Shown: positions 1-64,000 of the stretch, one piece after another | Layout: every line of letters starts with the position of its first letter | Numbering within the stretch: position 1 is the stretch's first letter | Source: an uncultured archaeon | GTDB taxonomy: Archaea; Asgardarchaeota; Lokiarchaeia; Sigyniarchaeales; SOKP01 | DNA: 64,000 nucleotides | NCBI GenBank assembly: GCA_964493715.1 | Contig: CAZBPC010000003.1 | Location: 54,577-118,576 of the forward strand | Reading direction: 5' to 3' | The notes under the pieces: generated by a model | What the model saw: the letters and a program-made list of their open reading frames with translations, nothing else | Told to the model about the DNA's origin: nothing | Databases searched by the model: none | Made by a program: the position numbers and the translations under genes

Positions 1-2
1 AA

Positions 3-287
3 CAGCTTAAAATAATTGTCGCCCCACTTGATCATTACATTTTAATTCCTGAAAAATCCGAGGACTTGGATATCGAGATCCAGAATGAGAGCATAAAAAT
101 CATTACTAAAAGTGGAAAGAGATATGTATTCCCCTTTTCTGAGGTTAAATTTCTTCCATTACCTGCTACAACAAGCGAGTTACTCGCAAAATATATTCAT
201 GATCAATTAAAATTAAGATATTTTGACAAGAAAATTAAGGTTAAAATAGAAGAAAGTAGGAGTACGTGTGCTATTTACGAGGATTAA
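3..287 (+). CDS. 6-pyruvoyl-tetrahydropterin synthase / QueD family protein (5'-partial)
   Basis: Frame is open from the window start (QLKIIVAPLDHYILIP...). LDH motif and C-terminal TTSELLAKYI...VKIEES match the T-fold PTPS/QueD pattern. Confidence 0.7.
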   Translation, partial: QLKIIVAPLDHYILIPEKSEDLDIEIQNESIKIITKSGKRYVFPFSEVKFLPLPATTSELLAKYIHDQLKLRYFDKKIKVKIEESRSTCAIYED

Positions 288-290
288 TTA

Positions 291-1403
291 TTATTTTTCA
301 ATGATCTTTTCTTCAAGGGGAACACCATAATGGGTCGCTCCAGGTCCAATATGAACTAAAATTTCATCACCTTTTTTAATGGTTACAACCGATACAGCTT
401 TTCCATTTTTATCAACAAGTCTAATAGTCTCTGCATTTTGACATATGACACTCATCGTAACGGGAGAATCCTCAACTGATGAAACTAATTCAAATCTCAG
501 CATCGGTCTGATCTCGATTTTAACTCTAGCCACTGTAACTACTCGTGTAAGACCATCCTTATTAATTATTAATACTTGGTCTCCCCCTTTTAATTCGCTA
601 AGATATTTAGTGCGATATTTTTGAGAACCTCCCGATGGAACTAATATATAAGCCGAAACATCACCTGCATTAACTCTAAATGGTCTTGAAGAAATAAATT
701 TAGTATCAAAAACTTCAGCGTGGATTAATGCAAATCCTTTAGCTGTACTCCCTATAAGCATCCCCTCTCCTACTTCAAGAATGGAAGTTGTATCTACACA
801 CACCCGTGCACTTTCAGGTATATTTTGAATATCAATAACTTTCGCATTCGTCAAGTTGATCTTAAGATTTGGTCTATAAAATTTTTTCAATTCCTCTAAT
901 TCATCTACATCTTTAGGGGCGTATAAAATCCCATCAACTCCCATTTCCAAAACATTAAGCATTAATTCTGCTTCTTTAATCGAGTATACTTCTGCGATTA
1001 AATTTATATTAGAAGAGTGCATTGCAGCAATAAGATTTTCATATGGTATAACTTTCCAATCTTTTGCTGAGACAATAATAAAATCAAGTAAGTTGGTTTC
1101 AGCAAGTCCTATAATTATATTTTCATCTTCTTTAGTTACTAACTCTCTATAAATGCCAATTTTTGAAGGATTGGCTTCGTTTTTAGATTTGAATCTTTTT
1201 ACCTCATCTATATCTGAACAAATTAGATTATTTATTGGTAATGTAAGATCCTTAGAATATATTTTTAGCCCTTCAATTTGAGAGAATTCTTGAAACGTGT
1301 CTTTTGAGACTATAATATCCAAGAAATCATGATTTAAAGCTTCTTGAATTAATTCTTCTAAATTTGGTTCTTTTTGCTCAAAATTAAGGATAATGGTCTT
1401 CAT
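291..1403 (-). CDS. aroB': 3-dehydroquinate synthase II (archaeal AroB')
   Basis: Family motifs DWKVIPYENLIA, RVCVDT, SRPFRVNAG, YLSELKGGD, RVKIEIRPM and QNAETIRL. Confidence 0.92.
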   Translation of the reverse strand: MKTIILNFEQKEPNLEELIQEALNHDFLDIIVSKDTFQEFSQIEGLKIYSKDLTLPINNLICSDIDEVKRFKSKNEANPSKIGIYRELVTKEDENIIIGLAETNLLDFIIVSAKDWKVIPYENLIAAMHSSNINLIAEVYSIKEAELMLNVLEMGVDGILYAPKDVDELEELKKFYRPNLKINLTNAKVIDIQNIPESARVCVDTTSILEVGEGMLIGSTAKGFALIHAEVFDTKFISSRPFRVNAGDVSAYILVPSGGSQKYRTKYLSELKGGDQVLIINKDGLTRVVTVARVKIEIRPMLRFELVSSVEDSPVTMSVICQNAETIRLVDKNGKAVSVVTIKKGDEILVHIGPGATHYGVPLEEKIIEK

Positions 1404-1565
1404 ATTTCATCAACAATGAAAATAAAATTTGGACTATGAAAGATTAAAGTTTAGAAATTATTTTATTTAACTAAATTTTCTATTAATATATTTAAGTCTG
1501 AAATTTCTTAATTATTAATAAAGAGAAATAATTAAAATAAACTTCCAATATGGAGATGAAACACA

Positions 1566-2216
1566 GTGGGAATTAAAAAAAAACTCTTTCCCCGAAAAGG
1601 ACAAGAGAAGGAAGAACTTGTAACTAAAGCAAAAGCTCACATACGTAAGATAGCTTTGGTAAATAAAACCTATAGCAAAAGATCAGAAATCGCAAGAAAG
1701 AATGCAAAAATTGCTTTGAAACGAGGAGAACGAGAAAGAGCGAAGAATTATTTAATCCAATTTAAACAATATCAACAGAAGGTTGACCGCGCTAATAATA
1801 TTAGAGCTAAAATAGAACGTCAAATAGAAGCTATAGATGAAGGGCGCATGATCTCAATGACTGGCGATTTGATGGGAGGAATCCGTGATGAACTTCAAGA
1901 TATTGCAAGCAAAGCAGCTCCTACCAAAATCGCAGAAATTGCGGAAGACTCTGAGGCTTATGTTTCTGAAATCGAAGAATCTGCTGAGATTTTAGCAGGT
2001 GATCCGGAGATTGACTTAGCTATCGATGTGACAGATGAATTAAATCAACTTGAAACCGAAATGTTATTAGATCAAGGTGGTCAGATACCTGAAGTACCTT
2101 CAGATGATTTACAATACATTTCGGAGTTTGATAGCGAAGAAGAAGAGCCTGAAATAAGAACTAAGGCTAAATTAGAAGACGAGATAGAAAAATTAAGAAA
2201 AGAGTTAGAATCATAA
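1566..2216 (+). CDS. ESCRT-III Snf7-family protein (Vps20/32/60-like)
   Basis: Basic N-terminal helical hairpin (AKIALKRGERERAKNYL), acidic C-half with DELNQLE, MIM2-like IPEVPSDDL and a terminal amphipathic helix. GGAGATGA RBS-like motif precedes the GTG start. Confidence 0.85.
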   Translation: MGIKKKLFPRKGQEKEELVTKAKAHIRKIALVNKTYSKRSEIARKNAKIALKRGERERAKNYLIQFKQYQQKVDRANNIRAKIERQIEAIDEGRMISMTGDLMGGIRDELQDIASKAAPTKIAEIAEDSEAYVSEIEESAEILAGDPEIDLAIDVTDELNQLETEMLLDQGGQIPEVPSDDLQYISEFDSEEEEPEIRTKAKLEDEIEKLRKELES

Positions 2217-2262
2217 AATCTATTATTAATCTACATTCTTAATAGTATCAAATTTCCTTCTT

Positions 2263-4341
2263 TTATGTATAATATCGTTTACCGTCATATTCTCGATATT
2301 TTCCTTTAATATCTTCAATTTCCTCCAATTCTTGACCTAGACATTCAATGTTCTTGTCGATTGAGTAAATCTGTTTCTGAAGGTTTTTGAAGGTCCTAAA
2401 ATAGTCAACTTCAGAGATTATTCCTTGATCGAATTTTGCATCTAACGCTTTCAAAGTTTCATCTAAACTGTATTTTTCCTTCTCGAAATCACGTAATTTT
2501 CGAAACCTTTCTTTTTCTTTTTTTGAATATTTTCTATTAGTGTCTAAATCATTAGAAATGAAATTATCTTGGTTAAAGTATTCGGACAAGTGATTTTTGG
2601 AGTAATCATTATATATGGAACGCTTTCCTTCATTTATATTCAAATATGAACCATGATCTCGTTGCAATATGTCATGAGATTCATTTACCTCTGGAGAATG
2701 AAAGAAACCATTTTTTTGAACTTGCTCGAGTTTTCTCATTAGAATTTTTTTATTATTTGGATCTATTCTCTGATTATTGTTAATAAATTGGTTCCTTTCA
2801 TAGTTCTGAATTCTGCGAGGATCGTATAAATTTTGAGGAATAAAGCGATTATCATAATATGGTTGCTTCTTTTGATTATAAATCCTTGAATTTCCATAGA
2901 ATAACAATTTTTCGGGATCTTGATAAGGAAATCCATTAAAATTAATTTGTTGGGGGATATCCTGATATTCTAGGGGAGGAATGGGTTGCGAGACTTGATA
3001 ATTCGGAATATAATTAAGTGGATTATTATTATATGCTTGATATGGTTGTTGCTGAATTCTTGAAATATCAGGGGGAATATAATTTGATTGTCTAAACATA
3101 TTTATTGGAATTAAATTGTCAGAATTTTGATTTGCACTATTATATTGGCACTTTAAACTAAAAAAAGAGTTAATAGTTTCTTCTATAAACGCAGTTATAT
3201 CATTTAAATCTATATAGATATTATTAAGTTTCTCAGCTATCTCTTGATCATACTTAATAGTCTCATCAAAATTCCTTGCTAAAATGATATAATCCAAAAC
3301 TCGGGTAATATTATTTGGTGGAAGAGTGAATTCATATCTTCCATAAGGAAATTCAATATATAATTTCTTGAACATTTTACCTTGGGATTTAATTTTAATT
3401 AAATCGTTTACAGGAGCTTTAAAAATAACTTCTTTCTTTTTGTTTAGTTTTCCATATTCATGCACAAATGATAAGTCAAGATTTGTAATAAAAAGGATTC
3501 CTCTACTTTTTTTGAACTTATCTTGAGTGTTTAAACCATTGGCTAATTTTGCATAAATAGCATAAATTGGTTTTTCATTTTCAGCTAAATTCAAGTATTT
3601 TTTATAGGTGTCAAAGTAATAGATGATTTTTTCAATAAATTTCAAATAATCTTGGATGCTTTCTATACTTGTAGAAATTGTTTTTATGTTATTGGATACG
3701 TATTCCTGAATGGAATTATTACTCCTTGTTAGATTCTCAAGTATTCCCTCAATAATAATTACATTGGCATTTGGTTGTGAGTAAATATCAAAAAAATATT
3801 CTTTATTCAATGATAAATGATTGAAAAGAATACTAATTTTCTCATGTAAATTTTCTTTTGCATAACTTAATAATTTAAATAATGCTAGAAGATCGGCTTC
3901 CAAATGGGGAAAGTGACAACATTTGATTGGAGGTGCTCGTGCGTTTTTTACTTTTTGGCGCAAATGATACATAGTATTTATGAGATCGTTCAGAGGTTCA
4001 ATGAAGTATCGCACGTTTTTAATTAAATCTAAAAAACTTTTTTCTAAATCCTCTTTTTTCTCATAGATATTAATTATTGATGTGGAATGACATTTTGGGC
4101 AAGCTTTTAATAATTGACTCCCTTGATTTATTTGTTCACTCTCACAATCTTTGCAAGAACCATATTTACCCGAATCCTTAATTTCTATATTCTTAGAATT
4201 ACAATCTTGACAAATGAAATAATCAATTTTTTCTTCATGTAAGCAATCAGAACAACAACTGGCTCCACAATCCTCACAATAATAAGCCAGCTTAATATGT
4301 CTATGGCAGAATCGACAAATTTGCACGTTTTGTTCTGACAT
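2263..4341 (-). CDS. Multidomain protein: six CxxC Zn-finger pairs, helical/coiled-coil region, PH/GRAM(GLUE)-like domain, P/Q/N/Y-rich linker, C-terminal Vps23 steadiness-box-like helices
   Basis: CRFC, CEDC, CSDC, CQDC, CKDC and CPKC; LNLAENEKPI...GILFITNLDLSF; C-terminal SLDETLKALDAKFDQGIISEVDYFRTFKNLQKQIY. Confidence 0.65.
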   Translation of the reverse strand: MSEQNVQICRFCHRHIKLAYYCEDCGASCCSDCLHEEKIDYFICQDCNSKNIEIKDSGKYGSCKDCESEQINQGSQLLKACPKCHSTSIINIYEKKEDLEKSFLDLIKNVRYFIEPLNDLINTMYHLRQKVKNARAPPIKCCHFPHLEADLLALFKLLSYAKENLHEKISILFNHLSLNKEYFFDIYSQPNANVIIIEGILENLTRSNNSIQEYVSNNIKTISTSIESIQDYLKFIEKIIYYFDTYKKYLNLAENEKPIYAIYAKLANGLNTQDKFKKSRGILFITNLDLSFVHEYGKLNKKKEVIFKAPVNDLIKIKSQGKMFKKLYIEFPYGRYEFTLPPNNITRVLDYIILARNFDETIKYDQEIAEKLNNIYIDLNDITAFIEETINSFFSLKCQYNSANQNSDNLIPINMFRQSNYIPPDISRIQQQPYQAYNNNPLNYIPNYQVSQPIPPLEYQDIPQQINFNGFPYQDPEKLLFYGNSRIYNQKKQPYYDNRFIPQNLYDPRRIQNYERNQFINNNQRIDPNNKKILMRKLEQVQKNGFFHSPEVNESHDILQRDHGSYLNINEGKRSIYNDYSKNHLSEYFNQDNFISNDLDTNRKYSKKEKERFRKLRDFEKEKYSLDETLKALDAKFDQGIISEVDYFRTFKNLQKQIYSIDKNIECLGQELEEIEDIKGKYREYDGKRYYT

Positions 4342-4537
4342 TTTTACATCTAAATCCCAATTTAATTATGAAAAAAGACAAAATTAAATAGTACTTTCAA
4401 TAATTTTGAAGGGTTTTTTTAATTTCAATAGGTATGTTATTTGTGTAATATCTCTAAAATACTGAAATTGGGTCTATTTAAATAAATAAGAAAATGATTG
4501 AAAGATTTATAACAAGTTCAAAAGATTAAAAACGAGA

Positions 4538-4834
4538 TTATTTAATGATCTTAATTTTTGTGCCTAAAGCCTGTCCTGGTAATCCTGCTCTTTTAAAATG
4601 TGCCCTAACAGCGCCACTATTACCGTGAGCTCTAGTGATAGCACCTTTCATTTCCTTTCCTGTTGAACTAATCCATAAAACAGTTCTTCCTGCTAATTTA
4701 TTTGCATCTTTTCTAGTTTTAATGGTTGGGAATACTAAGATGCAATGTTTGGGGTGAATTGTATGCCGTCCTCGTTTATAATTTGAAATCGCACCCTCTA
4801 ATCCAAGAAGTTCCAATTTATTATTCAATGTCAT
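4538..4834 (-). CDS. rpl35ae: 50S ribosomal protein L35Ae (eL33)
   Basis: NYKRGRHT and GAITRAHGNSGAVRAHF...LPGQALG signature. Confidence 0.95.
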   Translation of the reverse strand: MTLNNKLELLGLEGAISNYKRGRHTIHPKHCILVFPTIKTRKDANKLAGRTVLWISSTGKEMKGAITRAHGNSGAVRAHFKRAGLPGQALGTKIKIIK

Positions 4835-4973
4835 AACTTACCACTCAAAATAGTTGTATATTTTCCTTTAATTTAAAAAAATATTTAAAAAGATAAAAAA
4901 TTTTCGATAAATACTATATCCTCTTTTTTATAAAAGGTAAAATTTTTGTAGATTTTAGATTTATACTAAATCT

Positions 4974-6350
4974 ATGAAAGTTGCGTTTGGAAAGAAAACA
5001 ATTACTCAATTAAATTTTATAGGCATGTCATTAGCTGGTTATACTCGTAAAAAACCATGCTTAGGAAAATTAGATGATATTCATGTTCATGGTATCTTAA
5101 TTGAAGAAAATCAAGATTATCTTTTAATGCTCTCATTTGATATGCTTAAGTTACCGCTAGCTATCGTAGAATATATGAAAACTAAAATTATTTCAATTTT
5201 CCCTTATATTAAAGCAGAGAATATTCTTATTCATGCGACACACACTCATGCTTCTTTTGATCTTACTGGAGAATTTCATTGGCCTGGAGGAACTTTTAAT
5301 GTATTAAGGGGAATAATGTTTGGATCTAACAGAAATGATTTATACATTGTTTGGTTGGTTAAAAGAGTTATCCAACTACTTGAAAAATTATCAAAACAGT
5401 TAGAACCATGTAGGATTGCTTGGAAGAAAAAGCTATTTAATCCTGATATTGTTATCAATCGAAGGCATCCGACCAGGCAATCAAAACCTGAACTTGGAGT
5501 CATTGTTTTCAAGCATTTAAATAAAGATGAAATAATTGGAATAATTACAAATTACTCTTGTCATCCAACAACACTTTCATTTAAGAATTTTAAATTATCT
5601 GCCGATTTTCCAGGAAGATATGTTGAACGAATTGAACAATTAACTGAAAAAAGAACTAATGCAGTATACTTCAATGGTCCATCAGGAGATCTAAATCCAA
5701 TTACTACAAGTGGAATTGATTATAAAGCTTTAGAAGAAGAAAAGTCGTTAATATACGATCAATTAGGCACATATGAAGATACTAAAAGAATTGGATATAT
5801 TATTGCTGAAGAAGCATTAAAGTTAGCTAGTTCTATTCATAATAAGGATTATTCCGATTCTATCAGAATCGATGCGGAATTACATGAGTTTTGGGTTCCA
5901 ATGAAAGATGCAAAATATTTCAATAAAATTTGGTTCTCTAATAAGCTCTATTATTGTATTAAAAAATTATTTCTCCTTAAGATTGCTCGAATAAATCTTT
6001 TGAATGCTAATTTTCCATTTTTTAGTTTGAATAAAAAAGGAAGGAAAATTAAATGTAAAACAATTGTTCAACATTTTCAAATTACAACTGATGCTAAAAA
6101 TGCTTCAAATAAGTTAGATCTAATAACTGTGCCTGGAGAATTATTTGAAGATTTAGGAAATAAGATCCTTGAAGAATCATTGTTTGGAAGAAAAAATACT
6201 TTCATTTTTCAGAATTCTCAAGATTGGATTGCTTATTTGTTTAGCATAAAAGAGTATGAAAATTTTGGAGGATATGAGCCATTTCCAACTTTCAGTCCAT
6301 TTTCTGGTGAGATTGTATTAAATGAAGTATTAAAATTTTTTCATAAATAA
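4974..6350 (+). CDS. Neutral/alkaline ceramidase-family hydrolase
   Basis: LAGY, ATHTHA, INRR, NYSCHPT, LSADFPG, GPSGD and PGELF motifs. Confidence 0.75.
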   Translation: MKVAFGKKTITQLNFIGMSLAGYTRKKPCLGKLDDIHVHGILIEENQDYLLMLSFDMLKLPLAIVEYMKTKIISIFPYIKAENILIHATHTHASFDLTGEFHWPGGTFNVLRGIMFGSNRNDLYIVWLVKRVIQLLEKLSKQLEPCRIAWKKKLFNPDIVINRRHPTRQSKPELGVIVFKHLNKDEIIGIITNYSCHPTTLSFKNFKLSADFPGRYVERIEQLTEKRTNAVYFNGPSGDLNPITTSGIDYKALEEEKSLIYDQLGTYEDTKRIGYIIAEEALKLASSIHNKDYSDSIRIDAELHEFWVPMKDAKYFNKIWFSNKLYYCIKKLFLLKIARINLLNANFPFFSLNKKGRKIKCKTIVQHFQITTDAKNASNKLDLITVPGELFEDLGNKILEESLFGRKNTFIFQNSQDWIAYLFSIKEYENFGGYEPFPTFSPFSGEIVLNEVLKFFHK

Positions 6351-7522
6351 ATTAATTCTTCTGCCTTTTCCCAAGCATAATTATTGCTTTTTTCAATTAC
6401 AAGATTAATATTTTGACCCTTTAGAACAGCTTTTTTAACTTGATCAATAACTTTTTTCTCTATAAACTCTAACTTAGATAAATATTGATTTTTTAATACT
6501 TTTTTATCAAGTTCTCTAATGAAACGAGAATGTCGCATCCAATACCAATCTGAATTTTGGTTTTTATAAGGTCTGGATTTTAATACATTTTGATTATCAA
6601 TGGGGAATATGTATGGTTTATATAAGCTTAAACATGGAAGTGTGCTCCCAGTAAACCAATGAATAGAGTTATTTCCTCCTCTTTTCAGTTCAGAAACTTG
6701 AGATCCCGTTGATTCCAATCCACCATGCATACATATCCCAACATCATGTTCTCTTAAAAATCCCATCATCAATGATTGTTCGATTTTACCAATATTTTCT
6801 TTTAGTAATAATCTGGACTTCCCTCCACGTGAAAGTGGATTAAGAATATTAGATGGATGACTTCCTGAAAAAGTGGTAACAAAATCAAAATCATTATCAT
6901 CTTTACAATACCCCATTTCAATCGCATGAGTGATAATCCCTTCACGTCTAAAATCTCCTTTTCCACGTATTGATATCCCATTTGAGATTGACCTTACATC
7001 AATAACTTTCTCAACCACCCACCAATCATCAGCAGTTTCTAAAACATATGCCTCTTTAGAATCCGCGATAATAAAAGAATTATGATAAGTCCAGGTAGAA
7101 TCTTCATAAGAACATTTACCTCCTTGATGATATTTTTCTAATAATTCTGTAATGATTTTAGTTGAATTAAATGCAGAATTACCTCGTTCTAATCCTAGGC
7201 GGAGGAGGTCCATCCCAAGTAAACCTTCGTTTCTTAATGGCTCATGTGTATATACTGCTTCATTTCCTATAACTACACCATATTCATTTGCTCCCATTTC
7301 AGCACCCCACATCCAAAAAGGTTGACTAAGAAGAACTGCTGCTGTTTCTTTTACTTGAGGTATTGATACATGGGTGCATTTAACCATATCTCCCTCAGGA
7401 TAATGAGATTTAGGCATATAGGTGATTAATTGTATTTCATTCCGGGGACGATCGCTATTTTTACCAAAAATTACATTTCCATTATCAGTACTATTTCCCA
7501 AAGCTATTAATGTGTCACACAT
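6341..7522 (-). CDS. Peptidase C69 / secernin-like Ntn hydrolase
   Basis: N-terminal nucleophile MCDT, FGKNSDRP, WMWGAEMGANEYGVVIGNEA and LLGMDLLRLGLERG. Confidence 0.9.
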   Translation of the reverse strand: MCDTLIALGNSTDNGNVIFGKNSDRPRNEIQLITYMPKSHYPEGDMVKCTHVSIPQVKETAAVLLSQPFWMWGAEMGANEYGVVIGNEAVYTHEPLRNEGLLGMDLLRLGLERGNSAFNSTKIITELLEKYHQGGKCSYEDSTWTYHNSFIIADSKEAYVLETADDWWVVEKVIDVRSISNGISIRGKGDFRREGIITHAIEMGYCKDDNDFDFVTTFSGSHPSNILNPLSRGGKSRLLLKENIGKIEQSLMMGFLREHDVGICMHGGLESTGSQVSELKRGGNNSIHWFTGSTLPCLSLYKPYIFPIDNQNVLKSRPYKNQNSDWYWMRHSRFIRELDKKVLKNQYLSKLEFIEKKVIDQVKKAVLKGQNINLVIEKSNNYAWEKAEELIYL

Positions 7523-7660
7523 CGCACTATTTTCTTGCTTTTATAATAATAAGAAATCATTCAAATACCATTATGCTAATATTAAAGTTCGGTTTGTAAA
7601 CAATAAATAATATTTATGATTTTTAAATTAAATAATTAATAATATGTAATTATAAGAACC

Positions 7661-9463
7661 ATGCTAAACATTTGGATCTTAACATTTGAATTTGCGGGTG
7701 TTGCAAAATTTGGTGGATTGGGAGAAGTACCAGCAAACCAAGCAAAGCATCTCTCCGATACTCATAATATAACTGTTTTTATGCCCTCCCATGGACAAGT
7801 TGATAGATTAAAAGACAAATATGAGTGGACTAAATTACCAATATCTTGTGCAGGAGAGATTGATGGTATACAACTGGGATTAGAAGCACCAAAAATAGAA
7901 TATGAAATTTCATTTTTTCAATTTAAAATTAGAGACATAAGAATAATTTTATTAAGTGGTGAAAATTCCGCAAGCAGATTTTTTCTTGATGATAAAACAA
8001 TTTATGATCCTGATACAATAAAAGGAAAGATTTGTCTGTATTCACATGGAATGAAATGTTTTTCAAATTATATTTTAAATAATCAATTGAATAAAGATCT
8101 TCCAGATGTTTGTCATTTACATGATTATCATGTTGTATTACCCTATATTGCTTTAAAACAAGAGTTTACAAAAAATAAGTTGGAAGTTTCTTCAATATTG
8201 ACAATCCATCTATTAACGTGGCCTAGGTTTGGATTGGATTATTATAGTTCATGTGGTATTGATTCTTCTCTAATCAAAATACGAATGAAAAAAGGCTTTA
8301 AGTTATTGAAATTGGAGGATATCATCGCGTTATGTTATAATGATCTAAATTGGAATCGACCACATGAGCCTCCTACAGTAGAAAAAGTTGGAGCCTTAAC
8401 ATGTGATATGGTCACTAGTGTAAGCCAGTCCTATTTAAATTCGGATATTATCCCCAATTGTGGGGGAGATTTAATAGACTTTAAAGCTGATTTTATATGG
8501 GATGGATGTGATTGGGAATATCATGATATAGTTGTATCCGTGTTGAATAATATTGGCGAAGATTTACGTAACTTCTTAGAAATTGACTCAAAAGCTCCAA
8601 TCTCGAAAAGTCATATTAAAAAATATTTATTACAATATAAAATTGGAAATTTAAGCCAGAGTCCATTAATAAGTTCCAAAAAGGTATTGGATACTATTAA
8701 TGAAATTTCAAACGGAAATCCATTCATCAAGAATGGAACTATTAGACCCTTTATGGAATCTGGACCTTTATTGTTAACTACTGGGAGAATTTCTCCCCAA
8801 AAAGGATTTGAAACGATTTTTAAATCGGTAGACTTGGTAACTAAAGAAATTCCCGATGCAAAATTTCTATTTTTAATTTTACCGACAGACTACAGTTTAT
8901 CTGAAATAATTAGTTATGCTCAATATGTAAAAGATAATCCAAATAATTTAAGGATCATTTTTGGGGTTGCTTCTGATATTTTTTATTTAGCACATATCGC
9001 TGCTGATGTATATTGCGCTGTCTCACGATGGGAACCATTTGGTATCATGGCTCTCGAAGCAATGGCATCAAAACTACCAGTAATCGCTTCAAAAGTTGGA
9101 GGATTGCAGGAAACAATTGTAGATGTAAGAGATTTTCCGGAAATCGGAACAGGAATTTTAATTGAGAAAGACGATCATATCCAGTTGGCTCATGCTATTA
9201 TTTCCCTCTTTAAATCTGCAGAAATTGCCGAAAAAACTAATCAATTGAAGGCTAATACTATTTTCACGCCTGAACTCCTTAGATTAGCAAATCAAATTCC
9301 GGATGAAATAATAAAATCAAGGGTGTTAGTTAATCCAAGTTTTTATGATATTATCAGAGAAAATTGTTATAAAAGAGTAAAGGAAAATTTTACTTGGGAG
9401 ATAGTTACTAAAAAATTAATATCTTTATATGATTTCTTAGCAAAACAGAGTTTTTATCTTTGA
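7661..9463 (+). CDS. glgA: Glycogen/starch synthase-like glycosyltransferase (GT5)
   Basis: KFGGLGEV (KxGGL), HLHDYH, GRISPQKG, SRWEPFG and VGGLQETI. Confidence 0.8.
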   Translation: MLNIWILTFEFAGVAKFGGLGEVPANQAKHLSDTHNITVFMPSHGQVDRLKDKYEWTKLPISCAGEIDGIQLGLEAPKIEYEISFFQFKIRDIRIILLSGENSASRFFLDDKTIYDPDTIKGKICLYSHGMKCFSNYILNNQLNKDLPDVCHLHDYHVVLPYIALKQEFTKNKLEVSSILTIHLLTWPRFGLDYYSSCGIDSSLIKIRMKKGFKLLKLEDIIALCYNDLNWNRPHEPPTVEKVGALTCDMVTSVSQSYLNSDIIPNCGGDLIDFKADFIWDGCDWEYHDIVVSVLNNIGEDLRNFLEIDSKAPISKSHIKKYLLQYKIGNLSQSPLISSKKVLDTINEISNGNPFIKNGTIRPFMESGPLLLTTGRISPQKGFETIFKSVDLVTKEIPDAKFLFLILPTDYSLSEIISYAQYVKDNPNNLRIIFGVASDIFYLAHIAADVYCAVSRWEPFGIMALEAMASKLPVIASKVGGLQETIVDVRDFPEIGTGILIEKDDHIQLAHAIISLFKSAEIAEKTNQLKANTIFTPELLRLANQIPDEIIKSRVLVNPSFYDIIRENCYKRVKENFTWEIVTKKLISLYDFLAKQSFYL

Positions 9464-9471
9464 AAAAGAAA

Positions 9472-11451
9472 TTATGAGTTCCAAAAAGGATATAATACAT
9501 TGCTTATTGCATTAGCTTCGTCAGGTATAATTTGAAGCTCCTTCCGCGCCCATTCTGATATCCATTTAGATTTTTGCTTAAATCTTGAATCCATAAAAAT
9601 TATTGAGCCTTTATCCTTAATTTTTCTGATGGGTCGTCCAGAAGCTTGATTAGCGCGTTGTATAGCTGGGAAGAGATAAGCAAAATCCCATCCTCTTCCA
9701 TTAAAAGCCTTGTCATAATAAGCAATTTTGGCTTTAACTCGTGGCGTAGGTAGATGATAAGGAAATCCTGCAATGATCACTGAATTCATATAATTTCCGG
9801 GATAATCTTCTCCTTCTGAATTTCTCCCTCCACATACTCCAAGTAAAATAGCTCCTTGATTGGGTAGAGAACCCATGGATTTAAAATCATTAACCATTAA
9901 GGCATTTTCAGATGCGGATAATCCAGATTCTTCAACAAATAATTTCTTATTATATTTCCGAGCGAGATAAGAAATACCACTTGAAAATAATGAATTAAGT
10001 ATTTTATATGAAGCGCAAAAAATTCCTGTATTTGCAGGTGTAGAATAGATCACTTCCTCTATTTTAAGTATCATTTTTTTATATGTCTCAGGATTTCTAT
10101 TAACTCCCCGAGTATCTACTCCCTCAGTAATAAGAACTTTAATATTTTCTTTATTAAAAGGAGATCCGCCATTAATTTCTTCATAACCCTTGCCAGTTTG
10201 TTTTAATCCCATTATATTATTATATACTTGAGAGTTCACAGTACCAGAGAGGTTCACACTTGTATGAACTTCTTTTAAAACAGGAATAACCATCTCTCTC
10301 GGATCAAGAGCGACTATCTCAAGAGAAATATTGGGATTCTTGCGTGTATCACTTATATTATAACAAAAAAAGTAATTCTCTAATATATAACTATTAATCC
10401 ACTTTAACCAAAAATCCGCAAAGCTCCCAACAAAATCTTTTGAGATCTCTCCGTTTGTCAATCTTTCTTCATGAATAGATACACTAAAATCATGAATTTC
10501 TTCGATAAAATTTTTAAATTCTGTTAGTGAGCGAAATTGTAATCTTTTAGTAATTTGATTCAAGAAAACTTCAGGATCAATCTTTTGTTCAGAATCTTGA
10601 ATGTTTACTTTTTTTTTATTTAGGTGAGATGCCAATAATTCCACAAATTCTTGCATAAGTGGAGGTGAACGATACATTTCTAAATCTCTTAGGCATAAAT
10701 TTAAAGAATACGGTGTCAACCTTTTAGAATTTATCTCAGTTGCTACATCTATTAAATTATGACACTCATCGATGACTAATATACAATTTTGAAGATCCTC
10801 TTCTATAAAAGATAGGAAATTTTCTCGTATATGAGGATTAAAGATCCACTGATAATTGCATATTATAAGTTTCATCTTATTTAGAAGAAATTTACTAAGG
10901 AAGTAAGGACAGAGACTCTTATCTTTACATATATTGATAAGTTCTTCAGCATCAATTGGATTTTCTAAGATTTTAGGATCAATGAGAACAGGGTTGTCCC
11001 GTTCATCTCTTTTTTTAGTTAGGTTAACAAAATATTTGCAATTTCTATTTTGTCTAAGATCGCTACACACAGACATGGATTCTTTTGGACCTAATTTTAG
11101 CTTAAGTAGCATCTCATTTAAACACATTTCATTTCTTCCCCGAATTGAAATACCACTCACTTTGTGGTTATTACCTTTTTCTTTACGAAAATTAGAAATT
11201 CTGGTTAGTTCTTTAATGATTCTTGTATTTTGAGCGTGAGTTCTACAAGTATATATTATTTTTAGATCTTTCTCGTATGCTAAAGGTAATAGGGCACTTA
11301 ATGCTATGATTGTTTTACCGCTTCCATTTGGGGCAACTAGTAGCGTATTTTTACTTTCTCTTGATGATAGTTCTATTTTTTTGATGATACTTTCTTGTTC
11401 TTGCCTAAAATTTTTGTATGGAAAGAAATCAAGGTATTTCATATTATACAC
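9472..11451 (-). CDS. xpd: XPD/Rad3-family Fe-S DNA helicase
   Basis: Q motif FRQEQ, Walker A APNGSGKT, four Fe-S cysteines, DECH, SGT, SEGEDY and QASGRPIR. Confidence 0.88.
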   Translation of the reverse strand: MYNMKYLDFFPYKNFRQEQESIIKKIELSSRESKNTLLVAPNGSGKTIIALSALLPLAYEKDLKIIYTCRTHAQNTRIIKELTRISNFRKEKGNNHKVSGISIRGRNEMCLNEMLLKLKLGPKESMSVCSDLRQNRNCKYFVNLTKKRDERDNPVLIDPKILENPIDAEELINICKDKSLCPYFLSKFLLNKMKLIICNYQWIFNPHIRENFLSFIEEDLQNCILVIDECHNLIDVATEINSKRLTPYSLNLCLRDLEMYRSPPLMQEFVELLASHLNKKKVNIQDSEQKIDPEVFLNQITKRLQFRSLTEFKNFIEEIHDFSVSIHEERLTNGEISKDFVGSFADFWLKWINSYILENYFFCYNISDTRKNPNISLEIVALDPREMVIPVLKEVHTSVNLSGTVNSQVYNNIMGLKQTGKGYEEINGGSPFNKENIKVLITEGVDTRGVNRNPETYKKMILKIEEVIYSTPANTGIFCASYKILNSLFSSGISYLARKYNKKLFVEESGLSASENALMVNDFKSMGSLPNQGAILLGVCGGRNSEGEDYPGNYMNSVIIAGFPYHLPTPRVKAKIAYYDKAFNGRGWDFAYLFPAIQRANQASGRPIRKIKDKGSIIFMDSRFKQKSKWISEWARKELQIIPDEANAISNVLYPFWNS

Positions 11452-11547
11452 TTTGGTATAGTGGCGCGTGATATTAAGATTTTTTCTATAGTTTATATTA
11501 GCAAAGAGTATAAAAGTTTAATTATTAAGAAAATTTAGATAGAAATT

Positions 11548-12429
11548 ATGAAGGAAAATAATTCGAATGATGAACCCTTGCCCCTAAAAGATATTTTGAA
11601 TGAAAATTTACTTCGGGATATGATTTTATTTGTTGTCTTGTTTTTATTTATTCTCACTCAATTATGGAATGATCTTTTCTTACTTATCTATCCTCTCATA
11701 TTATTTACACTGTCCATGACATTCAGAATTATTAATACGAATAAATGGAGAGTTTATTTAGCAAATGGAATGATAATTTATAATCCCTTGGGATCTGAAA
11801 AAAAAATTGCGGATAGATTGTTCTTTTCATCAATGTTATTGCTTATCTTGTTATTTTGGATAGGTTCAGAGTCAATATCCCATCCTCAATTAATAGATGA
11901 TTATAATTTTTATTTTAATATTTTATTCATATTAATTTACACTTTTGGTTTTTATTGGATCCTTATTGATATATGGAAATATGCTAAAATCGAAATTCTC
12001 ATTAGAGAAGAGAGGGAGACACAAAACCAAAACATAAATAAAGTTCTCTCTTCTCTTGGAAGAGAAAAATCTATCCATTTATCAATAATAAACCTGATTG
12101 CCTTTATAGTGTTAAACGGAGTAAATGTTTTAATAGCAGTTCTTATGCATTTCAATCTCATATCCAGTATCCCTTACTATTTACCTGGTACGGGCATAGA
12201 AGGATCTCTTCCTTTAGATATATCTATTTTTTATTTATTTTTTATGATTATATCTCCTTGTCTAACAGGTTTATTTCTACTCATAATATATCGTAAGATC
12301 CAAGATTTTGATATTGATGTTCTTAATGACATGATTCAATCCCTTCCTGAAAGTGAAAGAAATGAGATTTTGCTTAATTTTTCAAATCTTAATAAAAAAT
12401 ATAATAATATCTTTAATCAACAGCAATAA
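11548..12429 (+). CDS. Multipass membrane protein of unknown function
   Basis: About six hydrophobic segments; co-oriented 37 bp upstream of a small GTPase. Confidence 0.7.
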   Translation: MKENNSNDEPLPLKDILNENLLRDMILFVVLFLFILTQLWNDLFLLIYPLILFTLSMTFRIINTNKWRVYLANGMIIYNPLGSEKKIADRLFFSSMLLLILLFWIGSESISHPQLIDDYNFYFNILFILIYTFGFYWILIDIWKYAKIEILIREERETQNQNINKVLSSLGREKSIHLSIINLIAFIVLNGVNVLIAVLMHFNLISSIPYYLPGTGIEGSLPLDISIFYLFFMIISPCLTGLFLLIIYRKIQDFDIDVLNDMIQSLPESERNEILLNFSNLNKKYNNIFNQQQ

Positions 12430-12466
12430 AGATTTATAAAAATCCAATTTATTATTTATTATACTA

Positions 12467-12997
12467 ATGAGCCAATCAAAAAGATATGTATTTAAAATTG
12501 TCGTCGTTGGAGATGGTGGGATTGGAAAAAGCACCATGATACAACGCTTAATTACTGGAAAATATATTGAACAAAAAATAACTATTGGGACTGATTTGGC
12601 TAGTTGGAGTTTAGGTATGGCTGATATGTCAATTAAACTTCAAATTTGGGATTTTGCTGGTGAGAAACGATTTCGTTTCTTTTTACCGAGCTATTCTAGA
12701 GGCGCTGAAGGATGTTTGCTCTGCTATGACATTACAAGATATACAAGTTTTCAGAACCTTCAGGAATGGTATGATATCGTTAAAAACAACACTTCAGATC
12801 CCCGATTTGTGCTCGTTGGTGGAAAAGTCGATTTAGCTGACTCAAGAAGGACTGTTCAATTTAAAGAAGCAGAAGAGTTTCAAAAATCACATGATATAGC
12901 ATATTCTTTTGAAACATCAAGCAAATCCGGTTATAATACTGAAGAAATATTTGAAACTTTAGCCAAATTCATCCTAAAAAAAAGGAAGATAATTTAA
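12467..12997 (+). CDS. Rab-like small GTPase (Ras superfamily)
   Basis: GDGGIGKS, TIG, IKLQIWDFAG, RFR, SYSRGA, GKVD and ETSSK; basic C-terminus. Confidence 0.92.
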   Translation: MSQSKRYVFKIVVVGDGGIGKSTMIQRLITGKYIEQKITIGTDLASWSLGMADMSIKLQIWDFAGEKRFRFFLPSYSRGAEGCLLCYDITRYTSFQNLQEWYDIVKNNTSDPRFVLVGGKVDLADSRRTVQFKEAEEFQKSHDIAYSFETSSKSGYNTEEIFETLAKFILKKRKII

Positions 12998-13011
12998 AAA
13001 AAGAGAATAAA

Positions 13012-13953
13012 TTATTCCAATAAATCTTTTAAATCATCAATATTCAATTCTAAATACTTAGCCTTAATATTGTCTTTCCCAACGAGAGTCTTGAAGTTCT
13101 TCCTTCTCTTCTTGTTAATAAAGTTCTTCATTTCACTTAAATCGGGTTCTTTAATCGTGATCTCTATATATTTTTGTTTTAATGCATGATCTATGACTTT
13201 TTTACCAACATCTGTTCTGATTATTAAGAATGCTTCATCACTTCCTTTAGGTGCCCCCCATGGACTAAATGAAATATCTGAGAATTCTCCAGAAAAATCG
13301 GTGCAATATTTACATCCACTCATTCCCCCAGAGGAGCAAGCAAAAGCGATTTTTAAAGATGTTCGTTCAGCACCAGTATTAAAATCTGAAGCTAGAATTT
13401 TACCTAAACCTTGAAAATGACACGGGTTGCCTAAGATGCCTATTTCTCTCTTTTTATCCTTATATGCCTTTCCAATACCTGTTATCAATGGTCCAGCATT
13501 ATCCATTGTTTTTTTTGGAATATATTTTTTTGCATCCTTTGCATTATCTACTACGACAGGGAATGCCACTGGAGGTTTTGTGCTTTTTGGTTCACTTAAT
13601 ACGAAATGCTTTACAACCCCAGACTCAAAAGCAGAAAGCACGAGATTGTATAAAATACTATCCTTTGTTTTTGATTTTACTTGTATGATATCCTTATAAA
13701 CTCCAATGGCTAAATCAATTCGCTTTTGACCAAAGAGTTTTTGCTCGATTTCAGACACTGGAAGAAAACTTCTTGGACAAGCATTATAACATAATCCTAC
13801 AGTCTCAGTACATTCATCAACAACGTAAGCTTCTCCTGTCTTCTCGTTGAAATCCATATGAGGACAAAAGGCATTACAACTTCCACAATGAATGCATAAA
13901 TCAGCATATATTACTTCATTTTCAAGATCTTGACTGGATTTTTCTATTTTCAT
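13012..13953 (-). CDS. FrhB/FdhB-family (F420 hydrogenase/dehydrogenase beta-like) Fe-S protein, divergent
   Basis: N-terminal ferredoxin motif CIHCGSCNAFCP, GNPCH and GCKYCTDFSGEFSDIS. Confidence 0.78.
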   Translation of the reverse strand: MKIEKSSQDLENEVIYADLCIHCGSCNAFCPHMDFNEKTGEAYVVDECTETVGLCYNACPRSFLPVSEIEQKLFGQKRIDLAIGVYKDIIQVKSKTKDSILYNLVLSAFESGVVKHFVLSEPKSTKPPVAFPVVVDNAKDAKKYIPKKTMDNAGPLITGIGKAYKDKKREIGILGNPCHFQGLGKILASDFNTGAERTSLKIAFACSSGGMSGCKYCTDFSGEFSDISFSPWGAPKGSDEAFLIIRTDVGKKVIDHALKQKYIEITIKEPDLSEMKNFINKKRRKNFKTLVGKDNIKAKYLELNIDDLKDLLE

Positions 13954-14103
13954 ACGATTTATTCACTTTCTCTTAAAATACATTTTTAAAAGGGTAAAAA
14001 TAATTAATAGATAAAATATATTATGAAATATAAAGGTGTAGATCTTTAGTGTGAAATTTCACTCTACCTTTAAAAACATTTAAACCACTTCTATTCCATA
14101 ATC

Positions 14104-14679
14104 TTGATAATGAATGGTGACAAGATTTTGTTTTATTTTACATTTTCAAGTCCTTTTGGTAGTTTAACAATTGTATGGAGAGATATAAATCTCCAAATAA
14201 AATTACATAGGATATTTCTCAGTGATTCTGGAGCAAATTCTGAAGAGAAAGCATTTAGAGAATTTAATAATTTTCTACAAAGAGGGGAACCAACATTAAT
14301 AGCATCAATAATAGAAAAAATCCAACGTTTTTTAACGGGAAAGGAAGAAAGTTTTGATTTAGAATTACTTGATTTAAATAATTGTTATGAAATTCAGAAA
14401 AATGTACTTTTAGCAGAATTTCAGATTCCAAGAGGATGGGTCAGCACATATAAACGTATCGCAATAAAAATTGGGGTTTTAAATGGTGCTAGAGTAGTTG
14501 GGAATGCTTTAGCAAGGAATCCCTTCCCAATCGTTATTCCATGTCATAGAGCAATAAAAACAAATGGTCAACTAGGAGGATTTCAAGGAGGAATTAAAAT
14601 GAAACGGGCTTTATTAGAATTTGAAGGAATTAAGTTATCGGAAAATGGAAAAGTGACAACTAATAACATATATTATTGA
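14104..14679 (+). CDS. ogt: Methylated-DNA--protein-cysteine methyltransferase
   Basis: ARVVGNALARNP...IPCHR active site; an alternative ATG lies at 14110. Confidence 0.92.
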   Translation: MIMNGDKILFYFTFSSPFGSLTIVWRDINLQIKLHRIFLSDSGANSEEKAFREFNNFLQRGEPTLIASIIEKIQRFLTGKEESFDLELLDLNNCYEIQKNVLLAEFQIPRGWVSTYKRIAIKIGVLNGARVVGNALARNPFPIVIPCHRAIKTNGQLGGFQGGIKMKRALLEFEGIKLSENGKVTTNNIYY

Positions 14680-14745
14680 GATTTATAAATATAAAATTTA
14701 TGATGAGATATTAGAAAAAAAAGCATGAAAAGGGAAATGGTAAAT

Positions 14746-15525
14746 CTAATTATATTTCTTTAGATAAGAGTACTCAAATATAGGATTCATTCCAAGATTT
14801 TTATATAAATTGAAGGCATTTTCATTATCTTCTTCGACTTGCAACCAAACAATTTTTGCTCCTTTCTTATAGGTCCATTCTTGTAATAATCGATAAAGCA
14901 TTGTGCTAGCTATATGTTTTCTTCGAAAATTTGGGTGAACCAATACGTCCGCAATATACAAGTATCTTTTTCGTACTAGCACTCCCATCATTGATGCAAT
15001 AACCAATCCATTATATCTAACTATTTCAAATAGTTTATCAGGAATTATAATTCTATTAGTTAGGTTTGAAATAATTTCTTGTTCATCCTTTGTCCAATGG
15101 GTAAATTCAATTACAAATTTAGAAAATTCCCTTTCTCTCTTGTCACAGAAATTATAATCGTAATTACTTTCTATAGTTGGAAAGGTTAAGTCTTGAACCG
15201 ATGAAATCATCACTTTTGTAGGAGTGATAACATGATATCCGCGGGAGATCAATGAGGATTTTAGGTTCTTAGGCTCATGATAATCATGTATCATGAATGA
15301 TGGTTTTAAATTCATTTTTTCATAGATTCTCTCCACTTCATCTATATCATCATCTAGATTATTACCCGTGTAATTTAGGGGAATAACTGCGTTTGCTCTA
15401 TCAGTTATGCCTTCATTGTAGCGTAAAATCCATCCATTTAAAAAGTAATAACCTTTTGCTGGCCAGGAATTTAAAAAGATTTCTTGGATAGTTTTAACTT
15501 GCTCTATAGAATTCATTTGAATCAA
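14746..15525 (-). CDS. GNAT-family N-acetyltransferase
   Basis: VHPNFRRKHIA acetyl-CoA motif, LQVEEDNENAFNLYKNLG and N-terminal GWILR...RANAV. Confidence 0.85.
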   Translation of the reverse strand: MIQMNSIEQVKTIQEIFLNSWPAKGYYFLNGWILRYNEGITDRANAVIPLNYTGNNLDDDIDEVERIYEKMNLKPSFMIHDYHEPKNLKSSLISRGYHVITPTKVMISSVQDLTFPTIESNYDYNFCDKREREFSKFVIEFTHWTKDEQEIISNLTNRIIIPDKLFEIVRYNGLVIASMMGVLVRKRYLYIADVLVHPNFRRKHIASTMLYRLLQEWTYKKGAKIVWLQVEEDNENAFNLYKNLGMNPIFEYSYLKKYN

Positions 15526-15565
15526 TATATAGAATTACATAGGAAATTTTAAACTTGTGAATCTA

Positions 15566-15865
15566 TTATTCACAGTCATTCTTGGATGAATCATTGGGTA
15601 GAAAACGGGAACAGGTATCATCCAGTTTTTTAAGTACGTGATCTCTATCTTTCCAAACTAACCAAGCACTCCCAGATTTTTCAAAGTGAAAGCCATCATA
15701 TTCATCTTTCATTTTGACCAATATTTTTTTAATAAAACTCCAAGATAATCTTGTTTTATCAACCACTTCAGCTATTGTAACAGGATGATTTATTTCAAGA
15801 ACATTATTAAGGAAATAGAGAATCTTTTCTATTCCTGTTTTTGGGGCGGAATCATTGCCAGGCAT
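15566..15865 (-). CDS. Small putative winged-helix/HTH protein
   Basis: TIAEVVDKTRLSWSFIKKIL HTH-like segment followed by a beta-hairpin-like stretch. Confidence 0.5.
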   Translation of the reverse strand: MPGNDSAPKTGIEKILYFLNNVLEINHPVTIAEVVDKTRLSWSFIKKILVKMKDEYDGFHFEKSGSAWLVWKDRDHVLKKLDDTCSRFLPNDSSKNDCE

Positions 15866-15974
15866 TAATTATCAAATCTAATGATATAATTGAAGAAATA
15901 TCTATTTTAAAATTAATTTATCTAATTTAATTATTTTAAGTTAGAAATTCAAATAAAAAGTTATAGATATTAAT

Positions 15975-17174
15975 TCATTTTTTCAGCTGTATAAAAGCTC
16001 CCGTTGCCATTAATTTAGTTGGTTTAAGATAGTCTATCCCCGATTCTTTTGCAAAAGATTCCAACATTTTCGTCCATCTCTCATAATTTTTTTTCCCTGC
16101 ATTGAATGGACCAGGCATATCCATTCCAGCTAACATCGTATCATCAATAGTTTTATAATTAGAAACAATTCCTTCCTCTAAAAGTCTGCATCCCTCGTTT
16201 AATTGAATTGCATAATAAACTTCTGGATTGGATAATTCTGCTTTTCCTTCATATTTAGTAATCGGTTTTCCTTCACTCCATTCATAAATACCTTTTCCAG
16301 TTTTCCTTCCTAAGTTTCCTTCCTTAAGTAAGTTTGTGAGTGTTTTTCCTGGCTTAAATTCGGGTGAAATTGTTCTTGAAAAATAATACATAGTATCGCA
16401 TACCACATCAAGGCCAAAGTAATCCCATTTAGCAAATGGACCTAAATCTGGGGAGGTTGCAAAATCATTATCAACCTTTTCATAAGGGATTGCTTTTTCA
16501 GTAGCCACATCTAATAACCAATTTAACAAAAGGCTAGAAGCAATCGTTAAGCGATTTACAATAAATCCGGGACTTTCTTTTTCAATTTTTGCGATATATC
16601 TTTTTCCTTTTAAGGCCGGTAATTTTTTACCTACTTCTATCGCAATTTCAAATGTTTTATTCGAGGTTTTCTCTCCTTTAATTACTTCTATTAATCTAAG
16701 TACGGGTATAGGAGTGAAAAAATGCATGCCTATAACTTGTTGGGGGCGATTAGAAGCTTCAGCTATTTTTGTAATACTCATTGTGGATGTATTTGTTGCT
16801 AAAATAGCATGCTTGGGAGAGTATTTCCCCAGTTCATTAAAAATTTCAAGCTTGAGATCCATGTTTTCTGGTACAGATTCAACGATAAAGTCAGCATTCT
16901 CGACAGCTTTTTCGATGATCCTTTCTAAATGGAGGTTTTCTTTCAGTAATTTTGTTGTAGCTCGTTCATTCAACAAACCTTTTAATTCCATCTTTTTTAA
17001 ACCATTCTCAATGAATTTGAGAGCTTTATCAAGAGTTTGTTGTGATCTACTAAATAAAACAACATTTTCAAAACCAGCCATAAGGGCAACTTGGGCAATT
17101 TCACGCCCCATAGTTCCGGCTCCTATAACAGCGAATTGTTTAATCCAGTTAATATTATCCATTATTATATTCAA
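15975..17174 (-). CDS. 3-hydroxyacyl-CoA dehydrogenase
   Basis: GAGTMG, ESVPE, TNTS, GMHFF, PGFIVNR and GRKTGKG; partly duplicated C-terminal domain. Confidence 0.9.
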   Translation of the reverse strand: MNIIMDNINWIKQFAVIGAGTMGREIAQVALMAGFENVVLFSRSQQTLDKALKFIENGLKKMELKGLLNERATTKLLKENLHLERIIEKAVENADFIVESVPENMDLKLEIFNELGKYSPKHAILATNTSTMSITKIAEASNRPQQVIGMHFFTPIPVLRLIEVIKGEKTSNKTFEIAIEVGKKLPALKGKRYIAKIEKESPGFIVNRLTIASSLLLNWLLDVATEKAIPYEKVDNDFATSPDLGPFAKWDYFGLDVVCDTMYYFSRTISPEFKPGKTLTNLLKEGNLGRKTGKGIYEWSEGKPITKYEGKAELSNPEVYYAIQLNEGCRLLEEGIVSNYKTIDDTMLAGMDMPGPFNAGKKNYERWTKMLESFAKESGIDYLKPTKLMATGAFIQLKK

Positions 17175-17212
17175 CTTTAAAATAATTTTATTAATTTAGT
17201 TTTTTAATTAAT

Positions 17213-18253
17213 TTAAATTATTGATATTATATACCAGGATAATAACATGGTACCAATTCCTAAAAAGATGGAAATTGGCAACCCAGGTAAAATTTTATTA
17301 CGTTTTAATTGATTTAAGGTTATTCCCGTACCGATTAATATAGCTAAAGTTGTAAGGATCATGATAAATACATTTCCTGTCTGAATCAGTGCACTTGTAG
17401 TTAACATGCTATAAAAAGCCAAATCCCCAATACCAATTTCAACTGAGGAGGTATCATAAACACTTTCTCCCTTTTTGATGGATTCTTCAACTTTTTCATC
17501 ATATAAATCGTACTTGTCGTTTTTTGATGCAATATCAATCATCTCTTTGATGGGACCTCTTTTATTGAGTACAGCATATATATCCCATAAAGAAATTCCA
17601 ATTAAAATAGCAAGAGTCGTCCAAAGTGGCATCATTAATCCCATTGAGGCACTTATTAACAGACTAATATATAGAACGATAAGATTCTTTGTATTGATCG
17701 ATTTGGATGTGAAATATTTATAAAGCATCAAACCTGTAAATATTGCTACTAAGATTGGGCTTATAATATCAGATACGAGATGGTAAGTATTAACTAAAGT
17801 TGGTGTTTCTGGGAATTGAATGAAAATTAGAGTAATTATTACTGTAGCAAAGAACCATGATAATGTAAATCCTAGCAAACCAAAGGAAAAACCAAAAATA
17901 TATTTTAATACGTCAATGCCTTTCTTTCTTATCAAGAAAACTATTAGAAACGCAGCAGCGACAGCAGTGAAAGTGAAAATGATTCCGTTCAAAATACCTC
18001 CTAAAGCACCTAAATCTCCTTCTGAGAAATAACCTCCTTTAACTTGAACCCCTGCTCCAAAATATGACATGTAGGCTAGTATACCCGCCAAGATTATGAC
18101 GATTAGAATCGGAATTGGAAACAATTTAAAAGAAACTCGATATGTAGGTAAAAAATGAGGAATTGAATCTTTTTTCACAAGTTCCTTAGAATCATGAATG
18201 TTTTCCATGTTATTTCGGTCATCATTTTTTAATTTCTCCGTATCTTCTGACAT
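17213..18253 (-). CDS. Presenilin-family (A22) intramembrane aspartyl protease
   Basis: About nine TM segments; WD (YD equivalent), GIGD and PGLPISI (PAL equivalent). Confidence 0.88.
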   Translation of the reverse strand: MSEDTEKLKNDDRNNMENIHDSKELVKKDSIPHFLPTYRVSFKLFPIPILIVIILAGILAYMSYFGAGVQVKGGYFSEGDLGALGGILNGIIFTFTAVAAAFLIVFLIRKKGIDVLKYIFGFSFGLLGFTLSWFFATVIITLIFIQFPETPTLVNTYHLVSDIISPILVAIFTGLMLYKYFTSKSINTKNLIVLYISLLISASMGLMMPLWTTLAILIGISLWDIYAVLNKRGPIKEMIDIASKNDKYDLYDEKVEESIKKGESVYDTSSVEIGIGDLAFYSMLTTSALIQTGNVFIMILTTLAILIGTGITLNQLKRNKILPGLPISIFLGIGTMLLSWYIISII

Positions 18254-18346
18254 TATGAGATGACAAAATTTTCATGAAATAAATATTTATTTATATCTAT
18301 ACGGCGAATTAAGAAATTATAATAAAAAAGAGTATAAGTCAACCTA

Positions 18347-19603
18347 TTAAAAGGTGACATTTGGGAGAGTTTTTACAAATTCCTTAACTAATTCTACTCT
18401 CTCTTTTCTTTCTTTACGATAATAGCGTAACGGATAAAGCTCATCAATCGTAAACTTGTATAATTTTATCCATGATTCTGCTACTTTACTAATCTTATAC
18501 TGTTGCGCTACTTTTTTGGCGTTTTTTCCAAATTCATTGCGAAGATCATCGTCTTTCAGTAATTTGACAACAGAGTCCTTGAATTGATCTAAATTATTAG
18601 CAAGATATCCTGTTTCCCCATGTCTTATAACATTACTTATTCCGCATGCGTTCGCTCCTACAGTAGGTGTTCCTTGAGCCATTGCTTCAATTAATACTAA
18701 TCCTTCTGCTTCAACCCAAGACCACAAAGCTGATAAATCTGCTGTTCTATATAATCTTAATAAATCGACAAAAGGAACCCGTCCTGCATAAGACGCTATA
18801 TCCCTGTATGCCTTCCTCTTAAGCATTCGTTTAACATGATCTGAAGAAGCGCCTCCACTTCCCACCATTAAAAGGTAAGCGTCTGGAACTTCTTTCTGTA
18901 TTTGTTTAAATGTTTTTAGGATACTAATAGGATGCTTTTCTGTGGATAGGCGTGAAGCATATAGCAATACTTTTTTATCTTCAATGTTATATTTCTCTCG
19001 AATACCATTTTCTTTCAAATCCGTGAACATTGCATCAGGTATTCCATTAGATAAACAAATAATCGGTTCCATGAAACGCCAACTACGTAGCTGATCTTTC
19101 TTAGATTTGGTAGGAACGTGAACAAAATCATATTTATTGAGTAAATGGCGTTCGTATCTCCAGAGTAAGTCAGATTTGGTAAGTAGATTTCCAATAATTC
19201 TAACATTTTGCGCGGTATAATACGTTAGTGGTGCATTATGAGTAGCAATCATGGGGATTCCCAAATATTTTGCCCAATTAATAGCAATTGGTCCAATCGT
19301 CGCATGAGTGTGCATGTGAGTGATATCTAAATAATCATGGGGACAGAAAAACATTTTTTGGAGTGGAACTGAAGCAACGACCCCTGTCTCCTTCCCAATA
19401 TACGCACCTCCAAGATCATGATAATGTAATGTTTTAGGAATAGCATGACCATTGGTAATTTTAGGAGCAAAGACATGGACATTATGTCCTGTTCTTGCTA
19501 TTGCTTCTGATAAATTTTTGACAGCATGAGCAGTTCCGTTAGTTTGGCTGTACATGCTTGAGAAAAAGCCAATATCTAGTATTTGTTTTACCATAAAAAT
19601 CAC
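18347..19603 (-). CDS. GT4-family glycosyltransferase
   Basis: NGTA, SRLSTEK and EAEGLVLIEAMAQG motifs. Confidence 0.85.
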   Translation of the reverse strand: MIFMVKQILDIGFFSSMYSQTNGTAHAVKNLSEAIARTGHNVHVFAPKITNGHAIPKTLHYHDLGGAYIGKETGVVASVPLQKMFFCPHDYLDITHMHTHATIGPIAINWAKYLGIPMIATHNAPLTYYTAQNVRIIGNLLTKSDLLWRYERHLLNKYDFVHVPTKSKKDQLRSWRFMEPIICLSNGIPDAMFTDLKENGIREKYNIEDKKVLLYASRLSTEKHPISILKTFKQIQKEVPDAYLLMVGSGGASSDHVKRMLKRKAYRDIASYAGRVPFVDLLRLYRTADLSALWSWVEAEGLVLIEAMAQGTPTVGANACGISNVIRHGETGYLANNLDQFKDSVVKLLKDDDLRNEFGKNAKKVAQQYKISKVAESWIKLYKFTIDELYPLRYYRKERKERVELVKEFVKTLPNVTF

Positions 19604-19790
19604 TTGAATTTAGATAAAATTACTAAAAATAAAAAACTAAATTTAAGAGTATTAATGTTATTACTATACTTTAATTAAATCTTCTTTTATATTTATAACG
19701 ATGTATTTATTAAATTTTTTAAAAAAAATTATTAAAATGAAATAAAAAATCTAGCTTATAGCTATATTACAACTTTTCATCAATTTAATT

Positions 19791-20273
19791 ATGACGAGAT
19801 ACCACATGAGACGGAAGGAAAAAGAAATTACAAACTCAAATCTTTTAAACACAATTCTTATTGAAGGTCGATATGTTACAATATCAATGTGCAGAGATTC
19901 TGAACCATATATTGTTTCTCTTAGTTATGGTTATGATCAAGATAATAATTGTTTATATTTTCATTGTGCAAATGAAGGATTAAAAATTGAGTTTATCAAA
20001 GCAAATCCATTAGTGTGTGCTACAGTTATCAAAGATTGTGGTTATAAGATGAATGATTGTGATCATGCGTATCAATCAATTATCATAAGGGGAAAATTGA
20101 TTATTATAGAGAGCTTTGAAGAAAAAAAACATGGATTTGATGTATTGATAAGTCATTTAGAAGAAAATCCTCAAAAGATAAAAAAAAATCATTTAAATAA
20201 TGGAAAATCTTACATAAATACTTGTATATTAAGATTGGATATAGAAGAAATTTCTGGTAAAGTAAATATTTAG
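19791..20273 (+). CDS. Pyridoxamine 5'-phosphate oxidase-like / NimA-family flavin-binding protein
   Basis: MRRKEKEI, PYIVSLSYG, LYFHCANEGLK, YQSIIIRG and ISGK. Confidence 0.85.
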   Translation: MTRYHMRRKEKEITNSNLLNTILIEGRYVTISMCRDSEPYIVSLSYGYDQDNNCLYFHCANEGLKIEFIKANPLVCATVIKDCGYKMNDCDHAYQSIIIRGKLIIIESFEEKKHGFDVLISHLEENPQKIKKNHLNNGKSYINTCILRLDIEEISGKVNI

Positions 20274-20320
20274 TTTTTCATTTTCATAAAACTTTTTTTG
20301 CTTGATTTATTCTATAAGAT

Positions 20321-20494
20321 ATGGATCTCGAAGAAGAAAAAAAAATAATAAGTGAAATAATTAAACACAGACGTATCCCTTATTCTATAGAATTATTAGA
20401 TATCGATGGAGACAAGATAACGGTCCGAAATAATTTTGGCTCCACAATAACTTATTTCAAAAAAGGCGATGATTATATCCTCGATAATCAATAA
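20321..20494 (+). CDS. Small hypothetical protein (57 aa, not in the ORF track)
   Basis: ATG to TAA frame translating to MDLEEEKKIISEIIKHRRIPYSIELLDIDGDKITVRNNFGSTITYFKKGDDYILDNQ; protein-like composition and fills an intergenic gap. Confidence 0.6.
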   Translation: MDLEEEKKIISEIIKHRRIPYSIELLDIDGDKITVRNNFGSTITYFKKGDDYILDNQ

Positions 20495-20671
20495 ATGATC
20501 TTTAGAGATATAATTCAAAAAACTTGTTAAGTTCAAATATTTAATAATTTGCATGCCCTTTTTTATTTAATATTACTATAAGGCACTAAAATCTGATAAA
20601 GTGAAACCATAAAATTAAAAGATTGAAGTATCTTACTAAAGGTTAAAGAACCTTATATTTTATTATTATTC

Positions 20672-21865
20672 TTGGTGCTATTTTTGAGACAGAGAAAATT
20701 CAAATCAGATGATATTGACGATTTATTTACTGAACATTTTAGAGCGGTTATTGATAGCAATACATCACTTACCATGTATAATGAGAAAAAGCGTTCTGTT
20801 TGCGTGATAAGAAAAAACTTGGCTAAAGATTATGAGGTGGAAGTTGATGCTTCAGAAGCACCAATAATGAATAAATTATTAAGAGATCCAGAACCTTATG
20901 AGAGTTCAATAGCAGATGTTAAAATACTTGAACAAGAAATATTTCCATTGAACGAAGCATTTAAGAATGTATTTGGAATTGATGAAGAATTAAAACTTAA
21001 TTCGATAAAATTAGCTATTGGTGGTAGTTATAATGATTACGTTACAATTCAAGAAAGTGATTTGAAGAAATTTGATGTTAAACCAACCCTTAGTGGGTTA
21101 TGCGAATTTATAGATCAAAATAATGAAAGTATTCTCGGATTTCTGGATTGTGAATATGTGAGTGAAGAGGGAAATGTAATTTATCTCAGTTGTGATAAAA
21201 AAGGAGTAACTGATAACATTTATTCTTTGAGCATAAAAATCTTGGCATCCATGCACCAAAGAGGATTTTTTCTTCAGCAAGAACATAAGTATTACGGACT
21301 TCAGCTATTCATCACTTTAGAAATGAAAAAAGCTAATGATGATAAATTATTCGAATTCTTAAAAGAGCTTAATGTAGACTGGGAAATGATCTTTTTCAGA
21401 AGACGATTAGCAATTCATGACTGGACTGAAATAGAATGTGATAAAGATTCTGATAATCTTAAAAAATATTTGATGGCTAAATTCGAAACCCTAAATTATT
21501 TTGATATTAACAATATTATAAGAGTGATCATAAAAAACCAATTACCTTTCAATGTTGCTGATAAAATGGCCTCCCTCTTATATAAAATGAAAATTGAAAG
21601 AAGTAATCAATTATCAGATAAAAACTATGAGCAACTTTCCAACAATGAGGGGTATTTCGATTCTCAAAGAAGATATCTACATTCTGATTCAGAAGAGAGA
21701 GCTCAAACTGTAAATGGTTATACTCTTACCCTAAAAAAAGCAGAAATAGCTGCCGCTGCCAATATCGCATGTGCTTACTTAGGCATTCAAAAAGAAATAG
21801 AATTTGATAAAGATATCCCAACCTCTGAAATTTTAAAGTATCAAGATGAATTGACTAATTTCTAA
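20672..21865 (+). CDS. Hypothetical protein
   Basis: 397-codon ORF in AT-rich DNA; no motif recognised. Confidence 0.7.
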   Translation: MVLFLRQRKFKSDDIDDLFTEHFRAVIDSNTSLTMYNEKKRSVCVIRKNLAKDYEVEVDASEAPIMNKLLRDPEPYESSIADVKILEQEIFPLNEAFKNVFGIDEELKLNSIKLAIGGSYNDYVTIQESDLKKFDVKPTLSGLCEFIDQNNESILGFLDCEYVSEEGNVIYLSCDKKGVTDNIYSLSIKILASMHQRGFFLQQEHKYYGLQLFITLEMKKANDDKLFEFLKELNVDWEMIFFRRRLAIHDWTEIECDKDSDNLKKYLMAKFETLNYFDINNIIRVIIKNQLPFNVADKMASLLYKMKIERSNQLSDKNYEQLSNNEGYFDSQRRYLHSDSEERAQTVNGYTLTLKKAEIAAAANIACAYLGIQKEIEFDKDIPTSEILKYQDELTNF

Positions 21866-21902
21866 GAATAAAATAAAAAAAGGGAAGATAAAGAAGTTTT
21901 TT

Positions 21903-22907
21903 TTACTTTAATTTGTAAGATAGTTTTAATAACTCGTGATTTACTTCACCAACAGTTATACTTCCCCCAGTTCTAACGTTTGTCATAGTATATTTTGCTG
22001 GAGCAAATAAACCAGGATCAATTTTATAGAAATCATAATCGGCTGCTTCAAATGTTTCTATGAAAGGTTTTCCATAGCTGGGTGAAGTATTTGCAGGTGC
22101 TTTTCTCAATAGTTCAAATAACTCAGTTTCTTTTTCCTTATCTACATCAATTGTATAATAAGTTAACCCTGCTGCACTTATTGAATCATTGGTTCTTCCC
22201 ATCGCACCCAAATCATCCTTTGCTATAGGAGCTATTGTCGTTGTTCCAAACCCATCTTTTAGCACTTCGAGGGGGAAATGAATTTCATGTAGTTTGTGAA
22301 TCCCTGTTTCTACTATTCTAGCAGCAACTTGGATAGATCCGGTTAAACAAGCTGTAGGGGCACATAATGCATATGTATCACTTGGATTTACTCCACTTTT
22401 TGATGCTACAATTTCCATCACTTCTGAATTTGGTAATTTATCAGTTTCAAACACGATTATTGCACAATCTGAATCATCAGTATAGTCTATTTCTTCGAAA
22501 ATTTTCTCAGTTTTACTTTTAGCTCTAGCAGGACCCGAACCTAGCGATTGAAAAATAACCTTTTTCTTCATTTTCCCGTCTTTTTCAACTTCCTTTTTCA
22601 ATTTAACACTCCAACCAGCCAATTGGGATGCCATGCAAGAAATAACAGGTTCAGAAGTATATACATTAACACTTGGAATATAATGGCCGTCTAAATCGTA
22701 AGACGAAAATTCAACATTTCCTAATCCCCCCATACAAATTTCTCCAACTAATTTTCCTCCCGTCCAAGACGCATTGGTCATATCTAAAACTGTTGAGCCA
22801 TTTTCAAGTTTTTGAATGTCGACTTTATATAATTCTTTATTTTCAATAATCTTTTTCACGAGTTTTAGAGCGAGATTATTAATTTTGATATGATGCATTT
22901 CGATCAC
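21903..22907 (-). CDS. mch: Methenyl-H4MPT cyclohydrolase
   Basis: EICMGGLG, CMASQLAGW, GSGPARA, APTACLTGSIQVAARIVETGIHK, MGRTND and DFYKIDPGLFAPA. Confidence 0.95.
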   Translation of the reverse strand: MIEMHHIKINNLALKLVKKIIENKELYKVDIQKLENGSTVLDMTNASWTGGKLVGEICMGGLGNVEFSSYDLDGHYIPSVNVYTSEPVISCMASQLAGWSVKLKKEVEKDGKMKKKVIFQSLGSGPARAKSKTEKIFEEIDYTDDSDCAIIVFETDKLPNSEVMEIVASKSGVNPSDTYALCAPTACLTGSIQVAARIVETGIHKLHEIHFPLEVLKDGFGTTTIAPIAKDDLGAMGRTNDSISAAGLTYYTIDVDKEKETELFELLRKAPANTSPSYGKPFIETFEAADYDFYKIDPGLFAPAKYTMTNVRTGGSITVGEVNHELLKLSYKLK

Positions 22908-22991
22908 TTTTCTCCATTTTTTAAATGAGTATTTATTATTTTTTACGTATTTTAATATATTAAATTAAGTTTATATTAAAATTTTATAATA

Positions 22992-24524
22992 ATGAATGAA
23001 GTACTTGATTCTTTACATTTTTTATTAGAATCTTTACTATTAGCTAAAAAATTCCTATTTGATACAATTGAGATCTCTGATTTAAATTTGATAATATATA
23101 CGCATCTTGATGCCGATGGATTGGCTTCAGGAGCAATATTAGGTAAAGCTTTTTTCAGAGAAAAAATTCCATTCCAAATAAGGGTATTAAAACAATTAGA
23201 AAAAGAAGAAATCATTAAATTAGCAAAAGATGCGATTGATGGTTCCAAGTTTGTTATTTTTTCTGATTTTGGGAGTGGACAATACTTAGAATTAATTAAC
23301 CAACTCAAGTTTAATGAGACTCAAATTCCTTTTCTTATTATAGATCATCATCTCCCACAAGGAATATCAAATAAAGAAGATCCTAACATAAAAAAAGTTT
23401 ATGAAAGTGGTATCCCTTGGCATATAAATCCTTATTTTTATGGAATAGATGGAAGCACACAAATTTCCAGTTCCGGTCTATGTTACTTGTTTTCGAAAAT
23501 AATAAATAAGAAAAATATTGATCTTTCTCCTATCGCTTTAGTAGGTGCAACCGGTGACATTCAAAATAGAGGTTCTAATTATTCGTTTACTGGTATTAAT
23601 TCTTTCATCCTTAAAGATGCGATTGAAACCGATTTAATTGATGAGGTTGACGATCTTAGCTTTTCACCAATAAAACCAATTAATGAAGCAATTGCTTATT
23701 CAAGTAATATAAATTTACCCGGATTAACAGGAAATGCAAGTACCACCTTAAAATTTTTAAAAACGATCGGTATACTAATGGAAAAATCAGATGGTAATAT
23801 AAGAACGCTAAATGATCTAACTCAAAGTGAAAAGAGAGATATTTCATCAAAAATTATTGAATATGCCTTAAAATATGAAATAGACCCAGAAATTATAACT
23901 CAGAATCTAATTATTAATAGATATATCTTAAAAAATGAAATTGTGGGATCTGAATTACATGAATTAAATGAATTTTCTAAACTATTGAACTCTTGTGGAC
24001 GGAGTGAAAATGCTTCTTTGGGCATAGCAATAGGAATGGGTGATAGACGTATAGCATATCAAAAAGCTCAAAATAATCTCGTTGAATATAGAAAGAAAAT
24101 ATCTAACGCGCTAAATTGGATCCAAAAGGATGAAAAAATCAAAGAAATGGATTATATTCAATATTTTTATGGAGAAGACGTAATTACTGATACCATGATT
24201 GGGACCATTGCTTCAATGCTTATTTTTGATAAGAGTGGAGTTATTAATAAAGAAAAGCCTCTTTTTGGATGTTCTAAGAGAAAAGCGGAGGGGGTTTATA
24301 AGATCTCAGCTAGAGCAAGTAATGCAGTAGTAGCAGAAGGAATAAATCTATCAGAAGCAATACGAAAAGCATTATTACTCTCAGATTTGGATGTATTAGG
24401 AGGAGGTCATCCTCCAGCAGCAGGAACTATAGTTCCTATTGATAAAATTGATCTTTTTCTAAAAAATTGTAATATAATTATCAAAGAACAACGAAATATT
24501 ACAAATGATAAAAATACTAAATAG
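22992..24524 (+). CDS. DHH-family phosphoesterase, archaeal RecJ/GAN (Cdc45-related)
   Basis: HLDADG, SDFG, IDHH, LLNSCGR and DHHA1 motif GGGHPPAAG. Confidence 0.87.
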   Translation: MNEVLDSLHFLLESLLLAKKFLFDTIEISDLNLIIYTHLDADGLASGAILGKAFFREKIPFQIRVLKQLEKEEIIKLAKDAIDGSKFVIFSDFGSGQYLELINQLKFNETQIPFLIIDHHLPQGISNKEDPNIKKVYESGIPWHINPYFYGIDGSTQISSSGLCYLFSKIINKKNIDLSPIALVGATGDIQNRGSNYSFTGINSFILKDAIETDLIDEVDDLSFSPIKPINEAIAYSSNINLPGLTGNASTTLKFLKTIGILMEKSDGNIRTLNDLTQSEKRDISSKIIEYALKYEIDPEIITQNLIINRYILKNEIVGSELHELNEFSKLLNSCGRSENASLGIAIGMGDRRIAYQKAQNNLVEYRKKISNALNWIQKDEKIKEMDYIQYFYGEDVITDTMIGTIASMLIFDKSGVINKEKPLFGCSKRKAEGVYKISARASNAVVAEGINLSEAIRKALLLSDLDVLGGGHPPAAGTIVPIDKIDLFLKNCNIIIKEQRNITNDKNTK

Positions 24525-25806
24525 CGTAAGATTCTCCTGTTTCAGGAGCAGCAGCATTGTAATTTTCTTTATTTAGATTACTAGCTAAAGAAGTAGTTGA
24601 CTTTTCATCTCCATGAACACAAAACACATAACGTGAACTATTGAACTTAATTCCTTTAATATAGTTAAAGAGATGGGATCTATCAGCATGACTTGAAAAA
24701 TCAAAATAATCTACCTCGCACAATGCCTTAAAATTAGTATCTTTTGAATACCCTCTTTCTGCAAATTCGAATATTCCTTCATCTAAAAGTTTTCTTCCAG
24801 GTGTTCCTTCTACTTGATATCCTACAAGATAAATAGCTGATGCTGGGTCTGCAACAATTTTTGACACGTAATCAATCGCAGCGCCACCTTTAAGCATTCC
24901 TGATGGTGAAATAATAATAGTTTTTCCTTTTTCTAAAATATTCATTCGGTTTCTACTTTTTGCGAATTTTGCGGCCTTTATTGCTTTCTTGAGAATGTTA
25001 AAATTCTTGAATGCGTTAGGGAATTCGGAATAAGCCATACTGATTTTTCTGGCAAGTCCATCCAAATATATTGGTATTTTTAGATCATATTTTTTTAAAA
25101 CTAATAAAAGTTCTTGTGATCTCGCAACCCCAAATGCGGGAATTAATACATTTCCTTCATTTTCTATTATATTAACGATTCGATCTATGATCTTTCTTTC
25201 AGTTTCCTCTCTTAGAGGATGTTCTTTTAAAGCGTAAGTTGATTCTGTGATTAATGCATCAATCTCAGGTATATCTGAAGATCTCGCAGAATTTATGAGA
25301 TTAGTAGTTTGCGAATTTATATCTCCAGTATAAAATATTTTTTTTCCATCCACCTCAATAAGAATCGATACGCTTCCGGGAATATGTCCAGCATCATAAA
25401 AGGTTATATGAAAGTCATTGGAGATTTTCTGACGAATCCCAATTTTCAAGAATTTAGCATTTTGTCTTAATTTATCTAATTCTTTAAGACCAAACGGATA
25501 TGGATACCTAGTAATCTTAATCATATCTTTTAAGAGAATGTCAGTGATTCTTAGTGATAGTGGATTTGTATAAAAAGGTAGGGTTGAATTTTTATATAAA
25601 TAGGGGAGTGCTCCTGAATGATCTACATGACAATGAGTAAGAGCAACAGCTTTAAGATTATTTAAATCAGCATTATCAGGCAAGCGATCCTCTTCTTTGA
25701 ATCTTACTCCATAATCTAGCATCATTTTTTCTTTATTATTCGATTCAATTAATACGGCGGATCTACCAACTTCTCGGGCACCTCCAAGAAATTTAATTAC
25801 GGGCAT
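24517..25806 (-). CDS. MBL-fold beta-CASP ribonuclease (aCPSF2-like)
   Basis: GGAREVGRS, THCHVDHSG, AGHIPGS, YTGD, ESTY and FSSHAD; no KH domains. Confidence 0.88.
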   Translation of the reverse strand: MPVIKFLGGAREVGRSAVLIESNNKEKMMLDYGVRFKEEDRLPDNADLNNLKAVALTHCHVDHSGALPYLYKNSTLPFYTNPLSLRITDILLKDMIKITRYPYPFGLKELDKLRQNAKFLKIGIRQKISNDFHITFYDAGHIPGSVSILIEVDGKKIFYTGDINSQTTNLINSARSSDIPEIDALITESTYALKEHPLREETERKIIDRIVNIIENEGNVLIPAFGVARSQELLLVLKKYDLKIPIYLDGLARKISMAYSEFPNAFKNFNILKKAIKAAKFAKSRNRMNILEKGKTIIISPSGMLKGGAAIDYVSKIVADPASAIYLVGYQVEGTPGRKLLDEGIFEFAERGYSKDTNFKALCEVDYFDFSSHADRSHLFNYIKGIKFNSSRYVFCVHGDEKSTTSLASNLNKENYNAAAPETGESYAI

Positions 25807-25940
25807 GTTTATATTTTTTAAATACTAAATTTTTTTATCTCCTTATATTAATAAATTTGTGAGAGAATAATAATTTTTTTAATGTAGAGCCTTGCATTAA
25901 TTAAAATAAAAAATAAAAAGAATAATTAAAATGCAAAATA

Positions 25941-26690
25941 TTACTTTATCTTTTTTATAACGTTAGTCAGCAATGTAATAACATTGTTTACGTTTCTACT
26001 GAAAACTTCTAAAATTTCTTCCCATGTTACAGGAACCTCATCTTCTTTCCAACAATCATAATCTGTAGACATAGCAACTGCTGCATATGGAATACCTACC
26101 TCATTTGCCAAGATCGTTTCAGGAGCAATGCTCATATTAATTACATCAGCCCCCCATAGCCTAAACATCTCTGATTCTGCCCTTGTGGAAAATCTAGGTC
26201 CTTCGATTGTAACAACTGTTCCATTTTCATGATATTTAAGATTGAGCTCTTTAGCCGTTTCAATAAAGATATGCCTTAACTCTTCAGAATATGGATAAGC
26301 CATAGCAGTATGTTTGGCATCGTGGGGTGGGAATTCATCAAAAAAACTTACTTTCCTCAATCTTGTAAAATCTATAAATTGATCGAGAATAACAAGGTCC
26401 CCACGACCGATCTCTTCTCTCAAGCTACCACACGCTGTCGTTGCCAAGATATGAGTGCATCCTTGATCTTTAAGTGCTTGTATATTAGCTCTATAGTTTA
26501 CATGTGTTGGAGGTATTGTATGTTCTCTTCCGTGTCTTGCTATAAGAACAACATCCACATCATTGATTTTACCTACTTTAAGGGGAGAAGATGGTTTTCC
26601 ATATGTTGTATCTACTTCAACATCTCTTCCATCTTTTAAAATATCCGGATCATCTAATCCCGAGCCACCTATTATCCCTATTTTAACCAT
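25941..26690 (-). CDS. mtnP: S-methyl-5'-thioadenosine phosphorylase
   Basis: IGIIGGSG, ARHG, EGPRFSTRAES and TDYDCW. ATG at 26690 is preferred over GTG at 26699. Confidence 0.92.
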   Translation of the reverse strand: MVKIGIIGGSGLDDPDILKDGRDVEVDTTYGKPSSPLKVGKINDVDVVLIARHGREHTIPPTHVNYRANIQALKDQGCTHILATTACGSLREEIGRGDLVILDQFIDFTRLRKVSFFDEFPPHDAKHTAMAYPYSEELRHIFIETAKELNLKYHENGTVVTIEGPRFSTRAESEMFRLWGADVINMSIAPETILANEVGIPYAAVAMSTDYDCWKEDEVPVTWEEILEVFSRNVNNVITLLTNVIKKIK

Positions 26691-26793
26691 AATATTCACT
26701 ATTAGGTGTTTTCCAATAATTTTTATTATAATATTTAAAATTACTCAATTTTTATTTATTTTATCAGAAATAAATAAATGATATGATTTTAAA

Positions 26794-27657
26794 ATGAAAA
26801 ATAACGATATAAGTGTTGATATAGGCATAATTGGAGGTACTGGTTCGGATATACATTTGGACAATACTGTAGAAGTCAAAATCTTTACTCCTTTTGGAAA
26901 CAGCTCTTCAAAAGTAACTATAGGAGATTTTAAAAATAAAAAAATAGCATTTATTTCTCGTCATGGTAAAGATCATTCAATTCCCCCACACAATATAAAT
27001 TTTAGGGCAAATATCTGGGCATTAAAAGAACTAGGAGTTAAATTTGTTATATCAACCTCAGCAGTTGGTTCATTGAAAGCAGAGTTATCAAAAGGAACAT
27101 TTGTAATGGTTGATCAATATATTGATCGAACTAAGAAACGAGTTGATACCTTTTTCCAAGGAGGGCAAGTTTGCCATATAGGTCAAGCAGATCCCTATTG
27201 CGAATATATGAGAAATCTTTTTTATGAATCAGGAAAAATTTTAGGGATTAAATTTTGTAATGGAGGAACATATGTTTGTATTGAAGGACCAAGATTTTCC
27301 ACAAGATCAGAATCAAATATGTTTCGACTACTTGGTGGAGACATTATAGGAATGACGACATATCCAGAGGTAGTTCTAGCTGCCGAAAAAGAAATGTGTT
27401 ATTGTTGTATCGCTATGATAACTGATCTCGATGTATGGGCCGGATACTGTCCGAACTGTGGCATCGTCATATTTAAAAATGAATGTGATAAATGTGGTTC
27501 TTTAATTCAAAAATTGAGTGTTGATGTACCAGAAGTCATGAAAACAATGGAAAAAAATATTGAGAATCTTAAGAAATTATTAGAAATGACCATCCCTAAA
27601 ATAAATACAGAAAGAGATTGCTCTTGTCATCATGGACTATCAAATTCGATATTATGA
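26794..27657 (+). CDS. mtnP: Second MTAP-family phosphorylase with a Zn-ribbon insertion
   Basis: IGIIGGTG, RHG, EGPRFSTRSES and TDLDVW, followed by CPNC...CDKC. Confidence 0.87.
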   Translation: MKNNDISVDIGIIGGTGSDIHLDNTVEVKIFTPFGNSSSKVTIGDFKNKKIAFISRHGKDHSIPPHNINFRANIWALKELGVKFVISTSAVGSLKAELSKGTFVMVDQYIDRTKKRVDTFFQGGQVCHIGQADPYCEYMRNLFYESGKILGIKFCNGGTYVCIEGPRFSTRSESNMFRLLGGDIIGMTTYPEVVLAAEKEMCYCCIAMITDLDVWAGYCPNCGIVIFKNECDKCGSLIQKLSVDVPEVMKTMEKNIENLKKLLEMTIPKINTERDCSCHHGLSNSIL

Positions 27658-27660
27658 TTT

Positions 27661-29091
27661 TTATTCTCTTAATTTAGGTGTTCTTGCGGCTAAAACTGCA
27701 TTTAACCGTCCAATTGGTGTATTGTGGGGTGCCTTCTTTAGAATTTCTGGATTTTCCTTAGCTTCATCATAAATTTTCAATAAAATATCAACAAATCTAT
27801 CTAAATTATTCTTTGTTTCTGTCTCAGTAGGCTCAATCATAAGAGCACCATTAACGATTAAGGGAAAATAGATCGTGGGAGCGTACATACCATAATCTAA
27901 GATGCGTTTAGCAATATCTTCAGTTGTAACATCATTAGGAATCCCTTTATCTGATAACACAAATTCATGTTTGCACGTTCTATCATAGGGAAGATGATAT
28001 CTTTTCTTTAACTTATAACTCAAATAATTTGCATTCAGAACAGAGACTCTCCCAACTTTACTTAAACCTTTTGCACCTAAAGCCAAGATATATGAATAAG
28101 CCCTTAATATTATGCCAAAATTACCCCAAAATGCTTTAATTCTTCCAATTGAAGTAGCTTTTCTTTCACCACAAATCATACCGTCTTTATTAGATATTAA
28201 ACAAGGTTCAGGAAGAAATGGGATGAGTTCTTCAATAACTCCTACAGGACCAGACCCGGGTCCACCCCCACCATGAGGTGTAGAAAAAGTTTTATGAAGA
28301 TTAAGGTGAACTATATCAAAACCCATATCTCCTGGACGACAAACTCCAAGCATCGGATTTAAATTAGCTCCATCATAATAACAAAGTCCATCATTTTCAT
28401 GGACAATTTTTGTTATTTCTTTTATATTTCTATCAAATACACCTAAGGTATTAGGATTGGTCAGCATTATGCCTGCTACATCTCCTTGCTTCATAGCATG
28501 TTCAAGATGATCTAAGGGAACTTCTCCGTGCTCATTAGATTGGAGCTCAATAATAGAAAAACCGGCCATTTTCGCTGATGCAGGGTTAGTGCCGTGAGCT
28601 GAATCAGGAATGATTATCTTTGTTTTAAGGATGTTTTTATTTTGAAAGTATTTTTTTATTATGAGTAATCCAACCAATTCACCGTGCGCTCCAGCAGCTG
28701 GTTGCAGTGTGAATCCCTCCATACCCGTGATTTCAGTTAACAATTTTGATAATTCTACAAGAATCCTAAGTGAACCTTGGTTTTCTTCTTGAAGCGGATG
28801 AACTTGAGAGAAGCCAGGAATTCTAGCAATCACTTCATTAATCTTTGGATTATATTTCATTGTACAAGAACCTAAAGGATACATTCCAGTATCTACTCCA
28901 TAATTTCTATTACTGAGATTTATATAATGACGAACGATTTCAACCTCAGGAACATTAGGAATAGGTAATTCTTTTCGAATCAATGAAGCTGGGATTATTT
29001 CCGAAAGGTCCTTGGTAATTACATCCATTTTAGTGATACAGTTTTCATTATAGTGATTGGTGTTCTTTTCAAATATTATTTTCGTATCCAT
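27661..29091 (-). CDS. gcvPB: Glycine dehydrogenase (decarboxylating) subunit 2
   Basis: YPLGSCTMKYNP, QPAAGAHGE, SAHGTNPASA and PLP-lysine motif NLHKTFSTPHGGGGPG. Confidence 0.96.
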   Translation of the reverse strand: MDTKIIFEKNTNHYNENCITKMDVITKDLSEIIPASLIRKELPIPNVPEVEIVRHYINLSNRNYGVDTGMYPLGSCTMKYNPKINEVIARIPGFSQVHPLQEENQGSLRILVELSKLLTEITGMEGFTLQPAAGAHGELVGLLIIKKYFQNKNILKTKIIIPDSAHGTNPASAKMAGFSIIELQSNEHGEVPLDHLEHAMKQGDVAGIMLTNPNTLGVFDRNIKEITKIVHENDGLCYYDGANLNPMLGVCRPGDMGFDIVHLNLHKTFSTPHGGGGPGSGPVGVIEELIPFLPEPCLISNKDGMICGERKATSIGRIKAFWGNFGIILRAYSYILALGAKGLSKVGRVSVLNANYLSYKLKKRYHLPYDRTCKHEFVLSDKGIPNDVTTEDIAKRILDYGMYAPTIYFPLIVNGALMIEPTETETKNNLDRFVDILLKIYDEAKENPEILKKAPHNTPIGRLNAVLAARTPKLRE

Positions 29092-30431
29092 TATGAATCC
29101 CCCATTATATTTTCTTTAAATTTACCTGCTATATCTAAAAATTTGTCTAAAGAATCTTTTGAATTTGTTTCAGTAACGCATACTAAAAGTACATTTTTCA
29201 TATTAGGGTAATAATTGGAAATACGCAAAGGAGGAAGTAGATCATTAATTTTGCACTCTTTGACTAATTTATCAATATCAGGACATTTTAATAAGAATTC
29301 ATTGTATGTAGGTTTCGTGTTTAGTATTTTATATCCTGGAATAAGAGCTAATTTTTCCTTCAAATAATGGGTTTTTTGAATATTTTGGGTAGCAATTTCC
29401 CGGAGTCCATAGGAGCCTAAAGATAATAAATATATTAGAGCTGATAAAGCACATAAAGCTTCGTTTGTACAAATATTTGAACTTGCTTTTTCTCTGCGAA
29501 TGTGTTGTTCTCGCGCTTGTAATGTCAGAATAAAGCCTTCTCGCTCCCCATTTAATTCTTTAGTTTTCCCGACTAACCTTCCAGGTATTTTTCTTAAAAA
29601 TTTCTGTTTTGTAGTAAAGATACCAAGTCCAGGTCCACCAAAAGAAGGGCTGATGCCAAAAGATTGACCTTCTGCCACGAAAATATCTACGTCGATTAAA
29701 CCAGGTGGTTTTAAAACACCTAAACAAGTGGGATCAGTCATAAGTTGGACAATTATACAATTTGGAGCTGAATTTTTGATGTTTTTTGAGATTTCTGCTA
29801 CATCTTCTATATCACCGAAGAAATTTGGGCTTTGAATCATAACAGAAGCAATTTCTTCACTCAAATTATATATGAGATCATCTTGAGACATAATTCGTAA
29901 CTCAATATTTTGTCCCCAACAATAGGTTTTCACAACTTCTACATATTCAGGATGTACCCCTTCCATAATTATGACGATATTTTTATTAGTTAATATTGTT
30001 GACATAATTGCGGCTTCAGCTAATGCAGTAGATCCATCATACATACTAGCGTTAGAAACGTCCATTTCCGTTAAACGTGAAATTATAGATTGATATTCAT
30101 AAATTGCTTGAAGATAACCTTGACTTGCTTCAGCTTGATAAGGTGTATAAGCAGTATAAAATTCTGAACGACTAGTTACAAAATCGACTAAAGAGGGAAT
30201 ATAATGATAATAAATTCCAGCACCTAAAAAGCTACTTTGATACATTTTATTTTCCCTCGAGATTTTTTTCAATTTATCTAATAAATCGGGTTCTGATAAT
30301 CCAGGAGGAATATTTAATTGATTCTCGAGTAGATCTTTTGGAATATCATCGAAAAGGTCATCTAATTCTTTAAGTCCTAATTCTTTTAGCATCTCATTAA
30401 TTGTTTTGTCATCATGAGGAATAAAATCCAT
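29091..30431 (-). CDS. gcvPA: Glycine dehydrogenase (decarboxylating) subunit 1
   Basis: TAYTPYQAEASQG, NASMYDG and REQHIRREKASSNICTN; AGGTGA lies 5 nt upstream of the ATG at 30431. Confidence 0.96.
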   Translation of the reverse strand: MDFIPHDDKTINEMLKELGLKELDDLFDDIPKDLLENQLNIPPGLSEPDLLDKLKKISRENKMYQSSFLGAGIYYHYIPSLVDFVTSRSEFYTAYTPYQAEASQGYLQAIYEYQSIISRLTEMDVSNASMYDGSTALAEAAIMSTILTNKNIVIIMEGVHPEYVEVVKTYCWGQNIELRIMSQDDLIYNLSEEIASVMIQSPNFFGDIEDVAEISKNIKNSAPNCIIVQLMTDPTCLGVLKPPGLIDVDIFVAEGQSFGISPSFGGPGLGIFTTKQKFLRKIPGRLVGKTKELNGEREGFILTLQAREQHIRREKASSNICTNEALCALSALIYLLSLGSYGLREIATQNIQKTHYLKEKLALIPGYKILNTKPTYNEFLLKCPDIDKLVKECKINDLLPPLRISNYYPNMKNVLLVCVTETNSKDSLDKFLDIAGKFKENIMGDS

Positions 30432-30489
30432 ATTATTCACCTAATCCATTAAATTTAAAACAAATTTTTTTAAAATGAGAAAAAATATT

Positions 30490-30885
30490 TTAATGCTCTT
30501 CAGATTCTATTATTTTTTCATATTCTTTAACAGAAAGAAGAGTCTCTAATTCATCTGAATGATTAATTTTAATTTTTAATATCCAACCATCACCAAAGGG
30601 AGAAGAATTAACGATTTCAGGAGATTCTTCAAGTTTTTTATTAACTTCGATAATTTCTCCTGAAACTGGTATAAGCAGATCTCCAACTGCTTTGACTGAT
30701 TCTATTTCAGCCACATGACTGCCCTTTTCAAAAATTAAGCCAATATTAGGTAATTCTATAAATACAATATCACCTAACTGGTGTTGCGCATAACTAGTTA
30801 TTCCAACAGTCCCAATATCACCATCAATTCTCACCCATTCGTGAGAAGCAGTATATTTTACATCTTCCCGTAAATTATAATCCAT
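30490..30885 (-). CDS. gcvH: Glycine cleavage system H protein
   Basis: YTASHEW, GITSYAQHQLGD and lipoyl-lysine motif ESVKA. ATG at 30885 is preferred; the track start is 30915. Confidence 0.95.
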   Translation of the reverse strand: MDYNLREDVKYTASHEWVRIDGDIGTVGITSYAQHQLGDIVFIELPNIGLIFEKGSHVAEIESVKAVGDLLIPVSGEIIEVNKKLEESPEIVNSSPFGDGWILKIKINHSDELETLLSVKEYEKIIESEEH

Positions 30886-30907
30886 ATTATTCACTTTTTT
30901 TATGATT

Positions 30908-32020
30908 TCATACATTTCTAAAAAATGGGATAGAAGTTACTAATCCCTTCACCATTTTATCTCGGATCTTAATTTGAATTTCTGTATCAATTTCTTTAAA
31001 TTCTGTTTTTATCAATCCTAGACCAATTGTCTTTTGTAAGGTTGGTGAAAAACCTCCGGAAGTAACATATCCAATTTCTTTTCTGTCTTTATAAATTTTA
31101 TAATCTTGCCTTATTATACCACGATCTATTAATGATAATCCAACAAGTATCCTATCAGTTCCTTTAGATTTCTGTTTTAATAAAACATCTTTGCCAATAT
31201 ATTCAATTCCTTCCTTTGGTTTTACGAGCCAAAATAATCCCGCCTCTATTGGTGTAATTTTGTCATTTATTTCATGACCATAAAGAGAATAAGAAGCTTC
31301 AAGTCTTAAAGAGTCTCTTGCACCTAATCCTGCAGGTGTAGCCCCCAATTTCATTAAAGAATTCCAAACTGTTAATGCGTGTTCATTATCCATTGATAAT
31401 TCAAATCCTTTCTCACCCGTATAACCTGTTCGGGCAATAAAGATTGGTAGATTATTAAGTTTGCAATGCCTAAAATAAAATCGATTAATTTTAGATAAAT
31501 CAGTATCAACGATTGTTTGCAGAAGTTCATCTACTTTAGGACCTTGAAATGCAATGCGAGCTCTTTGATTTGACAGATCCGTGATTTCAACATCCCAGTC
31601 TCTAATGTGAGTATTTAACCATTTAAAATCCTTCTCGATATTACTTGCATTAACAATCATTCGAAATCTTTGGGGGGTCTCTTCATAATAAACCAAATCG
31701 TCAACTACTGTTCCATTTTCGTAACACATACAAGAATATTGCCCCTTTGAAGGTTCCAATAGGTTTAAATCATTAATCATTACATATTGGAGGAAAGGGA
31801 ATATATCTTCCCCTTCAAGGAGAAATTCTCCCATATGTGATATATCAAAAATGCCAACATTAGTTCTCACTGCGTTGTGCTCTCTAATAATACTTTCATA
31901 TTGTACAGGCATGCTAAAGCCAGAAAAGTCTACCATTTTCGCTCCTAAGTTAATATGAGCACCGTAAAGCTGAGTTTTTTTCGATTCGGTAATAATTTCC
32001 ACACCATTTATACTAATCAT
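30908..32020 (-). CDS. gcvT: Glycine cleavage system aminomethyltransferase T
   Basis: FDISHMG, RTGYTGEKGFE, GLGARDSLRLEA and GYVTSG. Confidence 0.96.
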   Translation of the reverse strand: MISINGVEIITESKKTQLYGAHINLGAKMVDFSGFSMPVQYESIIREHNAVRTNVGIFDISHMGEFLLEGEDIFPFLQYVMINDLNLLEPSKGQYSCMCYENGTVVDDLVYYEETPQRFRMIVNASNIEKDFKWLNTHIRDWDVEITDLSNQRARIAFQGPKVDELLQTIVDTDLSKINRFYFRHCKLNNLPIFIARTGYTGEKGFELSMDNEHALTVWNSLMKLGATPAGLGARDSLRLEASYSLYGHEINDKITPIEAGLFWLVKPKEGIEYIGKDVLLKQKSKGTDRILVGLSLIDRGIIRQDYKIYKDRKEIGYVTSGGFSPTLQKTIGLGLIKTEFKEIDTEIQIKIRDKMVKGLVTSIPFFRNV

Positions 32021-32134
32021 GTAATATTGAGAGTATAAAGTTCTCAGAATTATTTAAATTTTCAGTCTTATATTTAAAGAAGAACATTCGAGAAAAAAAT
32101 GGGTATTAATAGATGCATACTTTATTCTTGGTAA

Positions 32135-32668
32135 TTATTCTTCTACAGGAATCTCAACAAGACTCAAAACGTCATATCCTTCTAATTTTTGTTTTCCATG
32201 TAAACTCCCAGTTAGTTCTATTACAAACACTACTCCTTCAACAATTCCTCCCGCTTTTTCTATTAAATTACAAGCAGCTTTTGAAGTACCACCCGTTGCT
32301 AACAAATCATCAAATAATAAAACCTTTTCTCCTTTATCAATAGCATCAACATGCATCTCTATTTTATCTTTTCCATATTCTAGATCGTATTCTTCAGTAA
32401 TTACTTTTGCAGGTAATTTACCTGGCTTTCTAATCAAAATAAAACCAGCACCAAGATGATATGCAATAACACCCCCCCAAATATAACCTCTAGCTTCAAT
32501 TGCAGCAACTTTAGTAATTCCTCTATTTTTGAAATGCTCAATTATTATATCATTAGACTCTTTAAAAGCAGCGGGATCTTTAGCTAATGTTGTAATATCT
32601 TTAAATTGAATTCCTTCAATAGGGAAATTTGGAACATTACGTATGTATTTTAACAAATCCATCTTCAT
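32135..32668 (-). CDS. apt: Adenine phosphoribosyltransferase
   Basis: FPIEGIQFKDIT, EARG, RKPGKLP, YDLEYG and DDLLATGGT. Confidence 0.95.
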   Translation of the reverse strand: MKMDLLKYIRNVPNFPIEGIQFKDITTLAKDPAAFKESNDIIIEHFKNRGITKVAAIEARGYIWGGVIAYHLGAGFILIRKPGKLPAKVITEEYDLEYGKDKIEMHVDAIDKGEKVLLFDDLLATGGTSKAACNLIEKAGGIVEGVVFVIELTGSLHGKQKLEGYDVLSLVEIPVEE

Positions 32669-32929
32669 TCATCCAATATATCTTTTAGATTTAATATATT
32701 TTAAATTAGGTAATTAAAAATATTATTTAATTGAATCGTCATAATTTATTAGTACAAAAAACTCAAAGCAAGTTAAAATTAAATAAAATTAAATAAATAT
32801 CAATTTATACAAATTATATCAGACGATTTAATTATTAATTTAAACTCAAGAGATTTTCATTAATTTCAAATTAAATTTATTTTAATAATCATAATTATAA
32901 ATAAAATCATCATAAAAAGGTGAAAACTT

Positions 32930-33883
32930 TTTAAAATACTTTTATTTGGTCCAGAAAATGCCGGAAAAACAAGCTTGATGAGAACAACTTGCTTGGGATA
33001 TAATTTTATGAAAGTTTTAAATCTTAAACCTACGAAAAGTATATCTAGAGAGAATTTTATCTTTAGAGGTATAATGGAAATCAATTTGTGGGACGCTGGT
33101 GGACAATCTCATTACATGGAGAAATATTTTTCCGAATCTCATCGAGAATTAGTATTTTCAGAGGTAACGACCGCAGTTTTTATGGTTGACTCGACTGTTA
33201 TTGAAGATCGTATTAAAGAGATTTTTGATAAATTCTTAAATTACATTTTCGAATTTAGTCCACATATAAATCTGGTTTATGTCTTGCTAAATAAAATTGA
33301 TCTTCAAGAATCTGAAGAAGATAAAGTCTATGAATTACTGACTAAGGGATTATCTGATGAATTAAAAAATAGATTAGCGTTTACTCCCGTATCAGTTAAG
33401 GAAGGTAGCGCACAACATCGACTAATCGAAATCCTTGATTTTGAAATTCAACAAAATACACTTTCATTACAACGTCTTGGAAAAATCCGACATCTCTTGG
33501 ATGAATTAAAAGTAAACACACTATCTGAATACCTTCTATTCAACCAACCAGATGGTTTATTAATTGCATCAACCTTGGGGAAGTTTGAAAGCAAACCTTT
33601 ACAATTTATGAAGTTTGAAATTGGTACATTAGATTCTAATATCTATCAAATTTTCTCAAAAATAATGGAATTATTAAATTCTGATATCTCACCATTAGAA
33701 CTATCGACTGTTATTTATGAAAGTGAAGAAAAATATATTTTAATTAAAGAAGTCAGTAATAATACAGTTTTAATGGCAGTTACCAAGAGTAAGAATGAGG
33801 AAGCATTTGTTACAATAATAAAAACTCTGAGTGGGGAAAATTTTAACAACCTAAAACAATATTTAAGCAATGTGAATTTTTAA
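32930..33883 (+). CDS. RagA/Gtr1-like GTPase with a C-terminal roadblock/longin-like domain (start codon uncertain)
   Basis: In-frame P-loop KILLFGPENAGKTS lies upstream of the track start (32975). Also PT, LWDAGGQSHYMEKYF, NKID and C-terminal LLFNQPDGLLIAS. Confidence 0.8.
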   Translation, partial: FKILLFGPENAGKTSLMRTTCLGYNFMKVLNLKPTKSISRENFIFRGIMEINLWDAGGQSHYMEKYFSESHRELVFSEVTTAVFMVDSTVIEDRIKEIFDKFLNYIFEFSPHINLVYVLLNKIDLQESEEDKVYELLTKGLSDELKNRLAFTPVSVKEGSAQHRLIEILDFEIQQNTLSLQRLGKIRHLLDELKVNTLSEYLLFNQPDGLLIASTLGKFESKPLQFMKFEIGTLDSNIYQIFSKIMELLNSDISPLELSTVIYESEEKYILIKEVSNNTVLMAVTKSKNEEAFVTIIKTLSGENFNNLKQYLSNVNF

Positions 33884-33939
33884 TTCATTTCTTTTTTTAA
33901 AAAATAAAATATAAAAAAATTAAACAGAAGAATAAAGAT

Positions 33940-34782
33940 TTATTCCTCTTTATCATGCAAATGAATCTTCTTAAGCATGTGTTGTTTTGCATGATGAGGT
34001 CTTCTAATAACAGTATCATTAGATTTCTCAATTTCTCTTGCTTGGTCACACATTAATGCAGCAGTCCTCATCATTTCGTGAGCTGCTGCTAATAAGGGCA
34101 TGTATTCCTCTCTATCTTTTAACACAAAGCAAGCTTTAGCTGTAACTTTTGATACAGAAGCAGCTAGCTCAAATGCTGCGATTGCTTTTGCTTCTGCATA
34201 GGGATTAGAGAAATTAGCTTCTTTCGTTGCGATAGTGGCATCAATGGTAATTTGTGGTAAAGAAGGCATTCTTCCTTCCAACATGTCCATTATTACTTTA
34301 TTCAATTCCTTAGCAATTACTTGTAGCGCTCCCGTAATAGCTAATACCTTCAAGAGATCAGCATTGAAACAACTCATTTCAACAGGATCCAAGAATGGTC
34401 TTCTTGCACCTATCATACTATCGCAATTGACTAATATGAATCCCATATTTTTCTCTTTTATTTCATCAATTGCTTTCTTAGCAGGTGCGTCTGAAATTAT
34501 TATTGTTGGGATCCCAGCAGAATGAGCCATTTCTCTTGCTTTCAATGGACCCTTAAGAGCCGCGTTGGGACTTGACATTAGTATTAATTCTGGTTTAAAT
34601 TCCAAGAGTGTCTTCATTGTCTCTTCGCATTCTTCAGTAGGATTCATTTTTGCGCCGGAGGTTACTTCTCGCACTTTTAATCGCGTAGCTTCAGCTCGTT
34701 CATCCATTAAAAATGCAAGTAAAAGAGAACTTCCGATAGTCCCATTCTTGAGTATACCAACGCTTAAAATTTTTTCTGACAT
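33940..34782 (-). CDS. mtd: F420-dependent methylene-H4MPT dehydrogenase
   Basis: MDERAE, SGAKM, SPN, DSMIGARRPFLDPVEM, FSNPYAEAKA, AAAHEMMR and RRPH. Confidence 0.94.
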   Translation of the reverse strand: MSEKILSVGILKNGTIGSSLLLAFLMDERAEATRLKVREVTSGAKMNPTEECEETMKTLLEFKPELILMSSPNAALKGPLKAREMAHSAGIPTIIISDAPAKKAIDEIKEKNMGFILVNCDSMIGARRPFLDPVEMSCFNADLLKVLAITGALQVIAKELNKVIMDMLEGRMPSLPQITIDATIATKEANFSNPYAEAKAIAAFELAASVSKVTAKACFVLKDREEYMPLLAAAHEMMRTAALMCDQAREIEKSNDTVIRRPHHAKQHMLKKIHLHDKEE

Positions 34783-35196
34783 TTTTTTCAACTTTAGAGT
34801 TTGCTAATTTTACTAGATAATATTATTTTTCATACTTTAAAAAAAAAACCACCTATTTGTTTGGGTATTTAACCTTTTAATTTTTTAAATATGAGTAGAT
34901 ACACAAAATACAAAAAGCTCTCAGTAATATCAAGCGATTTAAATTAATATTGGAATATCTAAATAATATTCTGATATAAAAATTAGCTCTGTCAAGCAAT
35001 CATAATAACTAACTATCGTTTTATATTTTTTATTATTTTTATGTTCTACCAACGAATAAAACAAGCTAAACTGACAGATATATATGATTCAAGGCTTAAT
35101 TCTATAGGTGTGAATCCCAGTTTTTTCCGTAGATACCTAAGAAAATGGCGCAAAAAAAACCAACTTGACAAAAATTAATAAAATAAGAATTTATTA

Positions 35197-36033
35197 TTAT
35201 AATTCGGTCATTTTCATGGTTATATCCCATAATTTATTAGCATATTCTTCGTTATAGGAATCTTCCGAGGATTTTTGCTCTTGTTTGTTGATGAAGTATT
35301 TCCCTGTTATTCCTTCTACTTCTGGTGAAGATGCTAAATATATGGATGTTTCAGCTGCTTTTTCAGGACTTTTAAAAAAGCGTCTTACAATACCTTTTTT
35401 TGGTTTATTTCTATCCATTCCCAAATTGGTATTTACAACTCCAGGATGAATCAAGTTCAGGGTAACTCCCGTCCCTTCTAATCTTCTGCTGAGTTCATAT
35501 GATGTTAATATTAGAGCTAATTTTGAATCTCCATATAGCCCCATAAAACGGCGTTTTTTATTCTCGCCTTGTAGATCTTCAAAATTAATGGTCCCATATT
35601 TATGTGCTGCTGAAGCTATATTGATAATTCTGCTTGGAGCACTTTTTTTCAATAAGTCAAGCAATAAGTTTGTTAATAAAAATGGCGCTAGATGATTTAC
35701 AGCAAAATTCATCTCGAATCCATCAACCGATAATTCTCTTTTCGAGAGCATGATCCCAGCATTATTTATTAACACGTGCAAATTTTGGTATTTAGTCTTG
35801 AATTCAGCAGCCAATTTTCGAATGGAATCAAATGATGATAAATCACATAAGAGTAAATCCACGCGTTTGTTCCCTGTCTTCTCGATGATCTCTTTTTGTG
35901 CCGATTCTCCTCGTTCCTTATTTCTACAAACCATTATTACATGTGCATTCAACTTTGCTAACCCTATTGCCGTAGCATACCCAATACCCGAATTTGCCCC
36001 TGTGATAAGGCAGATCTTTCCTTCCATATTCAT
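35197..36033 (-). CDS. SDR-family oxidoreductase (retinol dehydrogenase-like)
   Basis: TGANSGIG, NNAG, VNHLAPFLLT, YGDSK and HPGVV. Confidence 0.9.
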   Translation of the reverse strand: MNMEGKICLITGANSGIGYATAIGLAKLNAHVIMVCRNKERGESAQKEIIEKTGNKRVDLLLCDLSSFDSIRKLAAEFKTKYQNLHVLINNAGIMLSKRELSVDGFEMNFAVNHLAPFLLTNLLLDLLKKSAPSRIINIASAAHKYGTINFEDLQGENKKRRFMGLYGDSKLALILTSYELSRRLEGTGVTLNLIHPGVVNTNLGMDRNKPKKGIVRRFFKSPEKAAETSIYLASSPEVEGITGKYFINKQEQKSSEDSYNEEYANKLWDITMKMTEL

Positions 36034-36317
36034 ATTGTATTCAACTCAATTAAAATATTAACAGTGAAACTAGTTTTAAGTGTTAATTTTGAATTGTTTA
36101 AATATTATTTCTACTTTTTGATAATAAATTATTGATTAATTTTCGATAGAATCATGTAGGATTAATTTTTTCAAAAAAAATAGATTTCTAAATCTAATAA
36201 TTTTAGACTATCCTTTAAATAAGAGTTAGTGAATTTCTTAAACTTTTATATAAAATTGAGGTCTATTAGTATTACCGAATTATTGTTGATAAAAACTATA
36301 TTGGAGTTGATTAAAAA

Positions 36318-37229
36318 ATGGAATTGAATGGTGTAGAAATAGAAGATACATTCTGCGAAGCGTTCGGAGCAGTTTTCACCAGAATTTTAGTGACGGCAAA
36401 AAATGAAAAATGGGCAAATATTGCAGCTCAAGTAGCGACGGGATATGGTACTTCAACAATTCATTGTGATTCCGAAGCGGGAATTGATGTAGTATTATCT
36501 GCAGATAAAACCCCGGACAAACGTCCTGGTGTTGTATTGATGTTTTTCAAAACGAAGAAGGATCAAATGGATAATGTTTTATTAAATAGAGTTGGTCAAT
36601 GTATCTTAACTTGTCCTACAACTGCTTGTTTTGATGTTTTAAATGGATCTTTAGAACCAGAAAAAGATTTTGAAATTAAAACGGGATATAAGCTTAAGTT
36701 TTTTGGAGATAAATTTGAGGAAAAGATTGAGGGTAAATTTCCTTTTGAAGCGTGGCGTATACCTGTAATGGACGGAGAATTTGTTGTTCAAAGTATTTTT
36801 AAAGTTGGAAAAGGAGTAGCAGGTGGGAATTTCTTAATTATGGCAGAAAACCAAGATGCGGGTCTTACAAGCGCTGAAGCCGCTGTTAAAGCAATGGAAG
36901 GTATTGAGAACGTTATTGCTCCATTTCCTGGAGGAGTAGCTAGATCTGGAAGTAAAGTAGGGTCTAAATACTCATTTTTGAATGCCTCTACAAATGATCC
37001 CTTATGTCCTACACTTAGAACTAAAATTGAAAATTCATTACTAAGAGAAAATGATAATTGTGTATACGAAGTAATCTTAGATGGTGCCACTGAAGAAGCA
37101 ATGAAAAAAGCAATGAAGGTTGGAATAAAAGCTGCTGTTAAAGTTGACGGAGTTAAACGAATTAGTGCAGGCAATTACGGGGGAAAATTGGGTAAATTTC
37201 AATATCGCTTGTATGATATTTTAAAATAA
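36318..37229 (+). CDS. ftr: Formylmethanofuran--H4MPT N-formyltransferase
   Basis: IEDTFCEAF, TPDKRPG, RVGQCILTCPT, GVAGGN, PFPGGVARSGSKVGS and SAGNYGGKLG; GGAG RBS upstream. Confidence 0.96.
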   Translation: MELNGVEIEDTFCEAFGAVFTRILVTAKNEKWANIAAQVATGYGTSTIHCDSEAGIDVVLSADKTPDKRPGVVLMFFKTKKDQMDNVLLNRVGQCILTCPTTACFDVLNGSLEPEKDFEIKTGYKLKFFGDKFEEKIEGKFPFEAWRIPVMDGEFVVQSIFKVGKGVAGGNFLIMAENQDAGLTSAEAAVKAMEGIENVIAPFPGGVARSGSKVGSKYSFLNASTNDPLCPTLRTKIENSLLRENDNCVYEVILDGATEEAMKKAMKVGIKAAVKVDGVKRISAGNYGGKLGKFQYRLYDILK

Positions 37230-37308
37230 TGAAAAAAGATAAGAAATAATTCAATTATAATTTTATTTTAAACTTTTTTCTCTTTTTTTAGTTTCAAATT
37301 AATAAGAA

Positions 37309-39015
37309 TTAGTTTAATCTTCTTTTGATTTTCCTCTGAGGGGCAGTTGTAGTTTCAGTTTCAGATTCAATTGTTTTATATTCAGTATCGTCTGGTTTCT
37401 CAATATCTACTTGCTCTTGCTTTTTTTCTGGTTTGATTGGTTTCGGAGCTTTTCCCTTACTTGCTTTTTGTTTTTCTTTAGTCATTTTAGTACTTGTTGA
37501 TTTATATCTACTATATCCAAAACCAAAACCAAATATTATTCCAATGCCTAAACCAGAAAATAAAGCTATCCAAGGAAGGTTGGCTGAAATTAAATCGGGT
37601 ATGATTCTAATTTCCTGTGGTCCAATATTGATATCAGTTGTTAAATCAGTTTTAGCACCGTCAGCATCTATTACTGAAAGGTATACATACCAGACACCAG
37701 ATATTAATTCTTCAGTTCTTATGACCAATTCCATATTTGCGCTATATCTGTTAGTTATATTATACCAATTGTTATTTTCATCCAATAACGATACTGTAAT
37801 ATAAGCAATAGTGTTTTCTACATCAGAAACATTGAATGTGAAGATAAGATCATTACCATAGTTGACTGAAACCTGTTGTTCAATTGATATACTATTAATC
37901 CAATAATTATGAATTTTTGGGGCGTTATTTAAAACATTAAGTGTTGTTGTATAATTTGCTATTGCCCCATACTGGTCTTCTGCTTCTATAGTCACTTGAT
38001 ATATACCAACAGGTCTATTTATAGAAATAGAAAAAGTCCTGCTAAATGTCCAATCATTATTGTTAGTCAAAGTTAAGGGCGACAAATCTTGGCCATTAGA
38101 CGCTTTTAATTTTAAAGTGACTGTAATATTTTCGGGTCCTGTCAATGGATCTATATCTGTCACGTTTAGATTGAGCTCACAATCTTCAGCCCTTTTTAAA
38201 GGGTTTTTAGAAAAGTCTATAGAAGCCTCCACTATAGTGGGAACTGTTGCCAATACCTTAAAGGGTATATAGGTTGCCGCTAATTTACTGCTTAATGTAT
38301 CTGACATGTTGATCTTAACGAAATAGTTAATATCAGACATTTCAAAATTATCAGTAATATTAAATGTGAAATGATCAATATCCATACCAAGATCATATAA
38401 TGTAGATTGAATGGATTCATTGTCGCTATCGACAACAGCAACATTCCATTCAAAGATATAAGGCCCAAAATTAGTTACAATTATTTCACCATATACATTT
38501 TGGTTTCTCTGATATTCATTATGGTTTACAAATCCTAAATAATTCGATTTAATAGTAATATTAGTTTTTGTTGTCTGATCATTTAACTGCACCATTGAAA
38601 CATCAAAAATTCGAAAACTAATATTATGAAATCCTAAAGGGGCATCATATTCAGGTATATATACATATGTAAAGAAATCTGTTCCCGTTTTCTCCATTTC
38701 ATATTCTCTTGGAGTAATATCATTAAATTCTATTCTCATAAATGTAGAGTTAGCTCCAGAGAATCCTGATGTATTTACTTCAAATTTTATGGGGTCGAAC
38801 ACTCGATAGGCGCTGGTTGCATTTCTTGTAATAGCCGAATAATTTAGGAATGAGTCGTTGCCAGAAACATTTAAGAAATTTACACTATTGCTCCCCCTAA
38901 AATCTTGTGAAGTGATTTTTTGGTTTGCGTTAGGAATAAAACATATACATATAATTAATACTATAACAAACGAGATAATTAAAATCCTATCAATTTTTTT
39001 GTTCACACTATTCAT
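37309..39015 (-). CDS. Membrane-anchored surface protein with beta-rich Ig-like repeats
   Basis: N-terminal hydrophobic signal, many N-x-S/T sequons, repeated beta-sandwich-like motifs (GIYQVTIEAEDQYG, GVWYVYLSVIDADG), C-terminal TM and K/E-rich tail. Confidence 0.7.
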   Translation of the reverse strand: MNSVNKKIDRILIISFVIVLIICICFIPNANQKITSQDFRGSNSVNFLNVSGNDSFLNYSAITRNATSAYRVFDPIKFEVNTSGFSGANSTFMRIEFNDITPREYEMEKTGTDFFTYVYIPEYDAPLGFHNISFRIFDVSMVQLNDQTTKTNITIKSNYLGFVNHNEYQRNQNVYGEIIVTNFGPYIFEWNVAVVDSDNESIQSTLYDLGMDIDHFTFNITDNFEMSDINYFVKINMSDTLSSKLAATYIPFKVLATVPTIVEASIDFSKNPLKRAEDCELNLNVTDIDPLTGPENITVTLKLKASNGQDLSPLTLTNNNDWTFSRTFSISINRPVGIYQVTIEAEDQYGAIANYTTTLNVLNNAPKIHNYWINSISIEQQVSVNYGNDLIFTFNVSDVENTIAYITVSLLDENNNWYNITNRYSANMELVIRTEELISGVWYVYLSVIDADGAKTDLTTDINIGPQEIRIIPDLISANLPWIALFSGLGIGIIFGFGFGYSRYKSTSTKMTKEKQKASKGKAPKPIKPEKKQEQVDIEKPDDTEYKTIESETETTTAPQRKIKRRLN

Positions 39016-39021
39016 TTTTAA

Positions 39022-41817
39022 TCATCTTCTTAATAACTTGTGCTTTAGTTCTTTATTTTTATATAACAAAATGATCCCAATCGGGATGAGAATCGGTAAA
39101 ACATAAAAAAGCATTAAATTTGTTGGCGAGAGCTCGATTGATACTTCAAAATAATATTGTACAATTGTTTCTCCTAAACTATCTCTTAGTTCAAAAGTGA
39201 AAGTTTTTGCAATGAAATCATATGGGTTTAGAGTCGGAACCACTTCTGCGATTATGCGGTTTACACCAGGAGCTAATCCTATTATATTTGTAGTCAACTT
39301 TTCTCCATTAACGTATAATGAAAAACTTTCGGAAGTTTCTTTATTATTTTTTATAATAAGCGTAAATGAAGCAATGTTTCCTTGGTTAACGACTTTAGGA
39401 AAGAACACACTTAATATCTCATAGCTAGGCAATATTTCTATTTCAATTGATTTCGTGTAATAAATTGTATTTCCTTTGGATATATCCATATCTACATTTA
39501 TGTAATTCTTAATTATGTCTTCAGAAACTAATAAATTATAATATTCAAACTTCACTTCATTTTTGAGTAAGGTGATTTCTTTTTTAATATTGAGTATATC
39601 CGGACCTCTAAAAGTCACATTCATAGATTGTGTATTATTAGGTAAAAAATTTATCATATTAAAGGATACATAGATGGTTTGACCTTTAACTACTTTATTT
39701 TGATATACAAAATCAGAGTAATCAAATGAATGACCAATATTCACATTTTTAATAACTTTTAAATATAAAATATTACCTAATTCAAATTTAAAGTTAATAT
39801 TGTGCGATCCAATGTTAGCACCTAACCTTGCTGTTATATTAAAAGAGACATTTGTTAATACCATAGATGGAAATAATAATATTTGAGATTCAGTATTAAT
39901 ATCGCCTTCCTCCATTGTTATATTTAAAGTTACATCGGTACTTCGCGTATTGTTTATAGGTAATGTTATATTGAAGGTTGGTCCTTGATACAATATATCT
40001 GGTAATCCCAAAATCGTATAATTTATTAAACCCGAAATAACATTAAAATTCTTTAATATTTGAGCAGTCGCAAACATTGAGGAGTTTGCATATATATACA
40101 AGTTATAATTCTGCCCAATTGGCATGGTATCGTTAATTGCATATTTGAAGTTTGTGATTTCTCCTGTAATCCCTTGATTCACTATTTCGAATAGAGTTCC
40201 ATTTGGATATTTAAATATGTAAGTTGCATCAGCAGAAGTTATATTAAATTCAAGTTTAGACGCTTGATAACTCATAGTTGTGTAATTAAAATAATTAAAA
40301 TCTTTTTCTACTTGATAAATAGTATCAATATTTAATTCATCCTCATTAAAGATAAAATCTGGTACTTCTGATGAAACATTAAACGTGGTTTTTAAACTTG
40401 TACTGCTAAAAAGCTCAAATGCTTCTATATAGGCATCAATTAATTTTAAATTTTCGTTTAGGCTTTTTCCATCATCTACGGGATTAATTCCATTAAATAT
40501 GGAATTAGCATAAGCATTAACAGATGGATCATAAAAACTGTTCTCAAATGTAGTATGAATATCAAACGCAGTATTATAATATGTGAGATTCCCCGTATAT
40601 TCGAATAATTTCAAGCATGCGAGCATATAGAGGGAATTTGCCTCAAGATCAACGTTTTGGTCAATAAGAGAGGACCAAATTCGGTCAGCACTGTAATAAT
40701 AAACATTATTTGAACCATATTCTAAATTTTGTTCTATTTGTTCATATGATTCAATTGCTTTATCTAATAATATCGACTCCGTCATTCCAGTTTCTAACCA
40801 ATACTCAAGTAAGGTAATGATTCCCAACGCATTAACATCCAAATATTTATATCTAGCTCCCGGTAAACCCGATGAATCCCAATCACTCTTAGCAAAATCA
40901 TAAAAACCATAGTCAAGATTATCCCACATTTTACTAAGTAATTTATCCATTGTCATATTAGCTAATTCATATGCTCTGTTCTTAATTACTGGATTTAAGC
41001 CTAACCGTTCATATGCATTCCTAATTTGCAGAGTAGCCAAAATTGCATATAAATTGCTTTTAGTGTCTTTATTCTCTGTAAAATCCGTAGAATTGAATGT
41101 TGAAAATCCTAAGTGATTAGCATCCCAAAATTGTGATGAATTAATTAAATAAAACATCTCATCAATTGAATCTTTAGGATATTGTATAGGGTTCGTACTA
41201 TATAAGGTTTTAATATCATCGCCAATATTTTCAATTAACATTGATATTGGCATCAAATTATCAATTAAAGATCTACGATCATCGCTGATTTGCTTAGTAG
41301 AATTATCGACTGCACTAACAAAACCATAAGAAAATTGGTTTTCCCCCTCATACCAAAAAGGAGATGTTTTTAATGCTAAATAATTCTTATATAAATCCTT
41401 CCATTCAAAATCATCCCTCAGTAGAGTGTTATAGAGTGTTAGTGTATCAATTGGATATACTGTATCATCTGTGATTGTTCCAGATGCATCCCCTGTTCTA
41501 AAATAGGTATCTACTCCCATTTCTAATTCGGTCTGATAATTTTCACTAAAAAATTGCCAAATTTTATTGAAATTAACTGTAAAAGGGTCCTGAAATAATG
41601 AAATCCCAGCAGAAGGATTTATCTCTAAATCATTCTCATTGTAAAATTCTTGGGAAGGGAGTTGCACTAATTGCATTTTATTTTGATAATTATTATGTAA
41701 AAAGTAAACAATATTGATTATCATAAAACTAATTAATACGAGAGACAAAATCTTCCTGAAATTATCTCGTTTTTTATTCCTCCTTAAATGAGGCATAATA
41801 TTAGATATAGAAATCAT
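39022..41817 (-). CDS. Large surface protein: (alpha/alpha)6-barrel-like domain, Ig-like stalk and C-terminal TM
   Basis: N-terminal basic patch plus TM; helical repeats with WD...GF/Y and LKLFEYTGNLTYYNTA; beta-rich C-half; terminal TM and basic tail. Confidence 0.65.
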   Translation of the reverse strand: MISISNIMPHLRRNKKRDNFRKILSLVLISFMIINIVYFLHNNYQNKMQLVQLPSQEFYNENDLEINPSAGISLFQDPFTVNFNKIWQFFSENYQTELEMGVDTYFRTGDASGTITDDTVYPIDTLTLYNTLLRDDFEWKDLYKNYLALKTSPFWYEGENQFSYGFVSAVDNSTKQISDDRRSLIDNLMPISMLIENIGDDIKTLYSTNPIQYPKDSIDEMFYLINSSQFWDANHLGFSTFNSTDFTENKDTKSNLYAILATLQIRNAYERLGLNPVIKNRAYELANMTMDKLLSKMWDNLDYGFYDFAKSDWDSSGLPGARYKYLDVNALGIITLLEYWLETGMTESILLDKAIESYEQIEQNLEYGSNNVYYYSADRIWSSLIDQNVDLEANSLYMLACLKLFEYTGNLTYYNTAFDIHTTFENSFYDPSVNAYANSIFNGINPVDDGKSLNENLKLIDAYIEAFELFSSTSLKTTFNVSSEVPDFIFNEDELNIDTIYQVEKDFNYFNYTTMSYQASKLEFNITSADATYIFKYPNGTLFEIVNQGITGEITNFKYAINDTMPIGQNYNLYIYANSSMFATAQILKNFNVISGLINYTILGLPDILYQGPTFNITLPINNTRSTDVTLNITMEEGDINTESQILLFPSMVLTNVSFNITARLGANIGSHNINFKFELGNILYLKVIKNVNIGHSFDYSDFVYQNKVVKGQTIYVSFNMINFLPNNTQSMNVTFRGPDILNIKKEITLLKNEVKFEYYNLLVSEDIIKNYINVDMDISKGNTIYYTKSIEIEILPSYEILSVFFPKVVNQGNIASFTLIIKNNKETSESFSLYVNGEKLTTNIIGLAPGVNRIIAEVVPTLNPYDFIAKTFTFELRDSLGETIVQYYFEVSIELSPTNLMLFYVLPILIPIGIILLYKNKELKHKLLRR

Positions 41818-41916
41818 ACTAAACGCTTTATAACTATTATTTTATATTTTTTATTCTAAGTATCTTTTTAAAAAATTTTCTTCTCTTTAAAATTTTTTTC
41901 TGCAAACTTCAGTTTT

Positions 41917-43455
41917 TTAGAGATATGTCAATATGTTATATTGCTTTATTTTTTTTTTCAAAAAATCTGTAATTTCTGGAATATTAATACGTTCTTGGCT
42001 CATTGAATCTCGATATCTAATGGTAACCGTCTCATCTTCGAGTGATTGAAAATCTACTGTAATGCAAAAAGGGGTTCCTAATTCGTCTTGTCTGCGATAC
42101 AACTTCCCGATTGCTCCTTTTTCATCATAAAAAGAATTTATTCTATTTTCAATCAATTTTGAATGTATATTCTTTGCTAGAGATCTAATCCTTTCTTCAT
42201 TCCTTTTTAATGGGAAAACCGCAACCGTGTTTGGAGCTAGTTGTAAACCTAATTTTAAGACAATCCTTTGATCATCCTTTTTTGTTTCTTTGATTTCTTC
42301 AACCTCAAATAAAGTTTCAAGTAAAGTATAAATAATTCGATCTGGACCAAATGCTATCTCAAGGATTTGAGGTACTTCTTTGCTTTTTGGGTCTAAACCC
42401 ATAGCAATTTCAAAATTTTCATTCGCAAATTTACCATGACATTTAAGATCATAATCAGTTCTGTCATGGATTCCACAAATCTCAACCCATCCAAATTGAT
42501 TAGTCTTAATTTCTAAATCCCAAGCATCATCAGCATAATGAGCTCTTTCATTAGGGGAATGTTGTCTTAATCTTATAATGTCATCAGTAAATCCTAAAAT
42601 CTTTGTAAGATAGTAACCTAAATACATACAATAAGCAAATGCTTGTTTTTTCAATATGCCATTTGATATAGCTTTATTAAGGGAGGTAATTTTTGGTTCA
42701 CTTAAATTATTATCTTGCATCTTCCAATCCAGAAGTGGTAAAAGAACATCTTTAATGTCTTCATAATCTTCAAATTCTATTTCTTGTTCTTTACTTATAA
42801 AAAGTTGTAACTCAAATTGATCAAATGCCCTCATGCGAAGGGTTTGTTGTCGGGGTGAAATTTCATTTCTATATGCTTTTCCATATTGAAAAACTCTTAT
42901 AGGGTATTGCCTTCTTGCATCTTGGTCTAAGCGATTAAATAAAAGATAGGTCGTTGTTGCTGTTTCTGGTCTCAAATATACCGTATTTCCTGCACCTACA
43001 TGTGTTTTAAGCATTAGGTTATATTCCTCAATATTTCCAAATGGAGTATCACACTTAGGACAAGTTATTTTATTATCTTTAACTAACTGATCCATTTTCT
43101 CATAAGACATACCATCAATCATTTGATCTGGGAATACTTCTTGCAGAAATTTATCTGCTCGCAAAAGATTAGCACAATTTGAACATTTTAATATTGGATC
43201 AATAAAGCGATCTAAATGTCCAGAGGCTTTCCACACAATCTCAGGCATTATGGTAGGACATTCTACTTCACCAAAACCGAAATATCTTAACTCCCTTCTG
43301 AATATAGATATTATGTTGTTTTTTAAAGCCATACCCGCTGGTCCATATGAATAAAATCCCGCTAAGCCACCATATATTTCTGGTGAGGGTCCCCATATAA
43401 ACCCTCTTCTCTTAATTAAAGAATTAAATGTTTCAATCTTATCTTCTATATTCAT
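41917..43455 (-). CDS. glyS: Glycine--tRNA ligase (homodimeric archaeal/eukaryotic type)
   Basis: KRRGF, YLRPETA, GKAYRNEISPRQ, ERAHYA, RTDYDL and anticodon domain YRRQDELGTPFCITVD. Confidence 0.96.
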   Translation of the reverse strand: MNIEDKIETFNSLIKRRGFIWGPSPEIYGGLAGFYSYGPAGMALKNNIISIFRRELRYFGFGEVECPTIMPEIVWKASGHLDRFIDPILKCSNCANLLRADKFLQEVFPDQMIDGMSYEKMDQLVKDNKITCPKCDTPFGNIEEYNLMLKTHVGAGNTVYLRPETATTTYLLFNRLDQDARRQYPIRVFQYGKAYRNEISPRQQTLRMRAFDQFELQLFISKEQEIEFEDYEDIKDVLLPLLDWKMQDNNLSEPKITSLNKAISNGILKKQAFAYCMYLGYYLTKILGFTDDIIRLRQHSPNERAHYADDAWDLEIKTNQFGWVEICGIHDRTDYDLKCHGKFANENFEIAMGLDPKSKEVPQILEIAFGPDRIIYTLLETLFEVEEIKETKKDDQRIVLKLGLQLAPNTVAVFPLKRNEERIRSLAKNIHSKLIENRINSFYDEKGAIGKLYRRQDELGTPFCITVDFQSLEDETVTIRYRDSMSQERINIPEITDFLKKKIKQYNILTYL

Positions 43456-43621
43456 TTTTTAATTTACTCCAACGCAATGGTTTTTAAAATGGTGTATAAT
43501 ATTTGTATTTTAAGAATCCAAATAATCAAAATTAATAAAATAAATTTTTATATAACAAAAAGATATTATTATAAATATTATATTAACTTTAATCAGTTCA
43601 AAATATACTTAAATTAATTAT

Positions 43622-44488
43622 TTGATAATCATGATACTCCAAGACATGCCATTTCAGTTTTTCACTCTCTGGAGCGGAATAGAAAGTGGGTTATATTATG
43701 CTATAATTGGTTTTTATGTTTTAATTTTCTTCTATTTCTTATTGATGCGATTTAGAACATCCAAGAAGATCTATTGGTTATTCTTTTCATTGTTATTTTT
43801 GTGCTTGGCAGTGGGTAGGGTTTTTTTCATAATATATTATTTTTATGCTCCAGAATTATATGGATTGCTGACAAATCCAGAATTAGTTAGTCTGTTGATG
43901 ATTTTATATAGATTCGCTACATTTTCTACATGGTTAGGAATAGCTTGCTTAATGGTAATATTAGGAATTCTTTTATTTCCACCATTAGCTGAAAATATTG
44001 AGAGTAAGAGGGGAACGAGTTTTAAAGAAAATTTAAAAAGTTTCCTAAGAATAAAAAGCGTGCGTTTAACTTTAAAACTTCTTTTAATTATCATACCCAT
44101 TTTTATTGGAGTAGCAGCACTTATCTTACCTGATGCACTTTTCATGGATCCCGACTTTGTTTCTAAATATGGAGTAAACGCATCAAGTTTAATTACAATC
44201 TTTGGATACCCCGCGGGAAGAGCTGTTCTTAATTTCATTTTATTACCAATTTTTGTTGCATTTATTCCATTCTTGTATTTATCATTAGCTAAGAGAACAT
44301 TTGGTGTTTTAAGAAGATCTTATGCTTTAAACGCAGTCGGATTTTTAATCTACTTTTTAGGTAGAATTCTACAAGGAGTACTCAGTTCGCTTGGATATTA
44401 CCATGTAAGTGCGACATTATCACCACTTCTAATATTATTATCCCTTCTGTTAATAGTTATTGCAAATAACTATGAACAACTCAAATAA
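43622..44488 (+). CDS. Membrane protein with about seven TM helices, function unknown
   Basis: Seven hydrophobic segments; no soluble output domain. Confidence 0.7.
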   Translation: MIIMILQDMPFQFFTLWSGIESGLYYAIIGFYVLIFFYFLLMRFRTSKKIYWLFFSLLFLCLAVGRVFFIIYYFYAPELYGLLTNPELVSLLMILYRFATFSTWLGIACLMVILGILLFPPLAENIESKRGTSFKENLKSFLRIKSVRLTLKLLLIIIPIFIGVAALILPDALFMDPDFVSKYGVNASSLITIFGYPAGRAVLNFILLPIFVAFIPFLYLSLAKRTFGVLRRSYALNAVGFLIYFLGRILQGVLSSLGYYHVSATLSPLLILLSLLLIVIANNYEQLK

Positions 44489-44653
44489 TAAGGTTCTTTC
44501 CTTATTATTTTTTTTAATTGAATTTCTAGAATATTAAAACAATAGAATAAAAGTATAAAATTTATAGTAATAATTAACTTGATTAATTTAATAACTTATG
44601 AAATAGAACTAAAATCTAGCTTTAAAATAAAATATTATTGAGGCGAATAAATC

Positions 44654-46282
44654 TTGTCTATTCATGGTAGTCAATATCTCTTGAATTTATTTAATGTGCC
44701 ATCAAATATCTCCCCTATTAATGAAAATGATGAATTAACATTAGCTTTTTATTTATTAACTAAGGATAAGAAAGAAGATGAAAAAATAACTAGCTTTTCA
44801 CGATTACTTTGGCCCTTTTTATGCATTCAAGGAGTTATTAGCACTCATATCATACTTGATGGGCTGTTGTTATTTTCAAGAAAAGGAAAATTGTCGAATC
44901 CTCCCAGACAACCGTTGATCGGGCATTTAATCAGAAACATAGAAAATCGAACTAAAATTGAACAACTTTCAAAAATTTATGAAGTATTAACTTATAAGGA
45001 TCTGGATGCGGAAGAAATAGGAGAAGGAGAAGAATCTGAATTTCAAAAATTGAATATAGAAAGCTTAATTCATCCTGGATTTCTGGAGACTTTAGCTAAA
45101 CTCTTACCACTTATCGATTATCAACCTATTATAGATTACATGCCTTTAGATTCGGCATTATCTACAGATCTAGCTTTAAACATAGCTGAAAAATATAGAA
45201 ATATGATTGATTATATGAAAGGAAACGCTTTACGTTGGGAAAACCAGATTGATTTAATTGGGAAAGAAGTTGATAAATGGTTAATCGAACTCAATGTACA
45301 AGTCAAAGATATTGAGTCGCGATATTCTTCCCAAATTACGAAAACAGAGAAAATAATTGATAATTCTCAAGTACGAGAGCAACTTGCTTTAGAGGGAGAT
45401 AAAATTGAGCAATGGAAAGGGGATGAAAAGAAAAAATTAATTGAAAGCATTTCTGTATTATTTAAAACAATAGAATACCAACTTGAGGGACCTATTAAAA
45501 AGAATAAAATGTTCACACAAAGTGATACTCTTAAAAGTCGAGTATTTGAAGATTTGATTAACACATTTGATAATCATTTTAAGTACTTGGAAACTGAAGG
45601 GCATAAGTATTTAGAAACAGTGGCAACATTAAGAGAAAAGTATATTGAAATCAAGGAACGAGGACCTCTCATTGATGAACAAGCAAAAATGAGATTGGCA
45701 GATTTAACTACTCATCTTAATTCAGAATTGCAAGCTCGTGATGTACATTTATCTGAATTTGAAATAGAAAAGCAACAAAAAATCTCTGAAATCAATAAAT
45801 TTAAAGAACAAATTGAAGAATTATATTCTCAAATAAAAACAATAATCAAAACAAAACAAAGTAATTGCTTACAAGAAGCAAGGGATCTCATAAGCTGGTC
45901 TTTAAACGACAATCAAGCTGAAATTTTTTCAAGACCTATTCAGTGGATTTACATGCCACTCTATGCAATGTTTATCGAAGATAATGAGACCATGGAAGAA
46001 AAATTACGCATAGTATTTCCTGGAAATGTTAATCAAGATCCCAATAATATCTATAATGAAATTTCTGAAGAATTGAAAATGCTTAAAAATCAAATTTATG
46101 AAAAGATAGAAGATGACATGGCTCTTAGATCCAATTTCGAATTTTCATGCGAAAATAAAAATATATTAGAGGATATAAACCTTAACAAGAAAATTCAGCA
46201 AGGAATCTCTATTCTAAGGAAGAAGAATATGATAAACGATGAAATCGAACAACAGATTCGCAATAATTTAAGCAATTTGTAA
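44654..46282 (+). CDS. Long coiled-coil protein with globular N- and C-terminal segments
   Basis: E/K/Q-rich heptad region (about aa 170-415) between LLWPFL- and WIYMPLY-containing segments. Confidence 0.7.
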   Translation: MSIHGSQYLLNLFNVPSNISPINENDELTLAFYLLTKDKKEDEKITSFSRLLWPFLCIQGVISTHIILDGLLLFSRKGKLSNPPRQPLIGHLIRNIENRTKIEQLSKIYEVLTYKDLDAEEIGEGEESEFQKLNIESLIHPGFLETLAKLLPLIDYQPIIDYMPLDSALSTDLALNIAEKYRNMIDYMKGNALRWENQIDLIGKEVDKWLIELNVQVKDIESRYSSQITKTEKIIDNSQVREQLALEGDKIEQWKGDEKKKLIESISVLFKTIEYQLEGPIKKNKMFTQSDTLKSRVFEDLINTFDNHFKYLETEGHKYLETVATLREKYIEIKERGPLIDEQAKMRLADLTTHLNSELQARDVHLSEFEIEKQQKISEINKFKEQIEELYSQIKTIIKTKQSNCLQEARDLISWSLNDNQAEIFSRPIQWIYMPLYAMFIEDNETMEEKLRIVFPGNVNQDPNNIYNEISEELKMLKNQIYEKIEDDMALRSNFEFSCENKNILEDINLNKKIQQGISILRKKNMINDEIEQQIRNNLSNL

Positions 46283-46317
46283 AATATTTCTGAGATGGTT
46301 AAAAAATTAAACCCGAG

Positions 46318-46953
46318 TTGAAAAACAGGTTAGATCTTAAAAAAACCACCTTAAGACAACTTTTTTCACATTTAGAAAGAGAAAAAGATCTTGAGGTTGA
46401 AAAAAAACTTCAAGGTATGGTATATATTCAAATGAGATTACCTATAGAAAAAATAACTAAAGAATTCGAAAATAATATCAAAAAGAAGATAGAAGCTAAT
46501 ATATATCAAGCTAAAATTAGAGAAGCCACTGAAAAAGACCTTGAAATAGTCACAGAAATTTATAACAAAGCATGGCTTACTTCTAGGACCCCATTTCGTC
46601 CAATAGAAAAAGAAACATTGAAAACTATATTTCATCATCAAGATACAATATTCTTGATAGCAAGAGTCTATGGAATGGATGCAGGTTTTGTTATCCTTGA
46701 TTTAGAAGGTGATAATAAGGAATATGGCGTTATAGCTGGACTTGGTATTATTCCACGTTATCAACGAAAAGGTTTAGGAACAATCTTAGGTTTAGCTGCT
46801 TGGAGTTATTTAAAAGAAAAAGGCATCAAAGAATTACGATGCGAAGTTTATAAAGATAATCAAGCGTCTTACCTGTTTATTAAAGGACTCCAATTTGAAG
46901 AGTTCGGAGAAAAAACATATCGAAAAGAAGATTTTGAACTAGAAGGAAATTAA
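46318..46953 (+). CDS. GNAT-family N-acetyltransferase (tandem paralog 1)
   Basis: IREATEKDL, PRYQRKGLG and EVYKDNQAS. Confidence 0.85.
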   Translation: MKNRLDLKKTTLRQLFSHLEREKDLEVEKKLQGMVYIQMRLPIEKITKEFENNIKKKIEANIYQAKIREATEKDLEIVTEIYNKAWLTSRTPFRPIEKETLKTIFHHQDTIFLIARVYGMDAGFVILDLEGDNKEYGVIAGLGIIPRYQRKGLGTILGLAAWSYLKEKGIKELRCEVYKDNQASYLFIKGLQFEEFGEKTYRKEDFELEGN

Positions 46954-47021
46954 TCGACAAAACTTCTTTACTGATGTATAACTCTTTTATTTAATGTTTA
47001 AAAGAATTGAAGTAGTGTATC

Positions 47022-47666
47022 ATGTCAAATTCAAATGATAGTTTTAAAAAGAAAGCTGTTAGAAGCCTATTTTTATCATTCAATAAAGAAGAAAAAACGA
47101 GGGATGACATAGATAATGAAATTCTGACTTCAGGAATGAAATATATTCAAATGCGATTGCCTGTAGAAAAAATAACGGATGAATTTGAAGCAGAGATAAG
47201 AAGAAATATTGAACGTGGCGTTATTAAAGCTAAAATTAGAGAAGCAAGCTCTAAAGATTTAGAAATTGTAGTATATTTACATAATAGAAGCTGGATGACG
47301 AGTTGCACTCCCTATGCCCCCATAACTCTAGAAACTCTTAAAAAGATTGCAAGTTTCCAAGAAACAGTCATCCTAATCGCAAGTGTATATGGTACTGATG
47401 GTGGATTTGCAATTTTAGATCTTGAAGGCCCTAATAAAGAATATGGAATCATAGCAGGTTTAGGAGTTATACCTCGCTTCCAACGAAAAGGACTTGGAAA
47501 AATCCTTGGAATGGCTGCTTGGAATCATTTCAAGAAAATAGGTGTGAAAGAGCTGCGTTGTGAAGTATATCACGAGAATAAAGCATCTTATAATTTTATT
47601 TCTTCACTAGGATTTGAAGAATTTGGTGTAAAAGTTTATCGTAATGAGGATTTTAATCTGGAGTAA
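47022..47666 (+). CDS. GNAT-family N-acetyltransferase (tandem paralog 2)
   Basis: IREASSKDL, PRFQRKGLG and EVYHENKAS; closely similar to the upstream gene. Confidence 0.85.
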   Translation: MSNSNDSFKKKAVRSLFLSFNKEEKTRDDIDNEILTSGMKYIQMRLPVEKITDEFEAEIRRNIERGVIKAKIREASSKDLEIVVYLHNRSWMTSCTPYAPITLETLKKIASFQETVILIASVYGTDGGFAILDLEGPNKEYGIIAGLGVIPRFQRKGLGKILGMAAWNHFKKIGVKELRCEVYHENKASYNFISSLGFEEFGVKVYRNEDFNLE

Positions 47667-47678
47667 AAAAGACTAAAT

Positions 47679-49106
47679 CTACCTGCCCTTATTTATTGAG
47701 CTTATTTTTTTATTGATTAATTCTATCTCAGAAGTGTCTTCAATCTCTTCAAGGAGCAATTTTGCACGTTCCAAGTAATCTAATGCGCTTTCTATATCAT
47801 GAGTAGCTATAGAGAGATCTCCTAATCTTTCAAGAATAAGTGCTGCCTGTTTGGATGCATCAAGTGATTCATATAGATTTAATGCTTTTTGATAATATTC
47901 AATAGCTTTATCTTTATTTTGAACATAATCACTATAGATCTTAGCAATCTTATTATTTAGTTCTGCCATTTTTTCTTTATCGCCGAATTTCTCATAGATA
48001 TCGATTGCATATCCGTAGTATTCAATTGCACTCTCATCTTCTCCTCTTAAAGCATGGAAACTGGCAATATCTTCTAAAATTATTCCTTCTTTAATGTGAT
48101 CTTGTATTTCGAAGGTACGAATAGTAGCTAAACTTTTTAGAAAGAAATCTTCAGCGTCAGTATCATTCTCCCACATGAGACTTAGTTTTCCTAAATAGAG
48201 GTAGCATTCCCACTCTAGACGCGCTTTATCATATATGGAAACTTGATCTTTAATTCTTTCTATTAAATCTAATGCTTCATTTAAGCATTTATAAGATTGG
48301 TCGTAGTAAACCTCTCCATAATAATAGTATAATTTTCCAAATTTAATGCGGGTTTGAATTATTCCATAGACATTTTCATTTTCTTTAAAGAAGCTCTCAT
48401 TTCTTTTCAGAATTTTAATAATTCTTTTATAATCTTTTAAAATGAATAATATTTCAACAAGATTGCTTGAAGTTCTTACAGCATCTAATTCATATTCGAA
48501 TTTTTCCGAGATGTCTAATGCTGCTTGATATTTATTATATGCTTCTTCCCACTCTTTTAAAACGTAATGTACATTCCCTAGATTATTTAATACCTGAATG
48601 ATTTTTTGTTGGTCATCAAGTTGTTTTAGAATTGAAAGAGCGGAATCAAAATTATAGATAGCTTGCTCAAAATAACCTCTTTCTTCGTGTAATAATCCAA
48701 TTTCATTATGAGTTATTGCTATATTCAGTAGATCATTATCTTCACTAAAATTTCTCAATGCAAGTTCAAGATTTTTTAAAGTAGATTCGAAATCTCGCTT
48801 TTTATAAAATACACTAGCTTTTTTGAGTAATAGATCTCCAATAGATTCACCCATTTGTTCTTTTTCCGTTAACTCCTGTTCGATTTTTTTTAAATTGTCT
48901 TCAATTTCTTCATCGTAATATGTTTGCGAATCATAAATATCTTCTTCAGCCCCTACTTCAGAGTAATAAAATGGACTTTCATCATGAGATTGCTGGATGC
49001 GTTTATTTAACTTAATATCTAGATCAGTTATTAAAGGTTTGTTGCAATAATGACAATATTTCCAATCCTTTTCAATTTCGTGTTTACAGTAATGGCAAAT
49101 TGGCAT
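47679..49106 (-). CDS. Zinc-ribbon plus tetratricopeptide-repeat protein
   Basis: CHYC...CHYC, acidic linker, and about 40-aa TPR units (LNNLGNVHY, AIEYYQKAL). Confidence 0.82.
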   Translation of the reverse strand: MPICHYCKHEIEKDWKYCHYCNKPLITDLDIKLNKRIQQSHDESPFYYSEVGAEEDIYDSQTYYDEEIEDNLKKIEQELTEKEQMGESIGDLLLKKASVFYKKRDFESTLKNLELALRNFSEDNDLLNIAITHNEIGLLHEERGYFEQAIYNFDSALSILKQLDDQQKIIQVLNNLGNVHYVLKEWEEAYNKYQAALDISEKFEYELDAVRTSSNLVEILFILKDYKRIIKILKRNESFFKENENVYGIIQTRIKFGKLYYYYGEVYYDQSYKCLNEALDLIERIKDQVSIYDKARLEWECYLYLGKLSLMWENDTDAEDFFLKSLATIRTFEIQDHIKEGIILEDIASFHALRGEDESAIEYYGYAIDIYEKFGDKEKMAELNNKIAKIYSDYVQNKDKAIEYYQKALNLYESLDASKQAALILERLGDLSIATHDIESALDYLERAKLLLEEIEDTSEIELINKKISSINKGR

Positions 49107-49213
49107 GTGTATTTGGGAGATATATTTTATTATACTATTTTTAATATAAAAAAAGTATATTCATTTATAATTAATTGACTTGAATCAATAGTTCTAAATT
49201 TATTAAACTCTAG

Positions 49214-50131
49214 TTAATGTTTTTTTTTACGATAAAGTTCCAAATCAGCTTCAATTTCTTTATCACTCATTCCAAAAGTTTTCAAGAGTATTTTAATCTG
49301 TAAAATCGCGTTCTTAGATTTTACATTATATGCTAAATGAAGTGCACTTATATATTGATTTTTAGATTCATTCATTTTTCCTTGATAAAAAAGGCACTCA
49401 CCAACATAACTAAGTCCTTTTATTATTAATTCCACATAATTGGACTCAATCGATAGATTGGTACCTGTTTTAAATTGATATAATGCTTCTTCATAACTTC
49501 CTTGATTTCGCTTAATAATACCTAAATTAAAGTGAGAGATGATCATTCCTTGTTTATCTTTTAACTTGGCAAAAGATTCTAGTGTTTTTTCATAAAGTTC
49601 ATAGACAACATCCCAATCATCTTGCTTCTCATATATTGATATTAGTTTCTCAAGACAATCTAGAATACTATAAATATCATTACTATCTGAAGCAATTGCG
49701 CTGCACTTAAAAAAAATATCAGATGCTTGATCTAATCGATCAAGGCTTATCAGAACGTCTCCAATCCCTTTTAGACATGTAATTTGTTCAGGTATTTGGT
49801 TTAATTCAAAATATATATCATTAGCAATTTGATAATTTTCTAAAGATCTTTCAAATTCTTTTTTTTTAAGAAATAACGTACCCAATAATCCATAAACTGA
49901 AGCTTGCCCCAATCTATCTTTCAGTAATTGAAAATATTTTAAACATAGTAAATAATTTTTTTCTGATTCCTCATATAATTCTAATTGTAGCTGAATTAAG
50001 GCAATATCACTTAATTCTTGGAAATAGTTGGAACCCTTACCAATTTGTTCCAATTCATTCAAATTAACTAATTTTTCTTGTAGTAAGGCTTCTAACTCTT
50101 TTTGGGAATATTCATCTTTATTTTCAACCAT
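49214..50131 (-). CDS. Tetratricopeptide-repeat protein
   Basis: Repeated about 40-aa TPR units (YGLLGTLF, HFNLGIIK, LSYVGECL). Confidence 0.8.
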   Translation of the reverse strand: MVENKDEYSQKELEALLQEKLVNLNELEQIGKGSNYFQELSDIALIQLQLELYEESEKNYLLCLKYFQLLKDRLGQASVYGLLGTLFLKKKEFERSLENYQIANDIYFELNQIPEQITCLKGIGDVLISLDRLDQASDIFFKCSAIASDSNDIYSILDCLEKLISIYEKQDDWDVVYELYEKTLESFAKLKDKQGMIISHFNLGIIKRNQGSYEEALYQFKTGTNLSIESNYVELIIKGLSYVGECLFYQGKMNESKNQYISALHLAYNVKSKNAILQIKILLKTFGMSDKEIEADLELYRKKKH

Positions 50132-50164
50132 GAGTACGAAATAATAAAATAATTTTAATTCAAG

Positions 50165-50599
50165 CTATAAGAGTTCTTCTAAAATCTCTGCAGCATTCTT
50201 TACACATTGGTAACATTTCTTTCCTAATAATTCATGCTTATTGAAATAGTCCATACCTTCAGGAGTGTTAATATCACAACCAATTATTTCCTTACATATC
50301 AATGACCCATTATTTTCTTGAAATTGGCGAGAAAATTCGTTGATAATATTGTATGTCTTTTCTTTGGCTTCGGTATCTTTACTTAATCCCATACCATGTT
50401 TCAATCCAAGAACCATATAAGCACCAGTAACTGCACCACATGTTCTACCACTACGTGCCATTCCTCCTCCAAATCCCGTAGATATTTTTATAGCCCTATC
50501 CAGATCTAATCCATAATAAGGTGCATAAGTGCTGAAGATAGATTGCGCACAACTGAAACCTTCTTTAAACTTTGATAGAGTCTCCTCTATTCTTGACAT
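50165..50599 (-). CDS. C_GCAxxG_C_C family putative redox-active protein
   Basis: CAQS, FGGG, CGAVTG, and two further conserved Cys (ICKE, KCYQC). Confidence 0.88.
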   Translation of the reverse strand: MSRIEETLSKFKEGFSCAQSIFSTYAPYYGLDLDRAIKISTGFGGGMARSGRTCGAVTGAYMVLGLKHGMGLSKDTEAKEKTYNIINEFSRQFQENNGSLICKEIIGCDINTPEGMDYFNKHELLGKKCYQCVKNAAEILEELL

Positions 50600-50720
50600 T
50601 TTAAATGACCATATTCTATTATAAAAGTAATTTTTAAATCTATAAGAAATATAAAATTACTTATCTATTATATATTTAGAGATAAATTAATTATTTAATT
50701 TCTGAGCAAGGTTATTTTGA

Positions 50721-51833
50721 ATGAAGGTGAAAGCTAGATTATTTGATAAACTTGAAGAAAATAAGGTTAAATGTCATGTATGTGCTAATGAATGCACTGT
50801 GTTACCAGATAATGTAGGAATATGTGGAACAAGAAAGAATATTGATGGAGAGTTTTACTCCCTAATTTATGGGTCTATGATATCATCTGGTAGTTTAGAT
50901 CCAATTGAGAAGAAACCGCTTTATAATTACTGGCCAGGGGCTACAGCTTATTCGATTGCGTCAATTGGGTGTTCTTTTAAATGTCAAAATTGCCAAAACT
51001 GGTCTATTAGCCAAGCGATCCCCACAGATAACGGAAAAGAAGGTTTTTATGACCTAAAGGGATACGAGAATCACGAAATGTCTTTAGTTGAAATGACACC
51101 TGAACAATTAGTGAAAAGAGTTATTAAAAGCGGAGCAAAAACCCTTGCGTATACCTATAATGAACCACTTATTTGGCACGAATGGATATTAGATACAAAT
51201 CGATTACTTAAGAAAGAGGATATTAAGACTATATTGGTAACAAATGGATATTCTACTCCAGAAGCTTCAAAAGAGTTAATAGAAGCCGGTATAGATGCTG
51301 CAAACATAGATATTAAATCAATGTCAGATGATTTTTATAAGAAGATATGTGGAGTCAAATCAGTACAGCCAGTCCTAAATACTGCGAAATTATTCAAAGA
51401 AAATGGGATCCACGTGGAAATCACGAATTTAGTTATCCCCGATTTAAATGACAGTAAAAATGATATTGAAGAATTATCAAGATGGGTATTAAATAATTTA
51501 GGACAAAACACACCAACTCACTTTTCTGCTTACCATCCTGATTTCAAAGCACCTTCTAAGATGAATACTCCTCACGATGTTCTCGATCGAGCCTATAATA
51601 TAGCTAAAGGTGTCGGATTAAATTATGTTTATGTTGGTAATTTACCACATGATAAAGGGAGTAACACATACTGTCCAAATTGTAATCATCTAATAATAGG
51701 CAGACGTGGATATAGTTTTACAAAAATAAATATTACGAATGAGAAAAAATGTCCAAATTGTAGTTATGATTTTACTAATGATATTATAGGAATTATTAAT
51801 CGAGAAAATAAACACAACTTCTCATTTTTTTAA
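50721..51833 (+). CDS. amrS: AmmeMemoRadiSam-system radical SAM enzyme
   Basis: N-terminal Cys cluster, DPIEKKPL, CSFKCQNCQNWSISQ, YTYNEP, YVYVGN and TYCPNC. Confidence 0.88.
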   Translation: MKVKARLFDKLEENKVKCHVCANECTVLPDNVGICGTRKNIDGEFYSLIYGSMISSGSLDPIEKKPLYNYWPGATAYSIASIGCSFKCQNCQNWSISQAIPTDNGKEGFYDLKGYENHEMSLVEMTPEQLVKRVIKSGAKTLAYTYNEPLIWHEWILDTNRLLKKEDIKTILVTNGYSTPEASKELIEAGIDAANIDIKSMSDDFYKKICGVKSVQPVLNTAKLFKENGIHVEITNLVIPDLNDSKNDIEELSRWVLNNLGQNTPTHFSAYHPDFKAPSKMNTPHDVLDRAYNIAKGVGLNYVYVGNLPHDKGSNTYCPNCNHLIIGRRGYSFTKINITNEKKCPNCSYDFTNDIIGIINRENKHNFSFF

Positions 51834-51879
51834 TAAAAAAGGTGCAAAAGAAAATAAAGATTTTTATTGAAGGAAGAAG

Positions 51880-52569
51880 CTAAAAAAAGCCCGTTATTGA
51901 TACACCGATCACTAGCAAGAGAAAGCCTTGAAGCAAGCAAAATACTGCAATTATGAAAGCCAACGGTGGCCAGGATATTGCTTTTGAAATCGCCATTAAG
52001 CTACCGATATAAAATTTCACCGTTAATGCTACAATTGCAAAAACCACGATGAATAAGATGATCATAAACAATTTAGGATCTATGAAAACAGCGATTACTT
52101 TCACGGCTGTATCTGGGATTGCTAAAGACGCAAATATCACAACGAAAGTTGCAACTAATAGCCCTAATACACTTCCTATAGGAAGATCATTTAAGGGTTT
52201 CAAAAATGTGAGGATCCCTAGAATAATAAGCAATGCTGATGAAAAAACACTAACTGTTGGAGGATTTATTCCCTGTGTATATTGCTGAGCAGCAAAAGCT
52301 AAGCTTGGTGGCTCATTAAGAATTAAACCTCCAACACCACATAAAATGCTAAATATCCCTACAAAAAATCCCAAAAAGGTTAGAATTTTTAAAAACTTGG
52401 TGATTTTAAAATTCCAATCCTCAACTTTCCGTTCTTTAAAGGATCCTCGTCTTTTCGCTTCATAAAATGCATAAATCATCCAAATAACTCCAAGTAGTAA
52501 AATAAAAAAGCCTCCATATTTTGCTAGTGGTCGTAAGAATGCTTCGGTAAAATCAATTTGATATAACAC
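51880..52569 (-). CDS. Multipass membrane protein of unknown function
   Basis: About six hydrophobic segments. Confidence 0.7.
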   Translation of the reverse strand: MLYQIDFTEAFLRPLAKYGGFFILLLGVIWMIYAFYEAKRRGSFKERKVEDWNFKITKFLKILTFLGFFVGIFSILCGVGGLILNEPPSLAFAAQQYTQGINPPTVSVFSSALLIILGILTFLKPLNDLPIGSVLGLLVATFVVIFASLAIPDTAVKVIAVFIDPKLFMIILFIVVFAIVALTVKFYIGSLMAISKAISWPPLAFIIAVFCLLQGFLLLVIGVSITGFF

Positions 52570-52764
52570 TTATTTTCACTCTTTATATTTGAATTATTAA
52601 TTTATTATGATAAATAACACCACTCGAATATTTATATTATAGCTAGTCCAATAATTGTCTTAATTTTATTATATCCTTATCTAAATCTCATTGATTTATT
52701 TCATGTAATTTTAGACAATGTAAATTATAGAACAGCTGAAATCCAAAAATTTTAAATACAATGA

Positions 52765-52849
52765 TTTTTCAATCGAAACATTTAAATAGTTAACCTATCA
52801 AATTTTTTCAATCGAAACATTTAAATAGTTAATCTATGAAATTTTTTCA
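52765..52849. repeat. 39-bp tandem direct repeat (two copies plus a 7-nt partial), each copy containing a BRE/TATA-like element
   Basis: tttttcaatcgaaacatttaaatagttaacctatcaaat versus tttttcaatcgaaacatttaaatagttaatctatgaaat (2 mismatches). Confidence 0.85.
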
Positions 52850-52975
52850 CTTAAAAGCTTTTCGGATTCATCATATTTATCCTTCTGAAATCATAAAATT
52901 GAAATATAAAGAATTATTTTAATTTATCTAACCATTTTCAATAAAAATAAGTTATAATGATAAGTTAAATATGTA

Positions 52976-55444
52976 GTGATTAATACGTGTATTGAAACTA
53001 ATTTATTAAAAAAAAATAATGATCTTACAAAAACCTTATTAAGTTTATCCACTAAACAAAGTGGACTTACTTCTTCTCAAGCTTCTGAACGATTACAGGA
53101 GATTGGTCCAAATGAAATCCCAGAGAAAAAGAAGAATCCATTTATTGAATTCTTGAAGAATTTTTGGGGCCCTATCCCATGGATGATTGAAGCAGCAGTA
53201 ATAATGTCTGTTATTGATCAACAATGGGATGATTTTTGGATTATTTTTTCATTGTTGATGTTAAATGCACTAATCAGGTTTTGGGAAGAACATAAGGCCG
53301 ATAACGCCATTGAATTGTTAAAAAAACGATTAGCTATTAATGCCCGAGTACTAAGAGACGATAGGTGGGGAATTTTGCCAGCACGAGAATTAGTTCCTGG
53401 AGATATTATTCGTGTGCGGCTTGGAGATATTGTTCCCGCAGACATTAAGCTTATTGAAGGAGATTATTTATTAGTAGATGAATCTACTTTGACTGGAGAA
53501 TCTTTACCTGTTGAAAAGCATTTTATGGATGCAGAATACGCGGGTGCAATTATTAAACAAGGAGAGATGGTTGGTGTTGTTACTGGTACGGGATTAAACA
53601 CTTATTTTGGAAAAACAACAAAATTAATGAATTCATCAAGAACAAGAAGCCATTTTCAGAAAGCAATAATGAAGATCGGTAATTACTTAATTACTTTAGC
53701 TATTGTTATCGTATTAGTAATTTTTGTAATTGCTACAATTAGGCACGAAAACATTCTACAAACCTTACAATTTGCTCTAATCTTAACAGTAGCCGGTATT
53801 CCTGCCGCTCTACCAGCAGTACTTTCAGTTACAATGGCGATTGGAGCTATAACATTAAGCAAAAAAGAAGCAATTGTCAGTAAACTTGTAGCGATCGAGG
53901 AATTGGCGAGCATTGATGTACTTTGTTGTGATAAGACAGGAACGATCACAAAAAATGAACTTACAATTGGTAAAGTAATCCCCTTTTTACACTATACTGA
54001 AGAAGATGTATTAAGATATGCTACTTTAGCATCTAAAGAAGAGAATCAAGATCCGATTGATACTGCAATTATAAATAAGTTGAGAACATTTTCTTCTACA
54101 GAAAATGATTTAAAGCTATATAATGTATTAAAATTTAAGCCATTTGATCCAATAATCAAACGAACTGAAGTAGAAATTGAAACCATATGTAATATAAACC
54201 AAGATAGAAAAACATCTAGTACTGAATGTTTTAAGGTGTCAAAAGGAGCCCCTCAAGTTATTCTATCTTTGCTATCAGATAACAGTGCTAATGAGATGGT
54301 AAATCATTATGTAGATAGTTTTGCATCTAAAGGATATCGAGCTTTGGGAGTGGCTAAAACTAATGGTTATGATGAATGGAGTTTTGTAGGTTTAATTGCT
54401 TTATTTGATCCCCCACGAGAAGATTCAGCCGAAACAATAAAGATGGCTCAATCAATGGGAATTAATGTCAAAATGATTACTGGGGATCATATAGCTATTG
54501 CGAAACAAATATCAGAACAAGTTAATTTGGGTATGAACATTATAACCGCAAACGATTATCTAGAAAAAGTAAATGGGGAAGTAGAGAACACTGTAGAAAA
54601 AGCTGATGGATTTGCCCAGTTCTTTCCTGAACATAAGCACCACCTTGTACAGCTCCTTCAGAAAAAAGGACACATTGTTGGCATGACTGGTGACGGTGTA
54701 AATGATGCTCCAGCTTTAAAGATAGCAGATGTTGGAATCGCTGTTGCTGGAGCGACCGATGCTGCAAAATCTGCAGCTGATATTGTACTTACAAAGCCAG
54801 GTATCTCGGTAACAATTGATTCAATAAAGGAAAGTCGAAATATATTTCAACGAATGACTAATTATTCCACGTACCGTATTGCTGAGACGATTAGAATCTT
54901 ATTTTTCATTGCATTGTCGATTATTTTCTTTAATTTTTATCCCGTTACTGCATTAATGATCGTATTGCTTGCAATTCTCAACGATATTCCTATTATGACA
55001 ATCTCTTATGATAACGTCAGATATCAAAATGAACCTCTCACTTGGAATATGAAGAGGCTCTTGCTGATTGCCACCTTTTTAGGAATTATTGGAGTAGTAT
55101 CTTCTTTTTTAATTCTGTTCATTGGATTAAATGTCTTTCATTTAAGTCCAATCTTACTCCAATCTTTTATTTATTTAAAGCTCTCAGTAGCAGGACATTT
55201 GACAATCTTTGTCGCTCGTACTAAAGGACCTTTTTGGTCAATCAAACCTAAGAAAATACTCTTCATCGCAATAATTGTAACACAATTAATAGCTACTTTA
55301 ATCACCGTTTATGGATTATTACTACCGGCTATGGGTTGGGGATTGGCAATTTTTGTTTGGGTTTATGCTTTAGGATTCTTTGTGATAACTGATTTTCTAA
55401 AAGTAGGTTTATACAAGTTGTTTGATAAATTGGGAATAAATTAA
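52976..55444 (+). CDS. P-type ATPase, type IIIA plasma-membrane H+-exporting
   Basis: FWGPIPWMIEAA, TGES, GIPAALP, DKTGT, KGAP, DPPR, TGD, TGDGVNDAP and AILND. Confidence 0.93.
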   Translation: MINTCIETNLLKKNNDLTKTLLSLSTKQSGLTSSQASERLQEIGPNEIPEKKKNPFIEFLKNFWGPIPWMIEAAVIMSVIDQQWDDFWIIFSLLMLNALIRFWEEHKADNAIELLKKRLAINARVLRDDRWGILPARELVPGDIIRVRLGDIVPADIKLIEGDYLLVDESTLTGESLPVEKHFMDAEYAGAIIKQGEMVGVVTGTGLNTYFGKTTKLMNSSRTRSHFQKAIMKIGNYLITLAIVIVLVIFVIATIRHENILQTLQFALILTVAGIPAALPAVLSVTMAIGAITLSKKEAIVSKLVAIEELASIDVLCCDKTGTITKNELTIGKVIPFLHYTEEDVLRYATLASKEENQDPIDTAIINKLRTFSSTENDLKLYNVLKFKPFDPIIKRTEVEIETICNINQDRKTSSTECFKVSKGAPQVILSLLSDNSANEMVNHYVDSFASKGYRALGVAKTNGYDEWSFVGLIALFDPPREDSAETIKMAQSMGINVKMITGDHIAIAKQISEQVNLGMNIITANDYLEKVNGEVENTVEKADGFAQFFPEHKHHLVQLLQKKGHIVGMTGDGVNDAPALKIADVGIAVAGATDAAKSAADIVLTKPGISVTIDSIKESRNIFQRMTNYSTYRIAETIRILFFIALSIIFFNFYPVTALMIVLLAILNDIPIMTISYDNVRYQNEPLTWNMKRLLLIATFLGIIGVVSSFLILFIGLNVFHLSPILLQSFIYLKLSVAGHLTIFVARTKGPFWSIKPKKILFIAIIVTQLIATLITVYGLLLPAMGWGLAIFVWVYALGFFVITDFLKVGLYKLFDKLGIN

Positions 55445-55557
55445 AAATAAATTCTTTTTTTTAAAATTAATTATATTCATTAAATATTCACTCAATTTGA
55501 GATCACGTTGAGTTGTTCATATTAATTTGAACTATGAGTTATGTTATATTGAAGGTT

Positions 55558-57252
55558 TTAATGAATAAATGAAACTGTTTTGCGAACATAATCTATGTAT
55601 TGATCAATCTCGTTATTTTTAGTTTCATCATCCCAAGAATATTCTTTTTGCATGATACTTGCTACTTTTTCAGCTACTTCTGACGCTTTTTTGTGATCTA
55701 TCCACAACGACATCTCAGTTCTTCGACAGAATACGTCAATTAAATGAGGTGTTAGTTCATATCGCAAGGTATATAATATTTCTGCTTTGGTAAAATCATT
55801 CTCTTCAATTAATTTTTCGGATAAAGATTCATCATTTTTAATCAAATCTAATATTCTCATAGCTCCTTTTCCGTACTGTTGATAAAGATGATCAGTAATT
55901 ACTTGTTCCAGACGTACACCAGAATTTTTTAGATATTTCTCCCACTCTTCCTTATCAGTTGCGATGAGGAACTTTTTTCTACTATAGTAAGGTTCTCTGT
56001 GGATATTTGAAAAGATCTTATTTTCTTCAATTTTTCCGAACAGATCTTCAGCCATCGCTCTCCATTCTGTCAATTTACCCCCTGTTATTGTAAGTAATCC
56101 ATCAGGGGAGAAAAATATTATGTGATTTCTAGATACTTCACTTTCTGGTTTCCCTTTTTGCATAACTAATGGTCTTATACCAGCATAAGTAGAAAGTATA
56201 TTTTTATAATCTAATTTTGCATTTGGATAATATTGTTTAACAGATTCAATTAAGTATTCTGCATCTTCCTTATTGCAAAATGGATTATCTAAATCTTTTT
56301 GGTAATCAGTATCAGTCGTTCCGACAAGAGTATATTTTTTATTCCGTGGAATAACAAAAAAATATCTATTATCAATCTTTGTATAAAGACCATTTGCCAT
56401 CTTATTTCCTATATCTTCACGCTTATATGTGAGATGAACTCCCTTAGTCGGTCTGATTAGTGGTTTTGGAATGGTATCGGGATAATTTTCTATTAAACTG
56501 TCAGCCCATATACCCGTTGCATTTACTACCAATCGAGCTGAAATTTCAAATTTAGAATCATTTTCTAAATCTTTGCATTTTATTCCAACTATATTGTTAT
56601 TACTTTTTATATAATCAGTGACCTTGCAATAATTTAATACATCAGCGCCTCTAACCATTGCTTCTTTAAGTACCTCAATTGTTAAACGAGCATCGTCAAT
56701 ATTTGTATCGTAGTATACTACACCACCTTGAAGACCTTCTCTATTAAATTTTGGTTCAAGGTCATAGATTTCTTCAGCTTTATAGGTTTTACTTTTTTTA
56801 AAATTTTTAAATTCTGATTGATCATCGCTTAAAAAATCATAAATTTTAGTAAGCCCTTGAAAATCCCGTTTCTTATATTTACTTCCTTCAATTATTGGTA
56901 AAAAAAATGGTACAGGTCTAACTAAATGGGGTATTTGAACCCTCATCCAGTTTCTTTCACGGGTAGCACTCTTAACTAAATCCCTTTCATTTTGGGCAAT
57001 ATATCTAATTCCGCCGTGTGCCATTTTTGTACTTCTCGATGAAGTTCCTGCAGCAAAATCTTGCATCTCCACTACAGCAACACTCAAGTTCCTCATTGCT
57101 GCTTCTCTTGCAATACCTGCTCCTGTTATACCCGCTCCTATGATCACAACATCATATTGGCTACTTTGCATTTTTTGGATGATTTTTTCTCGATTTTTGA
57201 AACTCCAAGATTGATCAAATAATTTTTTTTCCAAATCTACCATTTTGACCAA
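55558..57252 (-). CDS. glpA: FAD-dependent glycerol-3-phosphate dehydrogenase/oxidase (GlpA/GlpD family)
   Basis: IGAGITG, GTSSRSTKMAHGGIRY, DDARL, NATGIW, GTTD, GIRPL and GGKLT. Confidence 0.88.
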   Translation of the reverse strand: MVKMVDLEKKLFDQSWSFKNREKIIQKMQSSQYDVVIIGAGITGAGIAREAAMRNLSVAVVEMQDFAAGTSSRSTKMAHGGIRYIAQNERDLVKSATRERNWMRVQIPHLVRPVPFFLPIIEGSKYKKRDFQGLTKIYDFLSDDQSEFKNFKKSKTYKAEEIYDLEPKFNREGLQGGVVYYDTNIDDARLTIEVLKEAMVRGADVLNYCKVTDYIKSNNNIVGIKCKDLENDSKFEISARLVVNATGIWADSLIENYPDTIPKPLIRPTKGVHLTYKREDIGNKMANGLYTKIDNRYFFVIPRNKKYTLVGTTDTDYQKDLDNPFCNKEDAEYLIESVKQYYPNAKLDYKNILSTYAGIRPLVMQKGKPESEVSRNHIIFFSPDGLLTITGGKLTEWRAMAEDLFGKIEENKIFSNIHREPYYSRKKFLIATDKEEWEKYLKNSGVRLEQVITDHLYQQYGKGAMRILDLIKNDESLSEKLIEENDFTKAEILYTLRYELTPHLIDVFCRRTEMSLWIDHKKASEVAEKVASIMQKEYSWDDETKNNEIDQYIDYVRKTVSFIH

Positions 57253-57379
57253 GTTTAAAAAATTCTGGACCTTAAATAAGGTTTCTTAAAGTTACAATCA
57301 TCAATATATTTGAATTTTTGGGATAAATAGATTGATAAATATGCAATTTATTCTTTTTTTATATTATGAGATGATAAAA

Positions 57380-57811
57380 ATGGTTAATTCAGAATTATTA
57401 AATGAGATTAAATTAAAATTATCTAATGATAATGCAATGCCTGAAGATTGTTTGAAAATTTTTGAGATATATAAACAAATTTCCTCAGAAAATGCGGAAT
57501 TAAGAGAAGAATTTGATGATATGGCAATGTTGGATATGAATTTCTTAGGACAAATAATCATTTCCGATAAAAGCAAAAAATTTTGGCTTAAATTCAAGGA
57601 AGGGAAGATAGATTATGGAGAAGGTGATGTTAATAATCCTTCAATAGCCTTTTCAACCAAAATGGATACTTTTACTGGAATTCTTTTTGGAATATTTGAA
57701 ATTTCAGATGCACACAAAGCCGGAGAAGTTAGCTTTGAAGGGGATAGTGAAGCTCTAATGGATTTTCAAGCTATTACTTCCACTTTGAATGACTTTTTAA
57801 AAATTCATTAG
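57380..57811 (+). CDS. SCP2 sterol/lipid-carrier domain protein
   Basis: C-terminal pattern WLKFKEGKIDYGEGDVNNPSIAF...AHKAGEVSFEGD...LMDF. Start is uncertain (track start 57332). Confidence 0.78.
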   Translation: MVNSELLNEIKLKLSNDNAMPEDCLKIFEIYKQISSENAELREEFDDMAMLDMNFLGQIIISDKSKKFWLKFKEGKIDYGEGDVNNPSIAFSTKMDTFTGILFGIFEISDAHKAGEVSFEGDSEALMDFQAITSTLNDFLKIH

Positions 57812-57840
57812 ATTAGGTTTTAATTTTTATCTTATCGATA

Positions 57841-59019
57841 TCAGGGAAAATTAGGATTATCTTCAATAATAAATTCCATATATCGTTTAATAAATGAAGA
57901 TAATTGTTCAAAATTAGGAGATTCTCCAGTCCTTACAAATATAGCAGTTAGTGCATTTCCCATCAATATTGCTTCAGGAGGGGATAGATTAGCTGATAAG
58001 CCAAGAATAGTACCAGAATGAAAATGATCTCCTGCGCCGACAGTAAACTTGGGTTTGGATGTAAATCCTTCAGTAATCCAATAATGATCTTCTTTTGTAG
58101 AAATTGTTGCAAAATGAGGAGAGTGAATCACTAAATAAGATAGATTCATTTCTCTATTAAGTTTCTTTCCGCATTCATTAAATTTAGATAATTGAGATTT
58201 ATCTAAATTCCTAATATTAAGCAAGACTCTTGAAAGATATGAGGCTTCTTGATCATTTGCACTTAATAATACAGGAATGTAATCATTGAGTTTTTGTAAG
58301 ATTTTAATTAGATCATTTATATCATTTGCTGATCGTTTTCGAATATCCGCAATGTCTACAAAAAAGAATTTATTTCTTAAATTAGAAATTGAAGGAAAAA
58401 TATCAATTAATAAGTGTTTCCAAATGTCATTTAGATGTGGTAATAAAGCCCAATGTCCAAATCCTAAGATGTCTGATTTGTTAACCATTTGGATTATCTC
58501 ATCTAGATTTAAAATATCAGAAATTGTTCTCCAAGATATATTTAAGATCGGTTCAAAATCAGTAATCATTACCTTACCATCATCAAATTCTAATCCTAAA
58601 GTCTGACCTGGATTCGCTATTGAGTATGATTCAACATTATGTTGGGGGACGTATAATTCGTTTAACTCGGGGTAACCTAAAGCGGCTACCAGATTGACTT
58701 TTGCTCCTAACGCGTTGATAGCTCTGCAGGTATTAGGGGCAAACCCCCCAAAAATTCTTTTCTTTAACACTCTCTCAATGTTAGCAGAACTCCCGGCTAC
58801 ATCTATCAGCAATTCGCCAAAATCCTTTAATGTGCTCATTTTAGTCCATTCTTCTGCATTCTTTCTGCTCTGAACTACTGAATAGAGTGAATCAACATAT
58901 CCATCAAATCCTAAAAAACAGGATTTACTTTTAATTAAATTTTCTAAATCCTTTGATTTCTTAATTATGGTTTCACAGGATTTTAACGTATAATCATAAT
59001 TATTTTGAGGTTGATACAT
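57841..59019 (-). CDS. PfkB/ribokinase-like carbohydrate kinase
   Basis: GFDGYVD, GGFAPN, NDQEA and TVGAGDHF signature. Confidence 0.78.
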   Translation of the reverse strand: MYQPQNNYDYTLKSCETIIKKSKDLENLIKSKSCFLGFDGYVDSLYSVVQSRKNAEEWTKMSTLKDFGELLIDVAGSSANIERVLKKRIFGGFAPNTCRAINALGAKVNLVAALGYPELNELYVPQHNVESYSIANPGQTLGLEFDDGKVMITDFEPILNISWRTISDILNLDEIIQMVNKSDILGFGHWALLPHLNDIWKHLLIDIFPSISNLRNKFFFVDIADIRKRSANDINDLIKILQKLNDYIPVLLSANDQEASYLSRVLLNIRNLDKSQLSKFNECGKKLNREMNLSYLVIHSPHFATISTKEDHYWITEGFTSKPKFTVGAGDHFHSGTILGLSANLSPPEAILMGNALTAIFVRTGESPNFEQLSSFIKRYMEFIIEDNPNFP

Positions 59020-59107
59020 AATAAAATCACATCAAACTATCTTGGAAATAATATATAATATCATTAATTACTTTAAACCTAAAATAATTGAGATATTTTT
59101 GAATATA

Positions 59108-59152
59108 CCTATCTCCTGTATTTACGGAGTCCTATCTCCTGTATTTACGGAG
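59108..59152. repeat. Perfect 22-bp direct repeat separated by 1 nt
   Basis: cctatctcctgtatttacggag at 59108-59129 and 59131-59152. Confidence 0.9.
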
Positions 59153-59340
59153 ATTGTTAGATCCATATCAGGAATATCAGCGTAACTTCCGGAAGTATAA
59201 TAAATTGCTGGTTTTTCAACTGTCCATATTTGTACAACTGCAGGTTCTGGTGTAAAAAAAACTGAATAAACACCAAGACTTAAACCTCCAATGCCAACTA
59301 GTAAAGCTAAGATTGCTAATCCATTATTCCTACTACCCAT
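59122..59340 (-). pseudogene. Probable truncated gene for a membrane-anchored or secreted protein
   Basis: Signal/TM segment and the start of a beta-rich domain; the stop codon falls inside a 22-bp duplication. Confidence 0.5.
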
Positions 59341-59473
59341 ATTCTCATATCACATTTTTTTCAATTTAAATTCTAAATTATATTGTACTATAAACACCAT
59401 AATTTAAAATTTATTTTTAAGAGAGAACTTGTTGTTGTAGAGGATGATAAGATATAAATTAGACTTATAAAAA

Positions 59474-60556
59474 TTATTTTTCTAATAACTTATTAAGAAT
59501 TAAAGGCATTGAATAGACATCATAATAATTGTGATCAATGCATTCTTTCATTAATCCAACATATCGATGGGGATCTTGAAGATATTTTCTATAACTTAAT
59601 CCGATAAGACTACTAGGCATCTCATTTTCTCTTTTTAAATCGAGTAGTTTTTCTTCCATGCTAGTAAGATTGTATTTTTCATAGAGTCCTTTAAATTTCC
59701 TACGACAATTGTGATATAAATCAATATGATGATAAATGGTATTAACTGAATCGTAAAGCTTGTCACTATCATTGATCATGGGATTAATATTATAATAATA
59801 TATGAACCTTCTAGCCAGGCAGGGTAAATCAAATGTTCTCCCATTATAGGTTACGAAACTTTTAAATCGGGGAAATACGAAATTCTTTATATGCTCACAC
59901 ATCGCTATTTCTTCGCTTACATCTCTAGCATATAAGATATGAATTTCAAAGGAAGAATTGGTAAAATTTCCTAACCCAATAATAATCATCGGTCCATCAT
60001 AGAGATCTAAAGTTTCGATATCAAGAAATAGAAAATCATTTAAATTAAAACAGAAGCTAGTATCAATATCATAAATACTGTTGTTATTAAGCAATGCTCG
60101 AAAATCTTTTTCTTTAATTAATTTCAATAATTCGTTTGCAGATCTTCCATATTTAATCATGTGTTTTAAATCATAGAGTGAATTAACTCCGCGCTTTTTT
60201 AAGCGACTTTCAACATTTTCACCGATGTAATATATTGTTTTAAGGTTATAGATTATAGCCTCTCTAGATGACTTCAAATTGAGATCTTGGGGAATCTCAA
60301 CGTTTTCCCAAATTATTTCCATGAATTGACCCATTGAATTTTTAACAATTTGATGATTGGGATAAAGCTCTTCAATTGTTAGTCCTTTATATTGTTCTAT
60401 CAAAGGAGTGATATTAAATTGGTCAAAGACTTGATAATGATCCATCTTCATTATATAATCTATAAAGATATTTAATAATTTAATCGGTGATGAATTATAG
60501 TAACTCTGTTTTAAATGAAATCTCGTTATAAATTTTGAAAGAAAATTTGTATTCAT
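59474..60556 (-). CDS. YprB/MrfB-like RNase H-fold (DEDD) exonuclease with an HhH-like segment
   Basis: FLDIET, TYNGRTFDLP, HIDLY and HNYYDV. Confidence 0.82.
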   Translation of the reverse strand: MNTNFLSKFITRFHLKQSYYNSSPIKLLNIFIDYIMKMDHYQVFDQFNITPLIEQYKGLTIEELYPNHQIVKNSMGQFMEIIWENVEIPQDLNLKSSREAIIYNLKTIYYIGENVESRLKKRGVNSLYDLKHMIKYGRSANELLKLIKEKDFRALLNNNSIYDIDTSFCFNLNDFLFLDIETLDLYDGPMIIIGLGNFTNSSFEIHILYARDVSEEIAMCEHIKNFVFPRFKSFVTYNGRTFDLPCLARRFIYYYNINPMINDSDKLYDSVNTIYHHIDLYHNCRRKFKGLYEKYNLTSMEEKLLDLKRENEMPSSLIGLSYRKYLQDPHRYVGLMKECIDHNYYDVYSMPLILNKLLEK

Positions 60557-60561
60557 TTAAT

Positions 60562-61896
60562 CTAATAGTCAATTCGAGGTATTGAATCCTCCAATTCATT
60601 GCGTGATGGTTTAAACTTGAAAAATCTTCTTGATTCGCTATCTTCTAAGACGTAATTCGATCCTCCACCATGAACCATACAATAGGGATCCATAAGACCT
60701 ATTTCGTTTGCGTATTGTCTTGTAAATCCTCTTCCTCCTAAAGTTCTGAAACAATGAATAGCGCTCTCAAATCCTAATTCCGTTGCACTGATTTTTAATC
60801 CCATAGCATTGGCTGCCATTAATTTTGAACCAGCTAATTCTGGATTTTTATCTAATTGTCTTACATATTGAATAAGCGCCGAAAACAATAAATTTAATTC
60901 TCTAATCTTGGAGGAGATTGGAAATCGAATCACTTGATATTGATGGAGTCTGCGTTCGAATTGTATTCTTTGTAATGCATAAGCGTGAGAATAGAGTAGC
61001 TTTTTCATTGTATCACCTAATGCTTCTGCACTGATTACTAGTCGTTCTTCAGTTAATTGGTGAAATGCAATATCCAATCCGTGACCTCTTAATAAGTTTT
61101 CTTTAGGAATTTCTACCCTATCAAATATTAATCTACTGACGAATGCATCGGTCATTCCATAAGTGCTGATTCTAGTACTCCTAAAATCTTTAAGTTGTTG
61201 ATGTTCAGTGTCAACCACAATTGCGCTTAACTGACCATTATTTAAACGACCGTATAAGATGATGTAATCAGCGATCATTCCATTAGTAATAAAAAGCTTC
61301 TTTCCCTTTGCAATGATTTTATCATCTCTCTCGTGGAGTGCCAATTCCATTCGGAAAATATCTGAACCTGCATTAAATTCAGTCATTGCGGATGCTCCTA
61401 TTTGACCATTTTTGGCAACGGGAACTAAAAATTTCTCTTTTTGAGAATTGTTTGAAGCATAATTCACGGGGTTGCAATATAAAGTGCCACCTGCAAGCCT
61501 TCCCATTTCAATACTATAATTTCCTGCTATATACCTCTCACTATACTCGCTCCATCTGCCACCACATAATGCATATGCAATTAAAGCATTTCGAGTGATT
61601 CTACCAACTTCATGTTCACTTTCGTTTAAAATTGTTGAGTAATAGCCTTTATCAGATAACTTTTTCATTATGTTAACGACAAGGTCTCTCTTTTTATCTT
61701 GGGTTGGTTCTTCGACAATATAATTTAGTTCCTCTAATTTTCTAAGTTCAGTATCAAGTTCTTTTTCGATAAAGTTATATAATTCTGCCAGAAACTCCTT
61801 TTCCTGAGCGTTTAATACGGGATTATTTAGTAAATCCAATTCAGGTACATATTTCGAAATACGGATCTTGCTGAATTCAGCGATTCTAGTATCCAT
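60562..61896 (-). CDS. Acyl-CoA dehydrogenase family protein
   Basis: AMTEFNAGSD, GKKLFITNG, ERL, RIQFER and LGGRGF. Confidence 0.88.
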   Translation of the reverse strand: MDTRIAEFSKIRISKYVPELDLLNNPVLNAQEKEFLAELYNFIEKELDTELRKLEELNYIVEEPTQDKKRDLVVNIMKKLSDKGYYSTILNESEHEVGRITRNALIAYALCGGRWSEYSERYIAGNYSIEMGRLAGGTLYCNPVNYASNNSQKEKFLVPVAKNGQIGASAMTEFNAGSDIFRMELALHERDDKIIAKGKKLFITNGMIADYIILYGRLNNGQLSAIVVDTEHQQLKDFRSTRISTYGMTDAFVSRLIFDRVEIPKENLLRGHGLDIAFHQLTEERLVISAEALGDTMKKLLYSHAYALQRIQFERRLHQYQVIRFPISSKIRELNLLFSALIQYVRQLDKNPELAGSKLMAANAMGLKISATELGFESAIHCFRTLGGRGFTRQYANEIGLMDPYCMVHGGGSNYVLEDSESRRFFKFKPSRNELEDSIPRIDY

Positions 61897-62078
61897 GATA
61901 GATCATACATTTTTTTGAAATAATAAATTTACCTTGATACGAGTGTTGGAATTTATTCCCACTAATAATTCAGAATTAATTGGTAAGTTTTAATCATAAA
62001 GCTTCTTAATATTAAAATATCAAATCTAGTAGTAAATAGATTTAATTATACATTTAAAATAAACTTAAAGTGTAAAAA

Positions 62079-63500
62079 ATGATAAAATTTAGCGATAAAC
62101 AATTAAAAATTCCTAAGTTGATGCGCCCTGTCTATTTAGCTACTGTAGGAATGTCTAAATTCGATAGAGCATTCCCTGAAACTAGAACTGAAGAATTATG
62201 CATTCAAGCATTTACCGCTGCTGCCGATTTTGTTAACATGACACCTTCAGAACTAAAGAGTTACATACACACATGTTATTATGGTCATTTTGCAGATCAT
62301 TTTGGAGATCAACTTCTAGGAGAAGCTGTGATCCATGATAGGCTTGGCTTGGATCCCTTAGGGAATATAGGCGTGAAAACAGGGGGTGCTACGGGAGGTT
62401 CTACTATGTGGGAGGCTGTAAAAACTGTAGCTTCTGGATATAGTGATTGTGCACTAGCACTTGGTTGGGAACGCATGGATGAAGTACCCACAGACGAGGG
62501 CAACCATCTTATTTCTGCTGCTGCAGATAAGGATTGGGAAACTCCTTTAGGACATATTTACACGGGTTATTATGCAGTAATGGCTCAACGATATTGGAAA
62601 ATATTTGGAAAGGAGGAACAATCTTTTCGAGATACAATGTCAGAAATTGCTGTAAAAAATCGTGGATATGCACGCATGAATCCCCATGCTCATGGACCAA
62701 TGAAGATTACTGTTGAAGACGTAAATAACTCGCCAATTGTTGCCCATCCACTTCGGGTATTAGATTGTTGTTTGATGAGCGTTGGCTCTGCTTGTGGTAT
62801 TGTATGTGATGAAAAAACGGCTTATGAAATTACGGATCATCCCCTTAGAATTTATATAGGTGCAGGAAGCCATACTTTAAGAGTTGCTGACAGAAGAAAC
62901 ATGACAATTCCGCTATTGCCAAATGAAACACCAGAAACCTATAAAGATCTAAGTACGAGATTCCCAGGATCGGATAGATATCCAGGATTCACCGGGTTTT
63001 TAGCAGCTAGAATGGCGTCATATTATGCTTATAGAATGGCAGGAATTAAAGACCCAATTGAAGATCTTGATGTGATTGAACTTCACGATGCATTTACCAT
63101 TAGCGATATTCAATCTTATGAAGATGTAGGATTGCGTCCTTATGGTGAAGGGAGAGATTATATTGAATCTGGAGATGCTTATCTCATCAATCCACACACC
63201 AAAAAACAAGGTAAATTACCAAGTAATTTAAGTGGAGGATTAATAGGATGCATGCATGCTGTGGGAGCTACGGGTTTAATGCAAATCGCAGAGATTGGAT
63301 ACCATATATGGAATCGCTGGAATGAAATACATGAACCTCAAGAGAAATGGGATGCATTTAGTCGTGAAAAACCAGATGATTGGACTAGTTTGCAAGTAAA
63401 GAATGCTAAACGAGGTTTAGCAATAAGTCACGCTGGAGTTGGTTCGCATGTTACTGCTACAATACTAATGGATCCAAATAACTTACTTAAGGAGGATTAA
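62079..63500 (+). CDS. SCP-x-type thiolase-fold protein lacking the canonical nucleophilic Cys
   Basis: VASG, NPHA, LDCC, ELHDAFT, NLSGGL and HAVGATG; GGATGG stands in place of ACASG. Confidence 0.85.
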   Translation: MIKFSDKQLKIPKLMRPVYLATVGMSKFDRAFPETRTEELCIQAFTAAADFVNMTPSELKSYIHTCYYGHFADHFGDQLLGEAVIHDRLGLDPLGNIGVKTGGATGGSTMWEAVKTVASGYSDCALALGWERMDEVPTDEGNHLISAAADKDWETPLGHIYTGYYAVMAQRYWKIFGKEEQSFRDTMSEIAVKNRGYARMNPHAHGPMKITVEDVNNSPIVAHPLRVLDCCLMSVGSACGIVCDEKTAYEITDHPLRIYIGAGSHTLRVADRRNMTIPLLPNETPETYKDLSTRFPGSDRYPGFTGFLAARMASYYAYRMAGIKDPIEDLDVIELHDAFTISDIQSYEDVGLRPYGEGRDYIESGDAYLINPHTKKQGKLPSNLSGGLIGCMHAVGATGLMQIAEIGYHIWNRWNEIHEPQEKWDAFSREKPDDWTSLQVKNAKRGLAISHAGVGSHVTATILMDPNNLLKED

Positions 63501-63503
63501 AAG

Positions 63504-64000
63504 ATGCCTAAAACAGAAAATGAAAAAGGATTTGTTGATATTGTGAATGGAAGATATAAGCCAAGAGGTGTATTTCATATTCCAGAGGCTAATCAACCAA
63601 TATTTAATAAAGATACTGGGAAATTAGCTGGTGTTACCAACCCTCGTGATATGACATATATCCATTCCTACGGCGGAGAAGCACCTTTTTTCGAAAGTTT
63701 GGGAAAGGGAAGATTGATGGCAACCCGATGTGATAATGAGAAATGTGATACAAAAGGATCAATTTATCAACCTTTCAGGATCTATTGTCCTGATTGCTTA
63801 AGGAAAAATACTGTCATTGATATGACGGATTTGGCAAAAAAGACCGCAAAAATTCATTCCTACATTATCACTCATAGGTCTGGTGCATTTAATTCTCTTC
63901 CAATACCTATAAAATTCATAAATGTAGAGTTTGAAGGAGTAGTAACAATCCTCATGAGTGTCTTAGCAGTAGGAGAACCTGAAATTGATAAAAGAGTAGT
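63504..64000 (+). CDS. DUF35-family Zn-ribbon/OB-fold protein (3'-partial, not in the ORF track)
   Basis: GGAGG RBS. Translation MPKTENEK...PFFESLGKGRLMATRCDNEKC...YCPDC...AKIHSY stays open to the window end; directly follows the thiolase. Confidence 0.85.
   Translation, partial: MPKTENEKGFVDIVNGRYKPRGVFHIPEANQPIFNKDTGKLAGVTNPRDMTYIHSYGGEAPFFESLGKGRLMATRCDNEKCDTKGSIYQPFRIYCPDCLRKNTVIDMTDLAKKTAKIHSYIITHRSGAFNSLPIPIKFINVEFEGVVTILMSVLAVGEPEIDKRV

Follow-up and report, generated by a model that had tools for sequence, protein, structure and literature searches.

Two convergent genes meet tail to tail in the DNA analysed here, a stretch of 64,000 nucleotides that we call the window. The gene at 1566-2216 on the forward strand encodes a Snf7-like protein of 216 amino acids, and the gene at 2263-4341 on the reverse strand encodes a protein of 692 amino acids. 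A sequence-only reading had picked out this compact pair with its 46-bp gap, and both open reading frames lie exactly where it placed them. In 33 of the 80 related loci the two genes are less than 200 bp apart. The same DNA is contained in 24 sequencing runs—23 salt-marsh metagenomes and one sediment metagenome—with no RNA run among them. The features of the pair are these:

1566..2216, forward strand: ESCRT-III gene, 216 aa, predicted Vps20/32/60 (CHMP4-7, 'ESCRT-IIIA') type (Pfam Snf7, PDB 9fn1_U, tree clade A)
2217..2262, no strand: A+T-rich spacer of 46 bp between the convergent stop codons (direct sequence reading)
2266..2529, reverse strand: residues 605-692, helical hairpin, assigned as a Vps23-type steadiness box (model, profile matches, reciprocal matches)
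2530..3114, reverse strand: residues 410-604, disordered P/Q/N/Y-rich linker, a lineage-specific expansion (pLDDT below 50; variable among 28 close homologues)
2575..2604, reverse strand: residues 580-589, short conserved linker motif, N-H-L-S...F (conservation in the 28-sequence alignment)
2800..2844, reverse strand: residues 500-514, short conserved linker motif, F500 and Q512-N513-Y514 (invariant columns in the 28-sequence alignment)
3115..3258, reverse strand: residues 362-409, conserved helices after the PH domain (model helices 366-374 and 380-409; 'FIEExINSFFS' conserved among 28 close homologues)
3259..3591, reverse strand: residues 251-361, predicted PH-like domain of the GRAM/GLUE/bPH kind with strand motif G-x-L-x-x-T...L-x-F (model, Foldseek, VIA-align, bPH_3)
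3592..4068, reverse strand: residues 92-250, bundle of three long helices, 'CC' (helices in the AF2 model)
4069..4341, reverse strand: residues 1-91, three predicted zinc sites (zinc ribbons) from six CxxC pairs (cysteine conservation, all-strand model, weak zinc-ribbon/B-box Pfam matches)

Domains of the two proteins

The smaller protein matches Pfam PF03357 (Snf7) with an E value of 2.5e-10 (40.7 bits against a cut-off of 27.3), which bears out the earlier call of a Snf7-like gene beside the 692-aa gene. It also matches PDB 9fn1_U, a 'Vps20/32/60-like protein', over its full length (E 1.1e-91), and in an ESCRT-III tree with two clades it groups in clade A (SH-aLRT 100). The genome's other ESCRT-III paralogue, a Vps2/24/46-type protein encoded on contig C24, matches CHMP2A, CdvB/Vps2-like and CHMP1B. 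On this sequence evidence, the 216-aa gene encodes a Vps20/32/60 (CHMP4-7) type ESCRT-III subunit.

The larger protein is a multidomain chain. Its AF2 model has strands at residues 1-91, long helices at 92-250, a seven-strand sandwich with a helix at 258-356, disorder at 406-604 and a helical hairpin at 607-686. The sequence-only reading had called four parts in it, and each of them held up: the zinc fingers, the GRAM/GLUE-like PH fold, the low-complexity linker and the steadiness box of Vps23 type. We followed conservation in an alignment of 28 close homologues and in a phylum-wide alignment of 33 orthologues. A scan of 1.84 billion representatives for relatives gave 344 matches at E ≤ 0.001, 100 of them at E ≤ 1e-30. 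The nine longest relatives (781-1171 aa) have no added known domain; they match only bPH_3, GRAM or zinc-ribbon families.

The N-terminal region carries the six CxxC pairs that had been reported (C9/12, C22/25, C30/33, C44/47, C63/66 and C81/84). None of the twelve cysteines varies among the 28 close homologues, and in the 33 phylum-wide orthologues each reaches at least 90% conservation. Conservation and model together point to three N-terminal zinc ribbons, as in the Asgard family Znr_CC_PH_SB discussed below. The spacing of the cysteines had been likened to that of FYVE and B-box domains. The B-box half of this comparison survives weakly (9 of 33 orthologues, best E 0.0036), and plain zinc-ribbon Pfam families match the 33 orthologues just as often. 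The FYVE half is not supported: FYVE, VHS, UIM and NZF have no Pfam match on the 692-aa protein at E ≤ 1, and FYVE, VHS and UIM are absent from the 25 commonest of the 77 families matched by the 33 orthologues. The proposed analogy with ESCRT-0 (Hrs) finds no support in the same FYVE results. Next come helices at 92-135, 147-184 and 191-250 (pLDDT mostly 80-95 in the AF2 model), corresponding to the coiled-coil part of the Znr_CC_PH_SB architecture.

The middle of the protein is predicted to be a PH fold. A separate model of residues 246-412 (pLDDT 85.2) adopts a PH-like fold, and its Foldseek matches are TBC1D23 PH (5.3e-5), Lam6 PH-like (1.2e-4) and the Vps36 GLUE domain 2cay_B (2.0e-4). VIA-align returned MTMR2 PH-GRAM (Z 13.6), Lam6 (Z 13.0) and EAP45 GLUE 2hth_B (Z 11.8). 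All matches from both programs belong to the PH superfold, and the GRAM/GLUE-type fold read from the strands was thus recovered with a second model. At the sequence level bPH_3 exceeds the Pfam cut-off in five of the nine long relatives, Vps36_ESCRT-II gives weak matches in 5 of 33 orthologues (best E 0.017), and neither G281 nor F292 varies among the phylum-wide orthologues. Conserved lysines, K325 among them, also lie within residues 246-412. The modelled domain is closest to GRAM/GLUE/bPH domains. A PH fold by itself is no proof of lipid binding, and membrane binding by residues 251-361 is a prediction. Foldseek with the whole 692-aa model also found DH-PH RhoGEFs at E 2.7e-6, with a TM of only 0.13-0.18; we take this match to reflect a similar order of parts, a PH domain after a helical bundle, rather than homology to DH.

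The P/Q/N/Y-rich linker is lineage-specific. It is short in most distant orthologues, whose total length is 491-555 aa among the 33 phylum-wide sequences. Two short motifs stand out within it. The first, at 500-514, has F500, Q512, N513 and Y514 invariant in close homologues, with no conservation in distant orthologues. The second, at 580-589, has H584 and F589 invariant and N583, L585 and S586 at least 90% conserved among the 28 close homologues.

The C-terminal hairpin, formed in the AF2 model by helices 607-638 and 644-686, is by profile comparison homologous to the Vps23 steadiness box. The four best PDB matches of the C-terminal family profile are yeast Vps23 core (2f66_A, E 1.7e-5; 2p22_A, 5.4e-5; 2caz_A, 6.5e-5) and TSG101 (6vme_B, 0.0069), which agrees with the Vps23/TSG101 pattern noticed at first; SHOCT, the alternative, is not matched by the C-terminal segment of the window protein at E ≤ 1 and is absent from the 25 commonest of 125 families matched by the 33 segments. 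Vps28 and Vps37 hairpins match the same profile at E 0.06-0.85 only. Among Pfam families Vps23_core matches most often: at E ≤ 1 it is found in 30 of the 33 C-terminal segments, with a best E of 4e-7. The call rests on the family profile because the window protein by itself matches Vps23_core only at E 0.21 (14.9 bits against a cut-off of 26.8), a loose threshold at which matches also occur in 6 of 14 control genomes. A whole-protein profile built from the 28 homologues found nothing in the PDB below E = 1; the signal appears only with the C-terminal profile.

Moreover, the match is reciprocal. The family's C-terminal region matches steadiness boxes in six further Asgard genomes, one protein in each, and every one of these proteins combines UQ_con/UEV with Vps23_core. 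In the reverse search, these six UEV-Vps23 steadiness boxes find the 692-aa protein among the genome's 6165 open reading frames at E 4.9e-7 to 1.8e-3, and the sole other match in the steadiness-box region is Vps28 (E 0.097). The 692-aa protein has no visible UEV domain, as had been claimed: it has no UEV/UQ_con match with a library in which true Asgard Vps23 proteins match UQ_con at E 1e-13 to 1e-20.

Linkage to ESCRT-III genes

Conservation of the gene pair had been proposed as a check, and the pairing extends well beyond the window's own family. Of the 80 Loki-type loci, 71 carry a convergent Snf7 gene downstream, and seven of the nine misses have less than 600 bp of downstream DNA. In a distant Asgard family, 44 of 46 genomes have a convergent ESCRT-III gene as the immediate neighbour; the two misses are at contig ends. 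Among ten genomes from ten families, ESCRT-III is adjacent in four, within 2.3-7.7 kb in three, and on other contigs in the remaining three, which lack the linkage. In two genomes (G007 and G310) the Znr_CC_PH_SB-type gene closes a canonical Vps25-Vps4/ESCRT-III cluster. Genes of this family are linked to ESCRT-III genes phylum-wide.

Two readings of the linkage were set aside. The 71 Loki-type loci are not independent evidence, because synteny extends over the entire block: peptidase C69, L35Ae, the 692-aa gene, Snf7 and DHQ synthase lie together in the window's family, and L35Ae is kept in 76 of 80 loci and DHQ synthase in 70 of 80. Nor is the link specific to the Vps20/32/60 paralogue. According to the tree, the adjacent paralogue varies by lineage, being of clade A in the window, G007, G101 and G115, and of clade B in G310, G317 and G387. 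Distant families keep the ESCRT-III linkage though their flanking genes differ.

The remaining ESCRT genes of this genome lie elsewhere. Matches to Vps4, EAP30 and Vps25 are absent from the window's contig (C3), in keeping with the observation that the window holds no Vps4 or ESCRT-II gene. EAP30/Vps22 (the genome's only EAP30 match), Vps25, Vps4 and the Vps2/24/46-type ESCRT-III are all on C24, and Vps28 is a 235-aa open reading frame on C26. In the window's lineage the 692-aa gene has thus stayed with an ESCRT-III gene, apart from Vps4, Vps25 and Vps22. A whole-genome search found no UEV-SB Vps23; the genome encodes stand-alone E2/UEV-like proteins and no UEV-SB fusion. A second steadiness-box-like protein of 467 aa is encoded on C39 and could, by sequence, be a candidate core subunit.

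Candidate roles of the 692-aa protein

The question behind this gene pair is how Asgard archaea, as relatives of eukaryotes, bring ESCRT-III to their membranes; work on Asgard ESCRT-I has so far centred on UEV-Vps23 and Vps28. We think it rather probable that the 692-aa protein is an ESCRT-I-like membrane adaptor of the Znr_CC_PH_SB family, encoded beside a Vps20/32/60-type ESCRT-III subunit, and we infer its binding steps as follows. The PH domain would hold the protein on the membrane. Packed against each other, the steadiness-box hairpin and the hairpin at the N-terminus of Vps28 would build a headpiece of the ESCRT-I type. Vps28 would then make the connection to ESCRT-II (Vps22/Vps25), and through it to ESCRT-III and Vps4. 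An additional ligand, for example ubiquitin or Vps28-C, might bind at the three zinc ribbons.

CdvA recruits CdvB in Crenarchaeota. The 692-aa protein might act likewise, the PH-anchored chain directly recruiting or nucleating the adjacent ESCRT-III without Vps28 or ESCRT-II. The phylum-wide tail-to-tail pairing is in favour of such a short circuit, as is the ESCRT-III neighbour that the window's lineage kept after parting from Vps4, Vps25 and Vps22. Eight of the 33 C-terminal segments match the Pfam CdvA-like coiled coil (best E 0.002), and similarity of the steadiness-box hairpin to CdvA is reported from HHpred (Makarova et al. 2024, PMC10936438). However, the CdvA matches are below the Pfam cut-off, the hairpin profile fits Vps23 core best of all, the protein has no PRC barrel and no winged-helix-binding peptide identified, and the neighbouring paralogue changes between lineages. 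We regard this direct route as unlikely. Complex prediction with a separate alignment for each chain, pairing residues 1-410 plus the C-terminal 97 residues with the 216-aa ESCRT-III, scored 0.00 against a mark of 0.32 and decides neither way.

An ESCRT-0-like receptor for cargo or ubiquitin is very improbable. Here the zinc ribbons would bind ubiquitin or another tag, the PH domain would bind the membrane, and the steadiness box would dock onto a separate ESCRT-I core, for which the 467-aa protein could serve. The three conserved zinc sites and the stand-alone E2/UEV-like proteins fit such a role, and yeast Vps36 zinc fingers bind both ubiquitin and Vps28-C (Makarova et al. 2024, PMC10936438). 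Against it, zinc ribbons are generic modules, and no FYVE, VHS, UIM or NZF match was seen on the 692-aa protein at E ≤ 1. It is very unlikely that the protein has nothing to do with ESCRT, its hairpin a generic dimerising coiled coil and its neighbourhood inherited gene order without functional meaning: helical hairpins do draw many weak coiled-coil matches (APG6_N 21/33, Prefoldin_2 15/33, GvpG 12/33) and the Loki family has block synteny, but Vps23_core outnumbers all other families, the best PDB matches are all Vps23/TSG101, the UEV-Vps23 matches are reciprocal, SHOCT is unmatched at E ≤ 1 on the window protein's C-terminal segment and ESCRT-III linkage recurs among different flanking genes.

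Returning to the ESCRT-I-like adaptor, we see in Znr_CC_PH_SB a second and possibly older entry point, in which a predicted membrane-binding PH domain is joined to a steadiness box. The 692-aa protein is the sole bearer of a clear Vps23-type steadiness box in this genome, beside the steadiness-box-like 467-aa protein. A bolder proposal, which we hold to be quite doubtful, is that in some Loki-type lineages without a UEV-SB Vps23, this one among them, the family supplies the only Vps23-type subunit. It would be a lipid-guided, ubiquitin-independent nucleator in direct contact with the ESCRT-III encoded next to it, bypassing ESCRT-I/II in the manner of CdvA, with the linker and its motifs at 500-514 and 580-589 as a regulated docking or clustering region.

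Comparison with known systems

The 692-aa protein belongs to the Asgard-specific family Znr_CC_PH_SB (also Znr_PH_CC_SB; asCOG cog.011556), to which we assign it by architecture. As described by Makarova et al. 2024 mBio (PMC10936438), the family is a likely ESCRT-I component whose PH domain is expected to be membrane associated. Protein and family share the same domains in the same order (three zinc ribbons, coiled-coil or helical region, PH domain, steadiness box), the restriction to Asgard archaea, the ESCRT gene neighbourhoods and the functional inference; as far as that description extends, there is no difference in kind. The adaptor idea of the sequence-only reading is therefore sound and has been in print since 2024. 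The value of the window is that of a clean test case, not a discovery, because the idea is already published. The present analysis contributes the counts of ESCRT-III linkage, the lineage-variable paralogue, the lack of a UEV-SB Vps23 in this genome and the lineage-specific linker; the P/Q/N/Y linker of the window's lineage has no mention in the section of that paper which describes the family.

The hairpin relates the protein to Vps23/TSG101 at the profile level. Unlike Vps23, however, it lacks a UEV domain and has zinc ribbons and a PH domain in its place. Like Vps36/EAP45, it has zinc fingers and a PH fold in one polypeptide, and the two PH folds are broadly of one kind (2cay_B, 2hth_B). 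By contrast, it has no match to the EAP30 winged helix, its zinc fingers lie at the N-terminus instead of interrupting the PH domain, and the best sequence match of that PH domain is to the prokaryotic bPH_3 family, unlike Vps36 GLUE. CdvA is also a membrane-side partner encoded beside ESCRT-III/Vps4 genes, and the hairpin is weakly similar to its coiled coil; the 692-aa protein differs in having no PRC barrel, only sub-threshold CdvA matches and no ESCRT-III-binding peptide identified.

The 216-aa protein has a very close known counterpart. CHMP4-7 of Loki GC14_75 (KKK44605.1) is a filament-forming subunit of the Vps20/32/60 type (PDB 9FN1; Melnikov et al. 2025 EMBO J, PMC11791191). Our protein matches it over its full length as an orthologue from another Loki-type genome, with nothing else differing as tested. 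Because the filament of this close relative's ESCRT-III protein has been solved structurally, reconstitution of the pair is practical.

A convergent gene pair in a conserved block

The gene for the 692-residue protein (probable family Znr_CC_PH_SB) lies tail-to-tail with an ESCRT-III gene, just where a reading of the sequence alone had placed the two frames, and their stop codons are 46 A+T-rich bases apart. The pair and its neighbours are as follows.

1566-2216, + strand: Snf7/ESCRT-III gene, 216 residues
2263-4341, - strand: large gene, 692 residues
291-1403: DHQ synthase II, block neighbour
4538-4834: L35Ae, block neighbour
4974-6350: ceramidase-like ORF (Pfam match below cut-off), block neighbour
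6341-7522: peptidase-C69-like ORF, block neighbour

The block (291-7522) is kept in Loki-type genomes (loci L012-L091). It is also complete on a contig labelled 'Candidatus Nanopelagicaceae bacterium' (L045, DATKTW010000152.1), which carries L35Ae, a member of the 692-residue family (58% identity), Snf7 (86%) and DHQ synthase and is most likely mis-binned.

With 40.7 bits against a Pfam cut-off of 27.3 (E 2.5e-10), the 216-residue protein is a Snf7 match, and from end to end it aligns with PDB chain 9fn1_U, 'Vps20/32/60-like protein (ESCRT-III)' (E 1.1e-91). Melnikov et al. 2025 (PMC11791191) describe 9FN1 as a filament structure of CHMP4-7 of Loki GC14_75 (KKK44605.1). The window is C3:54577-118576 in a genome of 3.68 Mb and 160 contigs; G+C is about 30%. 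A second Snf7 gene, the only other one in the genome, is on contig C24, and its product best matches CHMP2A, a CdvB/Vps2-like protein and CHMP1B in the PDB. That gene is head-to-head with Vps4 (MIT, AAA, Vps4_C), and genes for Vps25 and an EAP30/Vps22 protein adjoin. Two clades, each with SH-aLRT 100, emerge from a tree of 29 ESCRT-III sequences (13 genomes): the window protein belongs to clade A, and its C24 paralogue to clade B.

Domains of the large protein

The family is small: a scan of 1.84 billion representatives returned 344 clusters at E <= 0.001, of which 100 reach E <= 1e-30. The 692-residue protein has 262 homologues at E <= 0.001. The 120 of these listed are 624-719 residues long and 48-87% identical to it; the named ones are all from Asgard metagenome bins, several auto-named 'B-box zinc finger protein'. 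The whole-protein model has a mean pLDDT of 66.8.

Regions of the whole-protein model
Residues 1-91: strands
Residues 92-250: three long helices
Residues 258-356: seven-strand sandwich and C-terminal helix
Up to residue 409: additional helices
Residues 406-604: disordered stretch
Residues 607-638 / 644-686: helical hairpin

The sequence-only reading had called zinc fingers, a PH/GRAM-GLUE-like domain, a linker and a steadiness box. These calls were accurate; its analogy with FYVE and ESCRT-0 was not. Each of the twelve cysteines in the six CxxC pairs is unchanged in all 28 aligned homologues, and across 33 phylum-wide orthologues conservation stays at or above 90%. No FYVE match was seen for the 692-residue protein at E <= 1, nor among the 25 commonest of the 77 Pfam families that these orthologues match; B-box matches occur in 9 of the 33 but are weak (best E 0.0036), with plain zinc-ribbon families equally frequent or more so.

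The middle domain does have a PH-like fold. Residues 246-412 modelled on their own gave pLDDT 85.2, and all Foldseek matches listed for that model are PH-like-fold domains, including TBC1D23 PH (5.3e-5), Lam6 PH-like (1.2e-4) and the Vps36 N-terminal PH/GLUE domain 2cay_B (2.0e-4). In VIA-align the best match was MTMR2 PH-GRAM (Z 13.6, rmsd 2.5 over 106 aligned residues), then Lam6 (Z 13.0), and EAP45 GLUE (2hth_B) scored Z 11.8. At the sequence level a minority of the 33 orthologues match bPH_3 (7), Vps36_ESCRT-II (5), PH_SLA1 (5) or GRAM (4); bPH_3 is above the Pfam cut-off in five of nine long relatives.

The linker, long and P/Q/N/Y-rich, has expanded in the window's order; most of the distant orthologues (491-555 residues) have just a short connector in its place. 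Within the close family it keeps two short conserved motifs, residues 500-514 and 580-589, that look like putative docking sites.

The C-terminus is a steadiness box, a point settled by comparing family profiles rather than by the single sequence. Alone, the 692-residue sequence matches Vps23_core weakly (E 0.21), and in the genome scan Vps23_core reached 14.9 bits where the cut-off is 26.8; 6 of 14 control genomes were also positive at the loose threshold used. A profile of 33 C-terminal segments, searched against all PDB sequences, has as its four best matches the yeast Vps23 core (2f66_A, 1.7e-5; 2p22_A, 5.4e-5; 2caz_A, 6.5e-5) and human TSG101 (6vme_B, 0.0069), followed by Vps28 N-terminal hairpins (0.06-0.85) and Vps37B (0.64). 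Vps23_core is the commonest Pfam family over these segments (30 of 33, best 4e-7). The generic SHOCT domain raised as an alternative is absent from the Pfam matches of the window segment at E <= 1.

The family profile also matches proteins of 243-265 residues in six other Asgard genomes; these are true Asgard Vps23, because all carry UQ_con/UEV and Vps23_core. In reverse, among the 6165 ORFs of the window's genome their steadiness boxes found the 692-residue protein (E 4.9e-7 to 1.8e-3) and, weakly, Vps28 (E 0.097). Their UEV parts found two E2-like proteins that stand alone, 169 and 175 residues long. A Pfam UEV scan of the genome was blank, which alone says little since the controls were silent too. 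By these searches together, this genome lacks a UEV-steadiness box fusion, and its only Vps23-type steadiness box is that of the 692-residue protein.

A 467-residue protein on contig C39 (9092-10495, - strand; L196:3093-4496) is a candidate further headpiece subunit. It has no Pfam domain; a helical N-terminus and a long P/K/E/I-rich linker precede a C-terminal steadiness-box-like hairpin (E 1.5e-6 with the steadiness-box profile of the 692-residue family, 0.018 with one of Asgard Vps23).

Linkage to ESCRT-III genes

A check of synteny across Asgard genomes, proposed with the sequence-only reading, bears out the pairing: 71 of 80 Loki-type loci, 44 of 46 genomes of one distant family and 7 of 10 genomes sampled from ten families. 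A convergent Snf7 gene lies downstream in the 71 Loki-type loci, at under 200 bp in 33 and at 0.7-1.7 kb in 38; in L044, the one of the latter looked at, the gap contains just one gene, which has a methionine-synthase-like domain. Seven of the nine misses have under 600 bp of downstream DNA; the others (L063, L090) have 6.0 and 2.7 kb without Snf7. Pairing in Loki-type genomes alone is weak evidence, because L35Ae (76/80) and DHQ synthase (70/80) are conserved in the same loci.

The family profile matches in 309 of 398 genomes, though weaker matches may be single domains. Our sample of ten genomes, drawn from as many other families, has in each case an orthologue of 491-754 residues with the same regions. 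Snf7 is convergent and immediately next to it in four (G310, G007, G101, G115; gaps 4-140 bp) and convergent at a distance of 2.3-7.7 kb in three (G117, G138, G135); the orthologue's contig carries no Snf7 in three (G126, G128, G082). In the distant family the orthologue is present in all 46 sampled genomes, with a directly adjacent convergent Snf7 in the 44; in the other two it is at a contig end, with zero Snf7 matches.

A tie to one ESCRT-III paralogue was rejected: the neighbour belongs to clade A in four cases (the window, G007, G101, G115) and to clade B in G310, G317 and G387. What is conserved is thus that the gene closes the run of ESCRT-III genes, tail-to-tail with the last of them. 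The order is Vps25-Vps4, ESCRT-IIIB-ESCRT-IIIA, then the orthologue on the opposite strand in G007, and Vps25-Vps4, ESCRT-III, then the orthologue in G310. In the window's lineage the ESCRT cluster is broken up, and the large gene and the clade-A paralogue stayed together; Vps22, Vps25, Vps4 and the clade-B paralogue are on C24, and Vps28 is on C26.

In G115 two abutting ORFs, 117 and 171 residues long, make up the clade-A gene beside the orthologue (L154:5889-6757); the split may be a frameshift or assembly error. A 947-residue HerA/DUF87-like ATPase (L154:6814-9657) lies between its two ESCRT-III genes, and G117 has a 1013-residue ORF at the equivalent position (L150:11242-14283).

Vps28 (C26:24305-25012; compared with L156-L184) is fast-evolving, with same-genus orthologues just 37-45% identical; in related Loki-type loci identity is 62-91% for ESCRT-III and 44-86% for the 692-residue family. 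Directly upstream, overlapping its start, is a zinc-ribbon protein gene (L008:9441-10340) whose Yip1-domain match stays under the cut-off (25.7 bits against 28.6, E 1.2e-5); Yip1 is a eukaryotic membrane-trafficking family. At C1:88783-89052 (L004) an 802-residue open frame matches positions 87-179 of the VPS28 profile, its C-terminal part (E 7e-6); Makarova et al. 2024 (PMC10936438) mention multidomain Vps28-C proteins, and this is probably one of them.

Role and precedent

The best-supported reading is that the 692-residue protein is an ESCRT-I-like adaptor. Folds, homology and linkage are observed, and we infer every binding step: the PH domain would sit on the membrane, the steadiness-box hairpin would pair with Vps28, and Vps28 would relay the signal via ESCRT-II to ESCRT-III. 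The main rival is a CdvA-like protein that recruits ESCRT-III directly. The zinc ribbons could possibly act as a ubiquitin or cargo receptor, which is compatible with either the adaptor or the CdvA-like role.

The protein type has already been described in print and is therefore known, so the pair is of modest interest. We found no experimental work on the family in the literature, and the combination of an Asgard ESCRT steadiness box and a PH domain only in Makarova et al. A 2025 preprint on Heimdall ESCRT-IIIA mentions none of the steadiness box, PH domain, zinc, Vps23 or Vps28. The methods of a 2023 preprint (10.1101/2023.07.25.550441) give cog.011556 as a 'Steadiness/Vps23 box' asCOG. Makarova et al. 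(PMC10936438) put the Znr_CC_PH_SB protein in this asCOG, report it from several Asgard lineages and none in eukaryotes, consider it likely ancestral, and call it 'a likely ESCRT-I component' whose PH domain is 'expected to be membrane associated'. The 692-residue protein has the same architecture in the same order, and is likened to the family on that basis.
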